Shown here piece after piece: positions 1 to 64,000 of a DNA stretch of 64,000 nt. The translations under genes were made by a program, and so were the position numbers. The notes under the pieces were generated by a model, which had not been told where the DNA came from, searched no databases, and worked only from the letters and a program-made list of their open reading frames with translations. The first letter of the stretch is position 1; each line of letters starts with the position of its first letter. The DNA lies in assembly GCA_009103225.1 (NCBI GenBank), contig RHPI01002888.1:1-64000 (forward strand). The letters run 5' to 3'. Origin of the DNA: Chlorokybus atmophyticus (Eukaryota; Plantae; Mesostigma and Chlorokybus algae).

Positions 1-3000
1 ATCCGCATCCTGGTTGGCAAGGCCTGCGCGGTGTTCCACCTCGAAGTCGTACTCCTGGAGCAGCAGCGCCCATCGTGCTAACTTTGCTGTCAAGTGCTGG
101 TTGTTCATTAGCCACTTGAGGGGTTGATGGTCAGTGACCAGTTGGAACTGCCGTCCAAACAAAAAGGGTCGGAAGAAGGAGATGGCCCACACTGCGGCGA
201 GGCACTCCCCTTCGTAGCTGCTGTAGTTGGCCTCAGCACTGTTGTTGCTGCGGCTGGCGTACGACACTACGCGCTGCTTCTTGTTGTTGTCATGCTGTAC
301 GAGCACGGCCCCCATGCCGAGCTTGCTCCAGTCTGTGTGCAGGATGAACGACCTGGTGTAGTCCGGGCGTTGCAGAATGGGAGCTGTGGTGAGGCGGAGC
401 TTCAGTTCCTGAAAGGCCTCCTGTTGTGCCTCCTTCCACACGAACTCGGTGTCCTTCTTCAGTAGTTCGTTGAGAGGCCTTGCGATCTTGGCAAAGTCTT
501 TGACAAACCGTCGGTAATAGTTGGCAAGGCCGAGGAAGGCCCGCAGCCGCGTGAGGTCTGTGGGGGCAGGGATAGCCACCAGTGCTTCCACTTTGGCCTG
601 CTGTACGTACACACCATGGGGCACAATCATATGTCCTAGGTAGGGTACCTTGTGGGTGAAGAAGGTGCACTTGTCAGGGTGCACCGTCATCCCGACTTCC
701 TTCAGCCTCTGTAGCACCTCTTCGATGTGCTGGAGATGCTCCTCATTGCTGTGACCGAAGATGAGGATGTCGTCGATGTAGCAGCGCGCGAAGTCCAACC
801 CCTTGAGGGCTTTGTCCATGACGCGCTGGAACTTGGCCGGAGCGTTCTTTAGTCCGAAGGGCATGACCTTCCACTGGTACAGCTGCCGGTTTCCCCAGAA
901 GGAAGTCTTGTGCTTGTCCTCCTCCTTGATGGGGATCTGGTTGTACCCTTGGCGCATATCCAGGATACTATAGACCGTGCAGTCTCCTACATCGTCAAAG
1001 ATGCCTTCTGCGGTAGGCATTGGATACCTGTCCTGCTTGGTCTTGTTGTTGAGGGGGCGATAGTCGCCACACATGCGCCGGTCTGTCCAGTTGCCTGCTG
1101 AATCTTTCTTCAGGGGCATGACGGTCGCGGCCGCAAAGTCCGATGTGGACTCCTCGATCAGGCCTGCATCTAGCAGCGCCTTGCACCTCTGTTCCACCAA
1201 GTCTTCTTCTAGCTTGGAGAGGCGGTACTGTCTTCTGAACACCGGTTCGGTGTCCACTAGTTCAATGTCCATCTGGTATGCTGAGCAGATGCCCAGCTCC
1301 TTCACACTGAAGCTGAATTGGCTCCTCCACTTGTTGAGGAGAGCCTCGAGTTGCTCTCGAGTCTGGCCTGTGGCCAGCGGTCCAATGGCGTGGGACCACG
1401 AGGTAGCGTTGGCGACCACTGGAATGTCTTCCACAGTGACTGCTGCCTGCTCCTCCATGTGGGCGGTCTCGAGGGCGGTGTGTGCTGCTTTGGTCTCTGA
1501 AAAGCGAGCAATCCACCCCCCAGCCAGGTGTTCGAGCTCCTGGAAGGACACATGGCGGTCCTGGAGAGCAAAGCACATTTCCAAGTACCACACCATGCTG
1601 TTCTGATCCATGGCGCGCCCTAACAACTGACATTGTTGACTGGTTGTCAGCGTGGAGCCTGTGATGCTGCCTGGAAAGAATCCCATAGCACGCTCGCGCT
1701 CGCGGGCATTGGGTTCTTCCAGCTGTCTAATGTTGGAGTCCAACACCATGCCGTCGCCTGCATTGCGGAACGCGTAGGAGCCTGGATAGGATACAAGTGT
1801 GGGTAGTGCGCGGCGCGGCTGACCAGGCTGGTTGCACTGGTAGAAGTGGTGGCGGTCAAGGCGTGTGACCGGTTGCGCTGTGCGTCCAGGGTCCAGGATG
1901 TCATCGACGACGAGATTTCGTGGCCGATTGCTGTATAGGTACTCTGCCAGAAACAGGTCTTCCACAATGGCCAGGTTGGTCCACTTGGCGCGGACGCGGT
2001 GTGCACGAGATCCATGACGCGCGGCGTTGATTTTGAGAGGATGCCCCAGCAAGGAGCATACTTGCCGATAGGCCTTGGCGACGTGGTGCCGCTTGTCATC
2101 CTCGGAGTGCACATTCTCGATGATGTACCCCAAGGGCCTAGCGATCTGACTGATCTGTAGGAGTTTGATGACTCTCATTAGCTCCCAGAACAGCTGTGAG
2201 CGAGGATCAGAGAGCCCGTGGCCTCTGCCTGCCCTGGAGTGCCCTTGACACTCCCATCCTGCTATCAGCAGGTCAATGTTGCCGACTGCCTGCAGGTGAT
2301 CCTTGGTAATCCAGCGGATGTCCTGCGGCAGAGCCTTCTGGCTCCCTTGCAGTGCCGACAGCGGTAGCTGCTGCGGGTAGCGCTGGTGCAGCTGTCGTAA
2401 ATGATGGCTCAGAGCCTCCTGTGCATGAGGGTCAGGGTCACAGTAGAGGTACTTGGTGACTGTTGTTCCTGTGTTGAGGACAGCCGCAAGCCCACTGCCT
2501 ATGCCTCCGAACAGCTCCAGCACGGTGATGCCTTGTTGTCGGCGGAACATGTGGAACTCCACAACTCCCGTAGCTATGTGGTACTGCTCCTGCACTGTAG
2601 CCTGGTCTTTGTAGACAGGGAAGTGTGCAGTGAGCTGAGGCCTGGTCAGCAGCATGTGTGCTGCTACTTGTGCGCTCCAGCGACGCTCGGATGGCTCCTG
2701 AAAGGCCACTTCTTTGGTGACAGTCTCCTGAGACTCATCGTACGGTGTAGGGGAGTCCTCTTCAGCGTTTAGGCTCGGGCTCGAGCTCGTTGCAGTTGTC
2801 CTCGGCTGCGTTCGGGCACGAGGCACACGTGAGCTTTTTGTAAGACTGTAGGTGGCTGCTGCAGCCGATCTTCGTTGCGAGCGGTCCTTGGCCACCAGTT
2901 CGAGAGGTAGGAATCCCTGCTCCTCTCCATCGTCCTCATCCCAATGCGGTCGAAACCATGCCTGCTCAGTCCAGCAGTCCATCCCCATGCCGACAGGGAA

Positions 3001-6000
3001 GTTGCAGTCCTGTCCCAGCAGTAGGTCAAAGGACCCGGCATCGGTGACCACACACCTTTGTACAATCTCGGTGCTGTGGGAAGGGTTTAGTCCTGTGAGG
3101 CGGATGCTCACAGCCTGCTTGGTAAGGCCGAGCACCTTGTCGCGGTTGCCGGTTGCGGTGTCCAGCTGGTAGGGACAGGGAAGCAGCTCAGCGCTGGTGA
3201 TGCCGAGATCTCGTGCGAGGTAGCGCCCAATGATGACAGGCTGTGCTCCAGTGTCCAGCATCACGCGTTTGGGTGCCCGCCCATTGACGGTCACGTGCTT
3301 GCCTTGGTTGGCGATCATGGCTGCATTGGCGTTGATGCGCAGCCTCTTGAAGCGACGGAACCTCTTGCGTGGAGAGACTGTTGCTTTACTCTCATCTGCG
3401 GGGCCTGACCGTAGGGCAGCCAGGGCTCCTCTGCCTGATGGATCTTGTGGGCCTCCTTGTCCTCGGCTTTGTCCAAACCGTCCTTGTCGCGGTTGCTGGT
3501 ACACGCGTGGTGGCCTAGGCACTGGAGGTGCTGCTGCAACCTGTCCAAGTGGAGGTGCAGGAGGGTTGACCCTCTGTGCAGCTGTTGTCATGCCAGGAGG
3601 AGTGGCCAGTGGCTGTGGCGGGAACCCTGGAGGACCTGGTGTTTGCGGGACTGCCTCTCGTGCAGCCTGCTCCTCTGCATAGGTCCATCGCACAGCATGG
3701 GCTGCCTCTCTGACTAGTGTACCTTCCCATGTCGCCGTCGCATTGTTGTCCACGTCTATATAGCGATGGTTCTGAGGCATGGGCTGCAGGTACACTGCGC
3801 GTAGGAGCCGCGCTCTCATGTCGTGGGTGATGGTGGGCACCCTGAGGATCCCTGCCATGTAAGCATCCCATCTGCCGTTGACCACTCCCACTTCCAGCAC
3901 TGTTATTGCTCGTGTGCGTACAGTGAGCTGGGTCTCTGGCTGTTGGACATGCTGCTCGTAAGCAGTGGCGATGCGCCTGCGCTGACGTCCTGCCTCCACC
4001 CCTGGCAAACTCAGTATCGCCTCCAGAGCTCCCTCCAGAGTGTCAGTGGCGGCGGAAGCCACTTCATCATAGGCTTGCCGTATGGAGCGAAGGAATGCGT
4101 CCACCCACGCTATTCTGGCGCCGAAAGCGAACAACGGGACTGCGGGATGGTTGGTAACCAGCCACGTCACTAACCGTGCGCGTGCCGCGTTGCCACTGTC
4201 TCGCATCCCAAGCATCTGCCGCAGTCCGATGCCTTCTTGCCGATGCAGCATGGTTGCTTGTCGCAACAGAGCAGTGCGTAGTTGTTGCTCTCCAACCAGT
4301 CCTGCTCCATCTCTTTGTGTACACCCTTGTGGTGTAAGGTAGCCCCTTCCTGGCTCCCTTTGGTCCTCAGGTAGATCCTCCACCAGCGCAGGCAGCAACG
4401 GGGCGATCACCCCCCTGGTTTGTTGAGCCAACGCCTTCGCTTGGTCAGAGTTGGTCCCGACGAAGAGCGGAGTGGTGCTGGAGGATGGACCAGCAGTTGG
4501 TGACTGAGGTATTGGTGCACGTGTAGCTTCAAGAGCTTGTTCACGTGCAGCAATGGCGGCAGCTTGATCCTGTCGCCAATGATATGCTTGTTCCAGTGCG
4601 TGGTAGCGCTGATGAAGACGAGCGGTTGTAGGAGGTCCGAGTGCTTCATCAGTGCCCAAAGGCAGGTCGGCTGCGTCGGCGATTCGCTGCTGGATGGCGT
4701 CTCGGCGGTCCCGATACGTGTCCAACGGGCTGGGTTCAAAGGTGGTGGTTGGCATGCGTGCAGGCTGGCGCGGGGCGGTCTGCATGTTGTTGTGCAACGC
4801 CCAGAACAGCTGCAGAGCCAACTCCAACACTACAGGTGGGCTGTAGCTGATCAAAAACACCCTGTCACGCATCGGAGGTGCAGTGCCAGCAAGGATCTCA
4901 TCTTCTAACTGGTGTTGAGTGAGTGCTGGAAGGGTGTGAACCTCTGGTAGCGGGAAGACGCGATCATCGCGGGCGACACGCGTGGTGCGCTCCCCCCCCC
5001 GACCGAAGGCGATGGTAGTGGGGTCTGCTCCGCGCAGGATGGTTTCCCATGCTCGTTCAGCTTGCTGACCAGTTGGGACAGCCTGAGTGACGTCGAGAGC
5101 GGGCAGAGTGGCTGCGCGCGTCGCTGCAGAGACAGCGGGCTCGACGATGGCCATTGTGGCAGTTGCGACGGTATCGGTCGGTGGTGCGAGAGTTGTCTCA
5201 ACGCCTACGGACAGAGGCACTGCTGCAGTGGGAAGTGCACCGCCCACTGGTGCAGATTCGGTAGAGATGGCGGCTGCTGCCAGTGTGCTCACCAGCGTCG
5301 GCGTCACGGTGCCCACCGGTGTACCAGGTTGTGGTGCAACTAAAGTGGGTAATGCTGACGTTGATGGAGTCGACGTTGTAGCCGGTGTGGCTGTTGCTGC
5401 GGAGGCAGCACCACTGGTGGCTTCGGAGGAGGTGCCTGCTGATGTTGTTGCAGCTTCCCCTCGTGCTCGTCGTGATGGTTGCACGCGGGACGGAGTGTTC
5501 CTGTCTCTCTCGCGTTTTGCAGCCATCAGCGCCCATCGGGCCGTGTAGCAGGCGCGGTAGTCCTGCTCCTTGTCTTCCTCCAAGCGTGCTATATGTGCCA
5601 TGAGGGCTGCCATATGGTCATCAGCTGGTGGGTTGGCTGAAGCCTTGGCGGCAACAGCAGCAGCGCGCGGACGTGTCTCTGGTCCCTTACGCTGAGGAGG
5701 TCTGTTCTTCCCCCTGTAGCCTTGCTCTTCCTTGCGAGAACTGGCATTGTTGTTGTTGTTACTGCCACCAGCGTTGTTGCTGTTGTGGGCTCCAGTGTTG
5801 TTGCTGTTGTAGCCACTGAAGTTGTTGGCAGGGTGGTTGTAGCTGTTGGCGGGCCTCAACTCTGGGAACTTGAGCCAGCAGACTGATTCCAGATGACCAA
5901 TCTTGTGACAGTGGTCGCAAACCAAAGTTGAGTATTCTTCGGTGCACTCCTTTTGGTAGTGCCCATGCCGTCCACAGCGATGACACAGCACAGGGGCAGC

Positions 6001-7269
6001 AAGTGCAGCATGAGCTGACCGTTTCCCTTTGTCGCGTGCTGGTGGAGCGTCCCGGCCACGGTCGCGGCGAGGAGGCTCAGTTGTCGTGCTGACTACAGGC
6101 CGTACGGCGCTGCGGTTGGTGTCCAGCACTGCCTTCTCATACACCAAGCGCTTGTGGATGGCTTGTGCAGTCTCGAAGGCTTCTGTGAGGGTGTAGCCAA
6201 GGGGCCTGCTGTAGTTCAGAGTTAGGCGTGTCGACTCGCTCGGAGCAGCATCCAACTCATTGACGTACATTACTGCAGTAGCCTCCTCACTGACAATCTT
6301 GTAGTCAGTGTCCTTCAGCAGACCTTCCAGTCTGGAGTACAAGCGGAGGGGATCCTCATTGGGCTTGCGTCGGAAGCGTCTCAGCTCCTCAACCTTGCTG
6401 GTGGTCTGAGGAGGGAAGGTACGGCGCAGGGCAGCGTACAGGTCCTTGAGTGGAGAATCAGAGATGGCAGCACCTACGGTGATGGCTGGTGCGCGCAGTG
6501 CTACTGACCCGAGGGTGAAAGCGCTGCCTCCTGCACGAGAGCCAGGTGTTGCTGGAGGTAGAGGAGTACCCCACTCTGCGGCTGCCGCTTGCTGTACAGC
6601 TCTTTGTTCCTCAATGATGATGGCAGAACGGTCAAGGATGCGGACTCGACGTGTGGCCTCCTTGGACTCAACTTCTGCAGGGGTCAAGTTGACAAGTACC
6701 AACTCTGGTTCCTCCTCCTCTGCCTGCTTGAGAGCTGCAGCTATGGTCAAGCCTGTTACTGCAACTGAAGTGGCAGGTGGAACGACACCTGCTGGACGGT
6801 GCAGGGATGCAGATGCTATGGTGCTGGCAAGCTCGCCATAGCCGTCTACTCGATGCAGTTCAGCAACGGACTTCCAGACATCGTGTGCTTCATGATCAAG
6901 ATACTGAGCAGCAATGTGGAAAGAGATCTCATCTGACCAGTCTTTGTTCTTCAGTGCTTGCTGCCGCATCTTGGAGTGGAACTTGATGATGAACTCATCC
7001 AGCGAGGTGGTGCCGGCACGTCCGGAGAAGCGCAGGGATGTGGTTGAACTGGAAGATTCCATCTCGTTGTCGTCGCTGTCCGATGATAGTGGAGAAGCTG
7101 GATGACGAGGAGTAGAGTGGAGCGGGGTGAAGCTGGAGATGGAGCGCGAGCCTCTGCTGCTGCGGTCGATGCTTCCGTCACTGGTCCGCTCGTAGGTGAG
7201 GTTGGTGGTTGGGCTCCAACTGCTGAGGTCACCCTCGTCTATTGGGGAGAACGGGGTGGGCCTGCTCAT
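1..7269 (-). CDS. Gag-PR-DNMT-RT-RNaseH polyprotein, single open frame, at least 2423 codons, partial at the 3' end
   Basis: Manual scan of the minus frame (codons with top coordinate divisible by 3) found no stop from 7308 to 1. First ATG at 7269. Zinc knuckles CHRCGRHGHYQKEC (~5985-5944) and CDHCHKIGHLESVC (~5919-5878); protease Asp at 3255; YIDD at 780-769. Absent from the supplied ORF track, probably because it has no stop inside the window. Confidence 0.93.
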   Translation of the reverse strand, partial: MSRPTPFSPIDEGDLSSWSPTTNLTYERTSDGSIDRSSRGSRSISSFTPLHSTPRHPASPLSSDSDDNEMESSSSTTSLRFSGRAGTTSLDEFIIKFHSKMRQQALKNKDWSDEISFHIAAQYLDHEAHDVWKSVAELHRVDGYGELASTIASASLHRPAGVVPPATSVAVTGLTIAAALKQAEEEEPELVLVNLTPAEVESKEATRRVRILDRSAIIIEEQRAVQQAAAAEWGTPLPPATPGSRAGGSAFTLGSVALRAPAITVGAAISDSPLKDLYAALRRTFPPQTTSKVEELRRFRRKPNEDPLRLYSRLEGLLKDTDYKIVSEEATAVMYVNELDAAPSESTRLTLNYSRPLGYTLTEAFETAQAIHKRLVYEKAVLDTNRSAVRPVVSTTTEPPRRDRGRDAPPARDKGKRSAHAALAAPVLCHRCGRHGHYQKECTEEYSTLVCDHCHKIGHLESVCWLKFPELRPANSYNHPANNFSGYNSNNTGAHNSNNAGGSNNNNNASSRKEEQGYRGKNRPPQRKGPETRPRAAAVAAKASANPPADDHMAALMAHIARLEEDKEQDYRACYTARWALMAAKRERDRNTPSRVQPSRRARGEAATTSAGTSSEATSGAASAATATPATTSTPSTSALPTLVAPQPGTPVGTVTPTLVSTLAAAAISTESAPVGGALPTAAVPLSVGVETTLAPPTDTVATATMAIVEPAVSAATRAATLPALDVTQAVPTGQQAERAWETILRGADPTTIAFGRGGERTTRVARDDRVFPLPEVHTLPALTQHQLEDEILAGTAPPMRDRVFLISYSPPVVLELALQLFWALHNNMQTAPRQPARMPTTTFEPSPLDTYRDRRDAIQQRIADAADLPLGTDEALGPPTTARLHQRYHALEQAYHWRQDQAAAIAAREQALEATRAPIPQSPTAGPSSSTTPLFVGTNSDQAKALAQQTRGVIAPLLPALVEDLPEDQREPGRGYLTPQGCTQRDGAGLVGEQQLRTALLRQATMLHRQEGIGLRQMLGMRDSGNAARARLVTWLVTNHPAVPLFAFGARIAWVDAFLRSIRQAYDEVASAATDTLEGALEAILSLPGVEAGRQRRRIATAYEQHVQQPETQLTVRTRAITVLEVGVVNGRWDAYMAGILRVPTITHDMRARLLRAVYLQPMPQNHRYIDVDNNATATWEGTLVREAAHAVRWTYAEEQAAREAVPQTPGPPGFPPQPLATPPGMTTAAQRVNPPAPPLGQVAAAPPVPRPPRVYQQPRQGRFGQSRGQGGPQDPSGRGALAALRSGPADESKATVSPRKRFRRFKRLRINANAAMIANQGKHVTVNGRAPKRVMLDTGAQPVIIGRYLARDLGITSAELLPCPYQLDTATGNRDKVLGLTKQAVSIRLTGLNPSHSTEIVQRCVVTDAGSFDLLLGQDCNFPVGMGMDCWTEQAWFRPHWDEDDGEEQGFLPLELVAKDRSQRRSAAAATYSLTKSSRVPRARTQPRTTATSSSPSLNAEEDSPTPYDESQETVTKEVAFQEPSERRWSAQVAAHMLLTRPQLTAHFPVYKDQATVQEQYHIATGVVEFHMFRRQQGITVLELFGGIGSGLAAVLNTGTTVTKYLYCDPDPHAQEALSHHLRQLHQRYPQQLPLSALQGSQKALPQDIRWITKDHLQAVGNIDLLIAGWECQGHSRAGRGHGLSDPRSQLFWELMRVIKLLQISQIARPLGYIIENVHSEDDKRHHVAKAYRQVCSLLGHPLKINAARHGSRAHRVRAKWTNLAIVEDLFLAEYLYSNRPRNLVVDDILDPGRTAQPVTRLDRHHFYQCNQPGQPRRALPTLVSYPGSYAFRNAGDGMVLDSNIRQLEEPNARERERAMGFFPGSITGSTLTTSQQCQLLGRAMDQNSMVWYLEMCFALQDRHVSFQELEHLAGGWIARFSETKAAHTALETAHMEEQAAVTVEDIPVVANATSWSHAIGPLATGQTREQLEALLNKWRSQFSFSVKELGICSAYQMDIELVDTEPVFRRQYRLSKLEEDLVEQRCKALLDAGLIEESTSDFAAATVMPLKKDSAGNWTDRRMCGDYRPLNNKTKQDRYPMPTAEGIFDDVGDCTVYSILDMRQGYNQIPIKEEDKHKTSFWGNRQLYQWKVMPFGLKNAPAKFQRVMDKALKGLDFARCYIDDILIFGHSNEEHLQHIEEVLQRLKEVGMTVHPDKCTFFTHKVPYLGHMIVPHGVYVQQAKVEALVAIPAPTDLTRLRAFLGLANYYRRFVKDFAKIARPLNELLKKDTEFVWKEAQQEAFQELKLRLTTAPILQRPDYTRSFILHTDWSKLGMGAVLVQHDNNKKQRVVSYASRSNNSAEANYSSYEGECLAAVWAISFFRPFLFGRQFQLVTDHQPLKWLMNNQHLTAKLARWALLLQEYDFEVEHRAGLANQDAD
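1585..2535 (-). other. C5 DNA cytosine methyltransferase domain within the polyprotein
   Basis: Motifs in canonical order: I ELFGGIG (2517-2497), II YCD, III QDI, IV IAGWECQGHS (Cys 2250-2248), VI IIENV (2118-2110 for ENV), VIII AHRVR (R-V-R 1998-1990), IX ERERAMGF, X LLGRAMD (~1626-1606). Confidence 0.92.
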
Positions 7270-7777
7270 ACAGCTGGTCCAGAGGTGAAAGGGTAGAGTG
7301 CTTGTGCTCTACCGTCTATCCTGATGCTGTTACCACCCAACACACTAGTGCTTGTGCGCACTATGTGATGACAATGATAACGAATGCCCAGCGATGTATC
7401 CCTGGGTGCAGACTGCACTATCTGATGCAGATTGCAACACACTCACTTGTGCAAAGAGGGTGACACTGTAAGTCAACAAGCCACTACGATAGGTAGTGCT
7501 GTGGACACAGTTCTTTGCATGAGTGGATAGAATGATACACTGTTAAGTGAGGTGAATGAGTGTGCAACACGTGGATACAACACCCTGACTACTGAAACAA
7601 CACACCACCGTCAAGCTCACAGCAATGGCAGGCACAGCGCACAAGAGCATGCACCGTGTCTCACGCAGTAAGGGAATTCTTGGCAACCGGGGCAGCGTGC
7701 TTCCAGTTCAAGTCGCTTCACAAGCTCCTTAGAAACAGAGTCTTTACTTCTTGGTACTCCTAGTACTCACAGTACTC

Positions 7778-7785
7778 ACTTACAG
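7778..7785 (-). promoter_or_regulatory. Putative self-priming primer-binding site (CTGTAAGT)
   Basis: Directly abuts the LTR 3' end and lacks the TGG of a tRNA PBS. Exactly complementary to ACTTACAG at 8222-8215, which lies 32 nt downstream of the TATA-like motif. Confidence 0.6.
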
Positions 7786-8358
7786 TGTCACCAGCCAGTC
7801 TGGTGACGTGACTTCCTACTTATACATGTCAAATCATGACTGTGCAGTGCCACGCGGGCACTAGGCCAACGGTCACATCGAGGCCTCATGCTATTTCGGA
7901 AATCTCCTAAGACTTGATATAGCACATGTGTTCTTAACAGACTTGCAACTGATCAGCTACGCGCGGTCCCTACAGACAGGTCTATAAAGTAGCCCTAGCT
8001 ACAGGCTACATGAGTGATACAGTAGCTAGCAGTAGGCTGGGGCTCGCGCGGTCTTCATGCTGGTAGCCCTGGCGTGGGGCTGGGTGTAGGCATGCTTGAG
8101 AAGAACTGGCATGCGAGGGTAGATGGCATGACAACTTTCCCCAAGCAAATGGCTGATTGGCAACGAGGTAAGCACTGTGTGACACTGTGACACTGTGTGT
8201 AACGGATTGTTCTTCTGTAAGTAGCATTTGCAAGATGCTGTTGTTGATATTATAAACGGCCACTGGGTATAAAGCTACGTTTATTCCAAGGAGGACGCTA
8301 TTCGTAACGTCATGTGTCAGGTGCTGCGATTGCTTCGTGACCTCACAACACCGTGACA
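7786..8358 (-). repeat. 5' LTR of the DNMT-gypsy element (573 bp)
   Basis: On the minus strand it starts TGTCACGG (8358) and ends GGTGACA (7786), a terminal inverted TGTCAC...GTGACA. TATA-like TTTATAATA at 8256-8248. The partner LTR is outside the window, so the boundaries and TSD cannot be confirmed. Confidence 0.7.
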
Positions 8359-9857
8359 CTGATCAACCTGCCCGTGACAGGTAGTTGACTGTTGGCATGA
8401 GGTGTCTTAGACGCTCAAGGAGTGCCCCTTCCACTAGAGTGTCACCTTCAAAAAAGCTACACAGGTCCGGTCTGAAAACGTCACTAAGATCAAGCATGTC
8501 CTTGAGAAGGAATACAAGTGGACACTGTTTAACAGCACAAGTGCAAATGAGTTGGGTCCCTCACCACCATGTCTGCTATGCAACACTGCCTTCTTACTCA
8601 GCCTCCATACACACGAACGCATCTTGCCTATTGTTACCAATTAAATCAGGCACATCGACGCCCCAATGGACTACGAGACCCAAAAAGCCCAGATGCGCAA
8701 CGCGCTTTAACATAAGTCACAGGCACTGTTGTAGCTTAGTGCAGGCTCAACTTGAACTATCTATATGGTGATTAATGCCGTGTTGGTACAACTCTCGCAG
8801 ACAAGACATGGCGGAATTTTGAGGTGACCGACAATGCAGACCCGGAACGGAGGAGATACATCAATGAATAGGGCAATTCCATAATCTGGCAATGATCGTG
8901 CAATGCTGGTCTTACGCCGTTCCTACACCTGGTCGCCGGCAGTTGAGAGTCAACCACCTCGCATACCTTTTGCTTACGGTGAGCACTCTAAACTTAATCA
9001 CCAGCAATTCATGAATGCTGTAGCCCCCAAACTATAGGCTTGCAGACGCGCTGCAGTGAATAGTGGCTTTCGATGCCACTAGACTTGCATGTAAACTACG
9101 CAGGTGGAGCGCATCGTAAAAGGCAAGAATGGAGACCCTCTCTTAGCTGCCAGCATCGACGAACATGAAGAGTACCTCAGCGGAATCAACACCATGCTCA
9201 TAGCAATGAAGCGGGAGATGAGGCAACGGTATGCAGCCCTCCAGCCATTCACCCTTGTGAAACGCCGCACTGCAAATGGTGTCGGATACTCAAATGATCC
9301 CAATCGGCGCCGGCCGCAAGAACAGCAGCTCGTGACCCGCTCGCTGAGGCAGAAGCATTTGATTGGCTGGCGCAACCGAGGAGGAGGAAGAGCAAGCTCC
9401 GGCGTCTCCTCTACGTTCCCCATCGCGTGGTGCTTTGGTCTTTGTTAACATGCAAGGCGATGATGGAGAAAAGATGTAGCGCAGTTGGTAGTCCGTTTAG
9501 CTAGTAGTGTACACAGCTGCAAGGCTCTTGTGACTTAGTGTCGTGCATCTTAAATTAGCTCAGTCAAATTGTAATTATGCTCATGCTTGTAACAACTTGC
9601 ATCCCTATTATATTACAACAAAAGCGCAGGCAACGCAAGTCACACAATCAAACTACAAGCCTTGGCAAGTGACTGAGAGACACTGTACACACCTCAGGTA
9701 CCTATACATAGCACAGGCACATAACGATGCTGGCAGTCAGTAACAGTCGCATGTAGTCATTTATGCAAATACATAATGACCGTTAGGCACCGGTCACCTT
9801 CAGATGCTTGAAAAATGCCTTATCTTGTCGACAATTACTTAATTGGTGCTTGTGAAT

Positions 9858-10157
9858 CAGGCTCAGTCGCCTGCGCTAGACTAATGTGTCATCTGCAGGT
9901 GCCTGTCATATAGGTTGAGTCACCTAACTTAGATCGATGTGTAACTTGCAGGTGCCTGGTAATCAGGCATAGTCACTTGTTAAGGCCTAATGTGTAACTT
10001 ACAAGTGCCCGTTAATTAGGTATCGTCATCTGTTAAGGCCTGATAGGTAACTTACAGATGCCCGTAAAATGGGATTAATCACTTGTTAAGGCCTGATAAG
10101 TAGCTGACAGGTGCCTATTAATTAGGCATAATCAACTGTCAAAGACTGAGTTGTAAC
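9858..10157. repeat. Degenerate 53-bp tandem repeat, ~5.6 copies
   Basis: Units start at 9858, 9911, 9964, 10017, 10070 and 10123. TTAAGGCCT recurs at 9980, 10033 and 10086. Confidence 0.85.
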
Positions 10158-13067
10158 GAGAAGGGCCTGATAGTAATGGAAATTATACTTAGGTCCCTGT
10201 ATTGAGATTACAGATGGACTAAGCCACGACAATCTTAGTGAGTATTTTCAGGTGCACGACCGTTGCCATTATTTGGTCGGTCGGCAGGGTAAACATTTTG
10301 CGACGATAGCATTCAGAACGCGCATATGTACGCACTTATCGCATGCATGCACACTCCCTAATGCTCTTATGCCAAGCAAAATTGCATAACTTATGCACTT
10401 TTGGCATAAAAGCATTTTGTATGCATTATGGAGAAATCCAAACATTTGATTATGTATATGCAGTTATAGCCATAACCAAATACATCTATATCGTAACTTA
10501 TCCATAATCAAAGCGTAATGTATCGTCATAAGCACATGCAGGCCTATTGGCACATAGTAAACAGATATCGTATAACCATTACGTGTTTTGCAAACTATTA
10601 CTGTGGAGACATGTATAGTGCAACTCATGCTCACTCCTGCGAATTATTATTTTCATTTCAACCCTTCAGTCTGATGATAAAAGGCATTCTATTGCATTGA
10701 TATTACAATTGACAAGGTCGGTAATGCTTTACTAACATTACAGCCCAAGGCATGTAATAATTAATTTTACGTTGTAATGTACGTGTCTATACAATAGTCA
10801 TGACAGCCTTTCAAACCTTTCAGTCGCTTTTTTGTCACTGAAGTTTGCAAAAGTTTGTCAATAGCGCGGGGAAATGCGCGGTACTGTACGGTAAAGGTAC
10901 AAATCATACACATGTGAATTAAAGACATCTGGTCCGATATACCATTGCAGACCATGAAATCAATCAAACCCTAACTCATAGTTTGCCAATATTTGTCACA
11001 GGCGCAGAGCCATTTGATTTTTTCGTCAATTCCACTTGGGCAATTACTCTCATAACGAATGGTATGATGCATTACAATATCTTTCCCTGCAGCATCCATT
11101 TGTTTCATGCAATTTTTAGTGGGTAAATGAGGGAAAACATGCGGGGCGGCCAAAAGAGCATGGTAGTAGTAACAATAATTAAAGAAATGGAATTGATTTG
11201 CATGTCAATATCCAACTTTTCATCTCGTATTTCACCTCTCAATTTGAACTTTCGCCCTGTATCTGAAACCTTGTGTGTTTCGACACCGGCTTGGTCTTCA
11301 TGGAAGTGCATAAACACACAAAAGCTTAGGCATCTCATATGCACTTGTCATTAAGTGCATAAGTTCTTAACGCACACGTGTTTGCCCAAAAGACGATAAT
11401 TCATTGATAACGGTCAAGTTTGTGCGTTGAGCCCAAATATGCACTTATTAAGGTAAGACTGTACGCGCACAGTACTCATGAAAAGGCAAAGCTTTCACTT
11501 TCAAGTTGATTCCCAACCCTTAATTCGATGTGGACTTTAAAAGTTTTGTCTTTGGCAAGCATGTGGTTTGTTAAGTGCGAGTTACAATCCCCTTTTGCAA
11601 GACATTGCAAGACATTGTGTTGTGCCTTTCAAGTGTACACAAGTTGTGTACAGTTATACCGAGCACAAATTATTGTGTCGTGCCATGTATATCAAAAGAG
11701 CAATGAAGTCTTAATGATTTGTCAAACTGTGTCCACGCTTATGTGCTCAGTGCCGAGGAGTAGCACATGTAGTGTTTAACCTTTTGCACTCATGCTAGCA
11801 TGATTCTCTCCCTTTTGTAAGTTAACACAATTGTTTCTTGTCTCTTTATATGTTGGGTTTCATGTTAAATAATAGATAGAAGAAGGCTAGGCACTTGTGC
11901 AGATTATATTGGCAAGCGCCGCTTACCAATAATGATCTGCTTACCACCATTTGTTGCTGAGCAATACAACTACATTCAGGCAACACATTTTATTACATTA
12001 GAGTTGTCAACCTATACCTAACCGGATTCTTATTAGCCGCTGACAAGAACAAAATGACCATACTTCACTTGAGTATGACCATTTAAATGAAATAGACTCG
12101 AAGATACTTTTTGCTGTATATTGTGTGCATTATGTGAGAATGATACAATTTTATCCATGTATAAAGCACCCTGCATGTTATATGACCAATATGCTTATAA
12201 CACCACTACCACATAGCAGCAGCTGCTTGTGATTTAGCACAACAGCCGAAAAGCGGCGTTGCGACCCCAAGGCAAACATCAAGCGGTGAATAAGCATCGT
12301 TGATCAAGCATTGTTGATTTAGCACGCATCGTGATTGTACCAAGGCAAGTTTAATTAGCACCCTGTTAGCGAGAAGATGGGAACAGTTGGTGAGTTGGCA
12401 TTAGTCGTCCAATTTGCCCAGGCTGCGCTTGTGAGACAAATTGATGCTTAGTACGTGTCAGCCGCCTTTTAGTCCGCATTTTGCGGTTGACATAACTGTA
12501 ACATGTGTTTACTTGCGTAATATCGGTTTCGTGGTGACCAGCAAAGTTGAAAACCCAGACGTCGACTTCACTAGAGCTATTTGTTGAGGTTCAATGGCCG
12601 CGGCTTTATACTAACTCACTGCGCGCGCCACCGGCAACGGCCTGATAGGGGAAAACATCAGACTATCCATGTACTAACCTAGGAGAGCTCTCAAGTAGCT
12701 TAGAAAGCAATGAGGTACTTTCGAAATTGGAGTCAACTCCGTTTTTGAAACCCCGGAACCGCCCTACTTTGCGAGCTGCCAACGGCGCGTCACTTGACTA
12801 GAAATATGAATTCCGCCATGTACTTAAAAATCTCAGCTTCGAGAAACACAAATACACTGTCGCTAAACAAGCAATGTAGCAAAAGTTATTAGCTTAAAGC
12901 CAGAGTTATCGCCACCAATGTTTAGCGCATTAGGCCTACATTGCGCAAATCAGCTGTCGGTCACGCACTCGTCAGCTATAGGTTATTGCACCGAAAGGCG
13001 CTGAGATTACATCCAAGCCACCCAAGTCCAATTTCATCGCCCCGCCCCCCCCCCCCCCCCCCCCCCC

Positions 13068-13449
13068 NNNNNNNNNNNNNNNNNNNNNNNNNNNNNNNNN
13101 NNNNNNNNNNNNNNNNNNNNNNNNNNNNNNNNNNNNNNNNNNNNNNNNNNNNNNNNNNNNNNNNNNNNNNNNNNNNNNNNNNNNNNNNNNNNNNNNNNNN
13201 NNNNNNNNNNNNNNNNNNNNNNNNNNNNNNNNNNNNNNNNNNNNNNNNNNNNNNNNNNNNNNNNNNNNNNNNNNNNNNNNNNNNNNNNNNNNNNNNNNNN
13301 NNNNNNNNNNNNNNNNNNNNNNNNNNNNNNNNNNNNNNNNNNNNNNNNNNNNNNNNNNNNNNNNNNNNNNNNNNNNNNNNNNNNNNNNNNNNNNNNNNNN
13401 NNNNNNNNNNNNNNNNNNNNNNNNNNNNNNNNNNNNNNNNNNNNNNNNN
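13068..13449. other. Assembly gap (N) flanked by poly-C
   Basis: N run. Other gaps at 34194-34337, 37947-38312 and 41358-41400, each adjoining a C or G homopolymer on at least one side. Confidence 0.99.
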
Positions 13450-14129
13450 CCCCCCCCCCCCCCCCCCCCCCCCCCCCCCTTCCTAATGGAGAGCGAAATC
13501 TCAGTACACTGCTTTCCGGCTGACAAGTTGTGAGATGATTACTTAGGTTATGCTATAATAGGCAGGCCTGGGCTAGTCGGGCGGCCCGAGCAGCTTTCAT
13601 TAACTCATTTTGTCTCTGCAAAGCCGTATTGCAGCGTGTGGCGTCTGGCCGTGTCGATGTCGACGGGGAGCGAATTGACTCCTTGTGTCGATGTCGTCTC
13701 CTGTCGGGATGCGTCGACGGCGACGCGGGCACTTGCGACGTTTGTGGTCCGTTCTCGTTGATATCGACACGAGTCCCTTGCTTAGCCGTTTGAGCGGGAT
13801 GGGGCGTTTCATGAAATTGAAAAGCGCAACGACCGTACCACCGCGGCCTCGCGATGGATACCGTATTTACCCCAACACAGTCCCCCCCCCGAACACAGTC
13901 CCCCCCGGCAAATTTGGGGGGAGGGGACTGTGTTTTGACTTTAGAGTCCCCCCCCCATTTTAGTATCTCCCTTGAGGGGGACTGTATTGACATATAACGC
14001 GCGCTGCCTGCTGTGTGCGTGTGTGCGCGCGCGTGTGCGCGCGTGTGTGCGTGCGTGTGTGCGTACGCGCGCGTGCGTGCGAGGGAATCACACATGCTAG
14101 CAACAACATCCAACACAAGTAATCTCTCA

Positions 14130-17106
14130 CTACACAAGATCATCATCAGAGTCATTACCATTATCCTCCTGTGCATCATCATCACTGCTAGTACACATGC
14201 TATCAAGCTCGCTCTCATCACTGGACAGCTCGATATGGTTAGCCCTTGAAGCATTGGCCTCATCGCGCACACGCAACTTCTCCAACTTTGAGATCACACG
14301 CTCTTCCTGTACCTCCAGCGGCAACTTATCTACATCGACGACATTGTCCGCATTGTCATCAACGACCTGCTCCGGGGTCCAATCAGCTTCACACACGCCC
14401 GCCTTCTTGAACGCATTGATGATGGTCTGCACTGACAACTCCTCCCAAGCCTGATGCACCCACGACACTACGGTTGACCAGTCCGCGTGCCGCAAGTTGC
14501 CGCCTGCAGTGTAGGAATGGTTGGCTGTGTCTGCCATGTGCCACAACGCCCACTGCATACACCAACAAAGCATAATGTTAATCATGACTGACAACCTAAG
14601 ATAACAACCGTTATTGCAACCTTACCCAAGAGCAGCTCACCCAGGTGGTACGCACACAAACTTACATGCAACCTAGCGTGTGAGTTGTGCACTCCTCATC
14701 ACATCAGCACATGCACATTTTAACAACTCACCTTTGCACGAAGCATGTCCTTGAAAGGCTTGTTCACCCCTACATCCAAAGGTTGAAGAATAGGCGTACA
14801 CCCACCCGGAATGACAGCTTGATCGATACCGCCAGCCTGCGTTGCTGCTTTCACGGACTCACACATGTGTGCTGAAAAGGAATCCCAGACAAGCAGCGCT
14901 CTCGTGCCAAAAACCCGCTTCGGCCGCTTGCGCATCACCGCCTCGACCCACTCACACGTGTGTGCCTCATCCATCAAGCCCGCTTCATTCGCCCACACCA
15001 CCACACCATCTGGTATGATCAAATCAGAAAGCAGAGTCTTGCGCTTTAGAATGACGACTGGCGGTAGCTTGGTGCCGTCCATTGCACAGGCCAACACCAC
15101 GGTAATGTTTTTCTTCTCGTTGCCTGCTCAATGAGTGTGAGGCCAGGCCATACATGTGTTGTGTTGTGCCAGAATCAGCATGCAATGATTGCATGATTGC
15201 ATGCGCATGCATGCCTCACCTGTTGTTTTCATGGTGACAGTGCGGCTGCCTTGCTGGTTGACCGTGCGAGTCGCGGGCATGTCCACCGTGACTGGAACTT
15301 CATCCATGTTGACGACCTGACTGCAGGCATACTTGTGCCGCTCCTTCATGAGGGTAATAAACATGCGGTGGCCCTCAACTTTTTGTGCGAGATCACGAGG
15401 GAGCTTCTGACCTACTTTAGTGCGTGCCCGTACAGTAAGATCATGGCGCGCCATGAAGCGCACCACCCAATTGAGGGAGGCCTTCAACTGCCACTTATCG
15501 CCATCATCATTGAGGTTGGCGTTGTGTTCAGCAACTAGCCGCTTGGCCTCCAGCTGCACACATGCATGTTGATTGAGCTATTGAAGTGCTGGTGTGTGCG
15601 TTTGCTGAGTGTACCAGCGTGCGTGTGTGTGGTTGTGCCCTTGAGATACGTGTGCGTGTGCGCGTGCGTGTGCAGTGCATTGTTGCATGTGTGTGCATGT
15701 GTGTGCAGCTGCGTGCGTGCGTGTGCGTGTGCGTGCATGAGTGCGGGCGCGAGTAGTGCAAATGCGTGCGTGTGAATGCGTGTGTGTGCAGCTGCGTGCG
15801 TCTGCGTGTGCATGTGCGTGTGCGTGTGGGTGCATGAGTGCGGGCACGAGTGGTGCAGCTGCGTGCGTGTGAGTGCGTGTGTGTGTGCAGCTGCGTGCGT
15901 CTGCGTGTGCGTGTGCGAGTGGTGCGTGGGTGTGCAGCTGGCGCAGCTGCGTGCGTGAGTGTGTGTGTGTGCAGCTGCGTGCGTGTGTGTAAGCGTGCGT
16001 GAGTTGTGCAGCCATGTACGTGAGTGTGTGTGTGCAGCTGCGTGCGTGTGTGTATGCGTGCGTGAGTGGTGCAGCCATGTACGTGAGTGTGTGTGCAGCT
16101 GCGTGCATGTGTGTGCGTGTGCGCGTGCGTGTGCGTGCGGGAGTGCGTGTGCGTGTGCGTGCGTGCATGGTTCAGCTCCGTGTGCGTGTGCATGCTAGAG
16201 TGGTGCAGCTGTGCGCGTGCGTGTGTGCGTGCAAGTGCGTGCAGCCCTTGATGCAAACACAAGTGTACCACATGCATAAACATACCCTGATCATGCCTTG
16301 TGTCACTCCCAACCCACGCGACCTCTTATCAACAATGTAGTTGTACACAAGAGTGTCAAGCTCTGGAATTGAGAGTGTCCTCCCGCCACCCTTTAGCCTA
16401 CAATCACTTGCACATGCAGACTTGATCTCTAGCTCTTGCTTAAGCCAGTTCCGCAAGCTCTTGGCGTGGATGCCGTGCTCGTGCTCGGTTCTTTTAATGC
16501 CAAGATGCTTGGCAATGTCAATGAACTTGCGCTGCCATGTAACACTTTGTTAGTCACGCCAGCCAGACACATAGCACGCAGCAACAGTGCATGCACGCAT
16601 ACACATGCGTCACGTGCATGCAAGTGTGTGAGCGTGCATGCATTGTCACAGCACGCAGCACAGCTAAGTACACGTGCAAATGCACACCCTTATTGTGCTG
16701 AGCAGTGATAGCATGCATTGTCACAAGTACACACAGCACACAACACTGCTAAGCAAACTTGCATATGCACACGCTGATTGTGCTGAGCAGTAACATCATG
16801 CATTATTACCAATACACAAAGCACATTGCATAAACATACCTTTTGGTGGCATGTGAATGCTCGCCGCTTGTACCTCCTATTGCGCCCGTTGTTGGTGCGG
16901 GCAGCATTGACGCGCTTTTGGACGCCGGTGGGCCGCTCACCACCGGCGTCCAGCTGCTCTGCTGCCGCCTCTGTCGCAAGCCTGACGGCCGCCTCACGTG
17001 CCTTGGCTGCCGCCTCTGCAGCTATCTTGGCAGCCTCCTCGGCAGCAGCAGCTTCTCTTTCCAGGCGGTTGCGCGCTGCATGCCTTGCAGCTCTCGCCCC
17101 CACCAT
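14130..17106 (-). CDS. Intron-containing DDE_1/CENP-B-type transposase, ~553 aa, 5 exons
   Basis: Exons 17106-16840, 16531-16286, 15553-15220, 15123-14732 and 14552-14130, all GT-AG and phase-compatible. HTH (RKFIDIAKHLG...LRNW), CENP-B-type HTH (ASLNWVVRFMARH), catalytic NMDE / VWDSFSAH / QPLDVGVNKPFK with 35 residues between the 2nd and 3rd Asp. Confidence 0.9.
15590..16250. repeat. GT/CA-rich minisatellite (GTGTGTGCAGCTGCGTGC-like units) inside transposase intron 2
   Basis: Repeated gtgcagctgcgtgcgt / gtgcagccatgtacgtgagt units. Source of the many spurious HT/CV ORFs in the track. Confidence 0.85.
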
Positions 17107-18867
17107 GTGCACCGCCGCCCCACCTCAACAACCTCGCCAACCAGCTCAACAACCCTAACGCCGCTGTTTCGGCGCCAGAAAACCCCAATTACGACCATGG
17201 GCGTAACTTGAAGGTTGGATGACGTATCTTGGGCGGGGACTGTGCTGCGCCCAGCTACACAACACAGTCCCCCCTACTGTAACACAGTCCCCCCCCGTAC
17301 ACAGTCCCCCTCAGCAAAATCGAGGGGGGGACTGTATAAAAAGGGGGGACTGTGTTGGGGTAAATACGGTAGTTACAGGCAAGAAATGGCGCCGGCTGGA
17401 AAATGCCGGCGGAAATAAGGCAAACCTGAACATGGGCTCCCACATCGGACATCGACGTCTACGTCGACATAAACAGTTTTTGTAACATTTCCCGCGCTTG
17501 TCCGCATCGACGCGAGACGACAAGTCAGCCCACGCCGTCATCGACACACCAAGACTGATCACCCTCCATCGCGCGTGAAAACATAGGTATCTGTGTGTTA
17601 AGTCAGCCCCCACAGAAGCTGCTCGGGCCCCCTGACTGAGGCGGACTTCACGAAGTCGTCCGTGAAGTCCGTTGCTCGCAGGTTGCGCGCAAAGCTACCA
17701 GATTTACCAAACAACGTTTGTCTCTGACAGCCACCGAACTCGATAAGTTACGGTAGCAACCGTCCGCAACCGCGAGGGCCGCAAGTGTTTGCCTACTCCA
17801 ACCGTGCCATGTGCCTCTGTACGGCATGCGTCAAGCAAAGGCAGAATCTAAAACCACCTGCTCACTGGCCAGAAGCAAGGCACTGACATACAACATGTAA
17901 TTTGCAGCAAGCAAAAGCCGAGCACCAGCCGTTGAACTGTGGGGTGGTTGGCGGCGCCAACTTGGCGCAGTTACAACTTGACATTGCGCTTATAACTTGC
18001 AATTGCTTGCGCTGTTAGCGGCAATCATCGGCAGTTACTGCGCCTTGCTATCTGATGGATACCAGTTGTAGGTACCTACTGGTTGTGCCGAGGTGCCCAG
18101 CTTGGCGGTGGGGCATGTGTCAGTAATTGCCGACGGTCAACAACACATGTCAAGATATGTGCGGTGGCGCAAGTCAGAAGTAGACGGCCGAGCCTACGAT
18201 GTGCCTCGGGCGCTAGTGGCAAAAACAGGTTGCCACTGCGGCTGTCAGACGCAGAGGCACTGCTAAACGCCACTGCTGACTGGCGCCATGCGTGTGTCCA
18301 GTCTATAATTGGGACGAGTGGTGATTATCGTAGGCATGCAGTTTAACTGCAGCAGTTACATGCTTACTAAGTCACTAATGTGTAGTTGTAGGTAGAAACT
18401 GGCAGCGACATAATGACTCATGACAACTTGTGATGTTGACAGACAATGACCTTGGGTCCCCAGCTCATGTACTAACGGCCTGCCCAACACACGAAGAACA
18501 TGAGCACGTATGCAATCCCGAAACGTCTCCGCCAATGTCGCCGCCAACATCGGTGCGCTGTAATGACTCATATGGCGCGGATTCCCGTTAGTGTTGGCGC
18601 GCATAACAGGCCACATTGGCGCTCGAGACTTTCTCGTCCCAAAGGCCCGTGTCTGTCAGAGGGCTTTATCCCCAACGCGGTGGGCGCGCGCTGTAACCGG
18701 CGTCGGTTGGTGACGAACGGCGACCATGTAGCTGACGTCGCGTCATGCAAACTCAGCACTCGCATGGAAGTCTCACCTAACACCTATCAAGTGTCACTTA
18801 GCACCTACCATACCATGCTATGCTACCGTAGCATGGTAGGTGCCAGTTTGCCCCACATGTTGCATGA

Positions 18868-18966
18868 CAGTAGGGTGTTATGAGTCATGAGTTAAGTGGC
18901 TGTCACCAATTCGTTACGAGTCATAACTTGTGACTCACAAGTTTTTAAGTCATAACGCCCCTACTG
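18868..18966. mobile_element. ~99-bp Tc1/pogo-type miniature element remnant
   Basis: Imperfect TIR CAGTAGGG(T/GC)GTTATGA; right flank TA, left flank GA; internal (G/A)AGTCATAAC-like motifs. Confidence 0.4.
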
Positions 18967-19611
18967 TACCGATAGTGCGAGCTGTTACATCACCTGCTGA
19001 AGCGGTACATGAAGGTGGCAAAACCGCAAAAACTGAAAAGCAACGGCACGCACCATAGCAAGCTGCTAAAAGCACTCATGCATGAGGACGAAACGGGCAG
19101 CGACAAAAAATAGGTTACCTTGATTGTCGTGACTCTCAATCAAGTTGATTTTACATGTAGACGCTCATCAAGTTCATTCAATCATAGAGAAGTTTGGCAC
19201 CATTGGGGGAGTTACGGAGCACTGATCTCATGTTTCATGACAGCCACGGTGGGGTTGGTGTGGCACGACGGCGGCGGCGGAGGTGGTGAAAGTTGTGAAG
19301 GTGGTGGAGGCGGCAGCTAGAGTATTGTTGTTGTTGGCAGTGGGGTTTTCTAAAGACAACAGACATGAGTAGACAGAGACAGACACGTTTGTCTCTGTGA
19401 ATGCGTCAGTAGACAGAGACGCACATACACACTTACATACACATACTCGCGCCCACGCACGTATGCACATACGCGCGCACAGAGGGAGAGAAAGAGCGTG
19501 TATGATTGTACAAAGCGTGTGAGAGTAGTAGTGGCGACTGTGACAGAGAGTGTGATTGACAAAAAGTGGTTGAGCGCCCAGTTGTCCAGTTGGCTACGTG
19601 GCTGCAGCACC

Positions 19612-21053
19612 ATGCGTGGCCACGTGGCTCACTCCCCTCACCTGCACCTCCGCCACCTCCTCCACCACCTCCTCCACCACCACCTCCTTCACCATCACCT
19701 TCTCCTCCTCCTCCTTCTTGTAGTCAACCTACACGCCACATTGGCAGCACCTGCCCCAGCACCTGCCCCAGTAAGTTAGTTGTGCAGCAATTACAACACT
19801 GGTACATGAGTTGTCACATCCACACAAACACAATGTAGCTTAGCACACACTAGCACGTCTTGAGAAGAGGTTGTACGTGAGTGGCACAGTCACACAGCAT
19901 AGTGCAAGCAGCGAATGTTGTCATGTTGCCCTGTGTGTGTCACTTCTTCACTCAGCATTCAAGCAGTGATAGTGTGTTTATCGCTGTGTGTGTTTATTTG
20001 TGGAGCAGGTGACGATTATAGTTGGACAGTTCCCTCCTGGAGTGACTTGGACCAGCGGTGTGCTCAACAACTCACTAGCCACATCACCAAGCACAACAGC
20101 CACAAGCACCACAAGCACCACCACCACCACCACAACAACAAGCAGCCCAATGCAACAAGCCACCACACAGCTGCTCACCCTGACCCTCAGCTGCCGCACC
20201 AGGTACACGCGCACAGGCACATGCTGTGTTGAATTACTGCACATCACACCGCATACGCAACAACACACGTATCATTATTATCTTCTCCCCTTCTGATGTC
20301 TGTCTCCTCAGTTGGACTTACACCAACGCTGCCTCAAACATCCGCATCACGGCTTCAGTGAAGCAGCTGCTGCCGGGCATTCTGGGCATTCTGGCGCCCG
20401 AGGTCGAGTTCACGTACACTGTCACCGCCAAGAGCATCAAGTACTTCGCCATACAGGTGAGAGGGAGAGAGAGGTGTGTTGCTGTTGTTGCTGTTGGTGG
20501 TGGTGGTCACTTGTTGTTGTGAGTTTTATTAATGTGGCTGCTGCTACTGTTGTTGTCGTTGTTGGCACAACCACACAAACACAACACCACTTACACGCAC
20601 TACAGTTGTCACAGCAACAAGTTACTCACGGCACTAGAGTGAGACACCAAACAGCAGCAACAAAGACAACTGCAACAGTGGTTTGACACAACTTCGCTTG
20701 CGTGCGCAGATACCCAACAACGCGTGCTTGGTGATGGTGACCGGGTACAGCGGTCCCATGGGGCAGACGGGGATGTACGGCGGGAGGAAATACTTCTGGT
20801 GGCTGAGTGGGTGGTACAGCACAACATACCAGACCAACGACTATGTGGTAAGAAGACGTGTGCCTCATCTAATTCATGTCACAGTTGCTGTTGGGTTGGG
20901 TTTATTGACTCTAACTATTTACTCTCATTTCAGGTTAGGTTTGCGGGTATTCCTGTGGTGGGCACGCAGTATCTAAATGTGGCGTCGTTCCATATAAATA
21001 GTGCTGCGCCAATTGTGGCCAGCGGGCTGTGCGGCTTGACGTGCACGTTGTAA
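19612..21053 (+). CDS. Orphan secreted protein (~251 aa, 5 exons): His/Leu-rich signal peptide, AP repeats, Thr-rich linker, unassigned C-terminal domain
   Basis: Exons 19612-19770, 20009-20202, 20312-20456, 20710-20847 and 20934-21053, GT-AG and in frame. Begins MRGHVAHSPHLHLRHLLHH...LLLLLLLVVNLHATLA-APAPAPAP. Confidence 0.75.
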
Positions 21054-21781
21054 ATATATATCACACTTTTACACACAAAAGGGTTGTGTGGGTGTGTTTT
21101 GAGGGAGGGGGGGCGTTCAATTATGTTGGGTGGATAATTGTTATATATTATTGTACTGAGTTTAGGTGCTAAAAGATAGCCGGACAACCTTGGCCTCCCC
21201 CTTGTATTGTTAGATAAGGGGCAAGTGTGGCCGCTGTTGTAACGCGTCGCATTAGTGTGACTGCTGTGAATTGCAGGAGATAAGACAGCCAGATTATACG
21301 CCTGTTTCTGCTGCATAAATGTTGTGCTTGGTGGTAGCATGCGACTGATGGCATGGTGGGCGCACAACGCTGCATCCGTAATGTACTGTATGTCACACAT
21401 TGCAACACCATTGCTGGCAGGTTGATACCAGGAGTACAGTTTGACTACTGCATGAGGCATACACATTGTGCGGACAAGAGTAGCGTGCATACTCACTTCT
21501 TGCATCGATTGGTTTTGTTGGTGACGCATTGCCTGTGCACAGTGCAGCCGCAGTCGAGAAGACACGACACCGAAAAAGCTGAAGAAACGTGCAGTCTCCT
21601 ATCCTGGGCAAATGCAAGTCTGTCAATTGGCAAAACTGCAGTTGTTATAGCGCTTGTAACCGCATGAAGCCAGCCAGAACTGGCAGCATACCGCTGCATG
21701 ATGGTTGCCGCCGGTGCATGCGTCCATGACATAAGTAGTTTGGCGTTACAACAAACGCTGCGCTAGAATCTCACAATTCGC

Positions 21782-21853
21782 GGGGTCACCCGGGAATTGA
21801 ACCCGGGACCTCTTGCACCCTAAGCAAGAATCATACCACTAGACCAGTGACCC
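21782..21853 (-). tRNA. trnP-AGG: tRNA-Pro (anticodon AGG)
   Basis: GGGTCACTGGTCTAGTGGTATGATTCTTGCTTAGGGTGCAAGAGGTCCCGGGTTCAATTCCCGGGTGACCCC: 7-bp acceptor stem, A box, anticodon loop TTAGGGT, T loop GGTTCAATTCC. Confidence 0.96.
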
Positions 21854-22752
21854 ATGCCATGCATTGACACGCGGGTTGCAGTTATATTACCCACGTGCTT
21901 GTGACCTTTCCAGGTCACGTCATGGTCCTAGCCAAGGACTCCCAGCAGACTTGGGTTCTGCTCATCGGCCGCCAGCCTCCAGTTATGCACTTATTTTTTG
22001 GTTTGCGATTGAAGTTTATAAGGTTATTGAAGCATACCAAACACTATACATCACTTCATTATGTGAGAACATGTATCAAAGGTTGTGCAAAATCAACTAG
22101 AGTGTAACATGTGGATCAATGTTACGATGGCGTACAATTTCATCAATTCGCGATTGTAACATTCATCTTTAGCAATGACAATAACTGATTAACATCAACA
22201 TCAAAAGCACTCTGCATGCGTAATGAAGTACACGTGTGTTATTGCTGTACTTGATATAGTCACATATATTGTTGATATAGTCACATATCGTAATGTAAGG
22301 TTGGTTTAAGATGATGTTAATCACGGCTGGTTATGTATATTGCATGAGAAATTTGCAAAGTACATTGAATGATGTGATGGACTCTATCAAGATGCCCGTG
22401 TTGGTATCACATGTTAATACGGAAAGTATGATGGTCATCTAAGGGGTTACGTTTTGATTTTTCCGGCCATAATGATTAACTATGATAATGACATAATAAC
22501 AATTCATGCTGCTAGAGTGTTGCAACAATTCTAGCAAGTTTGGTCCGTGCATCCACATACCAACACGTTGTGGCATTATTCGACAACACACAGAGCCATA
22601 GAGTCAGCGTAAAAAGGCATACCCTAGTCGCAAGGGTGGACGCAAGCAGCCAACCAACACAATTGCCAACCTCCACTTGATCACGCATGCATAGCTCTTG
22701 AGACAATCTCCAACAGCGGTATATCAACATGCCGAAACCATGGCATCATTAT

Positions 22753-26654
<3,902 letters not shown>

Positions 26655-28815
26655 GGACCTGCCTGTATAGCTGCGGTACTAACCCATGGAAATAACCTAC
26701 TACAAACACGACAAGGGCAAGCACAGCAACATGGATCACAACCACAGCCACGACAGCTACAAGCGCAGCCTCACAGCAAACAATTTGGTTTTTGCATCCA
26801 TTGTGGCAAGCAATCAACAAATTTACACTACAACTTGCAATATTAGCGAAGGCCAATGATGTGCCCAATTGTTTTGTTGTGTTGTGGGTGGAAGCCCCAC
26901 CAAGATATATCAAGGATTCTCCCACAAAACAAGCATAATAAAAATGCCGAAGTAATTTTTCAATGCGGTTGAAGTGATGTGCATTGCAATACAATGTAGT
27001 TCCGTTTGAGTCTTTCCAGCTTGGACTCAACAGCATGCACTTACATGCGTTTACGCATGTAAGTGCATCATGCTGAAGGTGGACAACGAAGCAAGTCTCA
27101 CAACACATGCTAACATCAAAAAGTGTTAACGTAATAAAACGAAATTAAAATATGAAATCGATCAAGATCAGCCTTGCACGCGTACGTCATCTCACTGCAA
27201 GAAGGGCCTTGCAGATTATATAACGTCATCACTGCACTTGCACATCTTGAAATTTTATTTCACCTCCAAAGTGCTCTACGCATGTTGTATACCTTATTAG
27301 CTTTCAGCAATCAGTGTGGTGCAGCTTGATACAATTTGATTGAACAAAATACAGCTGTTGAATAAACACGTTGTTCTCTCCATCAACTTAAGCAGTTTAA
27401 TCGTTGATATATGATGGGGGTTGATTTAGTTAATCAATGCAACATAATCGGTGCCTTGCAATGGGTGCAGGCGCTGGCGATCTTAGAGCTGAGAGCGGCG
27501 GCAGCGGTGCCAGGCTGGGGTCATGTGGCCCAAGGCCCTCTAACGACTGAAGCGGACACGGCGCTTGCGTAGCTTGTTGGTGACGTGTGGTTGTGTGTGA
27601 TATGTGCGGTTGGATATTCGACACATACATGTCCATGACAATAAAGGTTGTATGCCTTATAAACATCTTATGGTGTTGCAACACCACAACATGTTGATAT
27701 CAAGTAAAATGGGGTATTGCACATGTGGAAGACCCCCGGGGATCGGATCTACTTATGCGTGAGGGTTTTTTTTCTAAACACATATATAGCAAGGCTGTAG
27801 ATGAGCCATGTTCTCATGCAAAATTGTGGTGCTAGCTGTGCTAACAGGCAGGCATTGGTAAGACCCGAAAAACAACATAAAGCGCTGGCAGGGGGCATTC
27901 CGTGGCGGGGGGCGAAGCTTATGTCGTCTTCGTCGTCGTCATGTATGCTGGCGGCGCCACAAACACAAGGGCTAACCTCTACTTCTGCCTCTCCTGTGCC
28001 CGCTGCAGGTTTTTGCCATTGTTGAGTCCCTAATGCTTCTGCTCCCACTGCTGCTTGAGGGTGTAGCTAGCAGTTTGCGTTGAGTTGAGTCAGTAGCTTG
28101 ATCTTAGCATAACAGCTCTGCCTTGGCCCCTATCTTATTGTGTGCTGTGCTTGCTGTTCTGCTCTATGTTTTTGTGACTTGCATTGTGCACACTATCTTT
28201 GAGTGTACATGATATGCTGGCAGTAGTTGGAGACATGCATGACCTCACTCACAGCATGCCAAACAGCAACATGCAAGCACATTACAACACAACCACCGGG
28301 CTATACACACTGTTTGTTCCTCACTACACGACATTAGTCTACACCTCTTGTGCCTAGCGCAGCTCTTATGTGAACTATGCATATGGTAGTGACTGATGCT
28401 ACCATAGCCTACCAATACTGGTTACGCGCCATGCATACATCAATGTGTTTGTATACAACAGAATTGCATGGCTGCTTGTTGATTGATTTGTACAATGCAA
28501 GAGGACCTCCTTCACCAAGCGTACCAACATCATACAAGGCTAATGTTGCAGGTGACCATGCCAGTTAGCCATGTGCAGACCCACGTGTGGTTGCAACTGC
28601 GGACATGGCAGCCATTGCAACACAAACCCAACATGCAACAATAAATTAAACGAGCAAGCATGACTCCTTGATGTAATTCATCCCAACCATTGCAATGCTG
28701 AAAGAGCATGTCATGGAACGGTGCTACTTGAAGAGAAGCAAATACTTTCTATGTAATCCTTGACAAATTTTAATATGTACAGATGGCACTCTTACTCAAT
28801 GAATAGCCAACAACA

Positions 28816-30677
28816 TCACAACCATTCCCGCTCCATTTTGTACGGGACGCCTGCAGGGTTGCCGTACACAATGTTGCCGTCCTCGTCGTAGCCGCGGTCA
28901 TTGAGCCACAGCTCTGACGGCGTCACCACAAGCTGGTCCTCTATCCTGATCGGTCGCCCCGTCCGGCGAGATATCACCGTGAAACCCTCTGCATCGCTCT
29001 CACCCAGAAAGGTGTCCTGAATATGTGTGAGCATATGTCACTGTGCTGCAGGGCAAAATGATATGCCACACATAATCACAGGTGTGCACGTGCGCGCATG
29101 CGCACGCAGGCGCGCATACAGACACGCATGCGCGCGTGCTCGCTCACACGCGCGTACTCACGCACATATACACAAACATGCACACGCACTCACATGCACA
29201 CTCAGTCATACAACATGCACGCACGCACGCGTCCACACATGCAAGCTCTCACCTCCTCTTGTGCATCCACTTCCCAGCCCCAATCCCATTCAAACTCAAT
29301 GCTTTTCCTGCGCGCTCGAGTCCAGTACAGCTGGCAGTTGGTGTATTCCAGCTCGTGCGAGCCCCAGTCTTGATAACTGCCAACCCAATTCATTACACAA
29401 CATGAAAAGTAATCACAGTACTGAGCATAACCTGCTTCCCAACAGCCACAAGCATGGTATTGTATCTAGCAATTGCAACAACATGTATATGACATATCAG
29501 CACTTGGGACTATGTTGCAATGGTGTTAAAGCAAGTATAACAACACTGAGTATCAACTCAACTCGTTTTGTACCTGCGTGCATCAAAAGTTGGCGTCGAG
29601 AACACGCCATCATTCTTCACATAAAACACCCTAAGTCGGATACGCTCCGCCTGATCACCCTCACCACCCTCATCACCATCACCCTCATGAACACTTTCCT
29701 TCGTGTGCACATCAACAGCATAAAGCCGCGCGCGGAAAGTCTTGGCTTTGTCGCAGTCGTAGTAGAAGTGGGAAAACGCCACGTGCGTGTCGTGCCAGGA
29801 GTCAAAGTGGCGCGGCGGGAAGTGTGATGTTGGCAACGGCACCAAATCACACGCCACGAACTCGTGCGGGAACGGGAAACCGACCGACTTCTCTGCTTCA
29901 ACCTGCATGCACACATGCAGCCCGAGTCATCGCATGTGTACACAGCAGTTGGGATGACAATGTTGACCCGAACGCTGACACTATGCACAGTTATCTCCAG
30001 TGTAATCACTGTTTGGTGAGCGTGTGTGCTGACACTACATACAGTTATTGATTGTCTGTGGGCAGTCAGCACCATACCATGTACAGGCATCCAGTCACAA
30101 GCTGTGAAACTTATATATCTGCTCTCAAAACGTGTATGCAGTCATTGAATGTACTCACTTTTGGAGAGCAGACGCTACGCGCATGTAATGTCTCTGTTTC
30201 AAATCCGCAAGATCGTGAACAAGCATTTGCAAAGGCAGTCCAGTCTCTTGCTTGCTTCACACATACAAACTCAGTGCAGCCAACTCATCTTTACCTTCAG
30301 TATTGCAATTTGCGACAATAAGCTGTGCCCGTGTATGTGCTGAACCAACGGACTAACTAACAAATTATGCGCAGGGGACGCAACAACAAATCCCCTCTAA
30401 CCTGGCGTTTGTTTGTGTAGGAGCCTCTGGCGTACGACACAAACGCCTTGAGATCTTCCTGGACGGAGCTCTGCTTGGCCTGCCTGGTCTGCCTGGCCTG
30501 CTCGGCCTGGTTCGGCACCGCCGCCGCAGTCGCCGCCTGGCGGCGGGCCGGCACAGCAGCGGGCCTGACCCGGCGCGACGAACTCACGGATGCCCCCTCA
30601 GGCCGGGCGGCGGCGGAGGTGGGAGTGGATCTCCTCGCCGCCGCCGCCGCCGCCGCGGTTCCCGCCAACGCGGCCAT
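28816..30677 (-). CDS. CpcT/CpeT (T-type bilin lyase; CRUMPLED LEAF-like) family protein with plastid transit peptide, ~309 aa
   Basis: Exons 30677-30402, 29902-29574, 29376-29253 and 29016-28816. Ala/Ser/Arg-rich N-terminus; FPHEF, YYDCDKAKTFRARLY and LWLNDRGYDEDGNIVYGNPAGVPYK motifs. Confidence 0.75.
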
Positions 30678-30778
30678 GCACACGGGTTGTTACGCTTGCA
30701 TGCGCAGGTGTGTACTGATGTGTACGTAGCTGTACTTGACTGGGAGTTGTGGGTGCAAGGCGCACAATGCAAGATTGC

Positions 30779-31040
<262 letters not shown>

Positions 31041-32396
31041 GATGTGCCCACATGCTTACGAGTGCACGCATATGCTCGCAAGCAACTAGACAGTGCGTGG
31101 CAGTCTTGTGAATGTAGAGACCATGTAGCACATTGTTGTACGCTGTATGTGTGGGGTCAGTTGTACATGGGGTGCTCCGGCATACATGTGTGCATGTGTG
31201 TGTAGCATTGTTGCTGTTGTGCGCTTGCCACAACATGACGTATGCTAATATGCTAATACGCATGCATTGGGTGCGCACTGGCTGTGTTTGCTATGCTATA
31301 CCCTATGTACAAAACACGAAACCGCACTCACCTCATGCACCCTTTGCACACGCGAATTAGATGCACATGCGCTTTGGGTGGCATAGGGTTAGCCACATCG
31401 TGTGCTCACAAGCAGCCACCCTCACCTTCCGTACTCACATAGCAGTTACGTTCATCGCAAGCGTGTGTTGTGGCCATACCCACCCCAACATCGATCCTAT
31501 ATCAAGTAGTGCAGTCCTGCGTATTCCCATGAAGAGCCAGTGTGGCGGTGCACCGCCATAATATATGGTATGAAAGATATGCAAATTGGCTAGCTTGTCA
31601 GCTACGCACAACGCTACTCGCATGCAGCAATAGGCACAAGCACAGCACACCAGCAATAAGAGCTGACCATGGGGAATTGCTTACACACTCTACCTAACAC
31701 TCGCTAGGCTATATGCAATGCAAGTGCGTGAAGTAGAGGATGGGGTGGAAGTGTACAGTGCAGTCAACAGCAGCAGGGGGACAACCTGTACTACATGTCG
31801 ATGACGAGTATGCTCATGTGTGCCTTGTCAAGCGCAAATATGGCACTGTGCGCTTGACCGTGTGTGTACTACTGCGTGACGCTTCATGGACTATATGCTA
31901 CACCAGTGCTACACTGTACGCAATGCTTGAGTGAGGGTATGTTACACTGCTCTCGATACGAGATCTCGTTTAGAGTTTGCAATAAGACAAGTTGAAGCCT
32001 GACATTATGATAATAGGCTACAAGAGTATGCACAACTCGCTGCACAAGCCGCTTGCACACTGCCAGAAGAGAAGAGTAGAGTAGTAGTGAAGTAGTTGTG
32101 TAGGCCAATGGTTGATATGATGATCAACATGATGATAGTGATGGTGGGCGTGTGATGCTATGTGTGGCTGATTGCATGTTCTATGCATGTGCACTGGTTT
32201 TCCGCACTTTATGTACAGCTAGGTATGGCTGTAATGTGTTACTAGCGTAAAACAGTCACCTGCGGAGGGTACACAAGGTCCCTGTGGTGGTGACCGCAAT
32301 CCACTTTGCACAGCGCTCATGCAGAGGAGACATGCCAGCAGCGGTTGTCAGCTAATCCATAATGTGTGTCTCTGAAAAAAAACAACCAACCCTGCT

Positions 32397-33408
32397 CTAC
32401 CGAATGGCTGTCCCGCCCGGCTGCACACCAAGCGCCTGCAGACACAGACAAGGTTTGTGTGACAATGTGTGCATGCGTGTGTGTGTGCGCACATGGGGTT
32501 TGGCGTTGTACAGATGCTGGCGCGGTGTGCAATGTCTATGCGGCACCGCCACATGTGTGCATGTGCCCGTGCCTGCACGTAGGCATGCAAGGGTGCAAGT
32601 TTCCACGTGCACATGTCTGTATATGGGCGCATAGTTGTGTGCATGCGTGTGCGTGACATGGATGTCTAGTGACAACTACTTGAGTACCACTACATACAAT
32701 ACCTGCATCTGTTGGCTCTCGAGGTCAACCAGTTGTTGCTCGCGGTCCATCTCAATAATCAACGGGACGACAACCACCAACACTACCGTGCCGAGGATCC
32801 ATGCGGCCTTTCCAGTGTGCAGCAGCACCTATTCATGCAGAGCCAAGCCAGTGGCGTTGCGACTTGAGTAGCGAAGAGACATGAGCAGAAACTGTGTGCA
32901 AACATGTATGCATCACTGCTATAATTGAGCACCACCATCATTGGCGACCGGGGATGGCAACACAGAAACATACATGTGCGCTATGCATCCCATCACATCA
33001 GCGTAAGCAACATGCACACCCGGCCACAGAACGACCATAAGGCTTTAGCAATCTACCAATTAATAGTTACAAGTAGCTGCAGCACACTGGCATGCATCTG
33101 ACTGCTACTGCCCCCCCTCCCCCCTCCCCCTCTTACTGCAGGAGTCCAGTTGCTAGCCAAGCATGCATGTTGTATGCAACACTCGCCAGCCTTACGCTAC
33201 CAAAACAGGTTCCTAAAAGCGACATGCATACGCGCATGCACACAAGTGTACTGACTGGTCCCACCTTTTTGGTGACCCTGCCAAGGTTGCCTCCAATACG
33301 CACAGTCCGCCTGACTGGCCAGCTCTCCTTGGCCTGCTCGTAAAGGTCTGCCGCCTTGCTGTTTTGACCGCCGCTGCTGCTGCTGCTGGTACCCGCACGT
33401 CCAGACAT
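32397..33408 (-). CDS. TOM9: Mitochondrial import receptor TOM9 (plant TOM22), 102 aa, 3 exons
   Basis: Exons 33408-33265, 32828-32703 and 32435-32397. TGKAAWILGTVVLVVVVPLIIEMDREQQL signature. Confidence 0.92.
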
Positions 33409-33672
33409 GTCTGTCCTACACGCATCCCACGCCAACGCCGCCCCACACCCACACCCACACCCACACCGCCGACCACGACGAACACACCCCAAACCCTAAT
33501 TTGTTGAAACCCTAAAATTCCAGGTTAGAAAATGTTGGTCAGGTTAACGCATAACTGAATGCGACGTCACCGCGGTTACAGTAACTGCAGTTACGATGAC
33601 TGCAGTGGCTTGACTGGCTATTAGCAGTCAGTTAGTTAGTAGCGGCGAAGGAGGAGCTGGAGGAACAGGGCG
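33409..33672. promoter_or_regulatory. Short bidirectional promoter region with teloboxes
   Basis: 264 bp between divergent ATGs; AAACCCTAA at ~33490 and ~33507. Confidence 0.6.
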
Positions 33673-35633
33673 ATGGCGGCGGCGTCCGCCTCCGTTTGGG
33701 GGAGGCTATCTCCGGTAGCTAAGGCGTCCTTGACGTCCGGGGCAGTTATGGGCGCTGGAGATCTTCTCTGCCAGGTGGGTGTTGACATTTGGCCATTCAC
33801 TGAGTAGGCCTGACGTGCATTATGAGCAGAGCTTCAAACAACCTGCCCTTGGCAATATTAATCATTGTAGTGACGCGTAATAGTAGATACGATGTTGACT
33901 GCGCCAATGTGAAGTATCAGCGTCACTCCAAAAATGTTGCTGTGGCCTCGTTTTGGGCAACCAGCATTGTTGCAGCACTGCTGCTTGTTCTGTGTTTGAT
34001 GCTGAGCTGCTAAGCTCGCCGACTCGACTTACTGGACGTTCATTTGTTCATTCACGCAACCAATCACTCAGCAACTCACTCGCTTAGTCCCACACGCGCT
34101 CACTTGCTTACATGCACGCACGCACTTACACACCCGCACTCTCGGACTAACTCAACCACTCATACAGTAGTAACCAAGTCCCCCCCCCCCCCCNNNNNNN
34201 NNNNNNNNNNNNNNNNNNNNNNNNNNNNNNNNNNNNNNNNNNNNNNNNNNNNNNNNNNNNNNNNNNNNNNNNNNNNNNNNNNNNNNNNNNNNNNNNNNNN
34301 NNNNNNNNNNNNNNNNNNNNNNNNNNNNNNNNNNNNNCCCCCCCCCCCCCCGGCACACCAGCAAGCACTCTCTTTTACTTCAGTCACTCCCCCACTCCTG
34401 GAGCTCAGGCACTCACTCGCTGATTCATCCCCCTTTCAATCAGTCACCCTCGCACCACAGAGCGAAAGCTCTGAAATACAACACACTGCTGTCCAGCTTG
34501 TGCGATGGCGTGTAATATGTGACCTTTGCTCACCTACTGGTTTTCCCTCACCCGCTCACATCGTGTCATGCAGGCAATACAGCAGAGCGCCAATGCCGCA
34601 GGCGTCTCACAGCCTTTACGCTTTGACGCGAAAAGGTATGTCCAGGCATGTGTACTCACACGCGAGCGGATGCACACGTGCATGTCTATGCATTTGCGCA
34701 CCCATATATATGTGCCAGTGGGAGTGGTGGTTGGCATCATCTTGCATCATGATTGTTGTCAATATACTCACGGTTCAACAGGGCCATTCGCTTCTCCATA
34801 GTTGGCGCAACACTTCATGGCCCTTACTTCAACTATGGCTACAGGCAAGCAGCCATCCTGCATTGTAGCATATGCTTAGCACGCTGCTTCTGCGAATATC
34901 TGGAAGATGATTTGTGCGTAGTGCCATTGCAGGCTCATTGACACAGTATTCGGCCCTGCGAGGGGGGCTGCAACAGCCCTGGCAAAGACTGCAGCAGGCC
35001 AGGTAACTATGAGTTGTCAGTGTTGTGTTCACCAATATGACAGGTCTGTATAAAGCTTTCAGTTGTTATCGTTTGGGTGTATTGCTGCCAACTCTGCCTT
35101 TGATTCGTCATGTGCATACGTGTGCTGCTCACACGCATGTGCATGCGCACTCGCATGCGCATGTGCGTGCGAGTGCAAGTGCACATGCAAGCAGGCACAC
35201 ACGTCACAAACACACTGCCACCCGCATAAGCAAACGCATGTGTACACTTATTGTACACAAAGTTATACATATACGCATGCAGGTGACCATATTCCCGGTG
35301 TATCTGTGCTTGTTTTTCCCCTACATGTCGCTGCTGGAGGGGAAGACTGCTTCACAGGGTTTTGAGAAGTTGCGGCAAGGCTTCAGGCCCACATTCATCA
35401 ATGGGTACAGCTTGCATCTGTGTCAAGAGACATACCATGTCGTCAAGACATCAATGGCATTGGATGTGTGCAGGTGTGCGTTCTGGCCAGCGGTGAACAT
35501 GTTCAACTTCATGGTCTTGCCACCAACCGGGCGAGTGGCGTGCGCGGCCCTCGCAGGCCTTGTGTGGAACTCCTACCTCAGCTTCACCAATGCCCGACTC
35601 AATAGGTTAAAAAGTGTTGCTGCGGCTCCATGA
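33673..35633 (+). CDS. Mpv17/PMP22 family membrane protein (6 exons)
   Basis: KASLTSGAVMGAGDLLCQ, RFSIVGATLHGPYFNYGYRLID, FWPAVNMFNFMVLPP...LVWNSYLS. One intron (34845-34932) needs a GC donor. Confidence 0.9.
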
Positions 35634-35779
35634 CTTTTGCTTATTGGCACGCATTGCTTCACATAACGTGGTTCAGAGTTGCGCAAAGCACACTCAGAGA
35701 GGGATTGTGCAAACACGTGGCGTGCAACAAGCACAAGCACAAGCAAGCAAGTAATACATTTGGCGGGGGCAAGGCAGAG

Positions 35780-36112
35780 CCGACACTAGACTAGACAAGA
35801 CACTAGACCCTCGACCCTCAAGCAGGAGCACTCAGGGGTGTGGGCCCAAGGCCAGGCCAGTAGCAAGCAGTGTTAAGCTAGGGAAATCATGAAGTATATA
35901 AGATGTTGTTTTTTATATGTTGTTGGTGAATGTCTCTATGTGATTAGAACCGACACTAGACTAGACAAGACACTCGACCCTCGACCCTTAGGCAGGAGCA
36001 CTCAGGGGTGTGGGCCCAAGGCCAGGCTAGTAGCAAGCAGTGTTAAGCTAGGGAAATCATGAAACATATAAGCTGTTGTTTTCTATATGTGGTTGGTGAA
36101 TATCTCTATGTG
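35780..36112. repeat. 170-bp tandem duplication (2 copies)
   Basis: CCGACACTAGACTAGACAAGACAC starts at 35780 and at 35950; the copies are near-identical. Confidence 0.9.
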
Positions 36113-39112
36113 TGTGGTGATGCATAACACCCTTTGCATGCAGCATACGAGGCATAACAACTTTTGTACGTAGAGAGGGGCCTCAAGCTGGGTGCAGCAA
36201 GCTCGCCTAGTTATGATAATGTTGATGTGCTTGCTTTGCTTGGGCGAGCCCATTTGCTTGCAAAAGTCGTGCTCATGCTGAATTTATTACCTAACACATT
36301 GTCCGTCTTGTGTTGTGATGTTTTACGTGGCTACATAGCACTTAACTTGTGTGGTAAATAAATGCATCTCGCAATACGGGTATGAAACCTATCTATGATG
36401 CCCATACATATTCGTGGCGATGTCGAGGTAATAATGCAGCATATATCATAACTAATGCCAATTTATATATGCCTTATCAATATCATCGGTGCATATGAAC
36501 ATAATTCATGCAGTTTGCACGAAATGTAACAAATCACAAGTTTTGCTCAAAGAATGTCAAATTTCGTGTGTTGGATTGTAAGACTCTCAATTCAATGGTT
36601 AATGATATGGCAAGCGCACAATGTAATACAATGTTCATTGGACGTAAAACCCGGATTACGTAGTCTAAATCGTTTTAGAATTAAATTTAAACTTGAGTTT
36701 GTATATTCTACAGCTATTATCAAACGCCATAACATGATAACGACATGTATTATTAAAGCAGCTCAAAGCGGCGTGAATGCTTTTTATTATGCATACCACA
36801 CACACGCACACCTAAGTACAAACATTAGCAACAGACAACCTACTACAGACGAAGGTACAAGCTACAGCTATATCATGTAGTTGAGCGAGGCAGGAGATTA
36901 ATAGCAAGCAGCAGAGTGGGCAAGCAAGTTGGTGTATGCTTGTACACCTATCTTGAGCAATAATTGCCAATGACAACATTGTCTTAGATGCATTAACTGC
37001 CCACTTATTCGTAAGGAGAGATTTTATGTGTGAAGGAGTTCTTGCGCATGAGAACACCAGCAATGCAACCAGCGAGAAAGCACTGATGTTGATTACAGGA
37101 GCTGTGAGTCACAAAATGTGCCTCAGCCTGTGCGTCCACAGCTCGTGTGATTGATTCAAAACTTACCGTACATCCAGCCATACCACACATCACGACTGTT
37201 CGTGTCGCCTTCCACGGCGACAAACATCGTTGTCACAACACATTGTGTGACAACCGAACAAAATGCCAAAAGCGCGGCAGTTGGGCTGACACGGCAGCAG
37301 GCACTGCCAGGCAACAGCGACAGGCTTTCTTTCTCCCGCGCTTTTCTTCGGAGCGCACAAGAATTGATTAGGGTTTTGATTCAGCATGCATTGTAATGCT
37401 GCTCAACTTCAAGATTCTGCTTCTGTGTGTAAGCTGGTCCGCTCTTGACCGCCAACGTGGCAGGTGCCTGCCCTTCTCCTCCGCCGCCGCCGCTAGAGGC
37501 TAAAGGCGTGAGGGCTTACACGTTGCCTGCTTGATTGCAAGCGGGTTGAAGCAGGGCCGGGCAGAGATTTTCAATCCCAAGTAGGTAAGTGAATATGACC
37601 CTGACTTGACAGGTGGTTGTAGCTTGCTGATTGCGTTGAATGCTTCTGCTGGTCGTAGCTAAGCTGGTTGTGCGGCAAGTTGAGTTGAGCTGAAGTGAGT
37701 CGAAAGTAAGAGTCGTTACTTTACGTGCTAGGCGCTCATTGCTGTAAGGTTCGCTGCTGCAAGGCCGCGATTGTGCACACTGAACAGTGCGAACTGTCAG
37801 CTGTTGAAAGAGCTTGCAGTTTGTGCGCCTCATCTTTAGCTGTTACATCACAGCTGTGTGTCGTTTGCAGCATTAGACAGCTCTCAGTAAGGCGTCCAGC
37901 TGCACGCACATACACGTGCACATGCACGTACACTTGAACAACCCCCNNNNNNNNNNNNNNNNNNNNNNNNNNNNNNNNNNNNNNNNNNNNNNNNNNNNNN
38001 NNNNNNNNNNNNNNNNNNNNNNNNNNNNNNNNNNNNNNNNNNNNNNNNNNNNNNNNNNNNNNNNNNNNNNNNNNNNNNNNNNNNNNNNNNNNNNNNNNNN
38101 NNNNNNNNNNNNNNNNNNNNNNNNNNNNNNNNNNNNNNNNNNNNNNNNNNNNNNNNNNNNNNNNNNNNNNNNNNNNNNNNNNNNNNNNNNNNNNNNNNNN
38201 NNNNNNNNNNNNNNNNNNNNNNNNNNNNNNNNNNNNNNNNNNNNNNNNNNNNNNNNNNNNNNNNNNNNNNNNNNNNNNNNNNNNNNNNNNNNNNNNNNNN
38301 NNNNNNNNNNNNACATACACGTAGACATGTTCGTACACGCACAAACGTACATAGACACCCACATACTCGTGCACTTACACGCACACCAACGCTTGCACAC
38401 ATGGGTAGGTGACAAAGCAGCTTTGTCACCTACGCATGTGTGCAAGCAGCATATGCTGCATGCACAATAGCATGCATGGCACAGCAGAGCTGTTGTAGCG
38501 ATTATGCACTGATGGAGGTGTATTGTTTTGCAATCAGGCGGCAATAAACTGAACTCTGGCTGGAGTTAAGCAAAGCAGGCAGCATGACGAGCCACACCAG
38601 CAGCGTGACCAGTAAGACCAGATGCTCTGTTGTACTTGTGTTTCACTGTGTTTCATTGCAAACTTCTTTAGGAAGCTCTCAGTTCAACTTGCAGCAGCTG
38701 GCCACTTGTTGACTACACTTACAAGAACGACTCGTCGTGCACCTGCTGCAGCATGTGAACTTAAACTGTACACGTATGGGTGCTGCTGCTTTGCTGCTAA
38801 TGGTTAATGTGTTGCGCAGGTGAAGCCGAGTCCCGGTTTGAGCGTGCAGCACCTGATGGAGCCATTGAGCAGGTCAGTTGCGACAGAAATATGACACACA
38901 CAAATACTACTGTGAAGATAGTCATGAAACAAATTCATGCTGTCGAACAGTTGCTCACTGTGATGTACTATCCATACCCAATGGAGGGTAGCACAGATGC
39001 CATTATCATGCAGTATGTAACACTTCAACATGTGGTGTTGTGTTCATAGTGCGTCTGTTGTAGTACTGTTCTAACTGCCATTGAGCAGTCGGAGGAGAGC
39101 CTTTCACGCGCT

Positions 39113-42100
39113 ATGTCCGGCGGCTTGACGGATGGTTTCCGAGACTTGCGGCGTCTGTTGAAGCCGGCGAAAGGCCAGCAAGCAGCAGCAGATACGGATT
39201 ACCTGCGCGAGAGAATTGAAGCGCTTGAGAGGGCTTATATGGACGGAAAGGTTGCGCAGGAAAGAGTCATACAGCAGATGATCATAAGTCAGCGCGACCG
39301 GGTAAGTCTCTAACTATGTGTGCTCCTCATACTCATGCACGTACACAAGAGCATGTCTTCACCAGCACGTTCATGTTATGCATTCATGGTGTACCCATGA
39401 AGTTGAGCGTACAACCAGGCGAGTGCATGCGTGGATGTGAAATCCTGTCTGAGCAAGTGTGTGTCTGCATGCCTGTGTATGTGTATGTGACAATGACTGC
39501 TTGCAGGACTTGGCCACACGCACTGTCATGGACGCAGCAGCCAAGCAGCTGGAGAGTCATAAAGCTGCAGCAAGAGAGCTGAAAAGGAGTCTGGCCAAGC
39601 GAGATGACGAGGTTGGCCTGATTGTCTATATTGTCTATATTACTCCCATTACTACCATGTGCCAAAGAAGCATATGTTGTGCATAATGCCACTTGACTCT
39701 TTTGGCATTGCCTTCATTCAGTTTGTCGCCAAACTCAAGGAGCTTGACGACAGCAAGTCTCAAGTATTTACGCTGCAGCAAGAGGTGGAGGCTAAGGAGG
39801 CGTCCCTCCATCAGCTTGCTACAAAGGTGTGTTAAGGTGTTGATCTTCCAATTCACCTTTGTGGCTGAGTGCCCGTATGTAAATGTCACACGCACATGTG
39901 CTCTTGTGTGTGTGTGTGCATGCCGTCGCATGTGCATGCAAGAATAAGCGCGCACGAGTACATGCGTGCCCGTGTGACCAAGTACGTGTCTGCATAGTTT
40001 TGTCATTTGTTTTGTTTGCTTGCAGGACTTGTCGATGCGCAATCTCATGGACGCTGCAGCCAAGCAGCTGGAGAGTCATAAAGCTGCAGCAGCGGATATG
40101 AAAAGTACTCTGGCCAAGCGAGATGAGGAGGTTGGCCTCATGTTATGCTTCTCCTACTCAAAAGAGCCTTGTATTCGTGCAATGCTGATTATGCTTTTGG
40201 CACACGCTTCTGCAGTTAGTGGCCACGCGCGCTGCTATGGAATCTGCAGCCAAGGAGCTGGAGAGTCATCAAGCTACAGCAGCAGAGTTACAAGAAGTCC
40301 TTGCCAAGCGAGATGAAGAGGTTGGCAACATGTCTTGGGCAGTTAGTCACATGTGATGGAAGAGACGCGTTCGCGCATTGCTGATCATGCTGTTTGCATA
40401 TGCTGCAGTTTGCGGCCATGCTTAAAGAGCTCGACGACACAAAGTCCCGAGTACAGAAGCTGCAGCATGAGATGGAGGCTAAAGAGGCGTCCCTGCAGCA
40501 GCAGCTTGCTGAACAGGTGAGGTCAAGTTAATCCTTTCATACCTGCCTACCGGTCTGTGACTGTGCATAAGCGCGGTTGTATGCTTGTGTGTGCATGCTG
40601 TTGTATGCAAGGTGCACGCGTGCGTGCAGTTGTGCATGCGTGCCTATGTGTCCGTGTGAGCAACAGTATCATCTAGTCAATGTCATTGGCTGCTTGCAGG
40701 ACATGGCGAAGTGCAATGCTGTGGATGCCGCAGCCAAGCAGTTGCGGAGTCATAAGATGGCAGCAGCAGAGTTCAGGAAGGTTCTGGTGCAGCGAGATGA
40801 GGAGGTTGGCCTGTCATGCGCAGTGATGCTGATCTGTATTACAGGGACGTGCGTACGTGCATTGCTGATTATGCTTTCTGCATGTTTTTCTCGCAGTTAG
40901 CGGCCAAGGTTAATGAGCTGGATAATGCACAGTATCAAGTACGAAAGCTGCAGCAAGAGATGGAGGCTAAGGAGGCGTCCCTGCAGCAGCTTGCTGAACA
41001 AGTGAGGCTGAGGTGTCCTTTCATACCATGTAACCACGTTGTAACTATGCACGCGCGCGCACCTGTATGTGAGTGTGTGCATGTCCGCAAGAATAAAAGG
41101 CTCGTGTGCACCAACGCATGCGCACCCCTGTGAGTGTGTGTCTGCTCGCCTATAGTTTTGTTCATTGTTAATTGCTTGCAGCATTTGGCGTCGCGCACTG
41201 CTATGGATACAGCAGCCAAGCAGCTGGAGAGTCAATCAGCTGCAGCCGCGGAGTTGAAACAGACTTTGGTCAAGCGAGATGAAGAGGTTGACCTCGTGTC
41301 ATTTACTATTACTATGATATGTATCGGAGTCACGGGGGGGGGGGGGGGGGGGGGGGGNNNNNNNNNNNNNNNNNNNNNNNNNNNNNNNNNNNNNNNNNNN
41401 GGGGGCATGTATTCATGCATTATTGACTGTGATTGTCTGCATGTGCTTCTGCAGGTTGCGGCTAAACTCAAGGAGCTCGATGACTCAAAGTCCCAAGTAC
41501 AGAAGCTGCAGCATGAACTGGAGGCTAAAGAGGCGTCTCTGCAGCAGCTTGCTGAGCAGGCAAGGCTACGATCAGTAATTCACTTTGAGATTGTGTGCAC
41601 ATGCGCGCATGCCAGCCGGGGGGGGGGCGGCGGGGGACTCAGGTTGCTGATGCATTCATTGCCCTGCACAGGCGCATGCGCTTCAGAAAGATTTGCCCGT
41701 GTTGCAAGCATTGAGCAATGATCAAAAGCTGCGCAGTGAACAGCTGACTCAACAGGTGCCAGTCATCATGTCAATTGGCACATGCGGCGCGCATAGCCAT
41801 GCATTGTTGATACTGGTGCATGAGTTTTGAGAGCGTGTGGTTGTTTCGCAGCTGCAAGCAAAGGACGTTGCTTTGCAGGCAGCAGTTCAGCGCCAACAAG
41901 CATGTGAAGCGGCCCTACTAGATGCAGAAAAGGTGGGACATGCCTCGCATCATCACCTATGTGTTGGTATTGTGCCTGTTGTTGTTGTCATCGTTGTTGT
42001 TTTGCAGTACTGTTACGGAATCGTCTCTAAGCTTTTTGTCACAGTTGCAAGAGAAGCACGCGGCTTTGCATATGGCTTTGGAACAACATAATCACGCACT

Positions 42101-45100
42101 CAGCAACAAGGTTGGCCTGTCATGTGTTGTGTTATTCTATCTTGTATCAAAGAGGCATGTGTTGTGCTGATGTAACAAGGAGGCATGTGCGTTGCTTGTT
42201 TACTCTTTTGACATTTCTTTCATGCAGTTGACAGCCAAAGTCAAAGAGCATGACAATACAAAGTCGCAGTTACGGAAGCTGCAGCAAGAAATGGAGGCAA
42301 AGGCGGCGTCCCTGCAGCATCTTGCTGAAAAGGTGCGGCTGAGGTGTTACTTTCATGCAAGATTACCACTTTGTGACTGTGCACGCCTCTATGCGTGTGC
42401 AAGCGCATACAGGCATGGCATGTGTGCGTCTTATATGTATATGTAAGATGCGTGCTGTCATGCACAAGTGCATGCGCATATGTGCATGTGTGCGCGCGGG
42501 CAAGTGTGTCTGCATGTGTATATGTATGCATGTATATATGCTTTGTCATTGTCATTGACTGCTTGCAGGAGTTGGCAACGCGCACTTGTATGGATGCAGC
42601 AACCAAGCAGCTGGACCGTCATGACGCTGTAGCAGCAGAGATGACATTGAGTCTGGCCAAGCGAGATGAAGAGGTTGGCAGCTTGATATGTGCAGTTACT
42701 CTATTTCTTTGAGGCGCGCATACGTGCATGGCTGATGCTGTGTGTTGCATATATTTCCGCAGTTAGCGGACAAAGTTAAAGAGCTTGACAACACAAAGTC
42801 TCAAGTACTAACACTGCAGCAAGGGATGGTGGCCAAGGAGGCGTCTCTGCAGCAGCTTGCTGAGCAGGTGAGGCTCTGCTGCTACTTATGTATAGGAGTT
42901 TATCACTTTGACTTTGCACACACACGCGCCTGCATGTGTGTGCACAGTCAGTGGTCTGATGCGTGCACGCCCTTGCATGCACATTGTATATGTATGCGTG
43001 CCTTTGCTGATGCATCGGTTGCCCTGCAGGTGCAGGCGCTTCAGCAGGATTTGCGCGCGATGCAAGCCTTGAGCAATGATCAACAGTTGCGCAGCGAACA
43101 GTTGACTCAGCAGGTAGCGATCATTGTTTCAGTTGGCACATGTGGCGTGCATGGTCACACAATTATGCATACCTGTGTAAGTGTGCTGAAACTGTGCCAT
43201 TGTATCGCAGCTGCAAGCGAAGGACATTGCATTGCAGGCCGCACTTGAGCGCCAGCAAGCATGTGAAGCAGCCCTTGTAGATGCAGAAGAGGTGGGCAAT
43301 GCCTCTCTACGTTGTTGTTGTTGTTGTTAGCATTGGTTAGTTTTGTTTTTTGCAACAGTATTATGTACTCAGACTGAGTAACGGTTACCGTCTCAGTTGC
43401 AAGAAAAGCATGCGGCTTTGCAACTAGCTGCGGAGCAACATACTCATGCACTCGGCAACAAGGTTGGCCTGATGTCATGTGTTGGTTTTTATGCATTGAA
43501 GAGGCATGTGCGTTGCTTACTTACTGCTTTGCCATTTCAAATGTTCAGTTGACAGTCAAACTCAAAGAACTTGATGATACAAAGTCCCGAGTACAGACGT
43601 TGCAGCACGAGATGGAGGCCAAGGAGGCGTCCTTGGAGAAGCTTGCTGAGAAGGTGAGGCTAAGGTGTCACTTTAGCAGCACTACAGCTATTACTTTGTG
43701 ATTTTGGCATGTTGTCGTACGTGTACACAAGATCTCCGCGCGTGTGTGCATAAATACATGCGTGCGTATGTGCATGTGTGCCAGTGTGAGCAAGTGTGAT
43801 GGTACATGCGCATAGTTTGCGAGTAGTTTTGTCATTGTCAGTTACTGCTCGTAGGACTTGGAGGCGCGCACTGTTATGGACTCAGCAGTTAAGCAGCTGG
43901 AGAGTAATAAAGCCACTATGGCGGAGTTGAAAGGGTGTCTGGCCAAGCGAGATGACGAGGTTGGGGTCATGTCATGTGACATCACTACTGCAAGCAACAT
44001 GTGTTTCCACACTGCTGATGAGGCTTGGTGCATGTGCTTCTGCAGTTGGCGGCCACTCGTGCTGTCATGGATGCTTCAGCCAAGGAGCTGGAGAGTCATC
44101 GAGCTGCAGCAGCAGAGTTACGAAAGAGTCTGGCCAAGCAAGATGACGAGGTTGGCAGCACGTCATGTGCAGATTCTGTGATGTGTAACAAACAAAGAGA
44201 CGTTCTTGTGAATGCTAATTGTGCTTGTTGCATACGCTTCAGTTGGCAGCCAAGCTTGAAGAGCTCAACAACACAAAGTCCCAGGTCCAGCAGTTGCAGC
44301 AAGAGATGGTGGCTCAGGAGGAGGCCAAACTCAAAGAGCTCGAGGACACAAAATCCCAAGTACTCGAGCTGCAGCAAGAGGTGGAGGGTAAGGAGGTGTC
44401 TCTGCAGCAGCTTGCTGAGCAGGTGAGGCCAAGGTGTTACTCTTATATTGTTCATTGCTTGGCTTTCATGCACTTGCGTGTGTGTGTGTGTGTGTGTGAG
44501 TGTGTGTGTGTGCGCATGTTGTTGTACGTGTGCGCATGTGCGTGCTAACGCATCCGTGGTACCCTGTGCAGGCGCAGGCGCTTCGGCAGGATTTGCCTGT
44601 GCTGCAAGCGTTGAGCAATGACCAAAAGCTGCGCAGCGAACAGCTGACCCAACAGGTGGTGATTGCCGGTTCAGTTGATGTTGTGTCGCACATAGTTATG
44701 CAATGATGACATGTGTGCATATACTGAAAGGGTGTGGTTGTATCGCAGTTGCAAGCAAAGGACGCTGCTTTGCAGGCAGCGATCGAGTGCCAGCAAGCGT
44801 TTGAAGCGGCCCTTGCAGATGCAGAAAAGGTGGGAGATGCATCGCATCATCCATGTGTAAATGTTGTCATTTGTTGTACAATAGTTGTATGTATGTAACT
44901 ATGCTTTTTACGTCATAGTTGCGAGAGGAGCACACGGCCTTGCAGGTGGCTTTGGAGCAACAAACTCGCATGCTTGGCAACAAGGCTGTCATTGCTGAGC
45001 AGGTGTGTAATGTAACTGACGCTTTCGTTGCCATTATATCTGTTTTGAATAAGTCAAGTCAAGAGGCAAGCATGCATGACGGTGGCATGGTCACTTTCAG

Positions 45101-46329
45101 GTATGCGATCAGGAGTATGCCCTGCAAGATGCAACAGATGCGCAACGACGCTTTGAGGCGACCCTGGCAGAAGCACAGAAACAACTTACTGAACAAGTAT
45201 GTCAGTGTGCATATTCATGTGTGGCGATGATTTTGTTCTTGTTGGTGTTTTGGTTTGGTTGGGGGCCGGGGGCCATGCCTGCCTGCTTGCAGGTATACGT
45301 GTGTGTGCGTGTGTCTGTGCACGCATGTGTCTGTGTTTGTACGGGTCTTCTTCTTGCATTGTTGAGTTATGGTTGTCTGCTCATTACCAACTCGTCGGTG
45401 TTGTGTAGATGCGTGCCAAAGAGGAGGCTGTAAAGGCAGCTGAGGAGCAGCAGAAGAGCTACCAGTCTGCGCTGTCTGCAGCACAAACCTTGGCTGAGCA
45501 AGTAAGTCAAACCTCATTAATACAACCGCATTTACAAACTCATTCACACTGACAACCACTGCGCTTGCAACCACTACCACCATGACCACTACTACAACAA
45601 CAACTCTAACAATGTGTGCAGCTGGCAGAGAAGGATGTTGCGCTGCAAGAGGCTTTGCAGCAGCAGAGTTTACATGAGGCGGCTTTGCAGGAGGCCCGGC
45701 TGGCTCTGGAAGAAGTCAAGCAGCGGGTCGGTACTGTCAACATCGTGCCAGCTCAGAGTGACTCCGGCAATCCGGTGCGTGGATGTTGCATTCCGTTCGC
45801 TCTGTTTTGTGAGTCACGTGTGTCATATTACTTATGCTATCAGCATGTCAAGATTACCAAACATGTGTAGCTCGCTATGATCGCATCTTGGTAATACAGT
45901 GTGCTTGTGCTTTACAGAATGCCAGCATAGACAGTGGCCCAAGGTCATCGTTCTTCCTGGACGGTACTACCATTAGTGACAATCTCTCCATGGTACGTCC
46001 TTCTGTTCATCAACTACATGCATAGGCAAACACGTGCATGCGCACACACACACGCATGCCTGCGCGTGTACACGCACAGGCTTCTGAGCAAGTGCTCATG
46101 CACAGATCATTGCTTGTTGCACTAGGGTAGTTTTTAACCACTTGGTTGTTGTATGCAGTTGCACAAAATGCCAGTGCCATGCATTCTCGAGCACGACGCA
46201 CCCACGCCAGCGCATGAGCCGGCTAACAGGATGCTACTGCTGGGCCAAATCGCACTTGGCTTCATCATATTTGCGGTCGTGCTGCAGGTTCTCGTCTTGC
46301 GTGCCCAACCATCAGTTCTGTTCAGTTAA
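39113..46329 (+). CDS. Modular coiled-coil protein with C-terminal transmembrane tail anchor (golgin-like), ~1080 aa, 31 coding exons
   Basis: All exon junctions are phase 0. Repeated exon classes: A (105 nt, ..MDAAAKQLESH...KRDEE), B (105 nt, ..KELDD.KSQV..LQQEMEAKEASLQQLAEQ), C (84 nt), D (81 nt), E (66 nt). The last exon encodes MLLLGQIALGFIIFAVVLQVLVL followed by RAQPSVLFS and a stop. Confidence 0.85.
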
Positions 46330-46534
46330 GTGGATACGTGGTTCGTGGACAGTCGGTCCGCCTTCCGTTTACTCCGTGTTGTGTCAACTATGTGCATATG
46401 TCCGTTGTGTTTTTGGGTTGGTGTGTACGTGGCTTTTAATATTGACAGGTGGTAGTGTAGTATTATTGTATAGATGTATCCACAAATTGTTGTGACCAAT
46501 TGTTGCCAGTGTCATATGTGCATTCATGTTACAC

Positions 46535-47000
46535 CTTGAAGGTTGTTGATCTGTGGTTGAAACTGTTGAGGTGGTGACAAACATGGTATGAGTAATCAAA
46601 TGTTCAAGCAGCAAGCTTTTTGCTGCAAAACCTGAACCTATCCAATCGCATCATAACTATTGCTCAATTGAGATGCAAACCATGTACAATAGTGTCATAG
46701 AGGGAGAAATTTCCTCGCCATCAGCTACCACTCCACATTGTATATAGTCAGTTGCACGAATAGAGTATCAAGGTTGATGGTTGTTGACTTGTGGTTGGTT
46801 GAGTTGTTGACAAACACTGTATTAGTCATCAAATATTCAACCAGCAAGCTTTTTGCTGCAAAGCCTGAACCTATCCAATTGCATCACAATTATTGCTCAA
46901 GGTATGTGCAAACCATGTACAATAGTGTTATAGAGGGAGAAAATTCCTCACCATCAGTTGCCACTCCGAATTTAAACAGTTGCACGAATAGTGTATTATT
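46535..47000. repeat. ~233-bp diverged tandem duplication
   Basis: GCAAGCTTTTTGCTGCAAA at 46611 and 46844; the flanking sequence also aligns. Confidence 0.85.
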
Positions 47001-48988
47001 AAGGTATTAAACGAAAAGCGCGCTATAAAATGTGAACGGAATGAGGTGGTAATATAATATTCAGTGACCCCATTGATATGATAGTTTGCTCCACATGTTG
47101 AGTTTTTAAGGTAATATATTGTGTGCCCAAAAAACCAATTTGCCATGGTATGCTTGTGCAATGCTGCGGTGAGGTGCCTTTTGCATGGTAATGTCCACAT
47201 ATGCCGGGTTACGTCTCTTGTTGTACACCTTTGTGCAAAGGCCTATGTCCTTCGTCTGAACGACAGATCAATTAAAGAAAGACACACAAGCACCAGTGGC
47301 AGAGTACAACAGTGAGCACGCCTGTGGGTAAATGCTCCCTGCTAGCGCTGCGGGTGACAAGTATAATGCCTGCTTGAACTCAGGCACCCTAGCCACAAAT
47401 AGATCATCCACATAGCGCAGAATGCACAGAGCAAAGCGTTGCACATCACAGGGTCACCGTATGCCTTCAATCTTTCGAAGAAGTCTAGCTCATAAGTAAG
47501 AAGCGTGTTGTTGGCCAAGTAAACTCCTGCTGGATTCCCTAAAAGAATTTAATGTTGCCTGTACACGCTGTGTGCACTTGTTTGCAGGAACAAGTTAGCC
47601 AACCGAAACTCTAGCTTGTCATATACTCGCACAGCAGTAAAAGTGCGTGTTGTGCCCTATATGTAAGTGACAATACTGCCATAAAACCCATTTGTAATTG
47701 ATTTCTCCCTTGAGGACGTTGATGTGGAGGTGTGTCGCTCTATGTAGAGAGTGCAAACAAATTTTCCACCAGGCCGCACATACGGTCGGTTAGGTCTTGC
47801 TGCTGTAGAGTGTGCTTAAGTTACAAGTGTGTAGGTTGAAGCATGGGAGTGTTGCGGCACACACAACCACTGCTATTACGAGGACAGTACCAAAGCAATG
47901 AGTTCCGTGTCCATGCCTACCACCCTGTCACATAGACCACAACACCAACAGGGCTCTAGCGATCTACGAGTGCAACAGTGTCCAGCATTCACGCCGCTCT
48001 CGCCACGGCAGCATCCTCCCCGGCCGCTATGTAGTTGATTACAGCCGGCTCCAGCCTGGGACCGCCGCAACCGCTGTCGCTTCGCGCTCCAGCAGCGCAC
48101 ATTACAGACAAGCAAGGTCATTACTGCGACAAGTGTGACAAGTGTAACATCCCAAGGCTGTGCATGTGGCACCATCACCTCTAGACCTTGTACCCCTTAT
48201 CTTTCCAATTGTGCATTGGTTAGCTACGCAATTAAGTTTGACAAAGCGACCCTCACAGTTTGCATGGTGGCTTACTTTGTGCAGGTAGATAAGCATAAGT
48301 AATTAACTAGTAGACTCAGCACAGAATTACACACGACGCAGACTACCACCGATGAAAGGCGACCAGCATGCGTTCTGATGTCATGCATGCTGCGGGGAAC
48401 CTAACCCTAATTGCGCAGCAATCGGCAGCGATGCACTGTGACGGGCGGAGAGGGTGGCGGCGACATGGGAGAGGAGGGCGGGGGGAGTCCTACAGTCTGC
48501 TATTGCTGTCGTCACTATTGTGGAGGCTGGCCTAACCGCAGCTGTGGTGCAGGTGAAAACAATTCTGCATGCTAACTATATGGCTAACGGGGCAGGCTAG
48601 AGTTGGCGTAGCATAGAAATTACCAGCCTGGTGGTGAATGGAATGTACAGGATATGCGCGAGACAATTGTTTTACCCATGAGTGTGATGCATATCGTTTG
48701 CATGTCTCAACACACCATGCATGCCGGCATAGCAACACACCCCTTTTGTACACCAAATGAAAGCATGGGTGTTAACAGGCATACACAGCTTGGACGTGCC
48801 GCACTACTCCTTGCTGAGCTCTTTGCTTGTCTCATTTGTCCACAACATGACGATGCTGCTGGCACGCAATGCACACATACAAAAGCATAAACACATGCAA
48901 GAGACAAGATTGCAATGTGCTAAGGTGCCACACGCACACATGTAACAAATCGCAGAAAGATAATGGTCTCACTCTCTATGCCACATTG

Positions 48989-51784
48989 TTATGAAGACTG
49001 CCTTGTTTGCCGCGCCGCTTCAGCTGCAGCCTTCTCCGCCTCAATACCCGCAACAATACCATCAACCTGCAGATGTGAGACATGCACATGAGACCTGAAC
49101 CTTGAGTTAACACATCCGTAACATTTCACCCAAACCGAAACAACAACATGGCACCAATGCACTCACCTGTTCGTCACTGAGGATGGTGAGTTGGGAATCC
49201 TTGCGCATGATGGCCACCTCAATGTTCTTGCCTCCTGGCTCAACCACCTCAAGAAGCGCGCGAACCGCCAACTTTATTGTTGCATCGCCTGATAACAAAA
49301 CAAGAAAACGTTCACGTGACAATAACAGGCACCATTTTCGTGAATGCTCACCCACTCAAACTTTGCTTACAAACGTTGCAAATGAAGCGCATGCACATGC
49401 AGACGACTATCATGAGCCGGTCAGCCAGTACAGAGCGTTGTGTGCATGCATGTCAGCATGCACATGTGAGCATGCACACATGCCCATGCCCATGCGCATA
49501 AATGTGCAGATGCAGTCCAATCAACAACAGTGCAGCAGCACCTATGAGTTGCTTCAGATGCAGGACTGATAGGTATCAACCCATTTAGGTATGGTAAAAT
49601 GCAAGCCAGTAACAATTACACAATGGCAATCACCTGACGTTTCCTGATAATGCTTTTCAAGGAACTCCCGCACAGATTTGCTGTTGCGGCCCGTTGCATT
49701 GGCTTTCCAGGCGGAGTAAGTGCCCGAAGGGTCTGTCTGGAACAGTGCTGGCTCGTGCGTGAACGGATCGAACCCAATTATCAGACAGGAGATGCCGAAG
49801 GGGCGCACGCCACCGGACTGCGTGTATTTTTGCTGCACTCCCGCTATGTACCTGTAACGCAAGTATACATTAGCACGCGCGCCCACACATCAACGCTCCC
49901 ACGTGCACACACCAATGCAGCCCAGGCCCCGAAGCTGGGACAGATAGCATGATACAAGAGGGTTATAAGCAGCCTTCAGTAATGTAGCATGAAGCAGACA
50001 TAAAGGTAACTGAATCCCTTGGTTGATTAAGCAACAAATCGCGACACAACATGCTGGGATACGATGTATGCATGTCTGCACGACTGATCCATGCTATACA
50101 GACGACCGTGGTATAACATTCACAGTACATGAGCAGAGTACCACAACGTGAACAAGCATCTGTCAAAAACTTGCACACTGCTTGCTAAACAGCATTCGTA
50201 TGCCAACAGTATGATCAAACGTCCCGTGCGTGCGTGTGTGCGTGCGTGCACACGCAAACACACAAAGTAGTCACGCAGCAGTCTTGCACGGCGCTCACCG
50301 CGTGATGTACTCAGGTGTGACGGGGTCCTCGAGAGTAAGGCGGTAACTTTGGCACTCCATGCGCGCACGGTTCACCAGCACGCGCGCATCCGCCGTCAGC
50401 CCCGCAAATGCCAGACAGATGTGCTCGTCCAGCTTATGAATCTTCCGCACCGTCCGTGCATCCTGTGACACATATGTACATGGGCACACACACGCGCATA
50501 CATGTTATGAGCGAGCAGTGTAGCCTCTGGGTTGACTGAACGATGATTGAGTTGACACAAGTGGTTGTATAGTAAATGATCCAGTAAATGATCCAGTGAA
50601 CTGATGTCACCCATGTCCAGTCCAGTCCAGTCCAGTCCAGTAAATGACTGACTGACTGACATGGGTGAAATCAGTTCAGTGAGTCAGCGACACGGTGAAC
50701 AACAAGAGCATGGATAAACAAACACATTACCAGTGACGATTGAGTCTTTACGGTTACATGATTGGATCAAACCCTTGACCGACAGCAGGAGTAAGCAAGT
50801 CATGTGGGTGGGCTGGTTGGTTGCATGGAGTTCTGCATGCATGACTGGACATCTCACTGAGCTAAATAAACAAAGCAATCACTGCATAAAATGAGCAGCT
50901 GGATGATTGGGTGAGTCAAAACAACTCAACAAAGCCGATGGCTGTGACCAAAGCCATCATTCCAAGATACAAATTTGACTGCCACACTACAACATGAAGC
51001 AGTTCAAACCTGCAGCTTGGCAGCGGCAATCTTCTCAACAGCCAATACTAGGATGTCTGTGCCACGTACACCGACAGCAGCCGCCCCGCGCCGCACTGCC
51101 TCTAGAGCATATTCTACCTGTCAGCAGAGACCACACTTCATGCGATGAAGCAGTTGTGTGAAGGGAGGAACTGCACAGGTATGCTACTGTCTCCATGGCA
51201 ATTGCGCTTGCATGCAACAGTTGGGTTTCAGCAAAGATTGCAAGTGTCCAAAAACTGCAAACCAGCAACACAAGTGTTGTCGTAAGCATGCATGCTGCTT
51301 GGACTAGTCGAGCACATAAACAGCTGCTAACTGGTTGACGTGGCAACAGAAATGTTGTGTTGGAGTAACAATACCATCACAATTCGGTGCTGCGAAGCAA
51401 CTGACATCGAACAGCCAGCTGTTGCAAACATGACTAATTTCTGATGGCATGATACCAAAATCGCAATCGACACACAAAACAATATACCCCCAAGCTGCAC
51501 ACCAACACAGCTTGATACCCTAACCCTTAAACAGACGTCAAGCACTGCGATAGTGCTTGCTGCTGACTGCTACCTGCAAAACTTGCTTAACATTTCTAAA
51601 GCTGCTCTGACGAGCATGCAACCAAGCCGCATACTGCAACCTGCTAACCATTAGGCATTTTACATGCACATAAGCACAGGACCACCTTTACACACAAGCA
51701 AAACACAAATACAAAGTCTCTGTGAACCTGGAACAAGTGCCCGTCAGGCGAGAAGACAGTGATGGCGCGGTCGTAGCGAGCCAT
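48989..51784 (-). CDS. PAD1: 20S proteasome subunit alpha type-7 (6 exons)
   Basis: [19 protein letters not shown]|[11 protein letters not shown]...; [17 protein letters not shown]; [13 protein letters not shown]; [29 protein letters not shown]. Confidence 0.96.
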
Positions 51785-53342
51785 GCCAGCTGTCTGGGGG
51801 CAGGACCAGAGAAGCGCAAGCAACTACGTCTCCAATACGCAAAAGCTTACACGAACCTCGTCAACACCACCGCCACCTCCGTCGCCGCCCGCAACCTGAA
51901 CGTAAGCCTGCAGTTGGGTCACTGTTCAAGTCCTTACGCCAGCCCCAACTTTCCCACCCAAACCCGTACCTGGTGCTTGCAACCCAATCACGCCTCGGGA
52001 GTGATTCAGGAACGATTGATGTTATGTGAATCTTTTGTTTCTTTTCTCAATGAGCTCCCAATCTTTTACATTTCTCACCATCGCCAACACCTTCAGGAAT
52101 TAAATCAACCAACTTGTAATGTAAGACGACTCTTCCTATTCTTACATTATAGATGATGTTTTATCATTTACATCGACGATCGTTAATAATAATAACATCA
52201 AGGTATGTTAGTTCGATCTTGTGGTGAAATAGTTCAAGCACGTTGATTGGTTACATAGGCATAACTGAGAGACTGACTGAAACTAGGCAGTAGCTACTGC
52301 GCATGCAATGCAAGCAGTGTGAAAGAGTAGTGCGCTGTGGTAGGGTTGGCAAGTCAGCGGTAGGCAAGTGCAGTAGCAAGCAAGAGAAATACAATAGTTG
52401 CTGAGCCCTTCAGCAGCTTGGCAACGGTGCAAGGAAGCAGCAACAGCAAGGCGCCTTACCTGCACAAAACGCCATAGTGAGACAGATGCCTACATATCAA
52501 CATTACACCACGTTGACTTGCTGGTGCATTGTAAATGCAATCAGAAACTACAGATCTATAATTACTTCATATCAAAAGTATGCTCTTATATTGTGCTACA
52601 TTTGATAATTTCATGGTTTTTAGCAAGTGTTGCCAATTCATTTCGAACAACAACGTGGTGTATATGTAAAAACCAACATGTGGCATCCCACGCGTCATAG
52701 AATGATGTAACTTCTGTATTTAAATATACACGTCATTGCCGCAATATGAATTGAACTTGGTTACTTGCGAAAAAAGGTGGGAGTGCTAAGTACATGCATA
52801 ATCCTTCACATCACATTTGGCATTGCTTAGCCAGGCGGGAACTTAAGCGTGGTGTATAACGTATGCAATGCAAAACTTGGGGCATGCCGTTTCACGTGCA
52901 GATGGTGCTTTATGTGTGGTGAGTGTGCTGCAACCAAACTCTCTTGCCTATGGTGATAGTGTCGCATTCGCTTTGCTAAAGGCCTAGGCCAGCCCATTTG
53001 CTTGAGACATCTGAGTACGCCTACCACACAGCTACTTTGCTTCGAGCCGTGAAGTTATACATAATGGCTTGGAAAATGTATACACATGCATGTTGCATCA
53101 TTTACAAGGTAAATACATACATAGTCTACCAGGTAAGTTAAACAAGCTTGATTGTGGTGCAAATGTGGAAAAATTGTTGTGTTACATACATTTCCTTGAT
53201 CTTTACCTACGTATATAAGACTTGAAGGAAAAGAAGTAGAAACGTTTGCTACCTAGTGGTTAAGCCGCCATGTTGTAGGAAGCGATTAACAATTGCATGC
53301 ACATACACCATACACCACCGCCGGGTTCCCGCGCACCATATA

Positions 53343-53599
53343 CAGTCCGCCCTCGATCTAAGCAAATCGTTGATTACCGGCCATTTTGTGCTTACAGCGA
53401 GGTGTGACACCTGCGCACCAAGCATATTGTGACTACTGCAAGATTATCTCGTTTTAAGCACATCTTGTGCTTCGATCGAGGGAATCCGCTACATGACTAT
53501 ACGCATACCGGTATTTGTAGAAATGTGTACAGATATATGCAGACACGTACATATACATTTAGATACACACATATGTGTATATGTGTTCACCACATTGAA

Positions 53600-53665
<66 letters not shown>

Positions 53666-53738
53666 GTATGTATGTATATATACATACATACATACATATA
53701 TATATATATATGTATATATGTATATATATGTATGTATG

Positions 53739-53769
<31 letters not shown>

Positions 53770-54318
53770 GTATGTATGTATATATATATACATACATACA
53801 TGTATATATATACATATATATATATATACAAACATGCATATATATGCGGATATATGCAGATATATATGTATATATATATATGTGTATATATATCTGTACA
53901 TCTATATATCTATATAAATATGTTTATACATATATATACTTTTAAGAGTATAATTATATAATCGGTGTTATGTTATATAATGGTAATATATATGGAGTGG
54001 CTTTATTTGTTGCTACATTCATAGCCTACATACACATTTACTATATATATATAAATATATATGAGTATAAAGATGCGTATATGTACATGTGTATGTGTAC
54101 ATAGGTATGTGTTTGCACATTGATGTCCAAGCACATATTCCACCTGTCGTACTGATGTGTATATACCAATGTACATACAATGCGAACCGGCAATGCGTGT
54201 GTATATACCAATCATTGATACACGTATGAACAACGCACAATAATTATACCCTCTTTGAAATTACAAAAGGCAGTTATCGAGGGTGCTTACATCGAGTGTG
54301 ATAGTGCTTAGATAGGGG
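53343..54318. mobile_element. Degenerate pogo/Tigger-like non-autonomous element
   Basis: Left end TA|CAGTCCGCCCTCGATCTAAGCA. Inverted copies of the CCTCGAT.TAAGCA motif at ~53468-53482 and ~54265-54318. The right terminus is eroded. Confidence 0.45.
53600..53940. repeat. Compound (CA)n/(TA)n/TATG microsatellite
   Basis: Direct reading of the sequence; source of the YI/YT-repeat ORFs. Confidence 0.95.
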
Positions 54319-54887
54319 AGTAAAATTCCTAGTGCACGTTGGTACCTCAGCAAAAATGTGCTTGAATCGAGGTTGTGCTTAGAACGTGTGTGATTACAAG
54401 TGTACAAGTGACTACAGGGTTGGATTGTACAAGGATAAGCGCAAGAGCAAGTGCGGGCCTTGACAGAATTGCAACTACTCGGGATGAGACATCACAGCAA
54501 GATGCTAGGGCGCAATGATAAACATTTCTAGGCAACAACCAGGTAGATTATGGTAGGTGGTTGCCGACAACGTGCACAGGGCAACAACAAGAAGCGTAGG
54601 AGGTAAGCTTGCAAATTATGCCCGATTTCAACAGAACCATGCATAATGATGACAACATCTATAACAACGACACTTGCCGAACTTGTGCTTTTGGAAGCTA
54701 CCCCTAATCAAGACAAATTGTGACCCACGTGCCTTTGCTAGCACATTCGCGTGCCAACCTGTACATAGAATGCGCATATAACCCGTTGAAATTGCAGGGA
54801 TATGCTACATCGCTTCAGTATGTAGTAGTATGGCTACTCCAGGCAAAACAAAATTTCCTACACAGATATACATGCTCAACTTACTGA

Positions 54888-56304
54888 CTACTTGCCCTTG
54901 CTGCGCAGAGCCTGCCTTGTCTTCAAGTCTTGGGCAGAAAGCGCCTTCAAGAGCTGCTCAAACTCGGATCGCTCAATGGTCTTGTTGCCATCGCCATCAG
55001 CCTCTGCACCACAAACGTACACATAGCACCAATATTATTAACAACCGTGTATGTAAAAACACCAGACAATGGTAATGAAGACTTTGTTGATTGCCTTGCA
55101 TGCAGCCTTTTTAGCATCTACTTACTGGTGATGAACTTGGTTGCCTGTGCTTCTGTGATCTTCACACCCTGATTCTGCAGTGCCGTTGTCAACTCCTTGG
55201 CAGAGATTGAGCCATCACCTACTTACAGTGCAAGGAGGGCAGCCAGTCAATATACCAAAGTCATAACCTGCTTCAAGACATGCGCAAAGCTTTACACAAG
55301 ACAGCTTGCTAGCGAAGTCATGCACAGCTTCATCTTCCTTTTCAAGAAATCATCTGGGCGAAATATTGACAAACAAACTGATTGCGTGCAAAAAAAATTG
55401 CGTACCGTTCTCATCAAACTCGTCAAAGAGCGACTGCAGAGGATCCTTCTTTGTGGGCACTGGTGGGATTTTCCGGCGACGCTCCCACACTGTTGACATG
55501 TACTCCTGGCATGCAAAGGAGCAGGATGACAAGGTTGCCAAATAGTGCACTCGGAAACTAATCAGCAACCGACCACATGTCACCAATGAGGGGCCGGGTA
55601 CCTGAAGGCCATCAATCAGGTCGCCTTCAGCATCGTTTGCCGACGCCACAGCCCCAACAAACTTGACTGCAGAGAGCCTCTCTGCTTTCGCTGGCCTCAA
55701 GCCTGCAGCATTTAACGAAGCTTGAGAAGACAGCATTGCAACTGTGAATGTAGCAAGCGGCTTATTATGTCATCACAGAATGCCAATGCCATGCCCGCCA
55801 GCTCACGGGCGGGCATAGCAATGGCAACTGACTGGTTGACTGCCGCATGTCGTGCAGAAGCGGCAACCACTTAAGGCATATGACAGGACGATCCTGTGCA
55901 GGTTTGAGGACAACACATGCCGAGGCAATAGGGAGCCGAAACAAGCCCTGATTTTAGCATGCGGCTTTCGCAGCACGACGACCAGCACATGCATGGTCGT
56001 CGTGGAAAACAACACCAGCGCACACGAACATGCTTCACCTTACAATGCCTCCGACAAGCAATGACTCGCGCTCAAGCTTGAGCTGATACTCAAGTTGAAA
56101 CGCATGCACACGCTCAAGCGCAAGGTGCATGCATATGTCTCGCGCATTGCATTCAACAGTACCTGCCGGGAAGCAGCTGCTACGCAGGGGGGCGAGCTGC
56201 GCCGGGCGCGAGGCAGGACGGGCAGACAAAGAAAAAGGAGCAGGGGAGAACGCTGATGAGGGCACTGACGCCACCGCCGCCGCTGTCGCCATGGTGGCCG
56301 CCAT
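54888..56304 (-). CDS. Plastid-targeted protein with two EF-hands
   Basis: Ala/Ser-rich transit peptide (MAATMATAAAVASVPSSAF...). Spliced EF loops DENGDGSISAKE and DGDGNKTIERSE. Stop at 54888. Confidence 0.8.
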
Positions 56305-57604
56305 GATACTCACGACACTGCTGAGGCCACGTAACTTTGAGCTACGTTAACGCTCAGCAAAGCGGTAGTTGCCTCCGTTACCCCGATCGGTTCGGGACTT
56401 TCAATGATCCGGACTGAAGGATTCTGGATCGGTCAGCCCCGCTCACATACCGGGCACGATATGGGAAGATCCGGCGCCGATATAAGTAATCCGATATATA
56501 ACTTACTTGCAGTCTATCTATCTGGAAATCCCACCTGTTGTTGACAAACAGGTGGGTTGGTGTAAGCGTTTGGTATTACTTATATCTAGACTTCATCTGT
56601 CTTCGATATCTAGGGTAAGTGTACCTAACTTCGGTTATTTCGTAATTTCGGACGATGCTGCCCGACCGGGCTCGGCCATGCCCGTTAGCAGTGCGCGACG
56701 TTGTTGTTGTGACCTGCCGCCGTACCTAACTTGATGGGAAGAGCACTTTTCGGTATTGCGCATTGCAACCGGCGGCTATTCTTGCATATGGGCATCCATC
56801 GTCCGAAGTTGAGAAACAGTAGGGGCTGATGCCCGGCTGTGCTGCCGCCGTTTTGTGCCAGGCCATAGCCGGCGCTATACTGCTCCAAATGAACCACAGA
56901 TTGGACAGAAAATTGCGCCGTTTCATGTAGATGATTGTCCGATATGACGGCACCCTAAATGGTGGCGTATACCGTTCAGTCGAAGCTTATCGGCAAAAAG
57001 TGTCCGAAGAATGGTACACTTACCCTATCTAGACTTGCAACCAACGCATGGCTTTGTGCACAGTCGAAACAGGGCTCATGTTCGCACAAGCAGCACCACA
57101 ACGCTTTGCTGCTCGTCTACTTTTTAACTTATGTTTGTGGCACTTTCATTGGTTTGCTAGGTGATGCGAAGCTGTTGGTTTGCTGGTCTGCACTTGTGTC
57201 AACGCCACCACATTTCGCTACCTATGGCAATCGCCCCCGGGCAAAACGGCCCGACATAATGGTAGTTAATGAGTCATAAGCCATGTTGGCCTTATAACTC
57301 ATATTTGGCAATATCTTTTAAGTGGCCACGAATTTTGGGCAAAGTTTTAGATCTCAAGCTCTCCAACTTTGCTTTTGAAGCACAAGATTTCTAGCGGCTA
57401 AACAAAAGATATCTTGAAAAGACGATAACACCATATTCTGACTCTCATGAAAGCCACACGATCTATACTAACCTCCTCGATCCCTTGGTACCGCGGGCAG
57501 CCACGACAGCGCGGGTCGCCGATGGACGCGGGCCATGTCAATAAAGGGCGATGGTCCTTTTAGTAAGCCCTAATCGCCACAGGCAGAGAAATGTAATCTT
57601 GGTC

Positions 57605-58540
57605 TGTGATGTAGGCCTATTGCTTCTATGGTTTTGTGGGTCTAGACTACTGGTTTGCTGCTTGTAACGAAACCACTCACTTACTGGCTGAGCGGCTTGG
57701 CAAACATATGCACAAGCACAAGGACTTACTACTCGAAGCCCTGTCAGCATCACTCGTGCAGCACCTTGCAGAGGAAGTCACAGCACCGCACCAAGGAAAG
57801 AGAGGATGAACACCAACTTCTCCACTCAGCTCTCACACTTTTACACACTCGAGCACACCTCACACACTATGCAAAGCTGCTACGGACATCACACCCCACA
57901 CAGGATGAGAGGGAGAGCCCCTTGTACAACTTGGGCTAAACTAGGCACCTCACACACAAGAGTTGAGTATGCACATGCTGAGCTGCCTCAACACTTGTTG
58001 AGGCCGTTTATATACCCTCTTTTTTATGCTCTCCGATTTAAAACATCCAAGTTAAAGGCTACTTGCCTTGTTATGGCTGCGTTGACCACCAATCATTTCC
58101 AAGGACTGCCACATCAGCCCTTGAACCTCTTGTTCAATGCCTGCGACGGATGACACATCAGCCTTGGACTTTGTGAACGTTCTTGGCTGATCACATTAGC
58201 CTTAGACATCACACACATCCAACCTAGGACGATGTGACCGTAGTGGCTAGTTACGTCAGCTCAGGACGTCATACTTATATGGATGCATATATATGCATCC
58301 ACTCGATGCATGATATGCATACATATGCGCTCATATTCACACATATGCATACATCTAGTACATACTTCATATGCACGCATATGCGTACATGTGCACACAA
58401 ATGTCCATGTACATCACATGATGTCTCATCGGTTATAACTAGCCCTGTGCTGGCCACTCATGCCTTGTGTAATTCATCATGCTCAAGGCCTTATAGGCTT
58501 GGGAGCTGACCGCATGAGCACACCCCACAAGCACTACACA
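57605..58540 (-). mobile_element. Probable solo LTR (~936 bp)
   Basis: TGT...ACA ends, near-matching 5-bp flanks TGGTC/TGATC, TATATAAA (minus strand) at 58014-58007 next to a 9-bp hairpin, and no internal coding region. Confidence 0.45.
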
Positions 58541-58934
58541 TGATCGTTTGAGCGGAATCCTCACTTGGTTCTTCTTTTAATATAAGTAAGGGACAGAGAA
58601 TGACTTTGACCAGCGTTATGGGCGTGACACTGCTGGTCTAAAGGTTGACTTTGGTATGTTAGTGCTGCATGTTCATCACACCAGTGCTGGCGCAGGAGCT
58701 GGCGCAAGCGCGTGAAACTGGAGGAGGAATGGAAGTAGCTGTAGCTATTGTTGAGTACATAAAGTTTTCGGCCCAACACAAGATGTCACATCGCGGTGCT
58801 ATAATATTGTGGTTTCCAATACGGTGTGTACGAATCACACTCCTTGCATGTTGCAAAGCATGCGTTATTGCACACCACATTATTTACAAAATGCTTTATA
58901 ATGTAAACACAATAATGTAACCATGATTCAATAG

Positions 58935-59250
58935 TGTTGCCAGTAACAGCACATAATAACAGCATTATAATGCCCGTGGTAGCAAGGGATCAATGTTCAT
59001 GTGCAAGTGCTGGCAAGCTTCCAACCTTGTTTTTTTCGGGTTTTTTAAGAGCACAAGTGCTCTCACCAGTTGGTTGTGCCAGCACTGGCTGCCAATCTTG
59101 TGCGCCAGTGCTGGCAGCCGATTATTTAAGCCAGCAAACAATTTATAACTTAACGGCCGGTGCTGGCACAAGCGGCTTTGTGCCAGTTTCAGATGCTTTC
59201 GGGTGTAGACCCGAAACGCCCGTGCCAGTACTGGCATGGACGGTTTGTGT
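58935..59250. repeat. Cluster of GTGCCAG/CTGGCAC motifs in both orientations (subterminal repeats of a DNA-transposon relic)
   Basis: Several dispersed TGCCAG/CTGGCA motifs, including palindromic arrangements such as GTGCCAGTACTGGCA(T). Confidence 0.4.
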
Positions 59251-62215
59251 TTATATTGGCACATGCTGCAAGGCGCATGTAATATATAGTAAAGGCCACA
59301 CAAGCTTGTGTTGCCTTTGCTATATACAATAGAGGCAACACAAATGACTATCTTTACTTTATACAAGACATGCTCATGCAAGATATGCGTTAGCATGCTC
59401 GTGCATGCTGACTTACCAAGACTAGTAGTCGGCAGCATGGAAATCAGTCGCACACCCAGATATACCTTAAAAATGCAGCAACACAACATTCAAATAGCTT
59501 ACAATCTATAATGCTACCATAAACGATGTTTACTAGGAGTAGTACTCTTTAAGTACTCATAATTGACAAATTACATGTGTTGAAACATTAACAATTCTAG
59601 CAACGTTCTCACCGTGCACAAAATGCTTGTGCAGGGTCGCATAAAAGTTCTCTCACACGTACGCTTATGCCTATAAACTATACAAGATACCTTGTGTGAT
59701 GTTTGCAAGGTGTTATGGTACGATGGTTGGCTCACGCCAATGCTACAATTTCATTAATCATACTGTATTATGTATGTGTCAATCGATGTGCACCTTGCTT
59801 TTACATGTAAATATGTATCTCACCTCAAGTTATACAAACGCATGCAACACGTCTTTGCTTGTCGGTATACATTGAACTAATGTATATGTGCTCTTAACAT
59901 TTTACTTTCATTCTTGATGGAATCATTCAGCCACGTCACCGCATTACAATCATTCAACAGCAATCAAAGGCCTTTGGGCCACGAGCACTTGAGTTGAGGG
60001 ACTTCACGATCGCCACATTTTGCATTAATAGGGCTCGTCACCAGTGCGGAGGACTGGTAGCCACGAGCTTCAGGTAAGCGTTTGGTAATAGTGTTTTCAA
60101 TATGTGTACACATACAAGTTTTTAAGGTCTGTAATAACGTCAATGACGTGCGTGATACATACGCACGACAAGCTACCTGTATTATGTTTTACTATTCATC
60201 TTAAAATTGAGGTCGTTACCACCGGAAGCATTGTACAAATTGTGATGTTTGCAACATACATATCAAAATCTAATTGTAACACAAAAAAATATACATCTTG
60301 TAGTTGAATATAGATTGATAATCGGAGTTGTTTGACTTGAAGCTTTGTAAACATTTAGCCAATGTCAATCAATTTAACTACACATGCTGTGTAGTATTCC
60401 TTTATGTTCGCGTCTTTTAAAGCAAAATACCCAACTTAAAAAGCAACATATGGAAATCAATGTTGAGCTTTATTGATTTATAGCGTAGTACCCCCACAAT
60501 GTTTGGGTCATACAAGATTGCAGCGAAATGAGCAATCACAAAATAACACATTTAATGTGAAGCATGTCTTGTATAAATGTATATCAGTATGTATCTTGGA
60601 TACCTGAACAGTGATATGTGTTTGATTCATTCCCACATGTCATATTTATTTGCGCACACTTTATTAACAATGTGAAGATGTTTAATTGATAACACCATAA
60701 CACAGCACAGCCGCAGGTTGCATGTATATGAGCACTTTACGTCATATACATACCCATCAGCTTAGCACATACTTTTTCCGAAATGCACACACCTCAAGCA
60801 TCCATGCCGTTTACATTTATTTATCGTAGCATGTTTCGATTGCAATGATGCATTTTGGGCAACATGCTAGTTGTCTGAAACAATTATAGCGTACCAAATA
60901 CAATTAAATTACTGGTAAGCCCGCTGTCAACAACGAATGCATTCAAACCATAAGAATTGCTATCGTGTTAAGATCAAATAGCTTTAACCATTGTTACATT
61001 ACACACTTCGCTATATTACTCCAACTTACAATAGAAGCGTGGTACAATGTACGCGTTTCAGCATAACATTGTTCATGATAATACATGCGTTGTGAACATG
61101 TTTGTAAATAAAACATTAAGCTTTAAATGAAATATTAAGCTTTATTTATTAAAAAAGATAGATCGGCAAAGCATTTTATCATTATGTTATTGGCAATTTA
61201 AATAAAGACCTTTTTTCACATATTAATATTCACGTATGTTCCGCTTTGGTAAGTTGTTATGAAACGACATTGTAGTCAGAGTAATTTTGTGAGTTATCAG
61301 GAGATTTTTTAGAGTTGGCTCAGCCAACTTGACTGTGGCGTAACTTACAACTTTACGTCTGATATGCTAACAACAAGCACTCATAGCACAAGATGACTGT
61401 TTCACTGACTGTTTGACTGAGTTGCGCTGCTGGTACGTACCGTACGCTGTCATCACACTTCTGCTGATGCACGTGATCGGTTATAATTACCTTTCCTTCC
61501 TCAATACAAACAACTGAACTGGGGCCAGGCAGAAGCTGCCGCAAAACCAATCCCAAATCAGGCACGGGCCTGCGCTTGGAAGGGAACTGATTGTCCCGGA
61601 CATTTCTGGCTTCACCCGTAGAGGCGGCGGCGGAGGAGGAGGACAAGGGCTCGGGGGAGGAGGGGGACGGAGAGGAGGAGGGGAAGTACGAGGGCGTGTG
61701 GACTATGTGGAGGGTGTGGAGGTTCAGGTTGGCCGAGGCGATGAGCACCGCCGCAAGGGTTTAGCTCTCACACGCAGGTGTGGCTAGGGCAGGGGCGGCG
61801 ATTAGGGTTGTTGGGGCGGAGGTGGCATTGGCATGACGTAGGAGTAGTAGAGTTGTATGTAGGTCATGTAGAGATTACCATCGTCTTCGTTTGTTGTGCG
61901 CAAGCGCCCTTCGCTGCACCCGGGAAGGCTGGATAGACGGTTATCCCTGTCACCTATCAGCCAGTAAGTACTGAGACGGCTTGATGCGATGGGACAGCTG
62001 CTTCAATTCAGTGCGCTATACATAGGGTTGACTTGACTGGGTCCAAGCTGCTAGTTTGTAAGCAATGTGCAAGAATACGTGGTTTTTTCCTAGGTCAAGT
62101 CAGTCTTGCCACTCCTGCGGGATACGAATGGTGCGGAGCGCTGGACCGATTGAGTGAGTCTTGCTGTTCTGACAGAGCAGAAAGACCCGACAGTTGCCTC
62201 CTGGCATGCGCAGCC

Positions 62216-64000
62216 ATGGGCCAGTGCGCGTCAAAGGGCAACAACCCTAAGAAGCATGTTGGTGCTGTCGTCCACACGTCTTCCGGTACGTGAACGACTT
62301 CCCTTTGGCCCATGTTCATACCACTTAGAATTGCAGTATTGCGGGATGTACTGCAGTCCAGCGTACACTGTACTGCACTGAACTGAGCTTCATCAGACTG
62401 CATAGCATGACACAATTCGCAACGCATTTATCGTACTACATACGATTTAGCGGACAGCACAGCACTGCACTGCACCACAGCACATCATACTCCTGCACTT
62501 CACCGCACGGCACTTCAACATACCAAAGTACACAGCGCAGCCAAGCACTCAAGAATGCAGTACACTACGCTGCACACCGCAGCACCCATCATCACATTCA
62601 GCTGCAAAGTATAATACACCACACACTGCACCACACCACAGTGCACCGTGCTGTATGTATGCACGCACGCAAGCACCCAGGCGCTCCCCACACATGTGTG
62701 CAGAAGAGGAAGACGTTGTCGCTCTTGCACCGCACGTGAGTGAAGCGAAGCAGGCGGTGGCGGTAGCTGACGTGAGGCTGGCAGTTAACGGTGAGGCCAA
62801 TGGAGAGGCCCACCACAAGCCTGGCCATGAAGAAGATGATGCCCCCCCCTCCACGTCCTACACAACCGCTGAGGATGAAACAGCATCAACTACCGCAGCT
62901 GTTCACCACGCGAGGGAAGTACCCGCGGATGCTACAGCCACGCCCACTTCGCCAGACACTTTGACAGCTGAAGCGCCAGCCGCAGCGGCAGTGGTCTCAA
63001 AATGCCCGTTCCTTCACGGATCCGTTGGCTGCTTTCCTTACCCAGGTACACTATCACCCTCTCACTGAGTCACTCACATCACTGTAGTAAGCCTAGTGAC
63101 ACAGTTACTAGGCGTATTACCCTGCACACATGTTGTTTTATGTGATTTGCAAGCTGCATCTTATACGGGCTTTTCGCCTGCCTTTGTTTACAAGTGCACT
63201 TGATAACTTCAAACGCACGCTTGTTGCCTGTCACCATCCATGTCTTCCTATGCGTATTGTGATGCATACTCATGTTGGCTTGTTCTGCTGCAAAATAAAG
63301 GCAAGGCAAGGTTTATACCCTCGACTACGTGCCCCAAGCACTTAATAGTTGAGGGTACGAAACCTGTCTTCCTATGTACAAGAGGAAGGTCGTATCTTCA
63401 CCTAATAAGTGGTTGGGGCATTTAGTCCCACTAGGTGCCCCAAGCATTTAGTGGTTAAGGGTACATATAAATTCCTGCCACTACTTACAAAACCTGAATT
63501 AAGCACAGAATAGCTTTTTTTATTGAAGTTAAATTGTGTTAAGCTTTGCAAGAAGGATAAGGATGCCGCACTCAGGCGGTTGTTACAGCACTCTCTCAGT
63601 CTGCGATGATGGATGCGAGTGAGTGGATGTGCTTCGGCAGCTTCAAACCACTTGTTGCTACACAGGGTATGTGCATGGACGTCATCCGGAGGTATGCGCA
63701 AACGGTTGTCGACCCGACCCCAAGTTGGGTCAAACAGAGACGAAGGTGCAGACTCTGTTGAGGGAAGCACGCGAGTTTCAGGTATGAACACCCATGTGTT
63801 TGTGTTGCCTGTACCTGGCATCTGTTGGATAGGTAGTATGAGAAAACTTGCAATGACGCCATACCCAACTCAGGTGCTATTTCATCGTGAGATGAGGTCT
63901 ACTCCTGAGGACGAGGCAAAACGGTGGACGGAGATTGAACAGGTTTGTTAACGGCAGCTTCTGGTTTATCATCTTTCTCGAGCGAGCACTTGACAATGTC
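62216..64000 (+). CDS. NOS: Nitric oxide synthase (algal animal-like NOS), 5' portion
   Basis: Exons 62216-62285, 62704-63045, 63666-63781 and 63874-63942 give MGQCASK...KCPFLHGSVGCFPYPGYVHGRHPEVCANGCRP...QTLLREAREFQVLFHREMRSTPEDEAKRWTEIEQ. This contains the algal-type CX3C zinc-site motif and the first helices of the NOS oxygenase domain. The heme Cys and the reductase domain lie beyond the window. Confidence 0.8.

Follow-up and report, generated by a model that had tools for sequence, protein, structure and literature searches.

In this study, a stretch of 64,000 nucleotides from Chlorokybus atmophyticus (contig RHPI01002888.1, here called the window) was found to carry near its right-hand end the 5′ end of an expressed Chlorokybus gene, Chrsp180S02868, which encodes a single-chain nitric oxide (NO) synthase-ankyrin-globin protein; we put the probability of this assignment at about 0.92. 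An 'animal-like' NO synthase (NOS) in a streptophyte alga is already known and not new. Proteins of the NOS-ankyrin-globin kind were reported for Klebsormidium (KnNOS2), Chlorokybus, where chrsp63S00556 is listed, and Mesostigma by Chatelain et al. 2021 (PMC8728061). The identifier Chrsp180S02868 is not mentioned in the searchable papers, and as an undescribed second Chlorokybus paralogue of this published kind the gene is modestly new.

Four coding exons on the + strand (62216-62285, 62704-63045, 63666-63781 and 63874-63942) are bounded by GT-AG, all introns starting with GT and ending with AG. The first exon contains the start codon and the first 23 codons, beginning MGQCASKGNNPKK, and translates over 62216-62284 to MGQCASKGNNPKKHVGAVVHTSS. 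It is followed by an intron of 418 nt (62286-62703) and by the second exon, in which an acidic linker precedes the conserved non-animal NOS motif KCPFLHGSVGCFPYPG; positions 62706-63044 yield 113 amino acids ending in VSKCPFLHGSVGCFPYP. The linker comprises about 97 residues, is rich in Ala, Thr, Glu and Val, and holds 18 acidic and 4 basic residues. The next intron (63046-63665, 620 nt) contains a 35-nt direct repeat at 63324-63358 and 63430-63464. From 63668 to 63781 the third exon translates to YVHGRHPEVCANGCRPDPKLGQTETKVQTLLREAREFQ, comprising (G)YVHGRHPEV, the putative zinc site C-ANG-C (CX3C) and the start of the first oxygenase helix (TLLREAREFQ). Behind a third intron of 92 nt (63782-63873), the exon at 63874-63942 encodes the end of this helix and the start of the second one and translates to VLFHREMRSTPEDEAKRWTEIEQ. 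The last part of the window (63943-64000, GTTTGT...) is the start of the next intron, and the remainder of the gene lies beyond.

Evidence for expression was taken from Logan contigs of four public runs, presumed to be RNA, which were aligned to 61500-64000. An RNA-type contig of run X1 (5263 nt, 0 mismatches to the window) joins 61679-61963, 62094-62285, 62704-63045, 63666-63781 and 63874-63942 at exactly these borders and extends 4258 nt beyond the window; at this length it can hold the whole NOS-ankyrin-globin reading frame. The coding joints at about 62284/62703, 63042/63663 and 63777/63870, which delimit the three introns, are present in contigs of X1, X4 and X5. The contigs of X4 and X5 are about 93-95% alike to the window, have the same organism code as X1 and come from related strains; X4 shows the three coding-region joints, and X5 shows those three together with the leader joint as a loose end. 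Since the contigs skip GT-AG introns, they represent spliced transcripts. All RNA contigs depart from the window sequence at 63943, and their letters past this point read EIETTGTYRH, which corresponds to residues 239-248 of Chrsp180S02868. The peptides that the sequence-only reading of this DNA had quoted from spliced exons are reproduced exactly by the four exons joined in the X1 contig.

The contigs of the related strains also allowed us to look at selection on the reading frame. Among the 21 substitutions listed between the window and X4/X5 in the coding exons, where 6 further differences are unlisted, 20 affect the third codon position (binomial P 4e-9). In the exon at 62704-63045 this applies to 15 of the 16 listed. 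The frame is thus under purifying selection, also in the low-complexity stretch of coding exon 2.

At the 5′ end, RNA and public annotation differ. The X1 contig shows an untranslated first exon at 61679-61963 (+ strand, 0 mismatches), whose left end is the contig end only, and transcription may start further upstream. A leader intron of 130 nt (61964-62093, GTAAGT..TCCTAG) is defined by the X1 joint 61963/62094, and an X5 contig starting at 62094 carries a loose end resembling the last letters before 61963. The 5′ untranslated part of the second exon (62094-62215) is for the most part translated in the JGI model, which turns position 62104 onward into a 39-residue N-terminal extension (MTLATPAGYEW...) and places an intron at 61838-62103, unlike the leader intron supported by RNA. 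This annotated start needs a first exon of 5 nt (ATGAC, 61833-61837, with a GT donor) and an acceptor at 62103, and with it the glycine of MGQCASKG would be internal and the acylation signal discussed below would not exist. The public model Chrsp180S02868 does read so, and the DNA contains ATGAC followed by GT at 61833-61839 and AG at 62102-62103. However, the required joint is absent from all aligned contigs, whereas 61963/62094 is supported by X1 (identical sequence, joint) and X5 (related sequence, loose end). In the RNA splice form the ATG at 61833 opens a frame of 3 codons, the main reading frame is closed by a stop at 61834-61836, and its first ATG is the one at 62216. In addition, the six X4/X5 substitutions across the 39-residue extension affect codon positions 1, 2, 3, 2, 3 and 3, without a coding pattern, whereas beyond 62216 position 3 accounts for 20 of 21, and an initial exon of 5 nt looks like a typical predictor artefact. 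We therefore regard a correct annotated start as very unlikely. Because the RNA joint leaves no earlier in-frame ATG and the extension lacks a coding substitution pattern, the annotated start of Chrsp180S02868 is probably wrong and the protein starts with MGQCASKG at 62216, where the start codon stands in the context gcagccATGG.

The encoded protein was identified by searching the 113-residue peptide of the second coding exon against a representative library of 1.84 billion proteins. The single match (P0001, 1504 aa) is 100% identical over residues 64-176 (E 1e-62) and is EukProt EP00898, JGI Chlat1 Chrsp180S02868 of Chlorokybus atmophyticus, which agrees with the streptophyte genome proposed from sequence. 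The translations of the four exons are exact substrings of this protein (residues 40-62, 64-176, 178-215 and 216-238). Searches of Pfam and of PDB sequences with exons 1, 3 and 4 singly gave no match, and the Pfam matches of exon 2 to Mucin (E 0.055) and Preseq_ALAS (E 0.068) are faint and sub-threshold. The latter lies over ...SKCPFL and recalls the Cys-Pro haem-regulatory motif of ALAS; it was rejected, CPxxHG being a conserved element of non-animal NOS (27/31).

The catalytic domains lie beyond the window and are known from the annotated protein, not from DNA; a contig search for DNA encoding Chrsp180S02868 gave no match. In the protein, Pfam finds NO_synthase (PF02898) at residues 205-550 (E 3e-115, 385 bits vs. 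a cutoff of 22.7), Flavodoxin_1 at 601-728 (E 1.2e-20), FAD_binding_1 at 810-1010 (E 3e-20) and NAD_binding_1 at 1031-1124 (E 1.1e-6). These are followed C-terminally, in the same polypeptide, by ankyrin repeats at 1170-1243 (Ank_2, Ank_4 and Ank; E 5.9e-13 for Ank_2) and by a Globin domain at 1387-1495 (E 8.7e-14). The algal fusions of Chatelain et al. 2021 are defined by this order, with ankyrin repeats and an M-family globin behind the reductase. The window encodes the leader and, of the oxygenase domain, roughly the initial 34 residues (205-238), PF02898 beginning within the exon at 63666-63781. The haem-thiolate motif AWRNAPKC at residue 260 and the substrate-binding GWYADTEI at 428 are both encoded beyond the window, and the columns of the haem Cys and the substrate Glu are invariant or nearly so in both alignments made (A1 and A2). 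The reductase contains the motifs RRYS (FAD) and GTGFAPF (NADPH). A short basic stretch, VMKMLSRLRSHSTHVK, links the oxygenase and FMN domains, the position of the calmodulin-binding site, which algal NOS are reported to conserve poorly (PMC8728061).

An AlphaFold model of residues 148-601, built with 35 aligned homologues, reached a mean pLDDT of 86 and superposes on the haem domains of eNOS, iNOS and nNOS with Z 40-41 and an rmsd of 1.8-2.4 Å over 354-370 residues. Its helix 56-74 corresponds to residues 203-221 of Chrsp180S02868 and has a pLDDT above 90. In the part encoded by the window, the coil with CPFLHG and CX3C is modelled at a pLDDT of 65-78, and the values exceed 90 in helix one and in half of helix two. 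Sequence and model support the assignment of Chrsp180S02868 as an NO synthase (EC 1.14.13.39). The gene had been called a NOS from the window alone, with a downstream NO_synthase domain and the haem motif named as checks; both are found in the annotated protein (PF02898 at E 3e-115, AWRNAPKC at residue 260), together with an FMN/FAD/NADPH reductase and the NOS haem-domain fold.

In comparison to its relatives, the annotated protein is missing four short conserved segments. The first (16-17 aa after residue 304) belongs to the oxygenase sheet and contains the '...ITVFP...' strand, the second (about 10 aa) lies in the FAD domain, the third (11 aa) ahead of the NADPH GTG motif, and the fourth (about 16 aa) includes the LVFGCR strand. 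At the very site of the first gap (model residues 156-161), the pLDDT of the structure model drops below 50. If real, the four gaps could impair the enzyme, and the gene might then be a decaying or non-catalytic paralogue, which is expressed and has a conserved N-terminus but has lost core oxygenase and NADPH strands, makes no NO and perhaps serves as a haem/ankyrin/globin scaffold. The low-confidence stretch of the model would fit such decay, as would the retention of the missing 'ITVFP' and 'LVFGCR' strands in Chrsp63S00556 and mammalian iNOS and the weak match to NAD_binding_1 (1e-6). Against it, the haem Cys, the substrate Glu, the FAD RRYS and the NADPH GTG motifs are all present, purifying selection acts strongly on the part in the window, where 20 of the 21 listed changes hit third codon positions, and the transcript contig is long and well covered. 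Other automated models lack different pieces as well: P0002 (Chrsp63S00556) at 5 sites, P0005 over large stretches and P0006 in the first half of the oxygenase domain, a pattern that points to skipped short exons. We therefore consider decay improbable. Since other conserved pieces are missing at other places from the paralogue, Mesostigma and KnNOS2 models, the four gaps more likely reflect small exons that the gene model appears to have skipped.

The N-terminal part encoded by the window is characteristic of the family. The putative zinc site CX3C (C187-ANG-C191 of Chrsp180S02868) follows PG[YF]xHG in 30 of 31 non-animal NOS matches, and CPxxHG[ST] is present in 27 of the 31; accordingly, this N-terminal element is a family signature. 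The animal-type zinc tetrathiolate motif CX4C is absent from the protein and residues of an N-terminal hook are not evident, so that the proposal of CX3C in place of the animal CX4C, made from the exon translation, is borne out. The same replacement was reported for the NOS of Ostreococcus (PMC3701330), and in algal NOS CX3C replaces CX4C and the hook residues are missing (PMC8728061). CX4C and the hook are features of animal NOS, not of the whole NOS family. A correspondence of CPFLHG to the animal hook was suggested by the MAFFT pairing with 'CP-RH' of a bat iNOS and is unproven; the structural alignments begin at about nNOS 314-320 and eNOS 84-90, past the hook, at about the CPFLHG element, and we rejected this equation. 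An intramolecular Cys/His zinc site formed from CPFLH and CX3C was considered as a candidate.

A word search with Chrsp180S02868 found the paralogue Chrsp63S00556, Mesostigma Mv07497-RA.2, Klebsormidium KFL_006460015 (KnNOS2) and KnNOS1, and further matches in Apatococcus, Micractinium and many diatom, dinoflagellate and animal NOS. Chrsp63S00556 (P0002) has the same domains at 59% identity. In a tree of 30 rows both Chlorokybus proteins are sisters (SH-aLRT 100) within a clade of Klebsormidium, Apatococcus and Mesostigma (SH-aLRT 96-99), and all non-animal NOS split from animal NOS (SH-aLRT 100). A phylogeny with Ostreococcus and Klebsormidium NOS had been proposed as a check; the tree includes the latter. 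The chlorophyte Apatococcus nests inside the otherwise mostly streptophyte clade. We infer that the gene arose by duplication in the Chlorokybus lineage after the NOS-ankyrin-globin fusion existed, because both paralogues carry ankyrin repeats and globin.

Taken literally, the term 'animal-like' would mean a NOS acquired from an animal or derived from a contaminant. The oxygenase-reductase architecture is indeed the same as in animal NOS, at 29-31% identity. However, the gene has short GT-AG introns of algal style within a Chlorokybus scaffold, its N-terminal CPxxHG...CX3C signature is of the non-animal type, and its nearest relatives are those of Chlorokybus, Klebsormidium, Apatococcus and Mesostigma, animal NOS forming a separate clade (SH-aLRT 100). 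An animal or contaminant origin is thus extremely improbable. The term is appropriate for architecture and fold but not for descent, the gene belonging to an algal clade that is split from animal NOS.

A start at 62216 gives the protein a possible acylation signal. In MGQCASKG, Gly2 is a candidate for N-myristoylation and Cys4 for palmitoylation, with basic residues (lysines) behind, and MGQCASK passes the PROSITE-type myristoylation pattern G-{EDRKHPFYW}-x(2)-[STAGCN]-{P}. A Met-Gly start, a small residue at position 6, no blocking residues and a nearby Cys are all present in Chrsp180S02868, and the one change listed for X4/X5 in the first coding exon, at 62233, is synonymous. The acylation of eNOS is established, and its start MGNLKS follows the same logic of Gly2 with a nearby Cys as the candidate signal found here. 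Since eNOS belongs to a separate clade, the signal would be convergent. It is tentatively suggested from these residues that Chrsp180S02868 might be a dually acylated, membrane-tethered NOS-ankyrin-globin protein, that an eNOS-like targeting might have evolved independently in an alga among the earliest-branching streptophytes, and that the paralogues might be split by location, with Chrsp63S00556 in soluble form and this one at the membrane, held by its long acidic linker; we hold this to be possible, but rather doubtful. The idea that algal NOS are generally myristoylated was rejected: an MG start occurs in 6 of 31 matches and only 3 pass the pattern. A literature search found no paper on the acylation of algal NOS.

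Among the known systems, the published CaNOS Chrsp63S00556 is the closest. It comes from the same genome, shows the same NOS-reductase-ankyrin-globin architecture and shares the N-terminal element KCPFLHGSV...PYPGYVHGRHPEVC-x3-C, but it is a separate gene located on a different scaffold. About 46 aa precede KCPF in it, compared to about 123 aa in Chrsp180S02868, and the start annotated for it, MGPHIM, does not fit the myristoylation pattern, which MGQCASK passes. KnNOS2 (KFL_006460015) and MvNOS (Mv07497-RA.2) likewise combine NOS, ankyrin repeats and a C-terminal globin, belong to the same clade and are 38-42% identical to Chrsp180S02868; the KnNOS2 model is without the N-terminal half of the oxygenase domain, and the MvNOS start MGLTCF lies outside the canonical myristoylation pattern. 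With eNOS, the protein has in common the single oxygenase-reductase chain and the haem-domain fold (Z about 41, rmsd about 2 Å, 41% identity), whereas eNOS has a CX4C zinc site and an N-terminal hook, in place of CX3C and no evident hook, and carries neither ankyrin nor globin. OtNOS of Ostreococcus tauri, which was not among the listed matches and is compared by description, is a two-domain NOS of a photosynthetic eukaryote with CX3C for CX4C (PMC3701330), but without an ankyrin-globin extension. SyNOS of Synechococcus PCC 7335 also combines globin and NOS in one chain; there, the globin is N-terminal, the protein bacterial and the fusion of independent origin.

From its domains, the following mode of action can be proposed for the protein. 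Electrons from NADPH would travel via FAD and FMN to the haem-thiolate, where L-arginine would be oxidised to NO and citrulline. By analogy with the CX4C zinc site of animal NOS, the CX3C cysteines may help to hold the dimer and the pterin site. The ankyrin repeats probably bind partner proteins. Some of the NO may be dioxygenated to nitrate by the C-terminal globin, a conversion reported for the globin of SyNOS, as summarised in PMC8728061. At the N-terminus MGQCASKG, Gly2 would be myristoylated and Cys4 palmitoylated, and the enzyme would thereby be tethered to a membrane via the acidic, probably disordered linker of about 100 residues.

Chlorokybus thus retains two expressed-looking NOS-ankyrin-globin genes, not one. 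Land plant genomes are without NOS (PMC8728061), and the two genes strengthen the earlier published conclusion that streptophytes possessed NOS, in this fused form, from early on and that it disappeared ahead of the land plants. A better gene model is the practical gain: the public protein probably starts 39 residues too early, which hides the putative myristoylation/palmitoylation signal, and the model probably skips several short exons, so that the database entry would mislead anyone who expresses the enzyme or deduces its location.

The leader itself is a further characteristic of this gene. Over 407 nt it contains seven upstream ATGs, five of which open short frames in the first exon (61705, 61741, 61833, 61857 and 61866), all stopped within that exon, and two of which lie in the second exon (62128 and 62206). 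Six of the seven are closed in their own exon; the frame opened at 62206 overlaps with the main start codon in another phase. The arrangement hints at a possible translational control.

The public protein derived from the NOS gene (P0001, JGI Chlat1 Chrsp180S02868) does not contain four short conserved segments that are present in its relatives, namely after residues 304, 945-947, 1026 and 1059, all beyond the window. Other pieces are absent from the models of the Chlorokybus paralogue (Chrsp63S00556), of Mesostigma and of KnNOS2 from Klebsormidium nitens. The absent segments are probably micro-exons skipped by automated annotation in a gene family with many exons. At the 5′ end of the Chrsp180S02868 model (61833-62215), a 5-nt first exon, ATGAC, appears to have been introduced and 5′ leader sequence read as protein; the junction of this exon is at odds with the RNA contigs.

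Within the 407-nt spliced leader (61679-62215) we detected seven upstream ATGs, and for this reason NOS may be under translational control. A uORF of 20 codons starts at 61705, and the upstream ATG at 62206 overlaps the main NOS start out of frame.

The acidic Ala/Thr/Glu-rich linker (62706-62996) looks disordered. Nevertheless, 15 of the 16 listed changes between Chlorokybus strains fall on the third codon position, so the linker sequence is under more constraint than a mere spacer would predict. Following 62785, a 3-nt insertion that preserves the frame was observed in both X4 and X5, two public runs about 93-95% alike to the window.

In the NOS tree, the NOS-ankyrin protein of the trebouxiophyte Apatococcus lobatus (P0003), a chlorophyte, was placed inside an otherwise streptophyte clade (SH-aLRT 99). 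Such a placement could result from transfer or from uneven loss.

The third intron (63046-63665) harbors a 35-nt direct repeat, its copies (63324-63358 and 63430-63464) being 86% identical and 106 nt apart, and no additional copies were found elsewhere in the window. A GGA/GAG-rich low-complexity tract (61621-61698) begins just upstream of the first RNA-supported exon and extends into it; 34 nt of this tract are shared with a very deep, unrelated contig from run X1.
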